Source: an uncultured Spirochaetota bacterium
GTDB taxonomy: Bacteria > Spirochaetota > UBA4802 > UBA5550
DNA: 64,000 nucleotides
Reading direction: 5' to 3'
Assembly: GCA_963827275.1 (NCBI GenBank)
Contig: CAWHAA010000004.1
Span: 1 to 64,000, forward strand
Shown here: in pieces, positions 1 to 64,000 of the stretch
Position numbering within the stretch: position 1 is the first letter of the stretch
How the letters are laid out: the number at the start of each line of letters is the position of its first letter
Position numbers and translations under genes: made by a program
The notes under the pieces: generated by a model
Seen by the model: only the letters and a program-made list of their open reading frames with translations
What the model was told of the DNA's origin: nothing
Database searches by the model: none

Positions 1-39
1 TTCGTAGTCCGGCGCTCTATCCAACTGAGCTACGGACGC
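1..39 (-). tRNA. tRNA-Arg (ACG), 3' half cut off by the window edge
   Basis: Reverse complement reads GCGTCCGTAGCTCAGTTGGATAGAGCGCCGGACTACGAA: acceptor 5' strand, D-arm and anticodon loop CT-ACG-AA. Confidence 0.93.
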
Positions 40-43
40 GTGT

Positions 44-72
44 TGTATATGATCAACATCCTCCCCGGTCAA
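44..72 (-). promoter_or_regulatory. Putative sigma70 promoter for tRNA-Arg
   Basis: Minus strand TTGACC-17 nt-TATACA, just upstream of the tRNA 5' end. Confidence 0.4.
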
Positions 73-98
73 CGGGAAGAATGCGCCATGCCGTGCAT

Positions 99-539
99 TC
101 AGACATCCAGCCGTTTCGCGTACCCGGATATCACGGGAAAATCGTACACTGCCTTTTCCTTCATCTTTATGAACCCCCACGCGCACAGGGCGAAATAGGC
201 CAGGTGCGAGAGGTAGACCAGGATGACGGCGGTCAGCTTCACCCCGCGGTACGAAATCGGGATGAATACCGTTGAGAACGTAAGCGCTATCGGCGCCGCG
301 GTGAAGACGATCGCCATGATCAGCGCCTGCTTCCCGTGGTGCATCGCAAAGGCATCGTTCTTTCGTGCGATAAACGGGTACAGCCAGCCGACAAACGGAA
401 AATAGGTGAGCCATAACAGGTCCATCATTGTTGCCCTGTCGCGGCACCACCGGATCCCCCTCATGGCGGCCGGAATGACCGTCTTGACGAATATCTCGAT
501 GATCTCGTCTGTTTTCGCCTTTACGCTCGTCATGTTCAT
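99..539 (-). CDS. Small membrane protein, DUF4870-like
   Basis: 146 aa with three hydrophobic segments and the pattern LTYFPFVGWL...FAMHHGKQAL...YDFPVIS typical of DUF4870/Tic20-like proteins. Confidence 0.7.
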   Translation of the reverse strand: MNMTSVKAKTDEIIEIFVKTVIPAAMRGIRWCRDRATMMDLLWLTYFPFVGWLYPFIARKNDAFAMHHGKQALIMAIVFTAAPIALTFSTVFIPISYRGVKLTAVILVYLSHLAYFALCAWGFIKMKEKAVYDFPVISGYAKRLDV

Positions 540-540
540 T

Positions 541-627
541 CGGAGAAGGAGGGATTCGAACCCTCGGTACCGTTACCAGTACAACGGTTTAGCAAACCGT
601 CCCCTTCGGCCTCTCGGGCACCTCTCC
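541..627 (-). tRNA. tRNA-Ser (GCT)
   Basis: GGAGAGGTGCCCGAGAGGCCGAAGGGGACGGT-TTGCTAA-ACCGT, long variable arm, GGTTCGAATCC T-arm, discriminator G, no encoded CCA. Confidence 0.97.
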
Positions 628-671
628 ATTGAGAGGAGCGCAACTGGTTGTGCGCCTCTCAATAATAACCT

Positions 672-756
672 CGGAGAGTGAGGGATTCGAACCCCCGGTA
701 CCTTGCGGTACAACGGTTTTCAAGACCGCCTCCATCGGCCACTCGGACAACTCTCC
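672..756 (-). tRNA. tRNA-Ser (TGA)
   Basis: GGAGAGTTGTCCGAGTGGCCGATGGAGGCGGT-CTTGAAA-ACCGT, long variable arm, GGTTCGAATCC T-arm, no encoded CCA. Confidence 0.97.
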
Positions 757-762
757 GGAGCA

Positions 763-790
763 AACGTATTAAAGGGTGACTGAATGTCAA
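763..790 (-). promoter_or_regulatory. Putative sigma70 promoter of the tRNA-Ser pair
   Basis: Minus strand TTGACA-16 nt-TACGTT with a T-rich upstream element, ending about 6 nt before the tRNA. Confidence 0.45.
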
Positions 791-822
791 ATAAAAAAGA
801 TGCCGCCGGATCTGCTATCTTC

Positions 823-1506
823 TTAAATATCTATATACATGCCGAATTTCAGGGTGATTTCGCCTGCGACGGGGAGCGGCGTGTATCGGCACCAGACTAC
901 CGACAGCGTGCGGCGCGTCAGCATGACATCCAGCGCGAGGCAGGGCTCGATATACAGGTTTTTGTAAAATTTCCAGATATAGCCGCCCTCGATCGAAACG
1001 AAGGGCCTGACCACCGTGGCCGAATCATTGAAATAGCGGTGGCTCACGCTATCCTGCCACATGCCGATCCCGGCTCCCACGATGAAGCCGTCAAAGTGCG
1101 CGCCGAACGCGTACTCGAAGGTCAGGGAGAAGGCATTGACGTTGTTCCTTTTGAAATACCGCGTGGCGACGCAATCGTTGGGAATGCGGAAATGAGCGAT
1201 ATCGAGCCGTATCTTGACATTGTCCACGCCGAACCATGGCTGCAGGGAGAGCCCGAATTCCCTGTCAACCGCGCTCAGCACGGTCGGAAACGGGTCGATG
1301 TTGACGCCGAGGGCCATGCGGTGCGTACGGTGCGGCGCGGTTGACTCGTCGATGCCCCTGCCGGCCGGCGCTTCTTCGACCACTTCATAGGGGATGCGCT
1401 GCTTCCGTTCCTCCTGCGCGAAGGCGCCGGGAGCGGGCATGGCCGGGACCATCAGGCAGGCCAGGGCCGCCGCGATAAAAGGGCTGGTATGTTTCATGAT
1501 CTGCAT
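823..1506 (-). CDS. Exported, probable outer-membrane beta-barrel protein (start may be 1497)
   Basis: Signal peptide ending AFA-Q; alternating amphipathic beta strands such as VSIEGGYIWKF and the terminal LKFGMYIDI. Confidence 0.65.
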   Translation of the reverse strand: MQIMKHTSPFIAAALACLMVPAMPAPGAFAQEERKQRIPYEVVEEAPAGRGIDESTAPHRTHRMALGVNIDPFPTVLSAVDREFGLSLQPWFGVDNVKIRLDIAHFRIPNDCVATRYFKRNNVNAFSLTFEYAFGAHFDGFIVGAGIGMWQDSVSHRYFNDSATVVRPFVSIEGGYIWKFYKNLYIEPCLALDVMLTRRTLSVVWCRYTPLPVAGEITLKFGMYIDI

Positions 1507-1637
1507 CGGTATAGCGCGCTTTCCGGGACCGGTACGTTCTGTCTCACACGGCAGGTGGCAGTATGGGGCGGCAATTCGTTTTTTTCAACTCATTTATTTT
1601 ACGGCAGGGCACGCCCGGCCCGTTCCCGCACGGCTCC

Positions 1638-2576
1638 TCACCGCGGGTAGAGCGCGGAAAACAGCGCGAGCATGAGGGGCACGCTTGCCAGCGAGAAGAG
1701 AAAGCTCGATACCATGAACTGGTTCACGATGTTTCTGTTGCCTCCCGCGCGCTCCGTTATGATGGGGATGGCGGTCACCGGCGGGACCGATGCCTGCAGC
1801 ATGATGATCAGGGCCACGCCCTGCGGCGGCCGTATGAGAATGATCGCCCCCAGCGCGGCGAGCGGGAAGACCAGGTTTTTCATGACCACGAATTTTATGT
1901 TTTCGGCATAGGCCGGCGCTCCCGCCCCCCTGAGGTCCGCGTGGATGTTGCCGCCGAGCACCAGCATGAGCAGGGGGATGGTCATCGCGCCCACCATGCG
2001 GACGCTCTCGGACACGAACCGCGGAATACAGGCGTCCAGCCCGGCATAGCGGACCAGCACGGCAAGGACGGTGGCGACCAGCACCGGGGTGAAGACCCTG
2101 GCCGGGTCGATTTTCAGGCCCTTGCTGAAAAAAAGCGGCGAGAAATTGAAGAAGAACGCGGGATAGAAAATCGTGAACAGGAACAGCTCCACCAGAAGGG
2201 GCGACCCGGCGCCGTGCGTCTCGGCGATGATCGCCAGCGGGAAGAAGATCGCGTTCTGGAAAAGAAGGCTGACGCGGAATTCCCTCCGGGTCTCTTTCGC
2301 GGAGACGGCGGAGCAGCAGAACGCCATCGCGGTAAAGAGCGCGGTCATGCCGAGCCACCAGAGAGGGAGGGCCCACCACCCGGTGTTTTTCTCCGGATGG
2401 AAGTTTGCCAGTATGCCGGAGAAGGTCAGGCAGGGCAGGGCGATGTCGATCGCGAGCACCGAGAGCGAGCCGAGGACCGGCCCGGACACCACGCGCCTCG
2501 CGAGCAGCCAGTAGCCGAGGAACCCGATGGCGAGGAGCATCGCCACCGCGGTAAAAGTCGTGGTGAACACCTGCAT
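1638..2576 (-). CDS. AEC (auxin efflux carrier) family transporter
   Basis: 312 aa, about 10 TM segments, motifs IALPCL, QNAIFFPLAI, GAMTIPLLMLVLG, KNLVFP, QASVPP. Confidence 0.88.
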   Translation of the reverse strand: MQVFTTTFTAVAMLLAIGFLGYWLLARRVVSGPVLGSLSVLAIDIALPCLTFSGILANFHPEKNTGWWALPLWWLGMTALFTAMAFCCSAVSAKETRREFRVSLLFQNAIFFPLAIIAETHGAGSPLLVELFLFTIFYPAFFFNFSPLFFSKGLKIDPARVFTPVLVATVLAVLVRYAGLDACIPRFVSESVRMVGAMTIPLLMLVLGGNIHADLRGAGAPAYAENIKFVVMKNLVFPLAALGAIILIRPPQGVALIIMLQASVPPVTAIPIITERAGGNRNIVNQFMVSSFLFSLASVPLMLALFSALYPR

Positions 2577-2617
2577 GCGGAGAGGATACCGCGCCGGCCC
2601 GTTTCTACAAGCAGATT

Positions 2618-3367
2618 TTATTCCGCGGATGATTTTACCAGGTCGTTGATTACGAGCCCGGCGAGCATGAACCCGAAGGTCCCGGTGACGTGCACGAGGG
2701 AGCCGTTGGTCCGCTTGTTCGCGCCGCAGCGCCCTTCCCCGGACCCGGGCGTTTCAACGGACTCCCCGATGGGCGGCTCCTCGCTGTACACGCAGGGGAA
2801 GTCGGCCTCGATGTTGCTTTCCCGCAGGCGCCGCCGCACGGTCCGCGCCAGGGGGCAGCCTCTGGTCTTTGAGAGGCGGTCAATGCGTATCCGCGTCGGG
2901 TCGGTTTTCGCGGCGGCCCCCATGGACGAATAGAGCTTCACCTGTGCCGACAGGCACTCCCCGATGAGGAGGACCTTGTCAGGCACGGAATCGATCGCGT
3001 CGATGACGCAGTCGTAGGAGCGCAGGTCGAACTCCCGCATGCTGGCCTCGCCGTAGGCGAGGCGGCGCGCGGTGATTGCCGCTGAGGGATTTATCGCCAG
3101 GAGGCGCGCGCGCATCTCTTCCGCTTTCGGCGCGCCGATGTTCCCCGCCGTTGCCTCAGCCTGGCGGTTGATGTTGGTGGGGCATACCGCGTCGGGGTCA
3201 ACGATCGTGAGGTCGGCGCACCCGGTGCGCACCAGGGCCTCCGCGCACCAGCTCCCGACTCCGCCGACGCCGAAGATGATGATGCGGGCGGACCGCAGCC
3301 GGCCGAGGGCCGCTTCGCCGATAGCCATCCTCGTCCGGTCGGTCATGGTTTCATAAAAATTGTCCAT
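2618..3367 (-). CDS. tcdA: tRNA threonylcarbamoyladenosine dehydratase (ThiF family)
   Basis: GVGGVGSWCAEALVRTG, TNINRQ, DAID, SSMGAAAKTDPT, CPLARTVR, VYSEE, GSLVHVTGTFG. Confidence 0.9.
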   Translation of the reverse strand: MDNFYETMTDRTRMAIGEAALGRLRSARIIIFGVGGVGSWCAEALVRTGCADLTIVDPDAVCPTNINRQAEATAGNIGAPKAEEMRARLLAINPSAAITARRLAYGEASMREFDLRSYDCVIDAIDSVPDKVLLIGECLSAQVKLYSSMGAAAKTDPTRIRIDRLSKTRGCPLARTVRRRLRESNIEADFPCVYSEEPPIGESVETPGSGEGRCGANKRTNGSLVHVTGTFGFMLAGLVINDLVKSSAE

Positions 3368-3493
3368 CCCGGTTGTCCCTTACAAAAGAAGAGAAATTCG
3401 TTTTTTGATGTATGTCAATACTATTTTGCGATATGCCCCCGGGCCGAGGAATTTGAATTGACGTAATATCCCTTTCATGTTCTAACCATCGTA

Positions 3494-4015
3494 ATGAAAA
3501 ACATGGTCCGCCTTATTGTCGCGCTTGCCTTCGCCGCCGGCCTCTTCTCCGGCGACCTGGAGGCGCGGAAGAAGCAGCGGGACACCGCCGGGTATATATC
3601 CGCAGACGAGGTCCGGGAGCTCGAAGCCGCGGGCCATCTCGCGCCTGGCGGGAAGGACGCGTGGACAACCAGGGGCGGCCTGGTCATCGCCGGCCGCGAC
3701 CAGGACGGCAGGACGCGGCTTTCGCACATCATGCGCCACGCGAAGGACAGCCCCGGCAGGCCGAAGCACGGCGTGTTTTCACTGCCGAAAGCGGGCATCA
3801 TCGGGCTTATGGACGAAGCGTGGGCGGAGATAAAAGCGGGGAACGCTGAATCGAGGGAGCGGGGCGGCAGGGTCGCCTACACGGTGCGCTTCAGGAGGCA
3901 GGTCGGCTACCTCGGCGGGAAGGAGGGCAGGACCAGGGGTTACCCGAAGCTCAGGGCGGTGCTGCTGGTCATTAAAAAAGGGACGAACCGGGTGATAACC
4001 TTTTTCCCGGTATAG
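3494..4015 (+). CDS. Secreted hypothetical protein with RNase-toxin-like C-terminus
   Basis: Signal peptide ending LEA-R; basic mature region with HIMRH...KHGVF and the C-terminal VITFFPV. Confidence 0.6.
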   Translation: MKNMVRLIVALAFAAGLFSGDLEARKKQRDTAGYISADEVRELEAAGHLAPGGKDAWTTRGGLVIAGRDQDGRTRLSHIMRHAKDSPGRPKHGVFSLPKAGIIGLMDEAWAEIKAGNAESRERGGRVAYTVRFRRQVGYLGGKEGRTRGYPKLRAVLLVIKKGTNRVITFFPV

Positions 4016-4053
4016 GGCGGGCGGCGGCCCGTACATGACATGGAGTTGAATGA

Positions 4054-4242
4054 ATGAAAGAAAAGGAAGCGCTCATCTGTCCCTTCTGCGAGGAAGGGGA
4101 GCTGGTAAAGGTCACATGCGGTAAATGCGGAAAGGCCTTTCTCCGCTGCGATGAATGCGGGTCCATTTACCGGGACAAGGATTCGCTCGGCGAGGAATAT
4201 AGCACTGAATGCCCGCACTGCGGCGCGAGCCTGGAGGAGTGA
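4054..4242 (+). CDS. Small double zinc-ribbon protein
   Basis: 62 aa with four CxxC pairs (CPFC, CGKC, CDEC, CPHC); GGAG ribosome-binding site upstream. Confidence 0.75.
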   Translation: MKEKEALICPFCEEGELVKVTCGKCGKAFLRCDECGSIYRDKDSLGEEYSTECPHCGASLEE

Positions 4243-4333
4243 ATAAAAACGTTGATTTTTCCGGGCCAGGCCAGTATCATTAATACGGGCAATTGGACAT
4301 ATCAAACATTTAGAAAGAGAGGGGGGTTGTGAC

Positions 4334-4857
4334 ATGCCAGTAAAACATTCTAACAATTTCATGCGTTGTATCATACTGCCGCTGGCGGTGTGCGCCATGA
4401 TGTTCAGTGCCCGGTGCAGTGACGATGGCAGTGAGGAGCTCACCCAGCAGGCGCTGTTGAGCCTTGTCAGCTGCAAGGGGGGGACGATGAGCTTTACCAT
4501 TGATGGAGCTCCCAGAACATGGACGTGCTGCACCGCTTTAAAATTTCCGGAACGAACTGGGTAATTACCGGCTCAAACGGGAACGAATTGCTGCAACTTA
4601 AGATAAGCAATGAAATAGCGGCTACCTATAATGCCAGCACCATCGCGAGTCATGAATATATTGAATATGGTACGCTGGGTGATGCCTGGAAAGGAGTGAC
4701 TGATCCTTATTATACTTCCGGCTCATCAAGCACTATCGTTACATCATCGCCAAATTCGGTGAATATTGAGGGAACATTTTCCGGGGATTTATATTATTAT
4801 GATGGTGTCAAATCGCATCGTGTAATTGCTGGCGGCACATTTACCGCGCTGAAGTAA
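4334..4857 (+). CDS. Putative lipoprotein split by a -1 frameshift near 4537-4543
   Basis: Signal peptide with lipobox-like FSAR-C in 4334..4564 runs logically into 4519..4857 (..TCCTA|FKISGTNW..). The 3' part is AT-rich. Confidence 0.6.
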
Positions 4858-4881
4858 TTTTTGTACCAATAATCGTAACAG

Positions 4882-4909
4882 AAAGGGGCTGTGAACCAGC
4901 CCCTTTTTT
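4882..4909 (+). terminator. Rho-independent terminator
   Basis: AAAGGGGCTG-tgaac-CAGCCCCTTT followed by further Ts. Confidence 0.85.
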
Positions 4910-4924
4910 ATTTCACGACTCCCC

Positions 4925-4968
4925 CGCCTCTGATAGGGTGGGGATTAATCCCCACCCTATCAGAGGCG
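4925..4968. repeat. 44-bp perfect palindrome
   Basis: CGCCTCTGATAGGGTGGGGATT|AATCCCCACCCTATCAGAGGCG, 22+22 with no spacer. Confidence 0.95.
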
Positions 4969-4969
4969 C

Positions 4970-5834
<865 letters not shown>

Positions 5835-5961
5835 GACCGGCCCTCCGTCGCAGGGGATCCGCGGGCAGCGCCGCCGCCGTCCCGCCTGATGTGCGATACC
5901 ACTATTTTCTTCTTGATAAAATTTAATCAATACAAAAACCTGTATGCATCGAATAATTGAG

Positions 5962-7558
5962 ATGACAGCGCCAGGTACAGAAACCAGGGACCGGGCCGGG
6001 ACGCGGTGGCACGCCTTCCTGGTCGCGGCCGGCATTTTGCTCAGCCGCATCGCCGGGCTCGTCCGGGTGAGCGTGTTCGCCTACTTCTTCGGCAACAGCG
6101 CGTCCGCGGACGCGTTCAACGCGGCCTTCCGGATCCCGAACTTCCTCCAGAACCTCTTCGGCGAGGGGGTCCTCTCCGCTTCCTTCATCCCGGTGTACGC
6201 GAACCTCGTGGCGCGCGGCGAGAAGGAGGAGGCGCGCCGCGTCGCCGGCGCCGTGGCGGCCCTGCTGATGCTCGTGACCTCGGTGCTGGTGCTGGCCGGC
6301 GTGTTCCTGACCCCCTGGCTCATCTACGCCATCGCCCCCGGGTTCACGGGGAGCAAGCGGGAGCTGACCGTCCTCCTGGTGAGGATACTCTTCCCCGGCG
6401 CGGGCCTCCTCGTCTGGTCGGCGTGGTGCCTCGGAATACTGAACAGCCACGGGAAGTTCTTTCTCTCCTATACCGCGCCGGTGGTGTGGAACGCGGCCAT
6501 CATCCTTGCCCTGGCAATCTTCGGCGGGAGCGTGGACCAGTCCTCCCTGGCGGTGTGGGTCGCGGTCGGGTCAGTCGCCGGGAGCGCGCTCCAGATCCTG
6601 ATACAGCTCCCCTCCGTGCTCGGGTTCCTGGGCAGGCTGAAGCTCTCGCTCGACCACCGGGGCCCGCACGTGCGCACGGTGATAAAAAACTTTGTGCCGG
6701 CGTTCCTGGGCCGCGGCGTGGTGCAGATCAGCGCGTACGTGGACCAGATCCTGGCGAGCTTTCTCGCCAGCGGAGCGGTCGCCGGCCTGAGCTACGCGCA
6801 GACCCTCTACACACTGCCGGTCAGCCTCTTCGGCATGTCTGTGTCCGCTGCGGAGCTGCCGGCCATGTCGAAGGAGGTGGGGAGCGACGCCGAGGTGGCG
6901 GAACAGCTCCGGAAGCGGCTGAACGGCGGGCCTGCGGCGGATCGCGTTTTTCATCGTGCCGTCCGCGGTCGCGTTCCTCGCCCTCGGCGACATCGTGGCG
7001 GCGCCCATTTACCAGCGCGGGAACTTCACCGCGGCGGACACCGTGTACGTCTGGAGCATCCTGGCCGGGTCGGCCGTGGGGCTCCTGGCATCGACCCTGG
7101 GGCGGCTGTATTCCTCGGCGTTTTACGCCCTGCGCGACACGCGCACGCCGCTGAAGTTCGCGATGCTGCGGGTCGGTCTCGCCGCCTTTCTCGGGTACCT
7201 GCTCTCGCAGCATGCGCCGGCGCTCATCGGCATCGATTCAAAATGGGGCGCCGCGGGGATCACCGCCGCTTCGGGGCTGTGCGGCTGGATAGAGTTTGTC
7301 CTGCTCCGCCGCGGCATGAACCGGCGCATCGGTGCCAGCGGCCTTGCCCTGTCCTACACCGTGAAGCTCTGGATCGCGGCGGGCGCCGGCGCGGCGGCGG
7401 CATGGGCGGTGAAGACCGCCACACCCGGGGTGCACCCGGTCCTCCGGGCCCTGCTGGCGCTCGGGCCGTACGGCATCGTGTACTTCGCCATGGCCTTCTT
7501 CATGAAGCTGCCTGAAGTGCGCTTCCTCGGGCGGTTCATCCCGTTCCTGCGAAAATAA
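5962..7558 (+). CDS. murJ: Lipid II flippase MurJ (MviN), with a +1 frameshift near 6929
   Basis: [42 protein letters not shown]; continues in 6956..7558 ([18 protein letters not shown]). Extra G in GGCGGGCCTG. Confidence 0.92.
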
Positions 7559-7682
7559 TGCGAAGGATCATTATCGATGATTATTTGTATTAAAAAATTT
7601 CTGAAAAATCGTGATTTATAAATTATTATGACTGAAACGTCAGTTTTTTTCATTCCAGCTATGCGAATAATAATAAATTAAT

Positions 7683-7711
7683 TTGAAATACAATTTAAAA
7701 TATGATATATT
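7683..7711 (+). promoter_or_regulatory. Sigma70 promoter with extended -10 for the giant lipoprotein
   Basis: TTGAAA-17 nt-TATATT with TG directly before the -10 box, in a very AT-rich intergenic region. Confidence 0.65.
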
Positions 7712-7729
7712 TTTAAGGAGGAAGAGAAT

Positions 7730-7757
7730 TTTATAAACCGTCCAGACGGTTTTTAAA
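7730..7757. promoter_or_regulatory. Operator-like palindrome in the 5' leader
   Basis: TTTAtAAACCGTC-CA-GACGGTTTtTAAA between the promoter and the ribosome-binding site. Confidence 0.5.
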
Positions 7758-7785
7758 TATTTCTATTCAGGGGGGAGTTACGGTA

Positions 7786-10700
7786 ATGAAGAAGTTTTCA
7801 GTCCTTTTATCGATGGTGTCCCTGTTGCTGGCGCTCTTTTCCGGCTGTTCCAGTGAGAAATTTCCTGAATTCCAGACCAATGACGAGCCTGCGCCATTTG
7901 ACCTGTTGAATCTGTTCGCCGGGTATCCGGTACTCGATGCCGCCTGGGACAGCGTGCCTGGCGGAACGGGAAACCAGAAGCTGGCAGCGATGATGCAGAG
8001 CGATATTCCCGGGACCGCTGAGTTCATGTACATCCTTTCCTATCTTATGGAGCGGGCGGTCGCTCCGGGCCTTGACCTGCTGGATGACATCAAGGCCTCG
8101 CTCGCGTTCGTTACGGACGATACGGAGCGTTTCTACGGGAACAACCAGAAGGGGACGCCCTACGCGATTAATTCGTTTTACGGCGACAACAACGCGCCGA
8201 CCTATCTGGAGGATTTTTACGGGTTCCTCGATACGGTTGCGGAAGCTGTGCCGGGCAATAACAATAAAATCGGAGTGGGCGTGATCGGAATCATGAACAG
8301 GGCGGTGCACTACCTGCTCAACGAAAAAACGGACGCGGAGCTCGACGACTTCATGGTCGACCTGGTGGAGACACTTACGGTCACCGATGATGATCCCGCA
8401 GACGGGGAGTTGGACTTCAAAGCGGATTTCCTCGATCTTGCCGAGTTTCTCTCCACCCCGGTGGCGATGGCTGATTTTCCCATGTTTATAACAGAAGGCG
8501 CTGTCCCCGGCGAGGACACGCTTATCACTGATATTCCCTCCATGCCGGGCGGCACTGATTCAGACCTCGGCAACATGGCAAAGGGACTGGCCTCGCTGAT
8601 GAACGGGTTTCTCTCCATGCTCCACGGCGAATCCCTGGACAGGGAGGGGATGTATGACCTGATCGGGAACCTTGACGCCGCGCTCGCTGACCCGGATGTC
8701 ACGCAGCGGCTTATCTGGAACATGGCCAACTATTTTACCGCGGGCGGCTCAGTGTACGGGGCCGCGGTCAATACCACGAACACGAATGTCAACGCCAACC
8801 AGTACAATACGGACAACGATCCCACCGCGGGCCTTTACTCCAACGTGGAATTAAAAGAGAACCTTTCCCAGCTCCTGACCGGCGCATCGGGACTCTTCCT
8901 CCGCGACGACCGGCGGTCATCCATGGTCTGGTACAACGGCACAACCTCGCAGGACTATCCCCTCGCGTCACTGCTGAAGAACGTAAAGAATATCTACATG
9001 GACTGGGACAACGCCCAGATACAGGAATCGGTCTATGACCTGATCCGCTTTGACGCGCTTGGCCGCGACCGCACGATCGCGGGCTCCTATTCGGCCAGCA
9101 TGCTTGAGCACCTGCTGTATCTCGGTGCCATTGCCGGCAACACGGGATGGTCTCATTTGGCGGATGCAAATGAAATTGAAGATTCAAATATTTTCTCCAG
9201 CAATACAAAAGAAGATTCAGCACGGCGTCACGGGCATGGTGAATTCCAGGGCTACCTGACCCTGAATGATTCATTGTTTTCTATCATGGGTGCGCGTGAT
9301 TCGCTTGCCAGTTTGGGCACCTACGAACTCCTGTTTGACGGTAGTGGGGTCATCAAGGGGGTAGATCAGGTATTCAGAAGAAGGACATCTTTCAATGGGG
9401 CTACTGCGGATCGGGACAACTACAAATTCAGATACACCTGGAACTACCCGGCCCTGCAGTTTTTAAGCGGGGCGTGTGTGGGCGATTTCGGCGTCAGCAC
9501 CGAAGGCTCGCTCCACGGTGGGAATGATGATGGGGGTCTCGGTAATGACCAGTATATTCCCTATTCGGCCAACGGCATATACACAAAGGACCTGGCCTCC
9601 TGGACCTTTTCCTGGGTAATACGCGCGTGCTGGGAGGGAGAGGGGCCCTATTACGCGACCCAGGGCGCGACCCGGTCCGGGAACGAATACACATACAAGC
9701 GGCCTGACGGGTCAGTGTATGCCACGGTTGTCAAGACTGATCCTGGTGACGCTTCTACATGGACGTATACCTACCCGGTAAGCGCATCCTATGATAAAGC
9801 CGATCCGGATGACGCGACCCTGAGGTGGAATAGGTATAAAGCGGCCTGGAACACCGATTATTTCATGATTAGAAGCCTCGCTGGGACCAACTATGTACCG
9901 AAGGACAGTACCGGCGATACCAGGCCTGATACCTCTACGAATCCCGGGTATCGGTCTTATACTGAAATGATTCCCGAGAAGAGCGCAGCCAGGGAATGCG
10001 CCTCGCAGGAAGAGGCCTTGTTCCGCAACTTTCAGTGGGTCATGAACGAGAAGAGGTTCGCCATGATCATTCCCCTCTGGCTGAGAAATACTGGCGGTCT
10101 TGGCGGGAGCATAGAATCCGCTGCATACCAGATAATTGAAGGAAACGGCATACACGGCCTGTCGGCGGCGCGTATCATGAGGGATAATGGCGTATGGGCG
10201 AAATATAATCAGGGCAGTACCGCTGATTCTTCGGTCATGTCTCAGGTGCCCGGCGATTACAGGATAATCATTCTCTCAGAGGAGATCCAGACCGGAACCT
10301 GCGGCCTCGGTGCCGTTGACGCGGACAAGATACTGAGCCTTCTCGGCAATGGAGCAGCCACCCCCGCTACCATCGGGCACAATATAACCGCTATATCGCG
10401 GTTCGGGTTCCCCCGGAGCTCGCTGGTGACCAGCGGGACCAATTACGAGCACCGGCTCCTCGGGTCAAGAAACGTGGGTACTGCGAACCAGGACTACGGC
10501 TTTCAGCTCAACGACGGCGACTGGACAAAGAGAAACTCGCTGCTCCCGCTCTTTATCGCGCTCCTGGCACCGCTGCGGGAGAGATCGTATGTAGCGGATC
10601 CCTTTAATGTTTCGGCAAACAGGAACGCGCTCGCGCAGACGCTCGAGGGCCTGGGCGCACTGGTGAAGCCGTGGACCTTCTTTAACTACAACTGCGATTC

Positions 10701-11970
10701 AAGCGGCGTGGCCGCCAATACCTGGCTGCCGAGGGTCAAGGGCGGCGCCCTGAGTTACGATTATTACATGAACCATTCCATATCGCTCGTTCCGGATTGC
10801 GAAATTAGCGGGTTTTCCACATCCGGCACAAAGGGCTGGTACGGCGGCGACAGCGCGCGCGACTATTACACGCCTCCTGCAATGCCGACCCTCCTGTCCG
10901 TGCTTCTTGACTCAGACACGACCACGAACCGGAGCAACACGACACGGCGCGCGGACGGGCTTCTCGGCAGGCTCATGTACTATGACGTTGCCGCGGGCCG
11001 CCCGGCCGTGACCGAGACCCTGACCACGCACACCCCGCCCGACGATGCCGCGGTGAACAGCTTTTGCTACGGCCTCGAGCAGCTCACCAGCGCCATGAAG
11101 GGGGCGCGGTCAAAGGGGACGAGGATCTATGAGGACATGAGCGGCGATATCAGCGTTCACGGCTATACGGACCAGATCAGCAGGGTGACCAAGGGGATCG
11201 ACCCGCCCGCCTGGCTCTTCCAGAAGCGGGTGAGGCCGGATGATGGAACGAAGTACATCGATCTGGACCTTGACGACCTCCTGAATACGGTCATCGGCGA
11301 GACCGCGTCGGACGGCCTCAGGCAGTATCAGGACGTCAATACGCTGTATAACGACGGCACCGGCGATCCTGACTTCACGGATTTTAATGAGACCATCACC
11401 GACCTGAGCGACCTGACCGGCGATTTCCTGGTCGAGGGCGCCCCGTACTTCATATCCGAGCATCTCTTCGACGTCATGGACGCGCTGTTCCAGCACAACG
11501 TACCGAGCGAGGCGCAGGTGAAGGGACTCCTGTACACCCTGGGCAAGCTCCTCGCCTATTACGACGGGTCCGACTGGCTCTTCCAGGGCGGCGACCCGGG
11601 CTTCTCGGTGCTGTATGATTTTCTTACCACCGCGGTGCCGAACATCCACAACGAGATGGGGCTCTACAACGGCGTGCCGAACCGGGGCACCACCTACCGC
11701 TCGCTGATGAACAGCCTGTGGCAGGCCACGGCCGACAACGGGCTGGCCGCGCTCATAATGGAGACGATAAGCATCGGGCACTACAGCAGCGGCGATTTCA
11801 TCAACGAACTGGCGCTCTGGCTCGATAGCGATCTCATCAGCGGCCCGAACACCGAGTTCTACCCGATAATGGCGGACCTGCTGCGGGACATGGGCGACCT
11901 GGTTGAAAATTCGCCGACCGCGGAGGGCCTGTACATGCTCTATGACTACTATGGGTTCCAGGGCTACTAA
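7786..11970 (+). CDS. Very large hypothetical lipoprotein (1394 aa)
   Basis: MKKF-hydrophobic-LFSG-C lipobox, GGGGAG ribosome-binding site, uninterrupted ORF; acidic helical termini and a Gly/Asn/Thr/Tyr-rich centre. Confidence 0.85.
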   Translation: MKKFSVLLSMVSLLLALFSGCSSEKFPEFQTNDEPAPFDLLNLFAGYPVLDAAWDSVPGGTGNQKLAAMMQSDIPGTAEFMYILSYLMERAVAPGLDLLDDIKASLAFVTDDTERFYGNNQKGTPYAINSFYGDNNAPTYLEDFYGFLDTVAEAVPGNNNKIGVGVIGIMNRAVHYLLNEKTDAELDDFMVDLVETLTVTDDDPADGELDFKADFLDLAEFLSTPVAMADFPMFITEGAVPGEDTLITDIPSMPGGTDSDLGNMAKGLASLMNGFLSMLHGESLDREGMYDLIGNLDAALADPDVTQRLIWNMANYFTAGGSVYGAAVNTTNTNVNANQYNTDNDPTAGLYSNVELKENLSQLLTGASGLFLRDDRRSSMVWYNGTTSQDYPLASLLKNVKNIYMDWDNAQIQESVYDLIRFDALGRDRTIAGSYSASMLEHLLYLGAIAGNTGWSHLADANEIEDSNIFSSNTKEDSARRHGHGEFQGYLTLNDSLFSIMGARDSLASLGTYELLFDGSGVIKGVDQVFRRRTSFNGATADRDNYKFRYTWNYPALQFLSGACVGDFGVSTEGSLHGGNDDGGLGNDQYIPYSANGIYTKDLASWTFSWVIRACWEGEGPYYATQGATRSGNEYTYKRPDGSVYATVVKTDPGDASTWTYTYPVSASYDKADPDDATLRWNRYKAAWNTDYFMIRSLAGTNYVPKDSTGDTRPDTSTNPGYRSYTEMIPEKSAARECASQEEALFRNFQWVMNEKRFAMIIPLWLRNTGGLGGSIESAAYQIIEGNGIHGLSAARIMRDNGVWAKYNQGSTADSSVMSQVPGDYRIIILSEEIQTGTCGLGAVDADKILSLLGNGAATPATIGHNITAISRFGFPRSSLVTSGTNYEHRLLGSRNVGTANQDYGFQLNDGDWTKRNSLLPLFIALLAPLRERSYVADPFNVSANRNALAQTLEGLGALVKPWTFFNYNCDSSGVAANTWLPRVKGGALSYDYYMNHSISLVPDCEISGFSTSGTKGWYGGDSARDYYTPPAMPTLLSVLLDSDTTTNRSNTTRRADGLLGRLMYYDVAAGRPAVTETLTTHTPPDDAAVNSFCYGLEQLTSAMKGARSKGTRIYEDMSGDISVHGYTDQISRVTKGIDPPAWLFQKRVRPDDGTKYIDLDLDDLLNTVIGETASDGLRQYQDVNTLYNDGTGDPDFTDFNETITDLSDLTGDFLVEGAPYFISEHLFDVMDALFQHNVPSEAQVKGLLYTLGKLLAYYDGSDWLFQGGDPGFSVLYDFLTTAVPNIHNEMGLYNGVPNRGTTYRSLMNSLWQATADNGLAALIMETISIGHYSSGDFINELALWLDSDLISGPNTEFYPIMADLLRDMGDLVENSPTAEGLYMLYDYYGFQGY

Positions 11971-11997
11971 AATCCGGTCAGTATCAATGACACGACG

Positions 11998-12027
11998 AGG
12001 GGCCGTCCGTGAAGGGCGGCCCCTTTT
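11998..12027 (+). terminator. Rho-independent terminator
   Basis: AGGGGCCGTCC-gtgaa-GGGCGGCCCCT followed by TTT. Confidence 0.8.
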
Positions 12028-12114
12028 CATAGTATTGCCCGACACCGGCGCCTCACACATCTGATCCAAAACGAAGATCTGAATCGATTTAGAGCTATCA
12101 GGGCAGGTATATCG

Positions 12115-12208
12115 AGCGTCGGAAAAAAACCTCGCGGCCTGCGGAACTCGGACAAAGACATTGAAGACTCGGACAGTCCTCGGCCGCTCAGTTCTTTTTT
12201 CCGACGCT
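12115..12208. repeat. 94-bp MITE/REP-like element with 14-bp terminal inverted repeats
   Basis: AGCGTCGGAAAAAA ... TTTTTTCCGACGCT, inner arms GCGGCC/GGCCGC, internal direct repeat ACTCGGACA x2. Confidence 0.6.
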
Positions 12209-12323
12209 TCATTGATTATCGGGAAAGGTTTTATTGTTGACAGCACCCCTTTGCTCAGTATATTCCTCTATGGCTTTCAGATGACGCGCTGAGATTTTTA
12301 TACAGGCGACAAAACAATATTTC

Positions 12324-12815
12324 ATGGACTATTTCTTAATTATCACCGCGGTTCTTCTCATGGCCGCCGGCCTTGCCGGCTGCTTTCTGCCGGCCGTTCC
12401 GGGCCCGCCACTCAATTTCGCCGGATTGATCATGGCCCATCTGAGCAGGTTCGCGGAATTCGAACTATCGATCCTGGTGCTTTTCGGCGCCCTCACCCTT
12501 GTCGTCCTCCTGCTCGATTACCTTGTGCCGGCCTGGGGCACCAAGAAATTCGGCGGTTCGAAATACGGGACCTGGGGCAGCATCATAGGGCTGATAATCG
12601 GCACGTTCTTTCTTTCCATAGGGCCGCTCGGCCTGGTCGGCATTATCGGGGGACCGTTCGTGGGGGCGTATATCGGTGAAATCATCGGGAGAAAAAACAG
12701 CGGTCACGCGCTCAGGGCCGCGTTTGGTTCATTTATAGGCTTTCTGGCCGGCACGGTCATGAAAGTCGCGCTCGCGGTATCCATGATCGTGGTCCTGATC
12801 ACACGGCTTGTGTAA
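12324..12815 (+). CDS. DUF456 family membrane protein
   Basis: LPAVPGPPL, DYLVPAWGTKKFGGSKYGTWGSIIG, GPFVGAYIGE. Confidence 0.88.
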   Translation: MDYFLIITAVLLMAAGLAGCFLPAVPGPPLNFAGLIMAHLSRFAEFELSILVLFGALTLVVLLLDYLVPAWGTKKFGGSKYGTWGSIIGLIIGTFFLSIGPLGLVGIIGGPFVGAYIGEIIGRKNSGHALRAAFGSFIGFLAGTVMKVALAVSMIVVLITRLV

Positions 12816-12914
12816 TTCCTCCCCAATCTCCATCATGATAAATCAAAATCCGGCAGTATTGAATTAATCTTGACGTGTTAGGATTACACTGTTATTTTAA
12901 TAAGGAGCCGCACC

Positions 12915-13796
12915 ATGGATTATTTTAACAACAAGCTCGCTTTCATCACCGGCGGATCAAGCGGGATCGGTTTTGAGACAGCATGCCTTCTTGCCTCACG
13001 GGGGTGCAGCCTGGTGCTGTTCGCGCGTGGGCAGGCCGGGCTTGATACGGCGTGCAGGGAGATACAGCTGCGCACGGTTACTACATCGCAGCGTATACAT
13101 TCCCTTCCCATGAATGTTGCGGATAACGATGATGTGCGGCAAAAAATCAACCATGCGATCGACCGGTTCGGCGTGCCGGATATGCTGATAAACAGCGCCG
13201 GTATCGGCACCGGGGATTATTTTGAGAACATATCCTGCGAGCAGTTTGACCGGGTGATGAAGACCAATGTGTATGGGACAAGGAACGCCATCAGCGCGCT
13301 CCTCCCGTTCATGAAGCAAAAGGGCGGGGGCCATATTGTAAATATATCTTCCGTGGCAGGGCTGATCGGCATGTTCGGCTACACCCTCTATTGCGCGACG
13401 AAATACGCGATCGTGGGAATGTCGGAGTGTCTCCGGAGCGAGTTGAAGCGGTATAACATCGCGGTCACCGTGGTGTGCCCGCCCGAGGTTAATACGCGCT
13501 TTGTCGAGGAAGAAGCGAAAACCCTCCCGCCCGAGAGCAGGGCGGTGAAGGGCCTTGCTGGCCTGCTCGAGCCGCGCGATGTGGCGCGGGCGATCGTGAA
13601 GGCGGTCAGGAAAAAGAGGTTTATGGTCATTCCCGGGCTGTCCGCGAAGTTCCTGATTTTCCTGCACCGCGTCAGCAACGGGCTTCTGACCAGGCGGCCG
13701 TCCGATTTTGGTGGTGTCATTGACCGCGTGGAGAGCGGGAAAGAGATAGCTGCGACGCCTCGTGGTCCGGGCGCGGGCGTCCGGATCAGAGGATGA
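12915..13796 (+). CDS. SDR oxidoreductase, KDSR (3-ketosphinganine reductase)-like; true stop may be 13749
   Basis: TGGSSGIG, NSAG, NISS, YCATK, VCPPEVNT. The tail overlaps hisF and may reflect a +1 indel near 13707. Confidence 0.85.
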   Translation: MDYFNNKLAFITGGSSGIGFETACLLASRGCSLVLFARGQAGLDTACREIQLRTVTTSQRIHSLPMNVADNDDVRQKINHAIDRFGVPDMLINSAGIGTGDYFENISCEQFDRVMKTNVYGTRNAISALLPFMKQKGGGHIVNISSVAGLIGMFGYTLYCATKYAIVGMSECLRSELKRYNIAVTVVCPPEVNTRFVEEEAKTLPPESRAVKGLAGLLEPRDVARAIVKAVRKKRFMVIPGLSAKFLIFLHRVSNGLLTRRPSDFGGVIDRVESGKEIAATPRGPGAGVRIRG

Positions 13797-14559
13797 CGTC
13801 GATGCCCCTGCCGCTCAGGTATTCCTTCACCTGACGGATGCTGAAGGTGCGGAAGTGGAACACCGACGCTGCCAGCAGCACCTGCGCCTTGCCCCTGACC
13901 ACGCCGTCGTAAAAATGCTCGAGCTTCCCCGCGCCGCCTGACGCGATGACCGGCACGGTCACCGCGTCCGCCACCGCGCTCGTGAATTCCAGGTCATAGC
14001 CGGCGAGTGTGCCGTCCCCGTCCATGCTGGTGGGGAGGACGCAGCCAACACCCGCGTCGTTGCAGGCCCTGGCCCATTCGATGGCGTCCTTGCCGACCGG
14101 CCTGGTGCCGCCGGAAACCACCAGCTCGAAGCCCGAGGGCAGGGCGCTGTTGCGCCGCGCGTCGATCGCGATGGTGATCCTGCCGGGGCCGAACTCCTTC
14201 ACCGCCTGCCGCATCAAGGGCGGGTCCTTTACCGCGGCGCTGTTCATCGAGACAGAGGAGGCGCCGGAAGCCAGAACCAGCTCTATGTCCTCCAGGCCGT
14301 TGATGCCGCCGCCGACCGTGAGGGGGATGGTTATCGCCGACGAGACCTGCCTGACCCATTCGAGCCGGGTCTTCCGGTTTTCGAGCGTGGCGGCGATATC
14401 GAGCATGGCGAGCTCATCGGCCCCCTCGGCCTGGTAAAAGGCCGCGTTTTCAGCGGGATCTCCCGCGTCGCGTATATTCACGAAATTAACTCCCTTCACG
14501 ACCCGTCCCTCTTTCATGTCAAGGCACGGCATTATCTTTATCTTTCCCATGATGTCCAT
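13786..14559 (-). CDS. hisF: Imidazole glycerol phosphate synthase cyclase subunit
   Basis: PCLDMKEGRVVKGVNF, DAGDP, GADEL, IPLTVGGG, TSMDGDGTLAGYD, PVIASGGAG, LAASVFHF. Confidence 0.95.
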   Translation of the reverse strand: MDIMGKIKIMPCLDMKEGRVVKGVNFVNIRDAGDPAENAAFYQAEGADELAMLDIAATLENRKTRLEWVRQVSSAITIPLTVGGGINGLEDIELVLASGASSVSMNSAAVKDPPLMRQAVKEFGPGRITIAIDARRNSALPSGFELVVSGGTRPVGKDAIEWARACNDAGVGCVLPTSMDGDGTLAGYDLEFTSAVADAVTVPVIASGGAGKLEHFYDGVVRGKAQVLLAASVFHFRTFSIRQVKEYLSGRGIDVIL

Positions 14560-14581
14560 CCTTAAAGGTTGTTCGGCGCGC

Positions 14582-16501
14582 TCACGCGCCAGAGATGATC
14601 GCCCTGATCCGGGCAGTCAGGTCCGCTGTCTCCTGCTTCGTTTCCCGGATGAATGAATCGTCTCCGGCCGGCGTGTTGACGTCGGCATAATCCGGTATTA
14701 TTGTGCCGCCCCTCAGGTCGTCGCGCTCCTTCGACTTGAACGTGCTGTCGGACACCAGCGCGAGAATGTCGATGAGGCGCGACAGGTTGTCGCTGACGCT
14801 CCTCAGGATGTAGGTCTCGCCGGCGAGGACCTGACGGGCGTGCTCCCATTCCAGGTCCTCGGTCTGCCGCTCATAGATGTCCTGGAGGATGCCCGTATCT
14901 CCCGTTTCGCGGAGGGCGGTTATGCGGTCAAGCATCCGCATCAGGGCATAGTATTCGATATAGAGCCGGTAGGTCTCGATCCCGCTCTTCCTGCTCTGCT
15001 CGGTCATGAAGTTCTTCCCGAGACCGGGAATGTCGCTGCCCGTATAGAGTTCCCTCACGCGGCCGACCCCCTTCAGCGCGTCCCGCGCGGCGATCATCAT
15101 GTCGATAATTGCCGGCCTGAACACCGCGAAGGAGAACGAGGAACGTCGCGCCTTGTTCCGTTTCCGGTACTTGCCCTCGTTTCTTCTTACCGCGTAGATG
15201 TTGTGTGAGAGCACCCACCCGGGGAAGATCTCGTTGAACGAGGGGGATATTCCGGGCGCGTGCGCCGACGGCTTGTTGACCAGTGAAAACGGAAATTCAA
15301 GCCGCTGCGGGAGCGTGTCCACCCCGGTGGCGATGATCGAGTAGGGCGCCCTGGTGAAATCGGACGGGAACTTGATGTTCGTCCCGAGGCCGAAAAACAT
15401 CCCTTCCCCGCACCAGATCTCCTGGTCGGGGGACTTCGAGGTATGGTTTGAGCCGATGTTGGCGCCGTAGGCCACGTTGCCCTTTCCTTCCGGCCAGATG
15501 CCGGCAATGAGCATTGACTGGTGGTGAAATCCGACAAAGGGGCCGAGCAGGCAGGAGGTCACCTCGCCCTCGGCCACGCCGGTGTTCGGGCCGATGATGC
15601 TCATTGTCACCTTGCCGTGACGCTCGACATGGGAATGCTCGCAGAGCACGGACTTGTCGACGATCGCCATCGAGGTGACCTCGCAGCCCCACTGCACGCA
15701 GGAGTCGCTGACGTATGCCCCGTGGCTGACCTCCGTCTTCTCGTCCGGGGTCGCGAGCAGGGTGGAGTTCCTGACCAGGGTCGCCCCTGTCACGGCAACG
15801 TCGTCGCCGATGTAGGAGTCTTCAATCGTCGGCGTATTCCTGATGACCGCGTTTTTCCCGATGTACCCTGACGGCGCCGTGCATTTCCCGACATACCGCT
15901 GTATGAATTCAGCGTACCCGCGGAGCAGCTCCCTGTCGGACCTGTTTTTCGCGACCGCTTCCGCGACCGCGACCGTCAGATCGGCGAAGGAGGCGATTTC
16001 CCTGCCCCCGGTTTCGTTGCCGACGGCAATTTCGATGCCGTTGCCGAAGGAGCAGGCGCCGGACGCGGATATCGAGCCGTTATTCAGGAGCACGGCCCCG
16101 TCCCGCACAACGCAGTTGGCAACGGTGCCCGTGTCATGGATGACGCACCCGTGGCCGATTTCCGAGTTGATGATGGTGCTGCGGTAGATGCCCGCCGGGA
16201 GGCCGGACGCCGCGCCGCTGTGCGGCGCGGCGGCGCCGCACTTTCCGAGGCGGCAGGCCCCGTGGAAGGAGCTGTAAAAGACGGCCGCGGGAGTGAAGTC
16301 GGGCGTGACCAGTATGGCGCTCCAGTCCGATGAGATGTTCCCTTGCGCTGACAGGCGGTCTATCTCCTCGTCCCGCAGGGGCCGCACGTTGTCTCCGAAG
16401 AGCCGGCTCCCGGACCGGTTATCCTTCAGCAGCTCGATGCTTTTCAGAAAAACGGAGTCCTCAAGAATGGTTCCTGTCAGGGTCCCTGTTTTTGTTGTCA
16501 T
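14582..16501 (-). CDS. DUF4954 family left-handed beta-helix protein with GlmU-acetyltransferase-like core
   Basis: Hexapeptide repeats; GPFVGFHHQSMLIA..GNVAYGANIGSNHTSK..GEGMFFGLG; RRNEGKY..RNK. Confidence 0.8.
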   Translation of the reverse strand: MTTKTGTLTGTILEDSVFLKSIELLKDNRSGSRLFGDNVRPLRDEEIDRLSAQGNISSDWSAILVTPDFTPAAVFYSSFHGACRLGKCGAAAPHSGAASGLPAGIYRSTIINSEIGHGCVIHDTGTVANCVVRDGAVLLNNGSISASGACSFGNGIEIAVGNETGGREIASFADLTVAVAEAVAKNRSDRELLRGYAEFIQRYVGKCTAPSGYIGKNAVIRNTPTIEDSYIGDDVAVTGATLVRNSTLLATPDEKTEVSHGAYVSDSCVQWGCEVTSMAIVDKSVLCEHSHVERHGKVTMSIIGPNTGVAEGEVTSCLLGPFVGFHHQSMLIAGIWPEGKGNVAYGANIGSNHTSKSPDQEIWCGEGMFFGLGTNIKFPSDFTRAPYSIIATGVDTLPQRLEFPFSLVNKPSAHAPGISPSFNEIFPGWVLSHNIYAVRRNEGKYRKRNKARRSSFSFAVFRPAIIDMMIAARDALKGVGRVRELYTGSDIPGLGKNFMTEQSRKSGIETYRLYIEYYALMRMLDRITALRETGDTGILQDIYERQTEDLEWEHARQVLAGETYILRSVSDNLSRLIDILALVSDSTFKSKERDDLRGGTIIPDYADVNTPAGDDSFIRETKQETADLTARIRAIISGA

Positions 16502-16526
16502 TGCCGTTCTGCCTGTGGAGGTGGTG

Positions 16527-17318
16527 TTATCTTCCGATCTTTTTCTGCACGAGCTTTTTGTTGTCCCGCACCCAGTTGTAATACTCCGTGCGCGTGAGCA
16601 TCGAGGCGGCCTCCTGGTCGAGGACGACCGTAGCGCGGCAATGGAGCTGGAGCGCGGACGCCGTGATCATGGAGGTGACCGGGCCCTCTATGAATTTCGC
16701 GCAGACCTCGGCCTTTTTCTTGCCGTTTGCGATGAGCAGGATGTTCCTCGCTTCCAGTATCGTGCCGATGCCCATGGTGATGGCGAACCGGGGGACATCC
16801 TCCTCTTTTTTAAAGAAGCGGGCGTTGTCCTCTATTGTTTCCTTGTATAACGCCTTTACCCTGGTGCGGCTCGCGAAGGAAGAGCCCGGCTCGTTGAAGG
16901 CGATATGGCCGTCGCGCCCTATGCCGAGGATCTGGAGATCGATGCCGCCGGCCTCATTTATTTTTTTTTCATACCATTCGCAAAAAATCTCCGGGTCCTG
17001 GGTGTTTCCCTGCGGAACGAAGACGCGCGACGGATTGACATTCACGTGCTTGAAAAAGTTTTCTTTCATGAAGTGGTTGTAGCTGTTCTCGTGCAGGGGC
17101 GCGAGGCCGACATATTCGTCAAGGTTGAAGGTGGTTATCTTCGAAAAATCAAGGCCTTCCTCCTTGTAGAGCTTGACCAGCTCCTTGTAGGTGCCGACCG
17201 GCGTGTCGCCCGTTGCGAGTCCCAGGGTAAGGTCGAATTTTTTCTTTACCTCACCGGCGATAATCTCGGCCGATATCCTGCTCATCTCTTCGTAATCTTT
17301 TGCGATGATTATTTCCAT
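16527..17318 (-). CDS. nagB: Glucosamine-6-phosphate deaminase
   Basis: LGLATGDTP, TFNLDEYVGL, GGIDLQILGIGRDGHIAFNEPGSS, AITMGIGTI. Confidence 0.96.
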   Translation of the reverse strand: MEIIIAKDYEEMSRISAEIIAGEVKKKFDLTLGLATGDTPVGTYKELVKLYKEEGLDFSKITTFNLDEYVGLAPLHENSYNHFMKENFFKHVNVNPSRVFVPQGNTQDPEIFCEWYEKKINEAGGIDLQILGIGRDGHIAFNEPGSSFASRTRVKALYKETIEDNARFFKKEEDVPRFAITMGIGTILEARNILLIANGKKKAEVCAKFIEGPVTSMITASALQLHCRATVVLDQEAASMLTRTEYYNWVRDNKKLVQKKIGR

Positions 17319-17625
17319 GCTGTTTCCCCCCGTGGTGCTATGGCTAAAAAGCGCGTGCCGCCTGACCCCGGATTTTTCAGCAGGAAGGAAAACAAGTCAA
17401 ATAATTTATTAATGCCGGCTGATTTTGTATGCCGCCCCGCGCAGGTGGGTTTTTCTGGCGCGGCAGCCGGGCGGAGGGCGGAACATAGTTATGTCGCCTG
17501 GTATCCGGCCGGCGGCACACGGGCAGCGGGCGCCCGGCAAAGGGCCCTGCCCCAAAAATTTATTGATCAAATCGGGCCGGTTTGTTACTCTGCGGTTGAG
17601 ACCAGATCCCTTTTCAGGAGGAGCC

Positions 17626-19005
17626 ATGATCACCTTTCCGGGCTACGAAGCGGTGATAAAGCGGGTGTATGACAATAAGCAGGAGCACGTGTTCGAGTAC
17701 TGGAACGAACTGGACGACCTGGAGAAGAAACACCTTCTCGATGACCTCTCGGACATAGATTTTTCGCTGCTCCTGAAGTTGTTTTTTTCAAAGGAGACCG
17801 CCATGGAAACCCATTTCGACGCGGCCCCCTACATTGCGCTCCCCACAACCGAGGATGAAAAGAGAGAATTCTCTCGCGCGCGCGAAGCGGGGATAACCCA
17901 CGCGCGGCAGGGGAAGGTGGCGGCGTTCGTGGTCGCGGGCGGGCAGGGATCGCGGCTGGGGTACGAGGGGCCGAAGGGGATGTTCCCGGTGGGCCCGGTG
18001 TCGGGAAAAACCCTCTTCCGGATACACGCGGAGAAGATACTCGCATATTCTCGTAAGTACGCCGCCGCCATACCCTACCTGGTCATGACCTCGCAGGCGA
18101 ACCACGACCAGACCGAGGAGTATTTCGGGAAAAACGACTATTTCGGTCTCGGGCGGGAGAACGTGTACATATTTCCGCAGAACATGATCCCGTCACTTGA
18201 TGCCGCGGGAAAGCTGATCCTCGAATCAAAGCACAACGTGTTCAAAAATCCTGACGGCCACGGGGGGAGCCTGACGGCCCTCTACACCTCCGGCGTCCTG
18301 GCCGCGATGAAAGAGCGCGGGGTCGAGACGATATCGTACTTCCAGGTGGACAACCCGCTGGTGCGGATCGTGGACCCGGTCTTCGTCGGCTTTCACGTCC
18401 TGCGCGGCGCGGACATATCAAGCAAGGCGGTCAGGAAAGCCTACCCGGGGGAAAAGGTGGGAGTGTTCGTGCGCTACGGCGACAATACCATCGGGGTCGT
18501 CGAATATTCGGACATGCCCGAAGAGAAAACGCACAGCCTGGATGAGAGGGGCGGACTCCGTTTTTCATCGGGCAGCATCGCGATCCATCTTTTTCAGAGG
18601 GAATTTATCGAGCGGGTCACCGCGGGCACCGAAATCGCGCTCCCCTTCCATACCGCGAAAAAGAAGATCAAGGCCTTTTCCGGCGGCGTCCGGAGGGAGG
18701 TGGACGGCTTCAAGTTCGAGAAGTTCGTGTTCGACGCCCTCCCGCTCACGCAGAAAAATATCGTGTTCGAGACGCAGCGGGAGGAGGAATTCGCCCCGGT
18801 GAAGAACGCGGAGGGGGTGGATTCGGTCGTTTCAGCCCGGAAGATGATGAGCGAGCAGCACCGGCGCTGGCTCGCGGACCGGGGGATCCGGGTCCCGGAG
18901 AGGACAAAGGCGCTGGAGATATCCCCGCTGGTCGCGGTGGAGCCGGAAGACCTTGATCCGAACATGAAAATTGCCGATGATGAGAACGTGTATATCACCG
19001 TATAG
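17626..19005 (+). CDS. UDPGP type 1 family, eukaryote-type UDP-N-acetylglucosamine pyrophosphorylase (UAP-like)
   Basis: AGGQGSRLG..PKG, PDGHGG, QVDNPL, EKVG, VVEYSD, KFEKFVFD, REEEFAPVKN; GGAGG ribosome-binding site before ATG 17626. Confidence 0.9.
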   Translation: MITFPGYEAVIKRVYDNKQEHVFEYWNELDDLEKKHLLDDLSDIDFSLLLKLFFSKETAMETHFDAAPYIALPTTEDEKREFSRAREAGITHARQGKVAAFVVAGGQGSRLGYEGPKGMFPVGPVSGKTLFRIHAEKILAYSRKYAAAIPYLVMTSQANHDQTEEYFGKNDYFGLGRENVYIFPQNMIPSLDAAGKLILESKHNVFKNPDGHGGSLTALYTSGVLAAMKERGVETISYFQVDNPLVRIVDPVFVGFHVLRGADISSKAVRKAYPGEKVGVFVRYGDNTIGVVEYSDMPEEKTHSLDERGGLRFSSGSIAIHLFQREFIERVTAGTEIALPFHTAKKKIKAFSGGVRREVDGFKFEKFVFDALPLTQKNIVFETQREEEFAPVKNAEGVDSVVSARKMMSEQHRRWLADRGIRVPERTKALEISPLVAVEPEDLDPNMKIADDENVYITV

Positions 19006-19012
19006 GGGAACC

Positions 19013-19525
19013 ATGAAGACACCATTAACAGTCCGTGCCGTAATGATGATAACACTCTGCGCGCTGTTCTGCGCCGCCGCGTCCGCGAAGCCCGGGGACC
19101 GGGTCCTTGTCCTCGGCTTTGAGTCGGCGCAGCTCAACGACCTGCAGGACCGCCTCCTTCGGGAGACCGTGATGCGCCGCCTGCACACCGAAGGGTACAG
19201 GATCGTCCCGGTCATGGAGATCGAGTCCGCCTTCAATGAAGAGAGGAAGGGCCGGATACGCATGCTGTTGCGGAGCGAGATCCGCGCGGTCTGCGACGAG
19301 ATGAACGCGGGGTTTGCCCTTTCCGGCGCTGTCAGGCCGGAAGACGGCAGCCGCGGCGGCGAAATCGTGCCGGGGAAAAATTACGTGTGCTCGATGGTCC
19401 TCTACCGCAGGGACGGGAACAGGTTCATGGAATTCAGGCTCGCCGCCGCCGGCGGGAAGACCCTCTATGAATTTTACGACTCGCTGGCGGCGCTCATCGC
19501 CAGGGGGATCGGGGACCTGCTCTGA
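19013..19525 (+). CDS. Secreted hypothetical protein (TolB-N/CsgG-like alpha/beta domain)
   Basis: Signal peptide ending ASA-K; RVLVLGF..YRIVP..FALSGAV pattern. Confidence 0.6.
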   Translation: MKTPLTVRAVMMITLCALFCAAASAKPGDRVLVLGFESAQLNDLQDRLLRETVMRRLHTEGYRIVPVMEIESAFNEERKGRIRMLLRSEIRAVCDEMNAGFALSGAVRPEDGSRGGEIVPGKNYVCSMVLYRRDGNRFMEFRLAAAGGKTLYEFYDSLAALIARGIGDLL

Positions 19526-19544
19526 TGCCGGCGCCCGCCGGGGG

Positions 19545-19706
19545 CTACTTGTCCAGCACGAACTTGTTTAACAGGAACTCCGCCTGTTTCGGGTCCAGGT
19601 CGAATTTCCTGCACGCCTCGTCTATGAGCGCGGCCTTGTTGGCGTTGGGGTCCGCGTTCAATTCCCCGCTTATAAACCGTATTGCGTTTTCCATTGATGT
19701 GTCCAT
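19545..19706 (-). CDS. 53-aa small protein missing from the ORF track
   Basis: GGAGG ribosome-binding site; MDTSMENAIRFISGELNADPNANKAALIDEACRKFDLDPKQAEFLLNKFVLDK; lies directly downstream of the radical SAM gene. Confidence 0.7.
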   Translation of the reverse strand: MDTSMENAIRFISGELNADPNANKAALIDEACRKFDLDPKQAEFLLNKFVLDK

Positions 19707-19727
19707 GCAGTACCTCCGGCTCGTGTG

Positions 19728-20600
19728 TTACAGCGCCCTCATGTGCTCCGGCTTGAGGAGCCGCTCGTCCCGCTTCTCAAGCACCCGCTCTATCAGCCCG
19801 ATGATCTCCTTCTTCTGGCCGGGCAGCGTCGCGCGGAGAGGAAGGTAATTGGACGCGTGATTGGAGGTGAAGAGGCACTGGTTTTTCACCTCCATGTTTT
19901 CGATGATGATCTTCAATTCTTCCAGCAGGCCGAACTTGTCGGGGAGCCTGAACGCGCCCGACTGCCAGTCGCGGTACAGCTCGGTGTTGGGCAGGAGCAT
20001 GACCGTCAGGGCCGAGGCGAAATCGGGCGACATCTCGCCCAGGAGCCTCCCGGTGTCCGTTGCGTGCTCGCGGCTCATCTCGACGCCGCCGATCCCCAGG
20101 AGCACCGTCTGCGACAGGAGAATGCCCGATTCCTTTACCTTGGCGGCGGCCTCGGTCATTTTGTGCGGAAAGGCGCCCTTCTTGATGCGGCGCAGCACCT
20201 CTTTGTTCCCGGATTCTATCCCCTGGTACAGGATCCCGATGCCGGCGTCCTTCAGTTCTTTCAGTTCGCCGGGGGACTTCTTCAGTATCGCCTTGGTGTT
20301 GGCATACACGCCGATCCGCTTTACCCCGCGGCATGTTGTGCGGATATAGCCGATTATCTCGAGCAGGGTGGCGGTGGGGAGGATGAGCACGTCGCCGTCC
20401 GCCAGGAAGACCTTGTCAAACCGGTAGCGGGACGCTTCATCGATGTCCCGCTTGATCGTGTCCATGTCCTTTACCCGGAACTTCTGTCCCTTGTAGGTGC
20501 CGCAGAAGGTGCACATATTGTGCGAACATCCCACGGTGACCTGGATGATCATGCTGTAGGCCTCGCTCGGAGGCCGGATAACGTAGCCGACGTAGTCCAT
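19728..20600 (-). CDS. Radical SAM protein (RPPSEA-type Fe-S oxidoreductase)
   Basis: IRPPSEAYS, CSHNMCTFC (CX4CX2C), FLADGD, YQGIESG, SNHASNYL. Confidence 0.88.
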   Translation of the reverse strand: MDYVGYVIRPPSEAYSMIIQVTVGCSHNMCTFCGTYKGQKFRVKDMDTIKRDIDEASRYRFDKVFLADGDVLILPTATLLEIIGYIRTTCRGVKRIGVYANTKAILKKSPGELKELKDAGIGILYQGIESGNKEVLRRIKKGAFPHKMTEAAAKVKESGILLSQTVLLGIGGVEMSREHATDTGRLLGEMSPDFASALTVMLLPNTELYRDWQSGAFRLPDKFGLLEELKIIIENMEVKNQCLFTSNHASNYLPLRATLPGQKKEIIGLIERVLEKRDERLLKPEHMRAL

Positions 20601-20922
20601 GATATATACCTGTTATTGTCCTGCCGTAATCAGTTAGAGCCTCATGCGCTCATATTGTTACCGGTTTTTCCGTCGCGTGCGGCATCGAAACCGGGTGATG
20701 CCGGCGCCCCGGTGAGTAATTTTTCAAAGTGCCGTGCATATGGCAATAATAATTTATTCGTGCGGGTGGATTTCCTTGATTAAGAAATACCTGATGCCAT
20801 GTGCCGATGGTCATCTTCTTGAGAATAAATTTGCAAAAATCGTCCATATTACAAATTCATTTTCTTCTTTTCCTGTTTTTGATGTATACTATATAATAGC
20901 ATATTCAACAGGGAGTGTCCCG

Positions 20923-22308
20923 ATGACACCGAAATCAATAGTATCAAAAATAGAGAAGCTCCGGAAATTTTACAATACCGGCGCGACGCTGGATGTTTCG
21001 TACCGGAAAAAGCAGCTGCAAAAGCTGAAAAAAGCGATCCGGAACAATGAGAATGCCATTATTGAGGCCCTTCACAAGGACCTGAAAAAACCGGCCTTCG
21101 AGTCGTATGCCGGTGAAATCGGCATATTGTACACGGAGATACGGCACGTCATCAGGCGCCTGGGGTCGTGGGCGCGGACACGAAAGGTCGGGACGCCCGT
21201 CATCCATTTTTACTCGACGAGCGCGGTCCATTACGATCCGTACGGCGTGGCCCTCATCATAGGGCCATGGAACTATCCTTTTCAGCTCGTCATCGCGCCG
21301 CTGGTCGCGGCCATCGCCGCCGGCAACTGCGTTGCCATTAAACCTTCGGAGCTGGCGCCGGCCACCTCGCGCCTCTTGGCGGCAATGATCCGTGACACAT
21401 TTGACGAGGGCTTCGTCACGGTGATCGAGGGCGGCGTGGAGGAGACCGGCATCATGCTGAAGGAGAAGTTTGATTACATCTTCTATACCGGCGGCACCGC
21501 GGTGGGGAAAATCATCATGCGCGCCGCGGCGGAGCAGCTCACCCCGGTGACCCTGGAGCTGGGCGGCAAGAGCCCGGTGATCGTCGATGAGGATGCGCAC
21601 CTCCCGACCGCGGCACGCCGCCTCTGCTGGGGCAAGTTTTTCAACGCCGGCCAGACCTGTCTGGCCCCCGATTACCTGCTGGTGCACAAAAAAATAAAAT
21701 CAGCCTTTATCGATGAGATTACGAAGACCATCAGGGAATTTTACGGTGACGATCCCCGCACGAGCGGAGATTACGCGCGGATAATTAATGAAAAGCACTT
21801 TGACCGGATCACCGCTCTCCTCGCGGGTGCAAGGGTCATCCATGGCGGCCAGAGCGCGCGGAAAGAGCGGTATATAGCACCGACGCTGGTTGACAACGTT
21901 GCCATGAAGGACCCGATCATGCGGGAAGAGATATTCGGGCCCCTCCTGCCCGTCATCTCCTTTAACTCGCTGGATGATGCAATCGGCCTCGTGAATAAGC
22001 TGCCGCGCCCCCTGGCGCTCTATTATTTTTCGAAGGACGCCCGGAAACAGCGGAAGGTCCTGCGGGAGACCTCTTCAGGAGGCGGCTGCATCAATGATAC
22101 CGTCTCCCATGTCGGAAGCCAGGAGCTCCCCTTCGGCGGAATCGGCGACAGCGGCATGGGCCGGTATCACGGCAGGTCCGGTTTCGAGACCTTCTCGCAC
22201 CAGCGGGGCATCCTCACCCGTACCACGGCGTTTGACATGATGCTCCGCTACCCGCCGTACGGGAAGAAAGTAGGGCTGCTGAAATTACTGTTCAGGCTGC
22301 TCGGGTAA
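20923..22308 (+). CDS. Aldehyde dehydrogenase (ALDH3/YwdH-like)
   Basis: PWNYP, KPSE, FYTGG, LELGGKSP, NAGQTCLAPDY, EEIFGP, LPFGGIGDSGMGRYHG, LRYPPY. Confidence 0.93.
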   Translation: MTPKSIVSKIEKLRKFYNTGATLDVSYRKKQLQKLKKAIRNNENAIIEALHKDLKKPAFESYAGEIGILYTEIRHVIRRLGSWARTRKVGTPVIHFYSTSAVHYDPYGVALIIGPWNYPFQLVIAPLVAAIAAGNCVAIKPSELAPATSRLLAAMIRDTFDEGFVTVIEGGVEETGIMLKEKFDYIFYTGGTAVGKIIMRAAAEQLTPVTLELGGKSPVIVDEDAHLPTAARRLCWGKFFNAGQTCLAPDYLLVHKKIKSAFIDEITKTIREFYGDDPRTSGDYARIINEKHFDRITALLAGARVIHGGQSARKERYIAPTLVDNVAMKDPIMREEIFGPLLPVISFNSLDDAIGLVNKLPRPLALYYFSKDARKQRKVLRETSSGGGCINDTVSHVGSQELPFGGIGDSGMGRYHGRSGFETFSHQRGILTRTTAFDMMLRYPPYGKKVGLLKLLFRLLG

Positions 22309-22609
22309 GACCGCACCGACACGCATGTACTGCTCCGGCACCGGAGCCCCTGCGCGGCGCTCATCGTGCTGAACGGGCGATAGGAGATCCGGCGGTAGCG
22401 CCGCCGTGTGCCCCGGGGCGGGGATGGCAGAGATTTTCAGGTTCCGGGAAAAAAATTTGAAACCCCTGCCCACTGTTTTTTTGTCTTGTAAATAGACCCA
22501 TCTGAATATATGTTGCCCCAGTTGCGTCCTTCGTCTTCGTACTGAATGGATTGCACATTCCCGGATCATAATTCCCGGATAATAAACAAAAATAAAGGAA
22601 GTCTCCGTA

Positions 22610-24319
22610 ATGAATAAACCGAAACAGAAGCCCACCTATGACCGGAACACCAGGATACTCCTCACCGGCGTATTCGGTCCCTACGCGCAGAATGACGAAT
22701 ATGGGAGCAGGGTGGACAATCCCATGGAACTCTACAACAACCAGGTAACCCGCGTGCAGGGCCCCTTCAACCTCAGGATGTTCCACAGGACATTCGGCCT
22801 GCTGATGATAGAGGCCAACATCGATGCCCCGACGACCATACTCGAATTTGCCACGCTTGAGCGGTTCATCGACGAGTTGAAGAATACCCCGTATGACGTG
22901 GTGGGCATCAGCTCGATATACACCAATACCGGGAAAGTAAAAAAGATGTGCGAAGAGATACGCAAACACCTTCCCGACGCGGTCATCGTGGTGGGGGGGC
23001 ACATCGCGGCCCGGGAGGATATCCATGACGTGGTTGACACCGACTACGTCTGCAAGGGCGATGGCGTCCGGTGGTTCCGAAAATTCCTGGGACAGGACGA
23101 GGACGCGCCGATACAACACCCGGCGGTCACCTCCTGCTTCGGGACACGGGTCCTCGGCATCACTACAAAGCGAAAGACGGCGGCCACCCTTATCCCCTCC
23201 GTCGGCTGCCCGATGGGGTGTAATTTTTGCTCCACGTCCGCCCTCTTCGGCGGCAAGGGCAAGTCAGTGGTCTTCTTCAGGACGGGCGATGAGCTCTTCA
23301 ACATCCTCTGCCGTCTCGAAAAGGAGGTCGGGGTCGATTCGTTTTTTGTCATGGACGAAAACTTCCTCTTTTACAAGGACCGCGCACTCAGGCTGCTTGA
23401 GCTTATGGAGAAACATGGCAAGAGCTGGGACTTCAACGTGTTCAGCTCCGCGCGGGTGCTTGAATCGTATACGATTGACCAGCTGATCGGCCTGGGCATC
23501 TCCTGGATTTGGCTGGGCATCGAGGGACGCAAGAGCAGTTATACGAAGCTTAACGGAGTGGACACGCACGGGCTGGTAAAAAAACTCCAGTCAAACGGCA
23601 TACGGGTCCTCGGGTCCACCATCATCGGGCTTGACCACCATACGCCAGAAAACATCGACGAGGTCATCGACTTCGGAGTAAGCCACGGGACCGACTTCCA
23701 CCAGTTTATGCTCTACTGGCCCCTTCCCGGCACGCCCCTGTACAGCGACCTTAAAAAGAAAGGCGCGCTCATTCCCGAGGAAGAATGCCCGGCCGGCGAG
23801 ACGCACGGCCAGAGGCGCTTCAACTTCAGGCACGCGCGCATTAAAAACGGCATGGAACGAGAGCTGCTGCTCAGGGCTTTCGAAACGGATTTCAGGGCCA
23901 ACGGGCCAAGCCTTGCCCGGATCATCAGGACCACGCTCACCGGGTGGCAGAAGCATAAAAACCATCCCAACCCGAGGATTGCGGAGCGGTTTAAAGCAAA
24001 CCGGCGGGGCCTTGACAGCGACCTCGCGGGGGTTGTCTGGGCGATGACCAGGTGGTTCAGCGACCCGCGGATGCTCGAACAGCTCAGGGGCCTTCTTGCG
24101 GATCTCTACGCTGAATTCGGTTTCAAAACGCGGATCAAAGCGCCGTTGATGGGGCTCTATATTCTCCACATGATACGAAAAGAGCAGGAGCGGCTCGACC
24201 GGGGCTGGACCTATGAGCCGGAGGAAATATACGAAAAGAACGCCCGCGCTCTTGAGCTGGAGAACAATGGGACGAAAACTATAAGCAACAGGATTGCCGA
24301 GCCCGTGTCAGCGGTATAG
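22610..24319 (+). CDS. Cobalamin-binding domain radical SAM protein
   Basis: N-terminal DVVGISS..IVVGGH..GDG B12-binding-like region; GCPMGCNFC; FVMDENF; PLPGTPLY. Confidence 0.87.
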   Translation: MNKPKQKPTYDRNTRILLTGVFGPYAQNDEYGSRVDNPMELYNNQVTRVQGPFNLRMFHRTFGLLMIEANIDAPTTILEFATLERFIDELKNTPYDVVGISSIYTNTGKVKKMCEEIRKHLPDAVIVVGGHIAAREDIHDVVDTDYVCKGDGVRWFRKFLGQDEDAPIQHPAVTSCFGTRVLGITTKRKTAATLIPSVGCPMGCNFCSTSALFGGKGKSVVFFRTGDELFNILCRLEKEVGVDSFFVMDENFLFYKDRALRLLELMEKHGKSWDFNVFSSARVLESYTIDQLIGLGISWIWLGIEGRKSSYTKLNGVDTHGLVKKLQSNGIRVLGSTIIGLDHHTPENIDEVIDFGVSHGTDFHQFMLYWPLPGTPLYSDLKKKGALIPEEECPAGETHGQRRFNFRHARIKNGMERELLLRAFETDFRANGPSLARIIRTTLTGWQKHKNHPNPRIAERFKANRRGLDSDLAGVVWAMTRWFSDPRMLEQLRGLLADLYAEFGFKTRIKAPLMGLYILHMIRKEQERLDRGWTYEPEEIYEKNARALELENNGTKTISNRIAEPVSAV

Positions 24320-24455
24320 CCAAAGGATAGAAAAAACAGCAATGCCCCTGCCCGGCGTTTTTTTGCCGCAGGGGTTTGTGTGAGAACCGGGGCGGTGCGG
24401 GGACGCTCATCGTGTCCCCCGGCCCGTTCCGGAGATGTTGGAAATTCCCGGATTA

Positions 24456-25100
24456 TTATCTTCCCCGCTCGTCCGGGCCCCATATGATGCGATGAAGCTG
24501 AAGGTTCAGGCGCACGGGAAGGCCGTCCGCCAGGATGCGTTCAGCCAGCTCCCTGAATGGCATGGTGTCCGCGGCGGGTGAAAAATTGATCACGGTCCCG
24601 CGTTTCGCAAGATACTTCGCGATGAAGTCTTTTGAAAACTCATAGTCCGCAACATCGGAGATTACGAATTTGATCTCGTCGCGGTCGGTCAGATATTTCA
24701 GGTTGCGCATTTCGAATGAGTCTGGTTCGCCGCTGGAAGGGGTCTTCACATCGACGATTTTGCGCGCCTGCTCCGGCAGGTCTTTCAATAGAATGCTGCC
24801 GTTGGTCTCGATCTGACAGTTCCACCCGCGGGCGAGTATCTCCTTCACGAGGGGGACGGCGCCCGGCTGAAGAAGCGGCTCGCCGCCGGTAAGGGTCACG
24901 TGGTCGAACGGGACGCGGCGCTCTATTTCGGCCAGTACCGCTTCAATCTCCATGGGTGTGCCGTTTTCCCGGGCGTAGCGGGTGTCGCAGTAGGCGCAGT
25001 CAAGGTTGCACCCGGTGAGACGGACGAAGACCGAGGGGAACCCCGCGGTGACGGTTTCGCCCTGGATGGAGCGGAATATCTCGTTGACCGTGATTGTCAT
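24456..25100 (-). CDS. queE: 7-carboxy-7-deazaguanine synthase (radical SAM)
   Basis: EIFRSIQGE, FVRLTGCNLDCAYCDT, TGGEPLLQ, IETNGS, DVKTPSSG, NLQLH. Confidence 0.88.
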   Translation of the reverse strand: MTITVNEIFRSIQGETVTAGFPSVFVRLTGCNLDCAYCDTRYARENGTPMEIEAVLAEIERRVPFDHVTLTGGEPLLQPGAVPLVKEILARGWNCQIETNGSILLKDLPEQARKIVDVKTPSSGEPDSFEMRNLKYLTDRDEIKFVISDVADYEFSKDFIAKYLAKRGTVINFSPAADTMPFRELAERILADGLPVRLNLQLHRIIWGPDERGR

Positions 25101-25320
25101 GCCGCAAGTGTACCATATAATAAAAATAAGTCAACGGTCATTTTAATGCAACTCCCCGCCTGCGGTAAAAACTGTTGATATTCATCAAAAGGTGCTGCAA
25201 TTTGTCGCTTGAATAATATTTTGAATCAGCGTATATTGGTAACACCGGCGGCAGTCGCGCTGTCGTACCATATCCGCGTACCGGCCGGGTCAGAACTATT
25301 GCCAGGGAGAGTGAGCGCAT

Positions 25321-26463
25321 ATGTCATGCTTTGAAACGGGCCCGATACGGCCCCCGAGCGAGGCGCAGAGCATTCTGCTGCGGCTAACCCGCAACTGCCA
25401 CTGGAACAAGTGCGCCTTCTGCCCCGTGTACAAGAACACGCAATTTTCCATGCGCACGCCTGATGAAATAAAAAAAGACATCGAGACGATCGCCGCCATT
25501 GCCGGTTCCATATACCGGGAGCTTGACCGCCAGTACCCGGACCGCGCGGACAACTCCGCGGTGGTGCGCGTCATCAGGGACATGGACTTCGGGCACGGCG
25601 TCGAGGACGGGTGCGCGCGCCAGGTGGCCTTCTGGATATACCACGGCATGAAGAGCATCTTTTTACAGGACGCCGACGCGCTGGTGCTCAAGACCGCCGA
25701 GCTGGTCGAGATACTCGGGCTGGCCAGGCAGAAATTCCCGACCGTTGAAAGGATCACCACGTATTCGCGCGCCCGGACCATCAGCCGGAAGCCCCTTGAG
25801 GAACTGAAGGCGATCAGGCAGGCGGGGCTGGACAGGATCCATATCGGGATGGAATCAGGATCGGACGCCGTGCTTGACATGATCAACAAGGGCGTGACAC
25901 AGGAGGAGCAGATCGCGGCGGGGAAGAACGCGATCGCGGCCGGCTTCGAGCTGTCCGAGTATTTCATGCCCGGCGTGGGCGGGGCTGAATATACAACGGA
26001 GAACGCGGTGGAATCGGCAAAGGTCATGAACGCCGTCAACCCGACGTTTATCCGGATACGCAGCACCATTCCCGCGCCCGGCACCCCCCTGTACGGCATG
26101 ATGGCGGAAGGAAGGTGGCGGCCGCTGACCGAGCAGGAAAAGGTCGGGGAACTCCGCCTTTTTTTAGAGAAGCTTGACGGGATCACCAGCAGGGTGCGGA
26201 GCGATCATATCATGAACCTGCTTGAGGACATAGAGGGGGCGCTGCCCGGCGACAGGGAACGGATGCTCGGGACGATTGACCGCTTCCTGGGAATGGACCG
26301 TGACGAGCAGGAGACCTTCATCGTGGGGAGGCGGATCGGGCGCTACCGCACCCTGTCCGACTATGCCCCTTCAGCCGAGGTGGAGGCGATAAAGCGCGAG
26401 ATCAAAAACAGATTTGGTTCGCTTGAGGTCGGCTTGCAGGAGATCCTGTCAAACTTCATATAA
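25321..26463 (+). CDS. Radical SAM protein (RPPSEA-type), paralog of 19728..20600
   Basis: GPIRPPSEAQS, CHWNKCAFC, FLQDAD, HIGMESGSD, SDHIMNLL. Confidence 0.87.
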   Translation: MSCFETGPIRPPSEAQSILLRLTRNCHWNKCAFCPVYKNTQFSMRTPDEIKKDIETIAAIAGSIYRELDRQYPDRADNSAVVRVIRDMDFGHGVEDGCARQVAFWIYHGMKSIFLQDADALVLKTAELVEILGLARQKFPTVERITTYSRARTISRKPLEELKAIRQAGLDRIHIGMESGSDAVLDMINKGVTQEEQIAAGKNAIAAGFELSEYFMPGVGGAEYTTENAVESAKVMNAVNPTFIRIRSTIPAPGTPLYGMMAEGRWRPLTEQEKVGELRLFLEKLDGITSRVRSDHIMNLLEDIEGALPGDRERMLGTIDRFLGMDRDEQETFIVGRRIGRYRTLSDYAPSAEVEAIKREIKNRFGSLEVGLQEILSNFI

Positions 26464-26601
26464 GTCCGCGCATGAAATTAATTTGTCCTTGCGGTATTTG
26501 CTCTTGACATTTCCGGCGCTGCATGTATAGTTTTTTCTGCAGAGAGCATGCTCTGCCGTCACGCGGACAGCAGCGCGGCCGCGGGACATATCCGGGACAT
26601 T

Positions 26602-26940
26602 ATGAAAATAAACAGCTCTGTTGACGGTACCATAGTAACGCTCGAGATTGAAGGCTCCCTTTCATCGGAAGCGAAATTAATGTTCGATAACGCACTCGAC
26701 GGGTTTATCGATACGCCGGTCCACTGCATCCTCGACCTGACGAACGTGACATTCATAGACAGCACGGCGATAGGATCGATCGTTAAATACTATTCCATCT
26801 TCCGGAGCCGCGGCAGGCACCTTCTCATTGCCGGAATCAACAAGCAGATATACGAAGTGTTCAACCTCACCGGGATCAACAGGCAGATCACCATATTCGA
26901 TTCACCACGGCATGCCAGGAATTTTATACTCGGCTCATGA
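26602..26940 (+). CDS. STAS domain anti-sigma factor antagonist
   Basis: ILDLTNVTFIDSTAIG phosphoacceptor motif; VFNLTG. Confidence 0.9.
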   Translation: MKINSSVDGTIVTLEIEGSLSSEAKLMFDNALDGFIDTPVHCILDLTNVTFIDSTAIGSIVKYYSIFRSRGRHLLIAGINKQIYEVFNLTGINRQITIFDSPRHARNFILGS

Positions 26941-26970
26941 CCGGCCGGCCCGTAAACGGAGTGACCTTTA

Positions 26971-27507
26971 ATGTATATCATTGCGTGCCTCGGGAACCCC
27001 GGCAAGAAATACGCGAAGAACCGGCATAATATAGGATTCCTGCTTGGCGATTACGTAGCCGGGCTCTTCGGCATCACGCTCGGCTCCTCTTCTTTTAATG
27101 CCCTGTCCGGGAAGGGGCCCGTGAGGGACCGCGAGGCGCTGATCCTCCTGCCGCTCTCTTACATGAATGAAAGCGGCGGGCCGGTGCGGAGGGCCATGGA
27201 CTTCTACAAGGTGCCGCCGGAGCGGCTGGTGGTGATACATGATGAGATTGAGCTCCCCTTCGGGGAGTTCCGGAAAAAATTCGGCGGCGGGCATAAAGGC
27301 CACAACGGCATACGCTCCATCATGCAGGAGACCGGGACGCCCGATTTCCACCGGATCCGCTTCGGCGTGGGCCGGCCGGACAACCCCGTGATCGGCGTGG
27401 CCGATTATGTGCTGTCCAACTTCACCGGGGAGGAACTGGCCCGGATCAGGGAGCTCGCGCCGTCGGTGGTGGAGATGCTCCTCTCCGTCATGACTGCTGA
27501 AGGGTAG
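26971..27507 (+). CDS. pth: Peptidyl-tRNA hydrolase
   Basis: LGNPGKKYAKNRHNIGF, YMNESG, HDE, GHNGIRSI, RIRFGVGRP, YVL. Confidence 0.96.
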   Translation: MYIIACLGNPGKKYAKNRHNIGFLLGDYVAGLFGITLGSSSFNALSGKGPVRDREALILLPLSYMNESGGPVRRAMDFYKVPPERLVVIHDEIELPFGEFRKKFGGGHKGHNGIRSIMQETGTPDFHRIRFGVGRPDNPVIGVADYVLSNFTGEELARIRELAPSVVEMLLSVMTAEG

Positions 27508-27643
27508 CACGTAGGGGGGGCCCTCCGTGTCAGCGCCCGCCGGCATGGCGATAGTTCCCGCCCTTTCATGGTGTGCCGTCCCCGCGCCGTGACTATCGAC
27601 AGACGATAGCTGTCAATGATCCCGTTCTAACAAGGAGGCTCGT

Positions 27644-28192
27644 ATGCGCGTTATTGTCCCCCTGGCTGAAGGGTATGAGGAGATTGAGGCCGTTACCATC
27701 GTAGATGTGCTCCGCCGCGCGGGCATCGCCGTTGACACGGCATATCTTGAAAAAAACCTTGTTACGGGCTCACATTCGATCACCGTAACGGCCGATAAGA
27801 ATATTGAGGGGATTCGGGCCGCCCACTATGACGCCATCGCCCTTCCCGGCGGTATGCCGGGGAGCGCGAACCTCAGGGACGACCGGCGGGTCCTGGGGCT
27901 GGTACGCGAGCTGGCAGGGGCGGGAAAGCTGACCGCCGCCCTGTGCGCCGCGCCGATCGTGCTTGGTTCGGCGGGCGTCCTTGACGGGAAGCGGGCGACC
28001 TGCTACCCGGGGTTCGAGGCGCAGCTGAACGGCGCCGTGTACGTGCCTGAACCGGTGGTCCGCGACGGGACCGTCATCACCGGGAGGGGCCCGGGGTGCG
28101 CAATCCCCTTCGCCCTGGAACTGGTGGCGGCGCTCGCGGGAACGAATGCCGCGGCGGCGCTCGGGGAGAACATGCAGGTATACTGGATGTGA
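27644..28192 (+). CDS. DJ-1/PfpI family protein (YajL/ThiJ-like)
   Basis: GYEEIEA..DVLRRAGI, LPGGMPGS, AALCAAP, ATCYPG, ITGRGPG. Confidence 0.92.
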   Translation: MRVIVPLAEGYEEIEAVTIVDVLRRAGIAVDTAYLEKNLVTGSHSITVTADKNIEGIRAAHYDAIALPGGMPGSANLRDDRRVLGLVRELAGAGKLTAALCAAPIVLGSAGVLDGKRATCYPGFEAQLNGAVYVPEPVVRDGTVITGRGPGCAIPFALELVAALAGTNAAAALGENMQVYWM

Positions 28193-28196
28193 CGGG

Positions 28197-29576
28197 ATGA
28201 AAGATCAAAGCAGACGCCTGTTCAAGGCGGGGTCCTATATCTACATCGAAGGGGACGAGGACGTCGATGACGTCTATATCGTGGAGAAGGGCCTTATCGA
28301 GTTCAAGAGCTCGAATGACCGGGTGCGGACCCACGGCAACAGCGCGGGCCCCGGCGACGTGTTCGGTTTCATATCCGCCCTGAGCCGGCGCCCCCGGATG
28401 GAGACGGCGTTCGCGAAGGTCAACACCTCCGTCATCGAGTTTACCCGCGAAAAGTTCCTCGTGCTGCTTAAAAAAAACTCCGAGATCGCCATCAAGCTGC
28501 TCAATTCCTATGCTGATGAGCTGCGCCTCTACGACACCCTGATGTTTCCCGTGAGCGGCAGCAGCGGCGCGTTTATGTCCGATGACCTTCAGCTCTTCCG
28601 CCTGGGCGAGTATTACTTTACGATGAAAATGCACGCGAACGCCCTCTATGTCATGGACCGCTACCTCGCGTTGTTCCCCGGCGGGGAGGACAGGACCGCT
28701 GCCCTGAAGATGATTGACGAAATAAAAAAAACGGGGGTGAAAAACGTTCCCGTTTCCGCCCCGGAGGGCATCTACCGCCGCTACGGCGACCGGCAGATCA
28801 TATTTTGCGAGCACGAACCCGGAAACGAGCTCTTCATCATCAAGAAAGGGAGGGTCAAGATCGTCAAGTACCACGGCGGCAGCGAGATAATCCTCTCCGT
28901 GCTGAAGGAGGGAGAGATATTCGGCGAGCTGGCCATTGTGTCCGACAAGCCCCGCAACGCCACGGCCGTCAGCTTCGGAACGACCGAGGTGCTCCCTATC
29001 GACAAGGAATCGCTCCTGAAGCTCATACAGAAGTCCTCCGACCTCCTGCTGAGGATCTTTACCGCAATCAGCCAGCGGGTCTGGTTCACCTTCATCCGGA
29101 TGGAATCGAAGTTTTACGAAAAGCCGATCACGCGGGTGTACGCATTCCTTGAGAACAAGCTCATAGAGGACAACGTGTCGGTGAAGAGCAGGGAGCCGCA
29201 CGGGTTCAATTTCGGGATCGATGAGCTGCTGAAGATGAACAACGTCACGCCGGACAGGGTGGCGGCGGTGACCATGGAGCTGACCCGGGACCAGAACCTC
29301 GAATTCAATATGGGACAGACCGTGATCAATAACCCCGGCCTGGTGTCGTCAAAGGCGCGGTACTATCGTTCGCGTGACCACCTGTATGAAGTGGGCGGGC
29401 ATGAACATGAACCCGCGCCGGTGCTGCCGTCCGTCATTGAAGATCATGCGGAGGAGCCGTTTGAAGACCTTGCGGACATGAAGGTGCCGGAACCGGCGCA
29501 GAAGGAAAACGACGCCGCACTCCCGGGCAGCCTCTTTGATGAGCTCGAAAAAGAAGTGGAGAAGATGGACGGCTGA
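28197..29576 (+). CDS. Tandem cyclic-nucleotide-binding domain protein with central TPR-like repeat
   Basis: Two cNMP domains (GDVFGFISAL..PRMETA; GEIFGELAI..PRNATA) flank LFRLGEYYF..YLALFP; acidic tail. Confidence 0.85.
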   Translation: MKDQSRRLFKAGSYIYIEGDEDVDDVYIVEKGLIEFKSSNDRVRTHGNSAGPGDVFGFISALSRRPRMETAFAKVNTSVIEFTREKFLVLLKKNSEIAIKLLNSYADELRLYDTLMFPVSGSSGAFMSDDLQLFRLGEYYFTMKMHANALYVMDRYLALFPGGEDRTAALKMIDEIKKTGVKNVPVSAPEGIYRRYGDRQIIFCEHEPGNELFIIKKGRVKIVKYHGGSEIILSVLKEGEIFGELAIVSDKPRNATAVSFGTTEVLPIDKESLLKLIQKSSDLLLRIFTAISQRVWFTFIRMESKFYEKPITRVYAFLENKLIEDNVSVKSREPHGFNFGIDELLKMNNVTPDRVAAVTMELTRDQNLEFNMGQTVINNPGLVSSKARYYRSRDHLYEVGGHEHEPAPVLPSVIEDHAEEPFEDLADMKVPEPAQKENDAALPGSLFDELEKEVEKMDG

Positions 29577-29711
29577 TTATTCCCCGCCTGACCGCGTAGT
29601 CCCTGATCCCGGAAAATATGGATGTTTTGTCCGGCCCACCGCCGATTTTTGATTGACTCATGCCCGATCCCGGGACAGGTTTGTCGGAGAACCTGCCGGC
29701 GGAGGAACGAA

Positions 29712-30329
29712 ATGAAATATACAGTGGTAAAACAGTTTTCAAACGGTTTCATAGATAACATCTTTAACTTCATCTTCAAGTGGGCGGATTGCGGAAAGAT
29801 GTTCCTGGAGTTCCTCTTGTCTTTTCTTGAAATCTGGATCGCCTTTTTCCTGATCTTCTACAATGCATTCATGTATGTCTATTACCTCTTCCTGTTCTTC
29901 ATAGATCGCGGCGCAGAATCCAGTGCCGGCTACTTCCGCCTGCGGGGCTCGTACGCCGGGACATCGACAATTCCGAAATTCGAGATGACCCGGGTATCGG
30001 GAACGGTGCCTCCACAGTACGGAAAGCAGGCGGCGGCAAAAGCGGCCGTGTCCGTGGCAGGCGCGACTGCAGGCGCGGCCTCACAGGCCTTTTCGTCTCT
30101 CAGGTCGGCACCGCGCGGCATAAAGAAATCAGGGGTGAAGGAGTTTTTCGGCTCACTTGTCGATTTTCTCGGTTCTATCGGGAAAGCGCTGGCCGCCCCC
30201 TTCAAGAAGCTGGTGCTTCTTTTTGACCGCGGCGCAGAGCTGCGCAAGCAGCGGGAGACGGTGAAAAACGAGGAGAATAAAAGCCTGATCGACGAGTATA
30301 TAAAAGAATATGAAAAAAAGCGCCGCTGA
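29712..30329 (+). CDS. Hypothetical membrane protein
   Basis: GGAGG ribosome-binding site; Phe-rich N-terminal hydrophobic segment, Ala-rich linker, charged C-terminus. Confidence 0.7.
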   Translation: MKYTVVKQFSNGFIDNIFNFIFKWADCGKMFLEFLLSFLEIWIAFFLIFYNAFMYVYYLFLFFIDRGAESSAGYFRLRGSYAGTSTIPKFEMTRVSGTVPPQYGKQAAAKAAVSVAGATAGAASQAFSSLRSAPRGIKKSGVKEFFGSLVDFLGSIGKALAAPFKKLVLLFDRGAELRKQRETVKNEENKSLIDEYIKEYEKKRR

Positions 30330-30401
30330 CCTGCGGTGCGCGGAAAGCGGCATTACCGGCAACTCTGATGTTGCAAACAATATTATCAACGCGGGGAACC
30401 T

Positions 30402-31019
30402 ATGATACACAAGAATGTCATAACTGATTTTTCACCCAAAGAATGCTCACCGGACGTCCATTCCACTGCCTATGTCCATCCGCTCGCGGCGGTCATCGGG
30501 AATGTTGCCGTGGGCAAGAATGTGATGGTGTCGCCCTTTGCGTCGATCCGCGGCGACGAGGGACAGCCGCTGTATGTCGGCGATGATTCGAACGTGCAGG
30601 ATGGCGTGGTGATCCACGCGCTTGAGACGGAGCTGAAGGGCCAGCCGGTTGAAAAAAACAGCGTCACGGTTGACGGCCGCACGTACGGCGTGTATGTTTC
30701 AAACAATGTGTCCCTTGCCCACCAGGTGCAGGTGCACGGCCCGGCCTTCGTGGGACACGACACCTTCATAGGGATGCAGTCGCTCATCTTCAAGGCACGG
30801 GTCGGCAATAATTGCGTGATCGAGCCGAAATGCATAATCCTCGGCGCATCCATTCCTGACGGGCATTATGTCCCGGCGGGCAGCGTGGTGACCGACCAGG
30901 CGAAGGCCGACGCCCTTGCGAAAAAGATCACTGACGACTACGCGTTCAAAAATCTCAACAAAGGGGTCATACACGTCAACACGCACCTTGCCGCCGGATA
31001 TAACAAGGCCGGGATCTGA
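30402..31019 (+). CDS. Gamma-class carbonic anhydrase (Cam-type)
   Basis: IRGDEG, SNVQDGVVIHALET and SLAHQVQVHGP supply three His ligands; hexapeptide repeats. Confidence 0.9.
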   Translation: MIHKNVITDFSPKECSPDVHSTAYVHPLAAVIGNVAVGKNVMVSPFASIRGDEGQPLYVGDDSNVQDGVVIHALETELKGQPVEKNSVTVDGRTYGVYVSNNVSLAHQVQVHGPAFVGHDTFIGMQSLIFKARVGNNCVIEPKCIILGASIPDGHYVPAGSVVTDQAKADALAKKITDDYAFKNLNKGVIHVNTHLAAGYNKAGI

Positions 31020-31033
31020 CGCCGGGAAGTCAA

Positions 31034-32131
31034 TTGAAGCGGCGCCTTGTCCGGTATATCGCCTGGGCCTGCGTCATGCTGCTGGTCCCGCTTGCAGGCT
31101 GGATGTATCTCATCCTGGGCAGGACGCCGTCCGGTGAACGATTGGAGCGGCTTGTACGCCTGCCGAACTTTCATGACGGCAGGTTCCATAACGACGGCAC
31201 GGGGGGAGTCACCTTCGGACCCGGTGATGCGGCCGGCGTTATTGCTGAATATCTCCGGAAACCGCCGCTCACACGGCCGTCCGGCGCCGTCCCGTCGCAC
31301 AAGTCCGGATTGCAACCCGGCACCGGCGCTGTCTCCGTAGTATGGCTCGGCCACTCCTCGTATCTCATACAGTCACAAGGCTATACGGTCCTGGTTGACC
31401 CGGTCCTGTGCGGGTACGCGGGGCCGTTCCCCTTCTGGATGAAGGCGTTTCCCGGCTCTGACGCATACGGGCCTGATGACCTTCCCCGGATCGACCTGCT
31501 CGTCATCTCCCACGACCATTTTGACCACCTTGACTACGAGACCGTGATGAGGCTGAAGAAAAAGACCGGGAGGGTGCTGGTCCCGGCCGGCGTCGGCGAT
31601 CATTTTACTTTTTGGGGGGCTGCTCCTTCCTCTGTGACCGAACTCGGCTGGAACGAGACCGCTGTCATGGCCGGGGGGATCAGCATCACCGCCGTGCCCG
31701 CGCGGCACCTCTCCGGCAGGGGCCTGTCCCGGGACCGGACGCTCTGGGCGTCGTTCGTCCTGAAAATACACGGCCGTACGCTCTTCCTTGGCGGGGACGG
31801 CGGCTGTGGCGGCCATTTCAGCGAGATCGGGAGGGCGTATGGTCCCTTTGACCTCGCGATGATGGAATGCGGCAGGTACAACCGGCGGTGGCCGTCGCTC
31901 CACATGCTGCCGGAAGAGACGGTGCGGGCGGCGATCGACCTGCGCGCGCGCATGGTGCTGCCCGTGCACTGGGCGAAATTTGAATCACGGAGCCATCAGT
32001 GGAACGAGCCGGTCAGGCGCCTCCTGCGCGAGGCCGACCTGCGGGGCGTCAGGGTGACGGTGCCGATGATCGGCGAGCCGTATGCGGTGGGCGCGCCGGT
32101 TTGCAGGACCGGCTGGTGGGAAACCGATTGA
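31034..32131 (+). CDS. MBL-fold metallo-hydrolase (RomA/NAPE-PLD-like)
   Basis: WLGHSS, ISHDHFDHLD, PARHLSGR, GGDGG, HMLPEE, PVHW; N-terminal TM anchor; TTG start. Confidence 0.88.
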   Translation: MKRRLVRYIAWACVMLLVPLAGWMYLILGRTPSGERLERLVRLPNFHDGRFHNDGTGGVTFGPGDAAGVIAEYLRKPPLTRPSGAVPSHKSGLQPGTGAVSVVWLGHSSYLIQSQGYTVLVDPVLCGYAGPFPFWMKAFPGSDAYGPDDLPRIDLLVISHDHFDHLDYETVMRLKKKTGRVLVPAGVGDHFTFWGAAPSSVTELGWNETAVMAGGISITAVPARHLSGRGLSRDRTLWASFVLKIHGRTLFLGGDGGCGGHFSEIGRAYGPFDLAMMECGRYNRRWPSLHMLPEETVRAAIDLRARMVLPVHWAKFESRSHQWNEPVRRLLREADLRGVRVTVPMIGEPYAVGAPVCRTGWWETD

Positions 32132-32274
32132 TCGAATTGCATTTTTACTGAAAATACGGGATGCGCCTGCGGCGCGGGTATGCCTGCCAGGTGACCGGCG
32201 GACGCCGTGAGATACGGCCTGATACGAAGCGTCTCCCGACCGGCGTCATGCGTGCGCATATAACGGAGGTTGTC

Positions 32275-33249
32275 ATGAAGCATGTTATCATTGCGGTATC
32301 AGCCCTTATGGTACTGTCGGGCGCGGGCGCGCTCGTGGCCGATTCGAACAAGGACCTGGCATCCGCCATAGCCGAGGGAAATGTTGCCGCTGCCAGGACC
32401 GCGATCAGGGCCGGCGCGAAGCTCAGGGGAAAGAACGCGTACTTCCTGCACCAGGCCTGTTCGGGCGGCAATGCTGGGATCATCAGCCTGCTTCTTGAAA
32501 ACAAGATAGACGTGAACAGGAAAACCCCTGAGGGGGAAACGGCACTTATGAGTGCGGTAAATTATCCCCCGAAGGTTGATGCGGCGCGGCTGCTGGTGAA
32601 GGCGGGCGCTGACGTGAACGCGACGAACAGGAGAGCGCAGTCGCCCCTCCTCCTCGCTGCCCAGAACATGATCGATATAGAGCAGTACGCGGAGATTGCG
32701 TCGCTCCTGCTCGCCTCCGGTGCGCGGCCGGATGACAGGGACGACAAGGGCATGACCGCGCTCATGTGGGCGTCCGGCCAGGGGAGCCCGGTAATCGCGA
32801 GGCTGCTCCTTGCGGCGCGCGCGGATGCGAACCTGAAGGACGCCAACGGGATGACGGCGCTGATGTTTGCCGCGAACTTTTCGCAGAGGGAGAGCGTCGA
32901 GGCGCTGATCGGCGCGGGCGCGAAGGTCAATGAGCAGGACGGCAGCGGCTGGTCCCCGCTCCTGCATGCGATAAAGGGCGCGTTCGAGCCCGGCGTGGTG
33001 AATTACCTGATCTCGAAGGGCGCGACGGTGGGCCTTGCGGCGAAAGGCGGCTGGACGCCGCTCATGGAGGCCGCCACCGGAGGAAAACCGGAAATCGTCA
33101 GGGCCCTTGTGAAGGCAAAGGCGGAGGTGAACGCAAAATCCGGCGAGGGACGGACCGCGCTGGGATATGCTTCAATGATGATAACCAGTGATCCGGGATC
33201 TCCTTTCAGACAGGTGGTGAGTATATTGAGAAGCGCCGGGGGCAGGTGA
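32275..33249 (+). CDS. Secreted ankyrin-repeat protein
   Basis: Signal peptide; repeated GxTALMxA...LLxAGADVN units; GGAGG ribosome-binding site before ATG 32275. Confidence 0.92.
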   Translation: MKHVIIAVSALMVLSGAGALVADSNKDLASAIAEGNVAAARTAIRAGAKLRGKNAYFLHQACSGGNAGIISLLLENKIDVNRKTPEGETALMSAVNYPPKVDAARLLVKAGADVNATNRRAQSPLLLAAQNMIDIEQYAEIASLLLASGARPDDRDDKGMTALMWASGQGSPVIARLLLAARADANLKDANGMTALMFAANFSQRESVEALIGAGAKVNEQDGSGWSPLLHAIKGAFEPGVVNYLISKGATVGLAAKGGWTPLMEAATGGKPEIVRALVKAKAEVNAKSGEGRTALGYASMMITSDPGSPFRQVVSILRSAGGR

Positions 33250-33270
33250 GGGACTGTCGCGCCCGGGCGT

Positions 33271-35352
33271 TTATACCCTTTTCATGATGATCATGGTGAC
33301 GTCGTCCCTGCAGTCGTAATTGTTCAGGGACGCAATGATGGCGTTCTTGATGTCATCGACAGGCCGTTCAGCCGCTTTTCTGAACACCGCCCGCAGCCGT
33401 TCATCGCCGAACAACTGTGTGTCAGGATCGCGCAGGTCCTGGACGGAGCCGCGTTCCCATGCCTCGGTGATGCCGTCGGTATAGAGCAGCACCACGTCCC
33501 CCATGTCCATTGTGAAGACATTGTCCGTCAGGCCCCTCATCTCGTCCATAATGCCGATCCACATCCCGCTCGTTTCAATGAGCTCGACATCGCCCCTGTT
33601 TTTACGGTACACCATGATGTCCTGGTGGAGGCCGGAAAAGACGAACCGCCCGTCACGGTGCGCGGCGAGGACGGTAATGGTCAGATACTTATCCTCGTTG
33701 AGTTTTTTTATGTTCTGGTAGATGGTCTTATTGACTTTTACCAACACCTCCGAGGGCGCAATGCCCGGCTCGTTTTCTATAATGGTATTGATCGAGGTCT
33801 GCGCCATCATCATGATGAGACCGGCCGACACGCCGTGCCCGGACACGTCCCCGATGACGATCCAGTCCATCCCGGCCGCGCTTATGATATCGTAATAATC
33901 ACCACCGACGTCGCTCGCGGGCCGCATGAACGCTGATATTTCATACCCCGTGATCGACGGACGTTCCGGGAGGAGCACCGTCTGGATTTTTTTCGCCAGC
34001 TGCATCTCTCCCCAGAGCGCGTCGCGCGTTTCAATCAGGTTCTCGTTCATCGCTTCAATCTCCTCGTTGGCCGTCTGGAGTTCGGCGATCCTTTCCAGGA
34101 CTTTCAGTTCGAGACCCGCGTTCAGGGCGTAGAGCTCGTTTCTCAGGATGTTGATCCTGTCGACAAAGCCGAAGGAGAGGATGATGACCTGTAAAACCGC
34201 TCCCACATAAACGCCGTTTGTTGTCAGCACCGTCGCCGTGAGCGCCCCCTCGAGCTGCAGGACCATCATGATGACACCGGCGAAAAACAGGATAAGGGCG
34301 AAGGCGAAGAAGAGGGCGGGCCGTGACTTCTTCACAAAAATAAAGTGGATCGCCCAGACCACCCCCTCTATCGCGGAAAAACCGGCAAGGGCGGTGACGA
34401 CATTGATCGAGGTGTGGTAGTTGAAGACCAGGATTACCAGCGCGAGGATAATGGCCGTGACAGCCATGTGGACGTTCAGTATCCGGACCCATGCCGGGGA
34501 ATAATGCCTGATATTGTTATAGGTAATCATGAACGGGATAAAGGTAAGTATCACCGCTGACATGGCGATCGGTGTTGAAAAACTTCCGAGCCAGATGTTG
34601 TCCGGCCACAGGTACTGGAACGCCAGGCCGCTCATCGACATGGTAAAGAGGGCGAAGGAGCCGATATACATGACGTAAAAAAAATAGCTCCAGTCCCTTG
34701 TGGCGAAAAATATGATGAGATTATAGATAAACATGGCGAGTAAAATACCGAAATAGAGGCAGAAAAATATTATTTCACTGTCCCTCGTCGTTATGAAAAA
34801 ACCGTGCGAGAGCGCCGAAAGCTGTATGTTGACCGAAGACTCGGACTGATACCTGATATAGCAGGTTTTTTCCCCGCCTGCTTCAATCGCCAGCGGAATG
34901 ATAAAGCTCCTGTATTGGACGGGGCGGTGGGTGAACGGGTACCGGTTCCCGGTCTGTATCGTGCGGTAGCCGCCTTTTCCGTCCTGGCAGTAGAGGGTCA
35001 GGTGGTTGATGAGCGGATACGCCTGTTTCAGGTAGTATTCAATGTTTGACCGGGAGGGGTTCTTGACGGTGAACCGGACCCAGTATACGCTTTTCGTGAA
35101 CCCGAACCCGAGCTTTTCTTCGTTCGACGGTATCCACTGCAGGGCCCCGCTGCGATCCCCTGAAACAATATCGCGAAGGGCGATGGTGCCGCTCCTGTCT
35201 TCGAGATATTCAATATGCGTGCCGAGGGCGGCGTTCTCAAATTTTTCGTCAATTATAAACGGCCCGGCGGCGAGCAGGGGCTGGAGCGACCCGCAGGCGA
35301 AGAGGCAGGCTATCAGAGCGGGTTTGATGATGTTGAAAAGGGTCCGCGCCAT
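33271..35352 (-). CDS. 7TM-DISM sensor fused to a SpoIIE/PP2C phosphatase
   Basis: YLED..GFTKSVYWVRF extracellular domain, 7 TM segments, AKKIQ, VGGDYYD, IGDVSGHG, LYTDGITE, DDVT. Confidence 0.92.
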   Translation of the reverse strand: MARTLFNIIKPALIACLFACGSLQPLLAAGPFIIDEKFENAALGTHIEYLEDRSGTIALRDIVSGDRSGALQWIPSNEEKLGFGFTKSVYWVRFTVKNPSRSNIEYYLKQAYPLINHLTLYCQDGKGGYRTIQTGNRYPFTHRPVQYRSFIIPLAIEAGGEKTCYIRYQSESSVNIQLSALSHGFFITTRDSEIIFFCLYFGILLAMFIYNLIIFFATRDWSYFFYVMYIGSFALFTMSMSGLAFQYLWPDNIWLGSFSTPIAMSAVILTFIPFMITYNNIRHYSPAWVRILNVHMAVTAIILALVILVFNYHTSINVVTALAGFSAIEGVVWAIHFIFVKKSRPALFFAFALILFFAGVIMMVLQLEGALTATVLTTNGVYVGAVLQVIILSFGFVDRINILRNELYALNAGLELKVLERIAELQTANEEIEAMNENLIETRDALWGEMQLAKKIQTVLLPERPSITGYEISAFMRPASDVGGDYYDIISAAGMDWIVIGDVSGHGVSAGLIMMMAQTSINTIIENEPGIAPSEVLVKVNKTIYQNIKKLNEDKYLTITVLAAHRDGRFVFSGLHQDIMVYRKNRGDVELIETSGMWIGIMDEMRGLTDNVFTMDMGDVVLLYTDGITEAWERGSVQDLRDPDTQLFGDERLRAVFRKAAERPVDDIKNAIIASLNNYDCRDDVTMIIMKRV

Positions 35353-35354
35353 GC

Positions 35355-37448
35355 CTAACTCACCCTCTGTATGATTACTATCGTGATGTCGTCATTGCAG
35401 ACGTAGCGTTCCAGTTCTTCCAGTATCCGTGTCTTAATCTCACTGATCGGAGCGCTGCCGGCCGCGGTAAAAATGTTCTTCAGCCGGCCCTCTCCGAAAA
35501 TCGGGCTTTCGTGTTTTGATTTTTCCTTAACGGTGTCTTTTTCCCGCGCGTTAATGACGCCATCCGTGTAGAGGAGCATGATGTCGCCGATGCCGATTTC
35601 AAATGCGGAATCCGCAAGGGTGTCCGAGAGCTCGTCCACCATGCCGAGCCACATGCCGTTCGTTTCTATCAGCTCCACCTCGGCCCGGTTCTTTCGATAG
35701 ATCATGATGTCCTGGTGAAGGCCGGAAAATACGAACTTCCCCTCCCTGTGCGCAGCGAAGGCGGAGAGCGTCATGAATTTTTCACCGCCGAGCTTGCGTA
35801 TGTTGCGGTAGAGGGTCCTGTTGACTTTGATCAGCACCTCCGACGGCGTGAGGTCCGGGCGGTCCCGGATGACAGTATTGATGGCGGTCTGCGCCATCAT
35901 CATGATGAGGCCGGCCGGAACGCCATGGCCCGAAACGTCGCCGATGACGATCCAGTCCATTCCCCCGGTGTTGATGATGTCGTAGTAATCCCCGCCCGTG
36001 TCCTCCGCCGGGCGCATGTAGGTCGAGAGGTTATACCCGGGGATCGCGGGAGTTTCCGGCAGGAGGACCGTCTGTATTTTTTTCGCGAGTTGTATCTCCG
36101 CCCACAGCGCGTTTTTTACGTCCATGAGGTTCCTGTTGATGACCAGCACTTCTTCGTGTATCGCGTTGAGTTCCCCGGTGCGCTCCTCGACTTTCAGCTC
36201 AAGGTCCCGGTGCAAAAGGCCCAGCTCGTTCTTCATGATGTTTATTTTATCAACCAGCCCGATCGACAGGGTCATGACCTGGAACACGGCCCCGATATAG
36301 ATGCCCTTCATGGTCAGGAAGGTCGGGGGGACGATCCCCCGGTGGAACAGGACGACGGTGATTACGCCAAGAAGAAACAGGACATACGAGCAGATGAAAA
36401 ACAGCGCCTGGCGGGATTTTCTGGCGATCATTTGATAGGTGATAGACACTATCGCGAGGCTCGCCGCAATGCCGGCAAGGGCGTTTGCGGAGGTTATCGC
36501 AAACCAGTAGTTGCGGTTGACGAGCATGATGACGAGCAGGATGACCGACAGGATGGCTATTGCCTTGAAAATCACGTACGAGATTTTCATTTGCTCCCGC
36601 ATATTGGTGAAATCAACGGCAAACTGGATGATTGAAAATATAATTATCACCATCGTGATCGCAATCGGCAATTTGCCGATCGCGGCGTTGCCCGGCCACA
36701 GGTATTGGAAGGCCATGCCGTCGAGTGTCATGGTAAACAGGCCGAATGAAGCAATGTAGAGGGTGTAATAAATATAACTCCGGTCCCGCGTCGAGAAAAA
36801 TATAAACAGATTAAATATAAACATAACGAAGAAAATCCCGTAAAACAGCCAGTAGAATATTGCATCGTTGTTTTTGATGCGTTCGAATGTCTCGGGCGAC
36901 GCGACCGAAAGATGGATATTGATGGAGCCGTGCGAATCAAGCCGGAGGTAGAGCGTTTCCGTCACTCCCGCTCCTATCGTGAGGGGAAAGATAAAGTTTT
37001 TGTATTTATACGGCCTCTGCGAAAAGGGATAGGCCGCGCCGGTTTGAATGACGGAATAAGCCCCGGTTTTGTCGGGAACGTACAGCGCCAGCCTGTCGAT
37101 ATGGGGGTATTCCTGGTGCAGGTAAAATGCAATGTCCCTGCCTGTCGGGTTCTTCAGCGCGAACCGCACCCAGTATACCGCTTCCCTGAACCCGAAGCCG
37201 GGCTTTTCTTTGCGGGACCGCTGCCATGCCAGCCTGCCGGCGGTCCTGTCGAGCATGATGTCATTAAATGAGAACGATCTGTCTGTATCCTCAAAATACT
37301 CGATTGAGCGGCCTATGACCGTAACGGTGAGGGCCTCGTCGATGATGACCGGCTCCATTGCATACAGCGATGCCCGCGTTCCCCCTGCGCAGAGGACCGC
37401 AAGGGCGCAGATCATCACGCCTCGCTTGATGCTGCGGTGCAGGCACAT
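35355..37448 (-). CDS. 7TM-DISM sensor fused to a SpoIIE/PP2C phosphatase (tandem paralog)
   Basis: Same architecture: GFREAVYWVRF, GGDYYD, IGDVSGHGVPAG, LYTDGV, DDIT. Confidence 0.92.
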   Translation of the reverse strand: MCLHRSIKRGVMICALAVLCAGGTRASLYAMEPVIIDEALTVTVIGRSIEYFEDTDRSFSFNDIMLDRTAGRLAWQRSRKEKPGFGFREAVYWVRFALKNPTGRDIAFYLHQEYPHIDRLALYVPDKTGAYSVIQTGAAYPFSQRPYKYKNFIFPLTIGAGVTETLYLRLDSHGSINIHLSVASPETFERIKNNDAIFYWLFYGIFFVMFIFNLFIFFSTRDRSYIYYTLYIASFGLFTMTLDGMAFQYLWPGNAAIGKLPIAITMVIIIFSIIQFAVDFTNMREQMKISYVIFKAIAILSVILLVIMLVNRNYWFAITSANALAGIAASLAIVSITYQMIARKSRQALFFICSYVLFLLGVITVVLFHRGIVPPTFLTMKGIYIGAVFQVMTLSIGLVDKINIMKNELGLLHRDLELKVEERTGELNAIHEEVLVINRNLMDVKNALWAEIQLAKKIQTVLLPETPAIPGYNLSTYMRPAEDTGGDYYDIINTGGMDWIVIGDVSGHGVPAGLIMMMAQTAINTVIRDRPDLTPSEVLIKVNRTLYRNIRKLGGEKFMTLSAFAAHREGKFVFSGLHQDIMIYRKNRAEVELIETNGMWLGMVDELSDTLADSAFEIGIGDIMLLYTDGVINAREKDTVKEKSKHESPIFGEGRLKNIFTAAGSAPISEIKTRILEELERYVCNDDITIVIIQRVS

Positions 37449-37696
37449 CTACAGCACCACAAGGGATCGGACCGGACCGCAGTCTGTCACGGCCCGTCGA
37501 ATCGGGTTACATGGCATAGATATTAATGTGCGAATGATAAATTTTCTCTCTGCGGCCGATACGCAATGGTATGAACCACAAAACAACTTGTTAGTTTAAT
37601 GATGACAGATTATCGGGCCATGTCAATACAATTTTGATGTGCGGACCGGTTCCACTTTGCCCGCGTGCGGCCTTATTCCGGGTAACGCACCGTTTA

Positions 37697-38146
37697 TTAC
37701 TGGCCGACCGGCGTTTTGCAGCTCCTGCAAAATTTTGCTCCCCGGTAGAGGGATATATGGCACGAGGGGCATGTGTACCTGGCAGCTTCTTCCTCCAGCC
37801 ATTGCGCGGTGCCGAGTTCTTTCCAGCGGGGGACCGAGCGAAGTATCACTTTTTTCCCCTCAGCGACAGGAAAGTTTTCGATATGTGCGCAGGGGAAGTC
37901 GGCGCACCTGAAACAGCCTTCGATATTCTTTTCTTTTGTGCAGGACTTTATCGGGCAGACCTTGCAGTAGAGGAAGATGCTCTCCGGGTCGTCTGACAGG
38001 CACCCCGCGCAGTGCGCCTGTCCCGGTGTCACCCCGAAGGCCTTCGCGAATTTTTCCCTGAGTTTTTCATTGTTCTCCTGCGTGGCGATGTAGACACCGC
38101 ACGCGCCGCAGTAGAGCCCGCACGGGGCGGCAAGCTGTTTGTTCAT
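37697..38146 (-). CDS. DUF3795 family Cys-rich protein
   Basis: APCGLYCGAC, CAGC, CKVCPIKSC, CFRCADFPC, CPSC, CRSC. Confidence 0.85.
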   Translation of the reverse strand: MNKQLAAPCGLYCGACGVYIATQENNEKLREKFAKAFGVTPGQAHCAGCLSDDPESIFLYCKVCPIKSCTKEKNIEGCFRCADFPCAHIENFPVAEGKKVILRSVPRWKELGTAQWLEEEAARYTCPSCHISLYRGAKFCRSCKTPVGQ

Positions 38147-38179
38147 GATGGCACCCCCGATTTTTTTATGTGCTCCGGC

Positions 38180-38545
38180 TTACCGGAGACGCTCCATTAT
38201 TTTTTCGTGATATTCGGGAAGAAATACCTTGCCGGTCCTCTTTTCCACGAGCATGTTGTAGCGTAGCTGCTTTTCGTTCAGCCTGACCCTGAGGGCGACC
38301 TTTTCCTCGTCGCGCGCGCAGATTCTGAGGAGTTCATTTATGGTGGAGATTTCTTTCCTGAGGACGATTTCTTCAGGCAGCACTCCCGCGTTGCGCATGA
38401 TCTTTATGGCCATGCGGAGCTCGGGCGAGACATTATCCAGCCCGTCCGGCGGCAGGGGCTTTCCCGCGAAGGGATTGTTGTCGAATTCACCCCGCTCCAT
38501 GGCTTCCAGTATCCTGTGCTCGGCGATGATTTCGAAGGCGTACAT
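38180..38545 (-). CDS. DUF1992 family protein
   Basis: AEHRILEAMERGEFDNNPFAGKPL, ELRMAIKIMRNAGVLPEE. Confidence 0.88.
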   Translation of the reverse strand: MYAFEIIAEHRILEAMERGEFDNNPFAGKPLPPDGLDNVSPELRMAIKIMRNAGVLPEEIVLRKEISTINELLRICARDEEKVALRVRLNEKQLRYNMLVEKRTGKVFLPEYHEKIMERLR

Positions 38546-38724
38546 GATTGTCCAATGCGCCGCGGACCGATATTTTGCAAGTAAAAATTAATCTCCCCGG
38601 CAGCGGGCGTGGTGCCTTTTTCCCGGGGAACGCCATAGCACAGTGCCGGCCGGGCCCTTGATTTAAAAAATATGTTGAAAATAACGGGCATTTCACGCAG
38701 TATAAAAAAAAGCCGGGGGGGAGC

Positions 38725-39459
38725 ATGAAAAAAGCCGTCATAATCGGGGCAAGCTCCGGGATTGGGAAGGAACTTGCCCGGGTGTTTTCACGCAATAATT
38801 ACGCGGTCGGCATTGCCGCGCGCAGGCTGGACCTGCTTGAAGGACTGCGGCGCGAGCTGCCGAACGTGGCGGCTGTCGCATATATCGACCTGTGCAACAA
38901 TGATGACATGGAAAAACGGATGGAGACGCTCATCGCCGGGACGGGCGGTGCCGATGTTATCGTGATTTCATCGGGGACCGGGTTCCTGAACGACGAACTG
39001 GAGTGGGAAAAGGAAAAAGCGACCATCGATGTCAATGTGCTCGGTTTCGCGCGCGTCGTGAATTTCGCGGTGCGGTATTTTTCCGGAAGGGGCGAGGGGC
39101 ACCTTGTCGGCATCTCGTCGATCGGCGCGCTGCGCGGGAATGCTACCGCGCCGGCGTACAATGCCTCAAAGGCCTTTGTCTCGAATTACCTCGAGGGGAT
39201 CCGCTGCAAAATGAAAAAGTCGGGCCTGCATGTCACCGTAACCGAGATACTGCCCGGTTTTGTCGATACCGCAATGGCGAAAGGCGATGGGCTGGACGGG
39301 AAGGGCGGCCTGTTCTGGGTGGCGTCGCCCGTGACCGCCGCGAATCAGATCTACGCCGCAATCGTCAGGAAAAGGGAGCGCGCGTACGTGACGAGGAGAT
39401 GGCGCCTCATCGCGTGGCTCTTAAAAATCATGCCTGGCAGCGTGTATTCCAGGTTCTAG
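38725..39459 (+). CDS. SDR family oxidoreductase
   Basis: GASSGIG, GISS, YNASK, PGFVDT. Confidence 0.92.
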   Translation: MKKAVIIGASSGIGKELARVFSRNNYAVGIAARRLDLLEGLRRELPNVAAVAYIDLCNNDDMEKRMETLIAGTGGADVIVISSGTGFLNDELEWEKEKATIDVNVLGFARVVNFAVRYFSGRGEGHLVGISSIGALRGNATAPAYNASKAFVSNYLEGIRCKMKKSGLHVTVTEILPGFVDTAMAKGDGLDGKGGLFWVASPVTAANQIYAAIVRKRERAYVTRRWRLIAWLLKIMPGSVYSRF

Positions 39460-39581
39460 ACGCGCCGGGACGGGCTGATTTTTAACAGCGGGGCTGAATA
39501 AATTAATTAAAGAATGGACAGATTTTTATATTATGATACAGGTGCAAAGAGCGATGCAATAACGGCACGAGGACAAAAAAT

Positions 39582-39734
39582 TTGGCACAAAATAACTACA
39601 AATTTGAAAAGCGCAAAAAAGAACTGGCGAAGAAGAAAAAGAAAGAAGAGAAACAGCAGCGCAAGCGGGAAAAGGGCGGCCCCGATCAGGATACGGACCA
39701 GGAAGAGGCCCCGGTCAGCGACGGCGCCGATTGA
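39582..39734 (+). CDS. 50-aa basic/acidic small protein missing from the ORF track
   Basis: GAGGA ribosome-binding site and TTG start; MAQNNYKFEKRKKELAKKKKKEEKQQRKREKGGPDQDTDQEEAPVSDGAD. Confidence 0.65.
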   Translation: MAQNNYKFEKRKKELAKKKKKEEKQQRKREKGGPDQDTDQEEAPVSDGAD

Positions 39735-39849
39735 ATGTTCCGCGGCGTATAAAAATAGCAGAATGAGAACCCTGCCCCCGGGCCGCTTCACGCCGCTGTC
39801 CCGGTGGCGGTTTGATATATACCACGATCGTGCTGGATGATCCCCCACT

Positions 39850-40707
39850 ATGAAAAAAAAACCCGGATACGGCAATGTGCCGGAAGGCTTCGATGTCTAC
39901 CATTCATCGGCAATAGTGGTCATGCCGGTGCCGTATGACGAGACTTCCACCTGGATGAAGGGGGCGGACAAGGGTCCTGACGCGCTCATCGAGGCGTCGT
40001 GGAACATGTATCTCTATGATATTGAAACTGACTCCGAGGTGTACGAGCGGGGCATCCATACCGATGAGCCGGTGCTGGAAAAAACCACCCCGGAGGCGAT
40101 GGTGAGCGCCGTGAGGGAGCGGGCGGCGGGGCACCTCGCTGAGGGCAAGTTCCTGGTGACCGTGGGCGGCGAGCACTCCGTCACGGTCGGCGCGGTGCAG
40201 GCGCATGCCGAGGTCTATGACGATCTCTCCGTGCTCCAGCTGGATGCCCATGCCGATCTCCAGGAGGAATTCAACGGATCGAAATACAACCATGCCTGCG
40301 CGATGGCGCGGGTCCGTGAATCGTGTCCCGTGGTGCATGTTGGCATCCGCAGCATGGACGCGTGCGAACGGGCCGCCGCTGAACCGGGCCATGTCTTTTA
40401 CGCCGAGGAAATTCAGGGCAGGGACGACTGGATGGACGGTGTTGCCGCGCTGCTGACGGACCGGGTGTATGTCACCATCGACCTTGACGCGTTCGATAGT
40501 TCAATCATGCCGGCGACAGGAACCCCCGAGCCGGGGGGGCTTGGCTGGTATGACGTCATCACGCTCCTTAAAAAAATCACGAGCGCAAAGCGGATCGTTG
40601 GCTTTGACGTGGTTGAATTGTGCCCGAATTCCTGCAGCAGGCCCGCAGAGTATCTTGCCGCGAAACTCGTTTACCGGCTGCTGGGCATGGTCTTTAAAAA
40701 CGGGTGA
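39850..40707 (+). CDS. speB: Agmatinase
   Basis: GGEHS, DAHADL, NHAC, DLDAFD, TGTPEPGG, DVVELCP. Confidence 0.92.
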   Translation: MKKKPGYGNVPEGFDVYHSSAIVVMPVPYDETSTWMKGADKGPDALIEASWNMYLYDIETDSEVYERGIHTDEPVLEKTTPEAMVSAVRERAAGHLAEGKFLVTVGGEHSVTVGAVQAHAEVYDDLSVLQLDAHADLQEEFNGSKYNHACAMARVRESCPVVHVGIRSMDACERAAAEPGHVFYAEEIQGRDDWMDGVAALLTDRVYVTIDLDAFDSSIMPATGTPEPGGLGWYDVITLLKKITSAKRIVGFDVVELCPNSCSRPAEYLAAKLVYRLLGMVFKNG

Positions 40708-40725
40708 CCGGGCGCCGGCCGCGGT

Positions 40726-41217
40726 TCAGGGGCGGGTCCTGGTCCTCTTCACTATATAGGGCATGACAACGCCCAGGGAAATGTATCTCTCCTGCAGCGC
40801 CTCCGGGAGGTGCTTGAAGTCGCGCACCGTGCCGCGGCAGTTTTTGTCTCCGCAGAGGCACGCCATCTCCCAGCAGTCTTCGTCCATCGTGGTGGAATAG
40901 TCGAAGGAAAGCTCCTCGCCCTTCCGTATGTCGCGTATGGCGATGAACCCGACCTTCCCGTCGCGGTAGATCAGTCCGCCGTTGGGGTTGCAGGAATGGT
41001 TGATGAGGTCGTCGGCGTTCCCGGACGGCCCCATGAAGAGGTCTTCGTCGATCTGCAGGTAGTGGTTGTTCCCGGGATCGTGCACCTTCAGGTACTCGTC
41101 CATGGAGCATAGCGGGCCGGTGAACTCGCATACGAATTCCCCTTTCCGTATATCGTCATCGGCAAAAACCGCCTTTCCCTTTTCCGTTTCCCGTATTACC
41201 AGACGGCATTGTTCCAT
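40726..41217 (-). CDS. SET domain protein-lysine methyltransferase with post-SET zinc motif
   Basis: KGKAVFA, INHSCNPN, GEELSFDY, CLCGDKNCRG. Confidence 0.9.
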   Translation of the reverse strand: MEQCRLVIRETEKGKAVFADDDIRKGEFVCEFTGPLCSMDEYLKVHDPGNNHYLQIDEDLFMGPSGNADDLINHSCNPNGGLIYRDGKVGFIAIRDIRKGEELSFDYSTTMDEDCWEMACLCGDKNCRGTVRDFKHLPEALQERYISLGVVMPYIVKRTRTRP

Positions 41218-41262
41218 TGCGTGAGACCTCGTATCATGTTCTTTACACTGCCGCCCCGGGGG

Positions 41263-42087
41263 TCACTTCGCGGCGTCCTGTGCCTGGGGCAGTTTCAGCT
41301 TTTGGCCCGGAAATATCAGGGTCGGGCTTTGTATGATGTCCCGGTTGGCGTTGAATATGTCTATCCATCTTTTTGAATCGCCCAGCTTTTTTTCGCTTAT
41401 TGTCACCAGGTCATCTTTCACCTGGACGATGTAAACGTCGCCTTCTTCCACTGGCACGGCGGGCTTCTGTTCGACAGCGGGCGCTGCCGCAGGCTGTTTC
41501 ATCTCAGGCAGTGTCTCTTCAGGGACGCCGGCCTGCTCCTGCTGGGGCGCCACTGACGGACAGAACCTTCCTTTTACCTGTTCCCTGCAGGTAGGCGATA
41601 CAACCATGGCGATTATAAGGAGTATGGCTATGATGAGGATACCGAGGAGTATCCTCATCATCAGGCTCATTGTGCCGGAGGGCTTTTCCGGCCTTTTTGA
41701 CGGCTGAGGTACCGCAGCGCCGCCCGCGTATTGTTCCTCGCGGAAAGGGGCAGCGGCGGGTTTGCTAACAGCACCTGCTATTTTTTTTTTTGGTGCGGCC
41801 TTTTTTATGGTTTTTGCGCCGGTGCTTTTTTTAGCGGCCCATGTTCGTATTTCAGTGCGGAACCATTTGTCGGATTCCGGCGTGAAATCGAATTTATCGC
41901 GGACATACTGCATGGTCCTCTTTTCAACATCTGTATACCCGCTGGAGTCCTTGACCATGCCGAGTATTTTTTTCGCGTCGCTCAACGATATGCGTCCGTC
42001 GCCCCGTCCCTTGACGGCCTTTTCGGCGGCAGTGAGGATGTCTTTATCGTAATTTTTCCCCTTGATTTTCCTGTAATATGTTGCCAT
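41263..42087 (-). CDS. Membrane-anchored LysM protein with uncharacterised N-terminal domain
   Basis: N-terminal GDGRIS-containing domain, Lys/Ala linker, one TM segment, C-terminal YIVQVKDDL..W.DIFNANRD..LIFPGQKL LysM. Confidence 0.85.
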   Translation of the reverse strand: MATYYRKIKGKNYDKDILTAAEKAVKGRGDGRISLSDAKKILGMVKDSSGYTDVEKRTMQYVRDKFDFTPESDKWFRTEIRTWAAKKSTGAKTIKKAAPKKKIAGAVSKPAAAPFREEQYAGGAAVPQPSKRPEKPSGTMSLMMRILLGILIIAILLIIAMVVSPTCREQVKGRFCPSVAPQQEQAGVPEETLPEMKQPAAAPAVEQKPAVPVEEGDVYIVQVKDDLVTISEKKLGDSKRWIDIFNANRDIIQSPTLIFPGQKLKLPQAQDAAK

Positions 42088-42329
42088 TATAAAACCCCCT
42101 GGTTTGATTTCCGCTTTGCCGGAGATGATGCGGCCGCTTGAGCGGAATAATTTTCTCTATTAAAGTTTCTATCAGAAACTCATTAAAATGTCAAGGACTT
42201 ATAGAATAAAAAAGGATGAAACCGGTAGTGCCCCGTGACAAAGTGTGCTGCCGCGCGCCCCTCCTGTAAGAATGATGTCCCGCTGCAGTATGCGGAGCTG
42301 TGGAATCTGCCTTCGGTGAGATTCAAAAC

Positions 42330-42358
42330 TTGACTTTTCCGGGATAGTGCGCCATACT
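42330..42358 (+). promoter_or_regulatory. Putative sigma70 promoter of the GNAT gene
   Basis: TTGACT-17 nt-CATACT. Confidence 0.5.
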
Positions 42359-42388
42359 TGGCACGCTCTGCATTGACAGCATACCGCA

Positions 42389-42874
42389 ATGGAAATAAAA
42401 CCGCTGCATCTGGCGCCCGAGCTGGGCCCCGTCCTGGCGCGATGGTCCTACAACGAATGGTACCGGCACCGTTCCATGGACTACAGCCTTGTGCTGCACG
42501 CCTTTCTCGCACGCACGAAGGACGATTCGCTGCCGCAGAGCTTCGTGGCAATGGCGGAGGGGCGTCCCGCCGGCATGGTGACCCTGAAACTGGACGACCT
42601 CTGGTCGAGAAAAGACCTCAACCCGTGGCTCTCCTCGCTTTACGTGGTGCCTGAATGCCGCAACCGCGGCACGGGGCATGCCCTGGTGCGGGCGGTCATT
42701 GCGCGCGCGCGTGAGCTCGGGTTTTTCAGCGTGAACCTGTTTCTCGGGCAGTCGGGGATGGAATATCTCGGGCGATACTACGCCAAGCGCGGGTGGGAGT
42801 TCATTGGCGAGGCCCGGGACAACGACGGGATCGATACGAAGATCATGACGTTCCGCCTGGTCCCGCCGCGATAG
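42389..42874 (+). CDS. GNAT family N-acetyltransferase
   Basis: PWLSSLYVVPECRNRGTG acetyl-CoA motif; YYAKRGW. Confidence 0.9.
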   Translation: MEIKPLHLAPELGPVLARWSYNEWYRHRSMDYSLVLHAFLARTKDDSLPQSFVAMAEGRPAGMVTLKLDDLWSRKDLNPWLSSLYVVPECRNRGTGHALVRAVIARARELGFFSVNLFLGQSGMEYLGRYYAKRGWEFIGEARDNDGIDTKIMTFRLVPPR

Positions 42875-42895
42875 GGCCCCGCTGCGCGGGTCCCG

Positions 42896-44239
42896 CTATG
42901 CCATCCGGTATTTCTTTTCCCTGAAAATTTTAATGCATATTTTCACGATCTCCCTGTCGAAAAGCACGCCCATCTTGGCGGTGATCTCGGAGAGCGCGGC
43001 GTCGATCCCGAGGGCGGCGCGGTACGGCCTGTCCGAGGCCATGGCTTCCACCACGTCCGCGACGCAGAGGATGCGGGCCCCCAGGAGGATGTGGTCGCCG
43101 ACAAGACCGCGGGGATAGCCGGACCCGTTCACCCACTCGTGGTGCTGGTACACCATCTCGGCCAGGGGCCAGGGGAATTCGATCGTTTTCAGTATGTCAA
43201 AGCCGATCTGCGGGTGTGTCTGTATAAGCTCGAATTCGATCGAGGACAGCCTTCCCGGCTTGCTTAATATCTCCGTCGGGATGCATATCTTGCCAAGGTC
43301 GTGGATGGTGCCGGCCATGAATATCCCTTCCACCTGCTGCTCCGGGAGGCCCATCTCGGTCGCGATGGCCCTGGCGATGTCCGCGACCTTGCGCTGGTGG
43401 CCGGCGGTGTAGGGGTCCCGCGTTTCAAGGGTCTGCGCCATTGCCTGGATGACGCCGCTGATCGATTTCTTGATCTGGAGGTAGCTCTCTTTCAGCTTGG
43501 TCTCCGACCTGACCCGCTCCGTGTCGTCCCGGAGGATGATGACGGACCCTGATTTCTCGCCGTTGATGTCGCTGATGGGGGACAGGCTGAAGTCGATCGG
43601 CACGTGTTTGCCGCTCGGCGAAACGAAGTAGTTGTAATGAATGGTATCCGGGCCCGTGATCATGTTGTCGTGGAGGCCGTTGTACTTTATGTTCATGACC
43701 TCGGTGAATTTTTTCCCGATAAGCCTGTCGATGGTGAGCTCGGTTATCTTCTCCGCGATCGGGTTGATATAGGTGATCTGGTCTGCGGAATCCATGACGA
43801 ACACGGCGTCGCCGATGCTGTTGAGTATGGTGAAGAACCTGAGCTCGCTTTCCTTGAGGCGGTCTTCCATTTCATGGCGGAGGATAGCCAGGTCGATGGC
43901 GGATTTTAATTCCTTTTTATCCACCGGTTTGACGATGAACCCGGCAGGGTTGGTCGTAAGCGCCCGCTTCAGCGTGGCGTCGTCGGAGGCTGACGTTATG
44001 TAAATGACCGGTACGCTGCTGGTTTCGTTTATCTGCCGCGCCGCGTCGATGCCGTCGATTTTTCCCCCCAGCACGATGTCCATGATGATAAGATCGGGTC
44101 CGGCGTGCAGCGCTTCACGGATCGCTTCTTCGCCGGTGGGAACTGATGTGATGACGGAGTGCCCCATTTCGCCGATAAATCTTTTCAGGATCAGGATCGT
44201 TGTCTTCTCGTCCTCGACGAGCAGAATTTTTTTCCCCAT
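42896..44239 (-). CDS. REC-PAS-HD-GYP c-di-GMP phosphodiesterase
   Basis: LLVEDE..MDI..KP receiver domain; PAS domain; RDPYTAGH, HDLGK, HHEWVNGSGYP, RPYR. Confidence 0.93.
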   Translation of the reverse strand: MGKKILLVEDEKTTILILKRFIGEMGHSVITSVPTGEEAIREALHAGPDLIIMDIVLGGKIDGIDAARQINETSSVPVIYITSASDDATLKRALTTNPAGFIVKPVDKKELKSAIDLAILRHEMEDRLKESELRFFTILNSIGDAVFVMDSADQITYINPIAEKITELTIDRLIGKKFTEVMNIKYNGLHDNMITGPDTIHYNYFVSPSGKHVPIDFSLSPISDINGEKSGSVIILRDDTERVRSETKLKESYLQIKKSISGVIQAMAQTLETRDPYTAGHQRKVADIARAIATEMGLPEQQVEGIFMAGTIHDLGKICIPTEILSKPGRLSSIEFELIQTHPQIGFDILKTIEFPWPLAEMVYQHHEWVNGSGYPRGLVGDHILLGARILCVADVVEAMASDRPYRAALGIDAALSEITAKMGVLFDREIVKICIKIFREKKYRMA

Positions 44240-44646
44240 TGGCCGTCCCTTGTAAACAGTATCCCGCTGGCGTGCGCTGGTATCCGCCTCCCGGAAAAGT
44301 AGGCGACATACTATGCATGATAGCTAGAGCATGTGCCAAAGGTGGCATATTTATAAAAAAAATTCCAGTAATTATTCATCATATTTCAAAATTGGGAAAA
44401 CCGCCCGATGCCCGGGTAGTATGGCGGCATATGGAACCGGCCGGACAGCCGGGAAAATTTTATATAAGGTGGAAATGGAAATATTATTGAAAACTTTATG
44501 GACAAAAAAAATACTGAGATATTTATGGGCATAAATCTGGAATTGCTTATTTTACAGGCAATAGCACATTAATTTTTTTCAAAAGGGCGCATACAGGCTG
44601 TACTTCCCCTTTACAATGCCGACGTGACTACGAGGAGGAATATCCC

Positions 44647-47600
44647 ATGCAAAGTCTTGGTGTCAATATAGGGTCTTCAAGCATTAAAGCCGTGCTCCTT
44701 GAGGACGGGCGTATACTGTGGACAACAAACGTGGCCCACGAGGGTAATTTTATCGAAACCCTGAGGGGCGTCCTCATGGATAAAAATCTGCCGGCCGGGG
44801 TCCCCTCCCTTGTCACCGGCACGGAAGGCCGCTACCTCCTGAACATGAACAACGTGGTGGAATCGATCTGCATAGAGGAGGCCCTGAAGCGGCTCAATCT
44901 CAAGGTCGATGCCGTCGTGTCTCTGGGCGGTGAAAATTTTGTCGTTTACACGATCGATGAAAACGGCAGGATCATCACCAGCTTCGCGGGGAACAAGTGC
45001 GCGTCGGGCACCGGCGAGTTTTTCAAGCAGCAGCTCGGCAGGATGGACCTCCGGCTCGGCGATGTTGACCGCCTGCCCGAAACGGCGAAGGTGTGCCACA
45101 TGTCATCGCGGTGCTCGGTCTTCATGAAGAGCGACTGTACCCACAAGCTCAACAAGGGGGAGGCCACCAAGGCCGATATCGTGCTCTCCCTCTCGGACGT
45201 CATGGCCACCAAGGTGACCGATTTCCTCAAGCGCGCGCGGATCAGGAGCGGCAGGGTACTCCTTGCCGGCGGCGTTACCCGGAACAGGTACATCATCCGG
45301 TTCGTGCAGGAAAAGCTGCCCGACATCGAGTTCCTCGTACCGGAGGAGGCGTCCTTTTTCGAGGCTTACGGGGCGGCCAGCCTGGCCGGTTCCTCGGGGA
45401 GCCCGTTTCCCGGGCTCGGTTCCCTGTTCAAGCCGCAGAAGATAGAGTTCCCACGCTACCAGGGCCTGGAGAGCGCCGCGGGCAGGGTGAATTACCTGAA
45501 GGCAAAGCGGGGCGTCGCGAAGCCGGGCGGCGAGTACATACTCGGCGTGGACGGCGGCTCCACCACCACCAAGGTGGCCCTTATCGACATCGATACCGAC
45601 GAAATCGTGGCCTCCCACTACGGCCGGACCCACGGGGACCCGGTGAACGCCCTGAAAGAGTGCCTGGTGGAGGTGAAAAAGCAGCTCGCGCAGCAGATCG
45701 GCGACGCGAAGATCAACATTACCCTCGCTTCAACCACCGGTTCGTCGCGGGAGATACTGGGCGTCTTCCTCGAAACGCCGGCCGTGTACAACGAGATCAT
45801 CGCCCACGCGGTGGGCACCACCTACTTCAAGCCGGACATCGACACCATATTCGAGATCGGCGGCCAGGACGCGAAGTACGCGCTCTTGAAAAATAAGGTC
45901 CCCATCGACTACGCCATGAACGAGGCCTGCTCGGCGGGCACCGGCTCCTTCCTCGAGGAATCGGCCTCCGGAGACCTCAATATCACCGACGTGCGCGACA
46001 TCGGCGACATCGCCGTCCGCGCGAAGGGCCCGCTTAAGTTCGGCGAGCAGTGCTCGGCCTTCATCAATTCCGACATCCGCAAGGCGATCCAGCTCGGGGC
46101 GTCCCGCGAGGACATCACCGCGGGCATCATCACCTCGATCGTTTCCAATTACCTGAACCGGGTGGTGGGCAACCGCACCATCGGGAACAATATCGTCCTC
46201 CAGGGCGGCGTCGCGCTGAACAAGGCGGTCCCCCTGGCCTTCGCCATGCTCACTGGACAAGAACATCACCATACCCCCCGATCCCGAGCTCCTTGGCTGC
46301 TTCGGCGTCGGGATACTGGCAAAGCAGAAGCTGCATGACGGGATTATTGAGAAGGGCCGCTATGACATGGACGAGATCCTCGGCACGAAGATCGTGTACG
46401 AGCGCGAGTTCACCTGCAAGGCGTGCGACAACGAGTGCCCGATACGCGTCCTGAACGTGAACGGCCACAAGTACATGTTCGGCGGCCGCTGCAACAAGTA
46501 CGCCAACATGCGGAAGAAGAAAAAGATCGATGAATCGACGGTATACAACTACATAGAAAAGCGCGAACAGCTCATGTTCGTTGAGAGCGCGCCGCCGAAG
46601 GAAGAATTCGTCAAAAAGCGCGATTTCACGGTCGGAGTGCCCAAGGCCTTTTCCGTCTATACGCTGTGGCCCCTCTACTCCTGGTTTTTCCATACGCTGG
46701 GGATCGAGGTGCGGCTGTCCGAGGAGATATCCCATGACGGCGTGGCCCGCACCGAGGGCTCGTACTGCTTCCCGGCGGAGATCGCGCACGGGGCGGTCCA
46801 GGACATCCTGGACGCGGGCCTGGATTACATATTCGTCCCCCATTTCAGGGACCTGGAGAGCTACGTCGACGACGTGCATGCCAACTTCTGTCCCATCACG
46901 CAGTCGCTGCCCTATTATATCATGAAGGCCTTCCCGGAAATCGACGAGCAAAAGATTCCTCGCGCCGATCGTGAGCTTCAAGTTCGGCATCGAGAAGGCC
47001 GTGGAGGGATTCATCGGCATGGGCGAAGCTCTGGGCATTCCCGAACGCGAGGTGCGGCAGGCCTTCGACGTCGGCTGCGACAAACAGGAAGAATTCTGGA
47101 ACAGGTACCGGGAGATGGGCAGGGAGGCGTTTGAGATGGCGCGGGCCGCCGACCACCCGGTCATCGCCGTCCTGGGAAGGCCCTATAACGCCTTTACCCG
47201 CGACGCCAACATGGGCATTCCCCTGAAGTTCACGACCCGCGGGTATTCCGTCATTCCCTTTGACATGCTTCCCTTTGAGCAGGCGCAGATCTTTGACAAC
47301 ATGTACTGGTACTACGGCCAGCAGGACATGAAGGCGAGCGTGCTTTTAAAGGACGAGCCGAATATCTTCGTGACTTATATTACCAACTTTTCCTGCGCGC
47401 CCGACTCGTTCATGCTCCATTACGTGAAGTGGATCATGGGCACCAAGCCGTTCCTGGTCCTGGAGCTGGATTCCCATTCGGCCGATGCCGGGGTCGACAC
47501 CAGGGTCGAGGCCTTCCTGGACATCATCGAGGGGTACCGGTCCAAGCTCGACCAGATCCGCGAGGAGCGCTACGACAACGGCCTGCGCTTCATCAACAAC

Positions 47601-48962
47601 GGCGTGGATCCGCTCCACCTGATGGACATAAAGAACAACCGGAAGATAGAGATCTTCGGCAACAAGCGGGTGAAGATGCTCCTCTCGAACATGGGCCGCC
47701 TCTCCACGGAGCTTCTGTCGGCGTCGCTCAGGGCCGCGGGCATCACCGCGGAGGCCATGCCGCTGCCCGATACCTACACGCTGCAGATGGCGCGCAACCA
47801 CATGTCCGGCAAGGAATGTCTTCCTTCGCAGCTGGTGCTGGGGGCCGCCCTCCGTTATTTTTCCTCGGACAAGTACAACAGGGACGATATATATTGCCTC
47901 TTTGTGCCCACCACCACCGGGCCGTGCCGCACCGGCCAGTATTTCGTCTTTTACGAGAATTTGTTCAAGGACATGCGGCTTGACAACGTCGTGGTGGTGA
48001 CCCTGGATTCGGACAATTCCTACAACGAGCTGGGACCGCATTTCAGCAAGAGCGCCTGGTGGGGCCTCGTGGTCGCCGATTACATGAAGGACATCGAGAC
48101 GTCGCTCCGCACCTGCGCCGTCGATCCCGTCACGGCCATCGCCAAGTACGACGAGCTGTGGCAGGAGCTGATCGACGTCACCGAGAAGGACATCGACCAG
48201 GTGGTCCCCAGCCTTGCGCGGATCGCCGCGGAGATCGCGAAGATCCCGCTGAGGCGCAGGGTCGAGGACACGCCCAAGGTCCTGATCGTGGGCGAGATAT
48301 TCGTGCGGCGGGACGATTTCGCCGTGGACGAGCTGATCCGCATGTTCAGCGCCCGCGGCATCATCGCCAAGGTGTCGGGCATCACCGAGTGGATATATTA
48401 CTGCGACTACACGAGGAAGCACGACATCCAGAAGCGGCTCGGGCTCCTGCCCTGGTATAAAAAGCCTTTTTCGAAGGAGCTGCGCGAACTCATCATGTGG
48501 AAGCTGGAGGAAAAGTACAAGCACAGCGTCGAGCACAAGGTCAAGAAGGCCCTCGGCGTGACCGGCCTTCTCCCGAAAACGCCGCATGACATGGAGCAGA
48601 TCATGGACAACGCCGGGAAGCATTTCGTGAGCGACGAGCTGTATTCTGAAATTTCAATATCGAGCGGCGTCGCGGCAACGGCCATGATGGATGATTTTTC
48701 CGGCATCGTGAACATTTCGCCGTTCGCGTGCCTGATCGGCAGGGTCATCGAGGGGCTCATCACCCCCTGGTCGCGCGAGCGCCGGTTCCCGGTCATCTCG
48801 GTGGAGATCGACGGCGATATCCTTCCCCCGGGGATCGTGAACAAGCTGGAGATATTCATGCTGAACGTGCTGCGGTTCCGGCATAACCCGGACGTGTCGG
48901 ACCTCGTGGACCGCGAGGGTGAGGAGGCGGTTACGCTGGACCGCAAGATCAAGAAGGCATAG
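44647..48962 (+). CDS. Large multidomain 2-hydroxyacyl-CoA dehydratase activator (two BadF-type ATPase domains plus DUF2229-like region), split by two +1 frameshifts near 46255 and 46957
   Basis: NIGSSSIK, KCASGTG, RCSVF, GVDGGSTTTK, EIGGQDAK, MNEACSAGTG, CKACDNEC, CFPAEIAHG, GRPYN, FSCAPD, KECLP, GPCRTGQY spread over three consecutive frames. Confidence 0.88.
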
Positions 48963-48992
48963 CGCAATAACTCTGGAGTTTCGTCTCAATCG

Positions 48993-49028
48993 AAAAACCC
49001 GGCGCGCCAGCGGCGGGTTTTCCTTTTT
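48993..49028. terminator. Probable bidirectional terminator
   Basis: AAAAACCCG...CGGGTTTT between convergent genes. Confidence 0.6.
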
Positions 49029-49039
49029 CCGGAGAAGGC

Positions 49040-50098
49040 TTATTTAATCAGCTCCACTATTTTTTTTACGTCCTGAGAGGAATCCTTGTTGATCACCAGT
49101 ATCTCGTTGCCCGCCTCGACGACGACGATATTGGAAAGGCCGACGACGCTGACGCGCTTGCTTTCGGTGAACACCGAGCAGTTGTCCGAGTTGAGGAAAA
49201 TCGCCCGGTCTTTTTCCGGCGACCGGTTGCTGCTGGCGTCGGCAGGCAGTATCTCGTCGATCGATTTCCAGCTGCCGAGGTCGGTCCAGCCGAAATCGCC
49301 CGGGATCACCACCCTGTTTTCAGCGCGCTCCATGATCCCGTAATCAATGGAGACCGCTTCTACCGTGTCGAAGATTGTTTTCTTGATTTCCCACGACCGG
49401 CCGTCGTTGGATGCGATCTCCTCCGGGGCCAGGGCCGCCAGCGGCCTGAAGGCCTCGACGAGGGCCGGGAGGAGCGTGCGGTACTGCCGCAGTATCACCG
49501 ATGTCTTCCAGACGAATATTCCGCTGTTCCAGAAGTATTTTCCCGACTCGAAATAGCGCCGCGCCCGCTCGATGTCCGGCTTTTCAACAAAGGTATCGAT
49601 CGGCAGGACCGGCCCGTCGCCGTCCTTCGCCTTGATATACCCGTACCCGGTTTCCGGGTACGTCGGTTTGATGCCGATGGTGACGAGGCGGTCGGCCTCG
49701 GATTCGCGAATGCCCGTGCGGAGTATGCGGGTGAACCCGTCCCTGTCCAGAATATGGTGGTCGGCGGGGAGCGATATCATGATGGAATCTTCAAAACGCT
49801 TCTCGAGGTAGAGGGCGGCGTAGTAGAGCGCGGCCGCCGTGTTGCGCGGCCGTGGCTCGGAAAGGACGATCCCGTTCAGCCCTGACTTCCGGATCTCTTC
49901 CCGCGAGAGGTGCTCATGCTTCTTGGAGGTGACGATGATGACCTGTTCGGGGTCGAGCGGCAGCATCCTCTTGATGGTCTCCTGGAGGAGGGTCCCCTGC
50001 CCCGAGAGGTTGTGAAACTGCTTGGGCTTGTCGTCCCGCGAAAGGGGCCAGAGCCTGGTCCCCGCCCCGCCCGCCATGATAACCGGTATTAATTTCAT
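49040..50098 (-). CDS. manC: Mannose-1-phosphate guanylyltransferase
   Basis: MAGGAGTRLWPLSR..PKQF, EPRPRNTAAA, PADH, ETGYGYI, FVEKP, WNSG, SIDYGIME, WTDLGSW. Confidence 0.93.
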   Translation of the reverse strand: MKLIPVIMAGGAGTRLWPLSRDDKPKQFHNLSGQGTLLQETIKRMLPLDPEQVIIVTSKKHEHLSREEIRKSGLNGIVLSEPRPRNTAAALYYAALYLEKRFEDSIMISLPADHHILDRDGFTRILRTGIRESEADRLVTIGIKPTYPETGYGYIKAKDGDGPVLPIDTFVEKPDIERARRYFESGKYFWNSGIFVWKTSVILRQYRTLLPALVEAFRPLAALAPEEIASNDGRSWEIKKTIFDTVEAVSIDYGIMERAENRVVIPGDFGWTDLGSWKSIDEILPADASSNRSPEKDRAIFLNSDNCSVFTESKRVSVVGLSNIVVVEAGNEILVINKDSSQDVKKIVELIK

Positions 50099-50283
50099 TA
50101 TCGAATCCAGAAAAATTTATTTTTGCACATAGAATATGACTTTTTTGGAGATATATCTGTCAACTATTATTCGGGAGGGGCAGAAGAGCGGAAGGCCGGA
50201 ATCGTTATACATTAAATCATGATATGTGACGATAAATATACCGGGGCGGACGGTCCCGGTCTTTTTTTTATTGCAATTATCAG

Positions 50284-53200
50284 ATGAACATGGGTACCCT
50301 ATACCCGACTGCGCGGACCGGCGCGGGAGGGTGGACGGTCTCGACACTACCGGAGTACGAGGAACGCGAATTGGCCGAGGAAAAAAGTTTCTTACAAACC
50401 ATCAAGCTCGAGATCAGCAGGAGCTTCAAACTGGTCCCGTACGAGCGGCTCGCCTTTCACAAGGTGCTCGCGATTCTGAAATCGGATATCGGGAAGAGCA
50501 TCCTGATAAAGGAGATGGAGAAGGGCCCTGACATCAGGTACAGCGCCATTGCCTCGCTTGCCGCCTTCGAGTATCCGGACGCGACGTCCGCGCTCGTATC
50601 ACAGCTCAACAAGAACATCTCGGAGCAGGAGCAGGTCATGATCCTCGGTCACCTGATGCGGCACGGTGCGCCCGGGAACACGGCCGACTTAATCGGGTTC
50701 ATCGAGAAGGGCCAGGAACGCCAGGCGTCGCCGGTGGTCATGGCCTCGGCGTTTAATGTCCTGAAAAAGATCGGGGCCGGGTCGGGGGAGGTGCTCTCGT
50801 TCCTGGTAGCGAAAATAAACGCCGAGCGTCCCGACCCGCTGATACGGTCGATGGCGATAGAGGCGCTGTCCTCCTTTAAATCGATATCCCAGTTCGAGGC
50901 CATCCTGAAAAAAGGGGACGAGGCCTACTGCTACGCCGCCTACCGCGCGATCTACGAGCTCGCATCTGACATGGCGGACAAGGCGCGCCTCATGAAGACC
51001 GATGATGACCGCCTCTACACCTATTCGCCCGACAGCGAGGACAAGATCGTCCTCGAGATACGGGTCCTGCTGGGGAAGATGACCCATGAATTTGACGGGT
51101 ATTCCGGCAGGGTGAAGGTCGCCTTTATCAGCGCGATGATCGCGTGCAACCACCGCGAATACCTCATCTACACGATGAAGGCCCTCACGTCGGACGATGA
51201 CGACCTGGTGAGTATGACACTCTATTCCCTTTATCAGAACGTGGAGCGCCTGCGTGACCCGGACAAGCTGTTCCGGAACCTGATCGCGATATCGACCGAG
51301 ATCGACCGCTTCAACGAAATGATCGTGGACATATTCGTACGCTACTTTGCCATGCCCGTCGATACCCGGTCATTCAACCTGCTGAAAGACAAGCTGTACA
51401 ACTATATCGTCGTGACCCTTGAAACATATTTTGAGACGTACCGGAAAGAATTCATGATAACCGACGTCATCGAAAAAGGGCTCCCGGAGAGCTTCCAGCG
51501 CATCAGGAGGTTCATCCTGCATTACTGCTCGCCCGAGCTCAAAAAGGAGATCACCACGTACCTCCGCAATGAGGATCCCTCGCTGATCAAGCATATCATC
51601 GGGAGCATGGCAAAGCGGATCCCCTATGTCGAGGGGACGAGCACCGAAGACATGGCGCTCCTCATGGAAGCGCTGCTTGACAGGGACCGGAAGTCGCGGG
51701 AAAACTCGGCCTCGCGCCTGGAGGACCTCAATTTCGAGAAGCTCTACCTGAGGAACCGCATCGTAAGGCTTTGCAGGATAATCGGGAGGCTGCGGATCGA
51801 CGAGGCCTCGTCGGTGCTCGTCAATATCTACAACTATCTGAAAAAGTATACCGACAGGGACATCTTCGACGCCGCAGTGCTCACCCTGTCGACGTTGAAT
51901 TACTCCTACATGCTCGGCGAGATCGAGGTCATGATGACCGCCGGGACCCCCGATGACCGGAAAAACGCGCTGCGGCTCCTTTCGCTCTTCACCGAGCAGC
52001 GCTCCCTGAACATGATCCTCGAGTTCATTAAAAACCATATCACCGAGCAGTCGGAGATCATGCAATCTGCGCTCACCACGCTGCTGGAGCGCGATATCAG
52101 CGGGAACATCACCGCCGCCCAGATCTTCAAGGGAATCATCGGGTCGAACCAGAGCCTGGCGATACGGAGCCTTGCCGTTCTCGGCATCGGCCGATGCGGC
52201 TTCGACGCCGACATCGAGTACCTCGACGGGCTCTTTTACAAGGCAGGGCAGGACGTCTCGAAGGACATTATCGTGCGCTCCATCGTAGCCATCGTGACCC
52301 ACAGCACGACGTATAACAAGCGCCAGCTCATGCGCTTCCTCCAGGAGTATCTGAAAGATCCGGGCATCAAGGTCAGGATCTACTCGTGCCTGGTCCTCGC
52401 ACAGCTGGGAAGCAAGGAAGCCATCCGTTCGATCCGGGACATGCTGGTCATAAAGAACAAGGGCATACAGAGGGACATCCTGACGATACTGGGGGACCTC
52501 AGGTCGATTGAATTTTCATTCTTCCTGCTCTCCCTCCTCAAGGAGGAATACGGCATATCCAAGGACATTATCCCGGTCATGGAAAAACTTCCGGTTGAGG
52601 AGATGAAGGAAATCGACGGCTTCGTCGTGAACATCTTCCGCAAGTACGAGGCGCCGGTCGTTGAAGGGATCCAGTCGCAGACGGCCGAGCCGAGGATGCA
52701 GTCGATTGAAGGGTTGAAGAAGGAGCGGGTGACCATCCTGAGGATCGCCGTCACCGAACGGCACGGCCAGGATGACGAGCTGACCGTCGACGATCTCATA
52801 AAGCTCAACCTCAGGATCAGGCTGCTCATCGCCGTGACAATACAGGAAAAGGGCGGGACAATAACAAAGATGTCGAACACGGACATCGTGGCTTTTTTTA
52901 CCGGCGCCCGGCAGGCGGCGGATGCCGCGTACCGGATCGAGCAGAACATCATCGCCTATAATGCGCTGAGGACCGTGGACAGGAACATACATCTCTACCT
53001 GCAGCTCTTCACCGAGACCGTTAAGATTATCAATGACGAGATTATCGAGTTCCCGCTCCACCTGGGAGAAGCGTTCGGCAGGCTCCCCGTCCGGAACAGG
53101 GTCCTGACCGACCGCGCCACCATGGAGCTCCTGTCAGACGGCTACAGCCTGCGGGAGATCCCCCAGATCGTGCTGTCATACAACGGGTTCGCGGTGCAGT

Positions 53201-53532
53201 ATTTCGAGCTGCTGAACCCGGTAAACTTCACGTTGCTCGCCGAGCAGCTGGTCAAATCGATCAGGGAAGAGGAAGAAAAGCGCGAATTGATGCAGCAGCA
53301 GATCGAGGCGGAGCTGAAAAAGATCAAGCGGGGCGGCCGCGCCGCGTCATCGGCGTCCATCGCGCGGGGGCTCGACGATCTTTCCCAGCAGCTCCTGGCG
53401 CAGCTTGATGAAATCGACCGGTACGTGCAGAAGCGCTCGACGGACCGCGAACTGATAAAGAACGTCCGCACCATGCTCACCAACGTGCATAACCTCTACC
53501 GGGTGGAAGTTTCTCGGCTCATCATCGATTGA
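50284..53532 (+). CDS. HEAT/ARM-repeat protein with degenerate class III nucleotide-cyclase domain and C-terminal coiled coil (start uncertain)
   Basis: Helical repeats (IRYSAIASL, IRSMAIEAL, IRSLAVLGIG, LKDPGIKVRIYSCLVLAQLG); cyclase-like region at about 52720-53220. Confidence 0.75.
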   Translation: MNMGTLYPTARTGAGGWTVSTLPEYEERELAEEKSFLQTIKLEISRSFKLVPYERLAFHKVLAILKSDIGKSILIKEMEKGPDIRYSAIASLAAFEYPDATSALVSQLNKNISEQEQVMILGHLMRHGAPGNTADLIGFIEKGQERQASPVVMASAFNVLKKIGAGSGEVLSFLVAKINAERPDPLIRSMAIEALSSFKSISQFEAILKKGDEAYCYAAYRAIYELASDMADKARLMKTDDDRLYTYSPDSEDKIVLEIRVLLGKMTHEFDGYSGRVKVAFISAMIACNHREYLIYTMKALTSDDDDLVSMTLYSLYQNVERLRDPDKLFRNLIAISTEIDRFNEMIVDIFVRYFAMPVDTRSFNLLKDKLYNYIVVTLETYFETYRKEFMITDVIEKGLPESFQRIRRFILHYCSPELKKEITTYLRNEDPSLIKHIIGSMAKRIPYVEGTSTEDMALLMEALLDRDRKSRENSASRLEDLNFEKLYLRNRIVRLCRIIGRLRIDEASSVLVNIYNYLKKYTDRDIFDAAVLTLSTLNYSYMLGEIEVMMTAGTPDDRKNALRLLSLFTEQRSLNMILEFIKNHITEQSEIMQSALTTLLERDISGNITAAQIFKGIIGSNQSLAIRSLAVLGIGRCGFDADIEYLDGLFYKAGQDVSKDIIVRSIVAIVTHSTTYNKRQLMRFLQEYLKDPGIKVRIYSCLVLAQLGSKEAIRSIRDMLVIKNKGIQRDILTILGDLRSIEFSFFLLSLLKEEYGISKDIIPVMEKLPVEEMKEIDGFVVNIFRKYEAPVVEGIQSQTAEPRMQSIEGLKKERVTILRIAVTERHGQDDELTVDDLIKLNLRIRLLIAVTIQEKGGTITKMSNTDIVAFFTGARQAADAAYRIEQNIIAYNALRTVDRNIHLYLQLFTETVKIINDEIIEFPLHLGEAFGRLPVRNRVLTDRATMELLSDGYSLREIPQIVLSYNGFAVQYFELLNPVNFTLLAEQLVKSIREEEEKRELMQQQIEAELKKIKRGGRAASSASIARGLDDLSQQLLAQLDEIDRYVQKRSTDRELIKNVRTMLTNVHNLYRVEVSRLIID

Positions 53533-53560
53533 CGGCGCGGCGGGAGGAGCCGCGCGCCCG

Positions 53561-54454
53561 TTATTTTTCTATGAACCTGTTGCTCAGGTCAAGCTTGTGC
53601 TGGATCAGGGTGACCGAGTTGGTGAGGAAAAACCTGTCGTTTTTCGCCTCCAGCAGCAGGGCGTAGTGCCTGCTCGCCGTGGGGTAGTCCTGGAGCTTGA
53701 ACGCCGATTCGGCGAAATAGAAGTGGTACGCCCGGTCGTATTCCCGGCGGGTATCTATCGACTTCAGCACCACGAGCGCCCGGTGGTATTCCCCTTCCTT
53801 GAAATAGGCCTTCGCCCTCCCCAGGAGCCCGTTGTTGAAGCGGGGATCGATCCTCAGGCACTGGTCATAATATTTTTTCGCGAGCTGGACCTGGTTCCTG
53901 TTGAAGAAGAGGTCGCCGATCCGCACATAGGTGTTGAGCTCGTTCTTGTTGCGCCTGAGCGCCTCGCGGTAGCTGTCGATCGCCTCGTTGTCCCGGTACC
54001 AGAGCTGGTAAATCGATCCCATCAGGAGATAGGTGCCGGCATATTCCGGGACCACGGCCTGGGCTTTTTTGAAGTTGAGCATCGATTTTTTCAGGTTGTT
54101 CAGGTGAAGATAGCACGTCCCCAGGTTGTAGCGGAACGGGAAAAAAAGCGCCGAGTTTTTGAGGGCGGACTCCAGCGTCCCGACGGCGCCGGAAAAGTCG
54201 CCGGCCGCCATACTGTCCGCGGCCCTGTTGTTTTCAACGGCGAGGGAGCTCGATCCGGTGCAGTAGGCGATATCGTTTTTGAAATAGATGCGGTCCTTCG
54301 GGCCCGCTTCCTCCGGGGGCTTTTTTGCCAGGCGGAGCAGGTACTGCAGGCGGCTGAACTCCTCGTCTCCGACCGCAACGCCCCCTGCGGTGAAGAGTGC
54401 GGCAAGTGCCAGGATGAGGCAAATCGGTACGGCGCGCGCCAGGGCGGTCCTCAT
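53561..54454 (-). CDS. Exported tetratricopeptide repeat protein
   Basis: Signal peptide; repeated TPR units (YNLGTCY, YLLMGSIY, YVRIGDLF, LLGRAKAY). Confidence 0.88.
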   Translation of the reverse strand: MRTALARAVPICLILALAALFTAGGVAVGDEEFSRLQYLLRLAKKPPEEAGPKDRIYFKNDIAYCTGSSSLAVENNRAADSMAAGDFSGAVGTLESALKNSALFFPFRYNLGTCYLHLNNLKKSMLNFKKAQAVVPEYAGTYLLMGSIYQLWYRDNEAIDSYREALRRNKNELNTYVRIGDLFFNRNQVQLAKKYYDQCLRIDPRFNNGLLGRAKAYFKEGEYHRALVVLKSIDTRREYDRAYHFYFAESAFKLQDYPTASRHYALLLEAKNDRFFLTNSVTLIQHKLDLSNRFIEK

Positions 54455-54464
54455 GATGCGCGCC

Positions 54465-55442
54465 TCAGTAGAGGTGGCACGCGACCCGTGATTGCCTCAC
54501 GGTCCGCATCACCGGGTATTCGCTCCTGCACCGGTCCATGGCGCGGGGGCAGCGCGGGTGGAAATGACAGCCGGAGGGGGGGTACTCCGGAGACGGGATC
54601 TCCCCGGCGATGACGCTGAAGCCGTGCTTCACCGCCTTCCTGTCCGGGATCGACTTCATGAGGCTGTGCGTGTAGGGATGCAGCGGGTGCGCGTAAAGGC
54701 CTTTTTTCGGGCTCTCCTCGACGATCTTCCCGAGGTACATCACCGCTATCCGGTCGCTCATGTGCTCCACGACCGCGAGATCGTGCGACACGAAGAGGTA
54801 GGTGAGTCCCATTGATGCCTGGATCCCCTTCAGCAGGTTCAATATCTGTCCCTGGATCGACATGTCGAGGGCAGAAACCGGCTCATCCAGTATGATGAAC
54901 TTCGGATTCAGCGCGAGGGCCCGCGCAATGCCGATCCGCTGGCGCTGGCCGCCGCTGAATTCATGGGGATACCGGTCACGGTGAGCGGCCTCGAGCCCCA
55001 CGAGCCCCACGAGCTCTTCGAATTTTTTATTGATATCGCGCTGCTTCATCGGGGTGTGTATCCTGATCGGCTCGGTGACGATCTTTTCCACCGTCATCCG
55101 GGGATCGAGTGAGCTGTAGGGGTCCTGGAAGACGATCTGCATGTTCTTCCTGAACGCCCTGAGCCCGTCCCTCCCCATGGTGCTGACGCTTTCCCCGTTA
55201 ATGACGATTTCGCCGGCATCGGGTTCGATCAGCCTGAGGATGGAGCGGGCGGCGGTGGTTTTGCCGCTCCCGCTTTCGCCCACCATCCCCAGGGTCGTAC
55301 CGCGGGGTATGGAAAAGGAGACGCCGTCGACCGCCCTGATGGTCCCGGGTGGCTCGAACAGGCCGGGCTTCCTGACGCTGAAAAACTTCGTAAGGCCGGA
55401 TACGCGCACCATGTCGTCCGATGTTTTCTTCTTTTGATCCAT
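54465..55442 (-). CDS. Oligopeptide ABC transporter ATP-binding subunit (OppF/AppF-like), orphan
   Basis: [47 protein letters not shown]. Confidence 0.93.
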
Positions 55443-55670
55443 TGCCAGGAAAATATACCTGCGTTAATTCTACATTGTCAAGATAAATTACTGCGACCAC
55501 GGATGATTGTGGGCATGGGTCGCTTTTCTCTTGCGCGGCAGGGCCCTTCGTAAAACTATATTTTTTTATTGATTTTTTAAGAGACGATATAGTTATATCG
55601 TACTGTCACGGTATGCGGGCCGCGAAAAATTCGGCAATGCGTCTGTCATATTGCCACCAGGTGCCAATAA

Positions 55671-56849
55671 GTGGAAGATTTTACCATTATATCCTACCCG
55701 GGAACAAGGAACGACCTTCTCCTGTCCCTGAATGAATCGAGGTCCCGGTACATGCTCCCGTTCGGCGGCAGGTTCAGGGTGGTGGATTTCACGCTCAGGA
55801 ACTCCTTCACCTCGCGCGCCAGGACCACCATCATATACAACAACCTTGACGACGACCTTGAGCAGTACGTGGACCGGTACGGGCCGTTCGGTGACATGAA
55901 GTTTCCTCCCATCAAAGTCATCACCAGGGAGTATTCGGACATCAAGGTCTGCTACAACCTCATTCTCGAAAGCAATACTGAATATTACCTCGTCTATAAC
56001 GGGGACAACCCTTCGATAATAGATTTCCCCGCCATAATAAAAAAATACAAGGCGCGCAAAACGGGCGCGGTCCTGTTCCGGCTGAACCTTGACGGGAAGC
56101 CCTCCATGGCCCATACCCTGCTCGTTTCGGACCAGAAGACCCTCCTGAACGTGGTGAAGGCCGCCATCAAGGATAAGCAGCAGGCCCCGAACCTTTTCGA
56201 GATGATCATCAATATAATGATAAACGCCGGGATAGCCAGGAGCAGCTTCGATGCGTACTACTGGCCGATAAAAAACGTGCCCGAGTATTACGACCTGAAC
56301 CGCGAGATCATCTGGAACCAGGAGATATTCGGCATGCTGTACCGGGAGGAGATGATCAAGAGCCAGATCGCCGCCGGCGGCATGGCCCACGTGGGACGGC
56401 ACGGCAAAATCGTCCGCTCGTTCGTATCGGATTTCTGCAAGATCAACGGGACCGTCGAGAATTCGATCATATACCCGGGGGTTGAAATCGGCGACCACGC
56501 GGTGGTCAAGGATTCCATTATCCTTCCCTACAACCGTATCGGCGCCGGGGCGCGGGTCGTCCGCTCGATTATCGATGAACGCACCGACCTCGCGCCTGAA
56601 TCGAACTACCTGAATGTCGGCATCGGGTGCAGGATCGGGTCCGGCGTCGAATTCATAAAAAATTCTGATTTTCCCCAGTCGCTTTTTTCGAGCATCACCC
56701 TGATCGGCAAGGACTGCCGCATTGCCGACAACGCGCGCATCGGCGGCGGCTGCTATGTCCAGTCGGGGCTGGGCGGGGAATTCCAGGGCGCGAAGAAGTT
56801 TCTCTACGACGGCACGTCGCTCTTCAGACCGGCGCCTGAAACACCGTGA
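55671..56849 (+). CDS. GlgC/GlgD-family protein, degenerate (GlgD-like)
   Basis: LPFGGRFRVVDFTLRN, YYDLN, INGTVENSII and a C-terminal beta-helix; lacks the GGxGxRL nucleotide-binding loop. Confidence 0.75.
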   Translation: MEDFTIISYPGTRNDLLLSLNESRSRYMLPFGGRFRVVDFTLRNSFTSRARTTIIYNNLDDDLEQYVDRYGPFGDMKFPPIKVITREYSDIKVCYNLILESNTEYYLVYNGDNPSIIDFPAIIKKYKARKTGAVLFRLNLDGKPSMAHTLLVSDQKTLLNVVKAAIKDKQQAPNLFEMIINIMINAGIARSSFDAYYWPIKNVPEYYDLNREIIWNQEIFGMLYREEMIKSQIAAGGMAHVGRHGKIVRSFVSDFCKINGTVENSIIYPGVEIGDHAVVKDSIILPYNRIGAGARVVRSIIDERTDLAPESNYLNVGIGCRIGSGVEFIKNSDFPQSLFSSITLIGKDCRIADNARIGGGCYVQSGLGGEFQGAKKFLYDGTSLFRPAPETP

Positions 56850-56866
56850 CGATGATGGAGGGAGCA

Positions 56867-57304
56867 GTGAAAACAGCCATCGCTTTCGCCTTTTCCCTGT
56901 GCCTTGCGGCAGTCATGGCCGCGTCCTGCTCGAAGGACGGCGATACAAGCGCCAGGGACCGGGGACGCTCCTGCCCCTACCTCATGGAAAAACATCATTA
57001 TGCCGGCCGCTGCCACAGGGGCTGCCGGCACCATGAATACCGGTGCGGGAGCGGCCAGGTGATTGCGCCCCGTGAATTTTTTGACGCGTCGGATTTCGGC
57101 CGCGGCCATGACAGCCTGTACGGCGGCCCGCACGGCCCGTCGGACGACGGCCGCGTTCATCACGGGGACCGGCGGCACGGCTCATTTTATGGACGGTCCC
57201 ATCGGTCCTGCCCGCACCGCCGCGGGTATGACCGTGACCGTGAAGACAAGCTGTCGGAGCGGTTCGCGCCCTCCGTGGAACCCTGTCCGGGGCACGATGA
57301 ATGA
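56867..57304 (+). CDS. His/Cys-rich putative lipoprotein
   Basis: GGAGGG ribosome-binding site and GTG start; hydrophobic signal with MAAS-C; 13 His and 6 further Cys in the mature part. Confidence 0.55.
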   Translation: MKTAIAFAFSLCLAAVMAASCSKDGDTSARDRGRSCPYLMEKHHYAGRCHRGCRHHEYRCGSGQVIAPREFFDASDFGRGHDSLYGGPHGPSDDGRVHHGDRRHGSFYGRSHRSCPHRRGYDRDREDKLSERFAPSVEPCPGHDE

Positions 57305-59010
57305 CCCCCCGCCGGTCGTGGATATCAGGGGGCGGCGGGCTGGGCCCGTGCACGGCCCTTTCCCTCGCACTGTTCCTTTTGATCGCCACCGCCGTACGGG
57401 CCGAGGTGGCGATCCTGCCGTATAAAATCAACAATCCTTCCGCTGACTTCCCTGAATCAACCGGGGGCGAGTATTCCAGGCTGGTGGCGCTCTCGTCACT
57501 GCTTGCCAAGGAAAGCATTGATGTCACCTCGCCGCGGGAGATCGACCTTGACCTGGAGCGTATGAAGCTGTCGCCCCAGGACGTGATTACAAAGGATGAC
57601 CTCGACCTTTTAGGGAGAACACGGCGTATTGACCACTTCATCCTGGGGAGCCTGTCACGAATTAAGGGCAGGTTCCGGTCGGAGAGCGTGCTCTATTCAG
57701 TCCGGCACGGGAAGGTGATTGCCCGGTCGCGGGTTGAGGCCGGAGACCTCTATACCCTTGCGGACAGGGAGACGGGAGAGGCGCTTGCGCTGTTTAAAGA
57801 TGCCACGCGGCCGCGCGGGAGCGCCGGCAGCGGAATGGACCTGCTCTTTCTTGTCGACCTCTCATACCGGATGAACAGCGACTGGATCATCGTAAAAGGG
57901 GCGGTCCTGGACCTGGCGTCGTCGCTCATCGATACGCAGCGGCTGGACACCAGGGTGTACCTGGTCCCCTTCTCGGACCGGACGGGCCACCCGTCAGCGT
58001 CGGTATCGGTCAATTCGATAGCGGCGGTCAGGGACGGGCTCGACAGGCTGAAGCCGGCGGGCGGGGCGGGCACGGAGTCGTTTGTGGCATCGCTCCGTCA
58101 TTCGCTCACCGCGGTCAGGTGGCGGCCCGACGCGGCAAAGATGATGATTATCATATCCAATACCGGGATCGTTTCCCGGACCGCGGAGGAGCTCGGCGCG
58201 CGGGCCAGGAAAAAGGGGATCACCATCCACGCGCTTTCCCTGGGCGGGGTCCCGGGTGAAACCAGCGAGGTGCTCGGCCGCCTTGCCGAGATCGGCGGAG
58301 GGACGCACGCGCACGCGGCCTACCACCAGAGGCTGTATGCCGCGGACGGCGAGCCGGTCGAGGTCTATATGGAGAACGGCAGGTTGTTCAGGTCCCGGTT
58401 TCCGGATGCCGCGTGGAAAAAAGGGCTCTACCAGGCAGGCGGGCCCCGGAGCTATTACGGCAAGCCGAAGCCGTTCATCGAGGAAATCATCAGTAACGAG
58501 AGAAAAGAGCCGGCAACCCCCTACACCATGGAAGACGCCTACGGGCGGAACACGATGGAGCGCATCATTAACCGGGACCCGCTGGAAAGCAACGTGGGCC
58601 TCCTGCTCGGCCGGATGGCAAAAAAAGGCCGCGGCCGCGCGCCCGCGGATCCCGCGGCGGCCGGCAGGGCGCTCATTTCTGACGGGGCGGTCTCTTTCTG
58701 GGTAGCGGCGCCCAGCCCGGAATTCACGGATTATTTCATCAGCGCACAGCGCAGCGGGACGGTGGTTTCTATCGGGGTCTCCGTGCGGAAGGACGCCGGT
58801 TCCCCGTACGGGATTTCGCTGCAGCCGGTGGTCAAGGGCATCGCGGCGGAGTATCTTCCCGGGATCGCAACGGTGCGCCTGGGCGACCTCGCCAGGCGGG
58901 GCGACTATTACGCCGCGCATGGGCTCTCCCGGCCGCCGGTATGGTTCGTCAGGGTCACGGTTGACAGGGCGGAAAAATCGCGCGGAAGAGAGGACGTGCG
59001 GGGGAGATAG
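57301..59010 (+). CDS. Exported protein with TolB-N/CsgG-like domain and vWA domain
   Basis: Signal ending VRA-E; VAILPY..HFILGSL; DLLFLVDLSYRM, LVPFSD, WRPDAAKMMIIIS, GITIHALSLG, LAEIGGG vWA motifs. Confidence 0.75.
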   Translation: MTPRRSWISGGGGLGPCTALSLALFLLIATAVRAEVAILPYKINNPSADFPESTGGEYSRLVALSSLLAKESIDVTSPREIDLDLERMKLSPQDVITKDDLDLLGRTRRIDHFILGSLSRIKGRFRSESVLYSVRHGKVIARSRVEAGDLYTLADRETGEALALFKDATRPRGSAGSGMDLLFLVDLSYRMNSDWIIVKGAVLDLASSLIDTQRLDTRVYLVPFSDRTGHPSASVSVNSIAAVRDGLDRLKPAGGAGTESFVASLRHSLTAVRWRPDAAKMMIIISNTGIVSRTAEELGARARKKGITIHALSLGGVPGETSEVLGRLAEIGGGTHAHAAYHQRLYAADGEPVEVYMENGRLFRSRFPDAAWKKGLYQAGGPRSYYGKPKPFIEEIISNERKEPATPYTMEDAYGRNTMERIINRDPLESNVGLLLGRMAKKGRGRAPADPAAAGRALISDGAVSFWVAAPSPEFTDYFISAQRSGTVVSIGVSVRKDAGSPYGISLQPVVKGIAAEYLPGIATVRLGDLARRGDYYAAHGLSRPPVWFVRVTVDRAEKSRGREDVRGR

Positions 59011-59034
59011 GCGGGACGCCGCGGCGCGGCCCGC

Positions 59035-60516
59035 TCAGTTCTGCTTCGTCGATTCGTACCGTATTTTCAGCCGCTGGTGGAGCTCGTTGAACCTGCCTGT
59101 ATCCAGGAGGTCGTACCGCTCGAGAACGCTCTCGTCAATATAATAAAAATTATACTTCCGGTCGTCTATCCCCACCATCATGTTCGCCAGATAAATGATA
59201 TATACCACGTCGCGATATTTCTCGCTGCAGTTCAGGGGCGCGTGGTGGTGCTGTATCGCCTCGATGAGATACGGCGGGAAGTTCCAGTTTTTCGAGATGA
59301 GCGCCCCGATGCTCGAATGGCTGATGCCGATGGATATCTCCTCCATGGTGGTGGTCGTTATCTTGCGGTTTTCCACGAGGTCGGCGATTCTCCTGACGAG
59401 CTTCTTGTCCGTGGCCAGGAGGATGATTTTCCCCAGGTCGTGAAGGAGCCCCGCCATGTAAACGTTTTCTATGATGGCCGACTGGCGGTAGGATATCGCG
59501 ATGTTGTAGGCGTAGAAGGCGACCTTGTTGCAATGGTCCCATATCGTCTCGAAGCTGCTGTACCGCTCGTTCAGTATCCGACGCGCGTTGCTTGCCACCA
59601 GTATCGCCTCGAGGTTTTTCAGCCCGATGATCACCACGGCGGACTTGATGTCCTCGATGCGCGTCCCGGGCGCGAAGCCGGCCGAATTTGACAGCTTGAT
59701 CACGTCGGTGGAAAGCGCCGGGTCGATCTTCAGCTTCTTGACGATAGTGTCGATTGATGATTCCGGGTCGCGGCAGAGCCGCTGGAGGTGTACGATGTTC
59801 TCGGGAAAGGTGGGGATACCCTCGATCTCTTTGAGTATATGCTGCTTGACCTTTGTCGTGATCTCCCCCGGCTTCAGGACGGAGGGGATGGCAAGCGAGG
59901 TCCTGGTGATCTTGCCCGCGTTTTCGATCCGGTAGCTCAGCGGGTCGATGCCCATGTTCTTCAGCAGCAGGATCGTGAGAACGATGCCGAGTCCCGCACC
60001 CTCGGTGTCGTCTTCGATTTCCGAGTATGCCTCGGAGAAGTCGTTGTACTTCAAGGCCTTGTCGATCCTGAAATTGATGCGATCGAGCTCGACCGGGAGA
60101 ACCGGTGAATTGTTCGAGACCGATATCCGGATCATGTCCGGGGCTGCCTCAAAACATATCTGGACGTAGAGGTCGCTCCGCTTCAGGTCGGCCTCGATGG
60201 AATCGAAGTCGCCGACGACCTTCTTCTTGAATTTGGCCATGCCCTTCTTGTAATCATGCTCGTCGTTTATGTTGAGGTTGGATTTCATGAAAAACGTCCG
60301 CTTGGCGTTGGCCTTGAGCGCGTTGATTATGATCTCCCTGAGGATGGTGACAACGGAATTCAGAAGATAGATCTGGTCGTTCTTAGAGAGCAGCTTCGAG
60401 AGGACGCTGTTGAGGACCATCAGCACTTTTTCGTTTACGTATTTAAACGACAGCCTGAGGGGCTCGCCTTTGTTTATCTTGCTCGAGATAAGCTTTCTGT
60501 TGCTGATGTCATCCAT
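59035..60516 (-). CDS. HATPase-like domain fused to HDOD signalling domain
   Basis: REIIINALKAN and EGAGLG GHKL-type boxes; IPTFP, DPALST..SNSA, AGLLHDLGK, WNFP..IQHHH. Confidence 0.87.
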   Translation of the reverse strand: MDDISNRKLISSKINKGEPLRLSFKYVNEKVLMVLNSVLSKLLSKNDQIYLLNSVVTILREIIINALKANAKRTFFMKSNLNINDEHDYKKGMAKFKKKVVGDFDSIEADLKRSDLYVQICFEAAPDMIRISVSNNSPVLPVELDRINFRIDKALKYNDFSEAYSEIEDDTEGAGLGIVLTILLLKNMGIDPLSYRIENAGKITRTSLAIPSVLKPGEITTKVKQHILKEIEGIPTFPENIVHLQRLCRDPESSIDTIVKKLKIDPALSTDVIKLSNSAGFAPGTRIEDIKSAVVIIGLKNLEAILVASNARRILNERYSSFETIWDHCNKVAFYAYNIAISYRQSAIIENVYMAGLLHDLGKIILLATDKKLVRRIADLVENRKITTTTMEEISIGISHSSIGALISKNWNFPPYLIEAIQHHHAPLNCSEKYRDVVYIIYLANMMVGIDDRKYNFYYIDESVLERYDLLDTGRFNELHQRLKIRYESTKQN

Positions 60517-60608
60517 GCATTTGTCATGTATAAAAGGGATATGGTTATGATTGCGTTTGGCGGGGCTAATTATTTAGGGATAAAACCAATCAGTCAAGCA
60601 ATTAATAT

Positions 60609-61997
60609 TTATTCGGCGGGCCCGTTCTTATCTTCAATGGACTTTCGCGCCATGGCCACCAGCTTATCCCGCTCATTCAGCTCGGGGTTGTCGAGCACCG
60701 TTTCGAGGAGCTCGTTCAGGATACGGCCGATAATCGGGCCGGGCTTCAGGCCGAATTCCTGCATGATGTCGTTCCCGTCTATGTTGAGGTCCCGCACCGA
60801 GAAGGCGTTCTCCGCCTCGATGACGCGGTCGATCCTGGTCTTGAGCCGCTCAATCGGAGCGGGGAGGCCCTTGCGCGCGCCGTTCCCCTTGCGGTCGGCC
60901 ATGCGCAGGGTGAAGAGGTTGCCGATATTGTCCAGGCCCACCTTGCGGATGAAGCGGCGCACGGCGCCGTCGGTCCACTCGTCGGTATAGTGGAACATGT
61001 GGTTCAGTATCAAGTTGTTGACGATGTCCACCTGCTCGTTCGAGAACTTGAGGCGCTTCATGATCCGCTTGACCATCTTTGCGCCCACCACTTCATGGTT
61101 ATAGAAGGTGAAGTCCCCGTCCTCTCCCGGTTGCCGGGTGGGGATCTTGCCGATATCGTGGAGGAGCGCCGCGAGCCTGATCATGGGGCTGTCCTTCGGG
61201 GCGGCATCGCATGAGTAGACGCTGTGGTAGTAGACATCGTATATATGGTACCGGTTCTGCGATACCTCGTAGCAATCGGCGAGCTCCGGCAGGATGACGC
61301 GCAGGAGCCCCGACTTCCGGAGGTACTCGATGCCCACGGAGGGCGTTTCCGCTTCGAGGATCTTGAGGAGCTCGTCGCGTATGCGCTCCTTCGAGACCTT
61401 CTGCACCACCTCCAGCGTCTGCGGGATGGCCCGGAGCGTGGCCTCCTCGATCTCGAAGTCCAGCTTTGCGGCGAAGCGGCAGGCGCGTATGGGCCTGAGC
61501 CCGTCCTCGGTAAAGCGCATCACGGGATCGCCGATGGTGCGTATGATCCTGCCGCTGAGGTCCCTGATGCCGTTGACATGGTCGATGATCTCGCCGGTTG
61601 TCGGATCGTATGCGAGCCCGTTGATGGTGAAGTCGCGCCGCTCGATGTCGGTTTTGAGGTCGTTTGAAAACGCGACCGAATCGGGATGGCGGCCGTCGTT
61701 GTACGTGCCGTCCGAACGATAGGTCGTGATTTCAAACTGCCGCTGGTCAATGATGATCGATACGGTGCCGTGCTTGATGCCGGTGGGGATCGACTTCCGG
61801 AATATTCCCATGATCGCATCGGGGTGCGCGTCGGTGGCGAAATCGTAATCGTACACGTCGAGCCCGAGCAGCAGGTCGCGGACCGACCCGCCGACCAGGT
61901 AGCATTCGTAACCGCGGTCGCGGCATTTTTGAATGATGTTCAGTATGGCGGGACTGACTTCATCGGGGATTTTTATATTGAGGTCGATGTCGCTCAT
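60609..61997 (-). CDS. cca: CCA tRNA nucleotidyltransferase with HD domain
   Basis: VGGSVRD..DYDFAT, FEITTYR, DIERRDFTING, EDGLR..RACRF, ERIRDE, LLHDIGK. Consistent with tRNAs here lacking encoded CCA. Confidence 0.92.
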   Translation of the reverse strand: MSDIDLNIKIPDEVSPAILNIIQKCRDRGYECYLVGGSVRDLLLGLDVYDYDFATDAHPDAIMGIFRKSIPTGIKHGTVSIIIDQRQFEITTYRSDGTYNDGRHPDSVAFSNDLKTDIERRDFTINGLAYDPTTGEIIDHVNGIRDLSGRIIRTIGDPVMRFTEDGLRPIRACRFAAKLDFEIEEATLRAIPQTLEVVQKVSKERIRDELLKILEAETPSVGIEYLRKSGLLRVILPELADCYEVSQNRYHIYDVYYHSVYSCDAAPKDSPMIRLAALLHDIGKIPTRQPGEDGDFTFYNHEVVGAKMVKRIMKRLKFSNEQVDIVNNLILNHMFHYTDEWTDGAVRRFIRKVGLDNIGNLFTLRMADRKGNGARKGLPAPIERLKTRIDRVIEAENAFSVRDLNIDGNDIMQEFGLKPGPIIGRILNELLETVLDNPELNERDKLVAMARKSIEDKNGPAE

Positions 61998-62111
61998 GGA
62001 AGGTTATACCGCTGTCCGTAATGTCTGGCCCCGGTTTCGCACGTCGGCCCTCTGTCCTGCCATTAGGTAACAGGGACGGTATTAGTCAATGGATTTTTGG
62101 CGGCGGCCCGG

Positions 62112-63791
62112 CTATCTGATCTCCGTGCCCGCGTAGGGCCGCGCCGTGGCCGGTTTTGACAGCGCGGACTCGTGATTGTAGGGGGTGTCCGGCTTGTAGG
62201 AATCATACGCGCTCACGGAGAAATAATAGAGGACCGTGTTCTGCAGAAACGGGTACGAAAGCTTTCGCGGTTTTTCCCGGTTCCTGTTTTCCTCGATGAT
62301 GTCGTCGGTAATCGTCACCCGGACCTCGTTGCCGGGACCGTTGGTTATCCGGGCGCCGTTGACTGTCGATATGATGCCGTCGGTCCTCCCGGGGCTGGTG
62401 CCGTAGTAGATCCGGTATCCCATGATATCATGGTCGACGTTCTTTTTCCATTTGAGCGTCACGCTGCGGTTGCCCGCCTCCGCGACCTCCACGAACTGGG
62501 GCGGGGCGGGGGGAAGGTCAGGCCGGTAATCGAGCTCGATGCCGGAGATGCGGGGAGCGCGCGCGCCGTCGGGGGACGCGACCAGGTGGGCGCGCCACTG
62601 GTAATACCTGCCGCGGAGATATTCACCTTCGCCGTTTTTCACCAGGAATATCTTTTTCTGGTTGTTTGACACCCGGTACCATTTGACGGCCGTGTCGTTT
62701 TCCGTGAAGAGGCGGTCGGATATCCTGAATTCCATCCAGATGAAGGTGTCCTCGGCGAGCTCCTCCTTCCACCTGAAATCCCGTACCTGGGTGCCGCTCC
62801 CTTCGAACCTGTAGACCGGGCTGGTGACGACGCCCTCGACGTTAAAAGGTATGCGGCCGATCCTTCCGACAGAGTGATAATTCCGGTAGGCGAGCTCTGT
62901 GGTTTTCTCCAGGTCCTCGTAGTGGCGGTAGGATATCCTGAATTCATCGATGCAGCCTGAAAAGTTCGCGCCGATCGTGGCGGGCGGCGAGTCAAGGCAG
63001 CGGAGCCTGCCGTCGGCGCCGCGGTAGCCGAAGGACGGGGCGTACACGCCGTTGAACGGCTCGCCGCTTTCCGTCGCGTACCGGACCTCCTCTTCCTGCC
63101 CGTCAACCAGCTTGGTCAGCTTCCCGCTGAGACGGTCGAAGCTGAGGCTGAAATGCGTCCATTTCATCTTTGCGACGCGGCGGCCGCGCCGGAGCACCAC
63201 GTCATAGCGGTCGGAGGTGGGCTTGTCGAAGATGCCGTACAGCCCCGCGACGACCGTTCCGTTCTCGATGAATACCTCGATGCCCCTCCGCGTCCCGGAA
63301 AAATAGCCGACCCGCGAGAAGAGCATGCTCCCGTCGCGTACCTCGTACGGCTTGAACCTGAATTCGATCATAAAGGAGCCAAGGTCTTCGCAGGAGCCGA
63401 GCCACCCGGCGCGCGTGGTTTCCACCGATACGCCGTGCTCTTTCTTGAAAAAGCCGGCGCAGCCTTTACCGAGCGCGCCGTCACCTGTCACGAAATCGTA
63501 GCCGCGCCGGGTAACGCGGTAGTGGCGGGCGTCATCGCGCGCAAGGCGTGACGGCGGCGTATTGAACGAGAGCACGATGTCGGTTATGAAGAGGTCGCTT
63601 GCTTTTCGGTAGGAGAGGTCCTTTACCGTGTAGAGCGCCCCGCCGCCGGGTCCCGCCATGGCCACGGCGTTATGCAGTGATTTTTTCGGTACGCGCGTAA
63701 ACGCGATGGTCCCGCTTGAATCGGGGCGGGGAGACAGGATAAGGGTGCAGAGCACAATGGTCAGGAGCAGTCGCGTTTTGGTCTCAGGCAT
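62112..63791 (-). CDS. Exported LamG-like plus fibronectin type III domain protein
   Basis: Signal peptide; GSFMIEFRF..KWTHF..IGANFSGCIDEFRIS LamG; PPAPP..SVTLKW..GYRIYYG..YYFSVSAYD FN3. Confidence 0.85.
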   Translation of the reverse strand: MPETKTRLLLTIVLCTLILSPRPDSSGTIAFTRVPKKSLHNAVAMAGPGGGALYTVKDLSYRKASDLFITDIVLSFNTPPSRLARDDARHYRVTRRGYDFVTGDGALGKGCAGFFKKEHGVSVETTRAGWLGSCEDLGSFMIEFRFKPYEVRDGSMLFSRVGYFSGTRRGIEVFIENGTVVAGLYGIFDKPTSDRYDVVLRRGRRVAKMKWTHFSLSFDRLSGKLTKLVDGQEEEVRYATESGEPFNGVYAPSFGYRGADGRLRCLDSPPATIGANFSGCIDEFRISYRHYEDLEKTTELAYRNYHSVGRIGRIPFNVEGVVTSPVYRFEGSGTQVRDFRWKEELAEDTFIWMEFRISDRLFTENDTAVKWYRVSNNQKKIFLVKNGEGEYLRGRYYQWRAHLVASPDGARAPRISGIELDYRPDLPPAPPQFVEVAEAGNRSVTLKWKKNVDHDIMGYRIYYGTSPGRTDGIISTVNGARITNGPGNEVRVTITDDIIEENRNREKPRKLSYPFLQNTVLYYFSVSAYDSYKPDTPYNHESALSKPATARPYAGTEIR

Positions 63792-63852
63792 GGCGCCTTC
63801 CCCCGGATCTATTTTTTTTCTGATATGCCGCAATGGCCGCGTGCCGGTATCG

Positions 63853-64000
63853 CTACGGTGTCGTTTCAAGCCCGTGAATTTTATCTATCCTTTTCTGGTG
63901 GCGACCGCCCTCAAAGGAGGCGTCGAGCCAGGTCGCGATGATCCGCATCGCGAGCTCGTCGCCCAGCACCCTGGCGCCCAGCGCCAGGACATTGGCGTTG
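63853..64000 (-). CDS. rpiB: Ribose 5-phosphate isomerase B, C-terminal part (5' end outside window)
   Basis: NANVLALGARVLGDELAMRIIATWLDASFEGGRHQKRIDKI. Confidence 0.93.
   Translation of the reverse strand, partial: NANVLALGARVLGDELAMRIIATWLDASFEGGRHQKRIDKIHGLETTP

Follow-up and report, generated by a model that had tools for sequence, protein, structure and literature searches.

DUF4954, a nagB-linked protein family of spirochaetes, as a candidate glucosamine-phosphate N-acetyltransferase

Peptidoglycan synthesis depends on UDP-GlcNAc. In a survey of 12,939 genomes, neither the spirochaetes nor the FCB group had a complete UDP-GlcNAc pathway, and its loss was suggested to be under way (10.1101/2020.01.15.908491); most Bacteroidetes have been inferred to be unable to make GlcNAc (PMC4358021). 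The window analysed here, a 64,000-nucleotide stretch of DNA from an uncultured Spirochaetota bacterium whose genome is 92% complete, carries three neighbouring genes with a possible part in this pathway. The initial annotation had joined them into a single NagB-DUF4954-UAP route, with DUF4954 as the missing glucosamine-phosphate acetyltransferase.

The nagB-DUF4954 pair and its UAP-like neighbour

The DUF4954 gene (14582..16501, minus strand) encodes 639 aa that match PF16314 at E=1.4e-47, with 162.8 bits against a gathering score of 26.2 and profile positions 2-431 of 433 covered. As first described, it follows nagB, the gene for glucosamine-6-phosphate deaminase, on the same strand after a 25 bp gap (16527..17318, minus strand; 263 aa; TIGR00502 322 bits versus a cut-off of 236.9), and a gene for a UAP/AGX1-like UDP-sugar pyrophosphorylase (PF01704; 17626..19005, plus strand; 459 aa) is transcribed divergently, its likely start being the ATG at 17626 preceded by AGGAGG. 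The expected co-occurrence with nagB proved to be a conserved neighbourhood: among 80 DUF4954 loci, which by their record titles span more than 10 bacterial groups, nagB stands immediately upstream, with the same orientation, in 51. In genus mates the nagB-DUF4954 pair occupies different chromosomal sites. glmS adjoins DUF4954 in two loci and lies within 4 kb in two others, and GlmS-type domains are fused to DUF4954 in five giant proteins, which look like one related lineage and so represent about one event. The recurring neighbours of DUF4954 showed no link to nucleotide-sugar or lipid A clusters.

The divergent gene had been taken as a dedicated partner in the pathway, and this three-gene arrangement was not upheld. 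The UAP-like gene adjoins DUF4954 in 1/80 loci, occurs in 31/31 further genomes of the order whether or not they have DUF4954, and in a genus mate lies 800 kb from nagB-DUF4954. That it nonetheless encodes the dedicated UDP-GlcNAc pyrophosphorylase of a nagB-DUF4954-UAP unit, a role compatible with our preferred function for DUF4954, is a view we consider unlikely, even though UAPs make up all 11 of its closest solved relatives (E 2e-77 to 6e-47, with USP and UGP matches at 2e-13 or weaker and UDP-glucose pyrophosphorylases at E 5e-10), the VEYS, HLF and EKF.FD motifs are kept, and the same arrangement is seen again in another locus. The source genome has no galU over cut-off, yet it does have a GlmU uridylyltransferase half. 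In addition, the Asn of the UAP motif DGNGG leaves room for the N-acetyl group, and the UAP-like protein has DGHGG in its place, with His in 18/18 relatives. By match ranges this residue, H212, falls within one residue of His192 of T. brucei UGP, which the published account describes as helping to exclude N-acetylated (2-acetamido) sugars (PMC3270307). We think it more likely that the protein serves the cell as a UDP-glucose or broad UDP-sugar pyrophosphorylase; its gene, a resident of the order, is likely a chance neighbour of nagB-DUF4954 and probably stands outside that module.

The missing acetylation step and the predicted fold of DUF4954

A check for the absence of glmU and glmS had been proposed: this genome lacks the GlmU C-domain, but the uridylyltransferase half of GlmU and glmS are both present. 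The GlmU model TIGR01173 is matched at positions 3-241 of 452 only, and this stand-alone uridylyltransferase half (GlmU-N) is encoded between ispE and prs, the usual site. Neither TIGR03991 nor TIGR03992 is found over cut-off, and no other ORF matches the GlmU C-domain and TIGR03991 profiles better than E 1e-7, in a search with these two profiles, which would miss a GNAT-type acetyltransferase. In 6/6 relatives compared, fusA is followed by the TIGR03991 gene; in the source genome the genes flanking that site are ∼270 bp apart within a single contig and TIGR03991 is cleanly absent, a loss from a position at which genus mates retain the gene. Since glmS is present (its frameshift does not appear in the contigs of 4/4 public runs), NagB need not supply glucosamine-6-P, as had been supposed. 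No nagA match was found in the source genome or in 31/31 others of its order.

The AlphaFold2 model of DUF4954 (mean pLDDT 94.7) shows a long left-handed beta-helix that carries a helical insert and is followed by a helical C-terminal domain; its fold matches are QdtC, GlmU, YdcK and LpxA. Salmonella YdcK (2f9c; Z 21.7, rmsd 3.2, 258 aligned) is nearer than GlmU (1hm0; Z 17.2, rmsd 4.2, 201 aligned), which ties with the dTDP-amino-sugar N-acetyltransferase QdtC (3fs8), while LpxA, which likewise has a helical domain following its beta-helix, is matched at Z 15-16 across approximately residues 228-498 of the model. Foldseek TM-scores against GlmU are low (0.11-0.15); identity is ∼16% in the structural alignment with GlmU and 8-16% for QdtC, LpxA/LpxD and YdcK, which have the beta-helix in common with DUF4954 at Z 15-22. 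The predicted fold is that of an acyltransferase-type beta-helix, with QdtC and YdcK at least as near to it as GlmU.

The initial annotation had also aligned a segment of DUF4954, F325-G393 (15323-15529), by eye with E. coli GlmU. This alignment did not hold pairwise, where BLASTP gave no significant match (E>=0.34), nor with a profile restricted to the near subtype, which slipped the register by one coil; a profile of close relatives reached a probability of 56% against the single E. coli sequence. It did hold for a profile over all three DUF4954 subtypes, which matched the GlmU C-domain profile with a probability of 97% and E 5.7e-11 in the register first proposed. In 18/20 profile resamplings E313, H327, N342 and N352 fall with equal spacing on Glu349, His363, Asn377 and Asn386, the acetyltransferase-site residues of GlmU, bearing out by profile alignment the claim that counterparts of the His and both Asn are kept. 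The putative catalytic stretch E313-H353 (15443..15565, minus strand) contains six polar residues (E313, H326, H327, N342, N352 and H353) that are all kept in 26/26 sequences across the three subtypes, and among 149 DUF4954 sequences H327 is conserved in 149, E313 in 148, and N342 and N352 in 146 each.

DUF4954 differs from the GlmU C-terminal domain (EC 2.3.1.157; PDB 1hm0, 2oi6) in standing alone without a nucleotidyltransferase domain, in having additional coils at the N terminus, a helical insert and a helical C-domain in which R440, K444 and R448 are invariant, and perhaps in its acceptor, which may be a 6-phosphate. It scores below 20 bits with GlmU-type models, far under the TIGR01173 cut-off, and with 13.3 bits against a cut-off of 225.3 it is not a member of TIGR03991. 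The C-terminal tail of GlmU, of either the E. coli R440/W449 type or the GVPAR type, binds CoA. Neither was found as such in DUF4954, where P427, present in 147/149 sequences within IFPGW, IMPAY or LIPAL, may mark a counterpart.

Distribution of DUF4954 and TIGR03991

Across 201 Spirochaetota genomes, each at least 90% complete, DUF4954 occurs in 91 and TIGR03991 in 95, with both in 1 and neither in 16. Independent occurrence would give an overlap of about 43 genomes, though kin among the 201 are not independent and Fisher values for this overlap overstate it. Within the order of the source genome, 10 genomes have DUF4954 only, 20 TIGR03991 only, 1 both and 1 neither, and the switch happens inside two genera. 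Of 167 glmS-bearing genomes, 162 have exactly one of the two families and 163 at least one, while among the 16 genomes with neither family, 12 have nagA and nagB but no glmS, the gene set expected of GlcNAc scavengers.

TIGR03991 ('alt_bact_glmU', hypothesised to be an alternative GlmU in spirochaetes and others) resembles DUF4954 in its beta-helix, its Glu and His spacing and its link to glmS, which precedes it in one family. The spirochaete genomes that have it are complementary to those with DUF4954; its length and domains are different. Since the TIGR03991 model, too, has no more than hypothetical-equivalog status, the exclusivity ties together two families of predicted function, and the literature searched gave no assayed function for either. 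The exclusivity fails in part of a wider sample: of 50 DUF4954 genomes, mostly non-spirochaete, 12 also have TIGR03991 over cut-off, in one case in the same operon.

The anti-correlation with glmU that had been predicted is not simple: full-length GlmU is encoded in 7 of the 201 spirochaete genomes, all of which have DUF4954 as well, and these GlmUs retain H363, N377 and N386. Among full-length GlmUs from DUF4954 genomes, 11/12 have neither the E. coli-type nor the GVPAR tail; a further 4 GlmUs are truncated, and one DUF4954 genome has a fully intact GlmU; the GVPAR tail is kept in 5/5 GlmUs of DUF4954-negative genomes, all from one phylum. K351, R440 and W449 are also absent from these 5 controls, and for that reason their loss is no sign of a dead GlmU.

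Candidate functions of DUF4954

We consider it fairly probable that DUF4954 is a stand-alone acetyl-CoA:glucosamine-phosphate N-acetyltransferase that fills the step absent from half-length GlmU. The absence of a GlmU C-domain and of TIGR03991, the nagB link, the GlmS fusions and the near-exclusivity with TIGR03991 all support this part of the earlier proposal and place DUF4954, by genome context, at the same pathway position as the GlmU C-domain. The conserved Glu-His-Asn-Asn residues, the acyltransferase-type fold and the missing GlmU tails in DUF4954 genomes also speak for it; the joint occurrence with full-length GlmU in spirochaetes, and with TIGR03991 in 12 of the 50 mostly non-spirochaete genomes, speaks against it. 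Glucosamine-6-P would come from GlmS, from NagB run towards amination or from NagB-linked salvage; DUF4954, presumably trimeric and with His327 acting as base next to Glu313, would acetylate the amine; a non-canonical phosphohexomutase would then shift the phosphate; and GlmU-N would make UDP-GlcNAc. We lean slightly towards glucosamine-6-P over glucosamine-1-P as the acceptor because the conserved neighbours are two glucosamine-6-P-making enzymes and no canonical GlmM was found among the 201 Spirochaetota genomes. With this acceptor, DUF4954 would do the job of GNA1, a GNAT-fold enzyme, in the step order of the eukaryotic route (GFAT or NagB, GNA1, AGM1, UAP1), but with GlmU-N, more likely than the UAP-like protein, at the last step. 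A tested monofunctional GlcNAc-1-P uridylyltransferase, as GlmU-N is predicted to be, is Ccan_15070 of Capnocytophaga canimorsus, although that organism is a GlcNAc auxotroph (PMC4358021).

Several other functions would also fit parts of these data. In the manner of LpxA and LpxD, DUF4954 could acylate a hexosamine phosphate from a protein carrier (acetyl- or acyl-ACP), or it could be an acetyl shuttle between GlcNAc-phosphate and the Pta/AckA pool; it would then complement TIGR03991 and not duplicate it. The operon nagB-pta-ackA-TIGR03991-ACP-acpS-DUF4954 of locus L059, in which ACP is one gene away, two further loci with ACP directly beside DUF4954, and the LpxA-like helical domain suggest this, but we find it unlikely: ACP is near DUF4954 in only 3/120 loci examined, two ACP queries had no match at E<=1e-3 in the source genome although 12 other PP-binding matches were over cut-off, and the 1-in-201 overlap with TIGR03991 would be left unexplained.

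It is improbable, in our judgement, that DUF4954 is some other NagB-tied beta-helix protein, whether an acyltransferase acting on another amino sugar or a partner or sensor with no catalytic role, and that the exclusivity reflects lineage history. The top structural match is to the uncharacterised YdcK, many genomes combine DUF4954 with TIGR03991 or a long GlmU, and the varying site of nagB-DUF4954 is like that of a mobile cassette; however, the switch occurs within two genera and two families, the polar residues are invariant over the three subtypes, and a nagB match is absent in 12/25 near-subtype genomes, so that NagB is not an obligate partner. The most improbable of these alternatives is that DUF4954 replaces NagA in breakdown, moving the acetyl group of GlcNAc-6-P to CoA and handing glucosamine-6-P to NagB. 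It would account for the lack of nagA matches throughout the order, for the NagC/Mlc-like ROK regulator near nagB-DUF4954 in 12/80 loci and for pta-ackA in L059, but nagA is present in 45/91 DUF4954 genomes and adjoins DUF4954 in one locus, amide-to-thioester acetyl transfer is uphill, and the biosynthetic hole would stay unfilled.

Returning to the acetyltransferase reading, a broader form of it is possible, though on balance doubtful: DUF4954 would be a beta-helix glucosamine-6-phosphate N-acetyltransferase, an analogue of GNA1 with an unrelated fold, which together with GlmS or aminating NagB, a GlcNAc-phosphate mutase and a stand-alone uridylyltransferase would form an undescribed bacterial UDP-GlcNAc route in nearly half of spirochaete species and several other phyla, its arrival letting GlmU or TIGR03991 lose the acetyltransferase role. 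That 163/167 glmS-bearing spirochaetes have DUF4954 or TIGR03991, and almost never both, points to two unrecognised enzymes filling the UDP-GlcNAc hole. Should this be true, a large DUF would be assigned a function, spirochaete metabolic models would need revising, and the DUF4954 gene present in Treponema pallidum (PMC6953169) would encode a cell-wall enzyme that differs from its human counterpart.

Organization and conservation of the nagB–DUF4954 pair

The gene layout of the initial annotation was reproduced: in the window, nagB (16527-17318, minus strand, 263 aa, exceeding the TIGR00502 cut-off) is followed 25 bp later on the same strand by the DUF4954 gene (14582-16501, minus, 639 aa), and the UAP-type gene is divergent from both (PF01704, plus strand, likely start 17626, end 19005, 459 aa). 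On the other side, hisF lies 22 bp downstream of DUF4954 (13786-14559, minus). None of the scanned ORFs around it is hisH, and the DUF4954–hisF order is found again in one related locus (L016). Two plus-strand ORFs are without a Pfam match, one of 1,394 aa with a lipoprotein-like N-terminus (7786-11970) and one of 184 aa overlapping the end of the UAP-like gene (18971-19525), which lies near that gene in 9 of 18 related loci. The nearest relatives bear Spirochaetota titles. Metagenomes from bioreactors, sediment, wastewater, manure and freshwater contain the species (16 runs with at least half of the words); contigs from four runs covered all 30 bins of the window region.

Neighbourhoods were compared in the best 80 loci of 567 relatives in species genomes, with nagB counted by tblastn, which recovers nagB genes under longer shadow ORFs. 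As the initial annotation expected, the two genes co-occur: in 51 of these loci nagB immediately precedes DUF4954 on the same strand, in 4 it is elsewhere in the locus and in 18 it is absent, with flanks too short in 7. The nagB–DUF4954 pair is real and conserved. The NagB proteins beside DUF4954 (L016-L095) share an unusually high 66–78% identity across several phyla, pointing to a separate subfamily that travels together with the cassette. In 12 of the best 80 loci a NagC/Mlc-like ROK gene lies close to DUF4954, and glmS adjoins DUF4954 in two loci (L068, L175) and is at most 4 kb away in two others (L155, L156). In five proteins of 2,641–3,992 aa, GlmS-type domains are fused to DUF4954; since these proteins are similar to one another and one of them was placed in the phylum of genome G226 (titled Omnitrophota), we count them as roughly one event. 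These giants (P0172, at L228:4751-14776, P0151, P0237, P0239 and P0242) have a signal-like stretch at the N-terminus and multiple AGLE motifs, and contig L228 also carries a separate nagB–DUF4954 pair. In five spirochaete loci (L065:9919-12249, L052, L071, L088, L047) the gene directly downstream of DUF4954 encodes a long NagB-like protein, which is PRK02122-like though under cut-off and has 777 aa in its complete form.

Predicted fold and candidate active site of DUF4954

An AlphaFold2 model built from 149 sequences (mean pLDDT 94.7) predicts a long beta-helix with a helical insert and a helical C-terminal domain. Foldseek placed GlmU at the top but weakly (E 2.7e-4, TM 0.11-0.15), VIA-align gave Z-scores of 21.7 for YdcK, 18.2 for QdtC, 17.2 for GlmU and 15.6 for LpxA, and a wide structural search ended in a tie between QdtC (Z 18.0) and GlmU (17.1). 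Because of this ranking, we describe the predicted fold as being of the beta-helix acyltransferase type, which the model says without indicating GlmU identity.

Within the family, H327 is invariant in 149 relatives; E313 is conserved in 148 of them, N342 in 146 and N352 in 146. Spirochaete DUF4954 proteins fall into three subtypes, split by score and length, and E313, H326, H327, N342, N352, H353, R440 and K444 are kept in 26/26 sequences from all three. The by-eye alignment to the GlmU acetyltransferase core with which the initial annotation began stood only in part. A profile of all subtypes places E313/H327/N342/N352 on GlmU E349/H363/N377/N386, which we take to be catalytic residues, at 97% probability, and this register was retained in 18 of 20 resamplings; the profile of the near subtype slid by one coil. 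Neither BLASTP nor phmmer gave a significant pairwise match of DUF4954 to GlmU or the PDB, E. coli GlmU against DUF4954 also fell below significance, and profile hits were weak and generic. A spaced motif built from its own two matching sequences also occurs in 4 more of the 14,821 six-frame ORFs and does not match TIGR03991, the hypothetical 'alternative GlmU'; we do not count it as evidence. An ESM Atlas feature search returned only leads below 0.9, auto-named UDP-GlcNAc pyrophosphorylase, and our literature search found nothing on the catalytic roles of these GlmU residues. Judged by gene neighbourhood and motif, DUF4954 probably works like the acetyltransferase domain of GlmU, but it is not a GlmU family member.

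Genomic context and distribution of the acetylase candidates

The initial annotation asked whether this genome lacks glmU and glmS. Its TIGR01173 match is limited to model positions 3-241 of 452. The matching ORF is flanked by ispE and prs and, judged by sequence, is the stand-alone uridylyltransferase half of GlmU (GlmU-N); neither TIGR03991 nor TIGR03992 has a match over cut-off in the genome. A TIGR03991 gene stands behind fusA in five genus mates and in one close relative; in the window's genome ∼270 bp, within a contig, separate the genes flanking that site, and no remnant lies between them. glmS is present, split over two frames, and no RNA holder is listed for it. Since the extra base is absent from the contigs of all four runs, the break is an assembly error, and the idea of a broken glmS forcing NagB backwards was rejected. 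Frameshifts are seen in glmS, fusA and a nucleotidyltransferase gene (L005:1515; contig C7 of the window's genome, G000, near 146600; L188), which suggest assembly indel errors, checked for glmS only.

None of nagA, galU and canonical glmM passes its own cut-off in this genome, which is 92% complete. The best solved relatives of the UAP-like protein are UAPs; its motif reads DGHGG, against DGNGG in two aligned UAPs, and DGHGG is found in 18/18 relatives. One study reports that His192 of T. brucei UGP helps keep out N-acetylated sugars (PMC3270307), and nothing on the residue was found in another (PMC6329318). Because galU is absent, UDP-glucose is the likelier product. The suggested three-gene unit was not supported by comparison: the UAP-like gene adjoins DUF4954 in 1 of the best 80 loci and occurs in 31/31 other genomes of the order, whichever acetylase candidate is present. 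Five genus mates have it with the same downstream genes and without nagB–DUF4954 there; one genome (G072) carries the pair at another site and another (G198) has nagB alone at a third.

Across a fixed set of 201 genomes from the phylum, each at least 90% complete, DUF4954 was found in 91 (one match being a fragment at a contig end) and TIGR03991 in 95 (91 over cut-off and 4 at E <1e-50), leaving out three weak TIGR03991 matches (∼1e-18 to 1e-22), two of them in DUF4954 genomes. Both occur together in 1 genome and neither in 16. The window's order is split 10 with DUF4954 only, 20 with TIGR03991 only, 1 with both and 1 with neither, and the split runs inside two genera. Of the 167 glmS-carrying genomes, 162 have just one of the two families, 1 has both and 4 neither. 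As kin are not independent, this exclusivity is read as a pattern and not as a P value. Twelve of the 16 genomes with neither are without glmS and have nagA and nagB. In family f14, TIGR03991 proteins are without the first 140 model positions and directly follow glmS (e.g. G063:C1:395695-398553, G085:C1:515329-518178), and look like candidate stand-alone acetyltransferase partners of GlmU-N.

A simple anti-correlation with glmU was not found, since all 7 of the 201 spirochaete genomes with a full-length GlmU also carry DUF4954, and these GlmUs keep H363, N377 and N386. For 50 of the 80 DUF4954 loci, a set drawn largely from other phyla, genome searches gave TIGR03991 over cut-off in 12 and full-length GlmU in 5, of which one has its E. 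coli-type site intact. All five DUF4954-negative control genomes from the G226 phylum have GlmU over cut-off, ending GAG.V...GVPAR and without K351, R440 and W449; loss of these three residues was accordingly dropped as a sign of a dead site. The missing GVPAR tail, which presumably has a role in GlmU, remains: 11 of 12 full-length GlmUs from DUF4954 genomes have neither it nor the E. coli tail, and 4 further ones end at or before the N386 region. By sequence, this would fit decay of GlmU acetyltransferase function where DUF4954 is present. The G226 phylum is uninformative on exclusivity (DUF4954 8/136, TIGR03991 0/136 over cut-off), and Bacteroidota were covered by the B. thetaiotaomicron control. 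In one locus titled Candidatus Firestonebacteria (L059:3015-9881), nagB, pta, ackA, TIGR03991, ACP, acpS and DUF4954 form one run, with both acetylase candidates side by side. Five loci (L103-L106, L143) encode GlmU-like proteins of 490–510 aa whose beta-helix is without the His and Asn equivalents.

Proposed function and its alternatives

We consider it fairly probable that DUF4954 uses acetyl-CoA to acetylate glucosamine phosphate, with His327 in the active site, after which GlmU-N would complete UDP-GlcNAc. In 17 of 20 DUF4954 genomes without glmS, nagB is present, which fits, without proving, NagB supplying glucosamine 6-phosphate there. Use of a carrier-protein donor instead is unlikely; an ACP neighbours DUF4954 at 3 of 120 loci. 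Another NagB-linked role is still less expected. That DUF4954 replaces NagA, for which the window's genome has no match over cut-off, is very improbable; nagA is present in 45 of 91 DUF4954 genomes.

For acetylation of glucosamine phosphate, we lean towards the 6-phosphate rather than the 1-phosphate as acceptor, since it is the product of both conserved partners and canonical GlmM was not matched. The GlmU-like site would argue for the 1-phosphate, and the glmM count (0/201 at E<=1e-70) does not itself separate the two; it does leave the mutase step as a second hole.

We found no functional assignment for DUF4954 (PF16314) or for TIGR03991 in a literature search that left most subscription journals outside its coverage. 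Published work lists a T. pallidum DUF4954 gene without functional assignment (PMC6953169), reports the UDP-GlcNAc pathway as absent in spirochaetes and FCB (10.1101/2020.01.15.908491), describes a monofunctional GlmU (PMC4358021) and gives T. forsythia as without glmS and glmU (PMC5790795). DUF4954 is a strong, directly testable candidate for the missing cell-wall precursor step.
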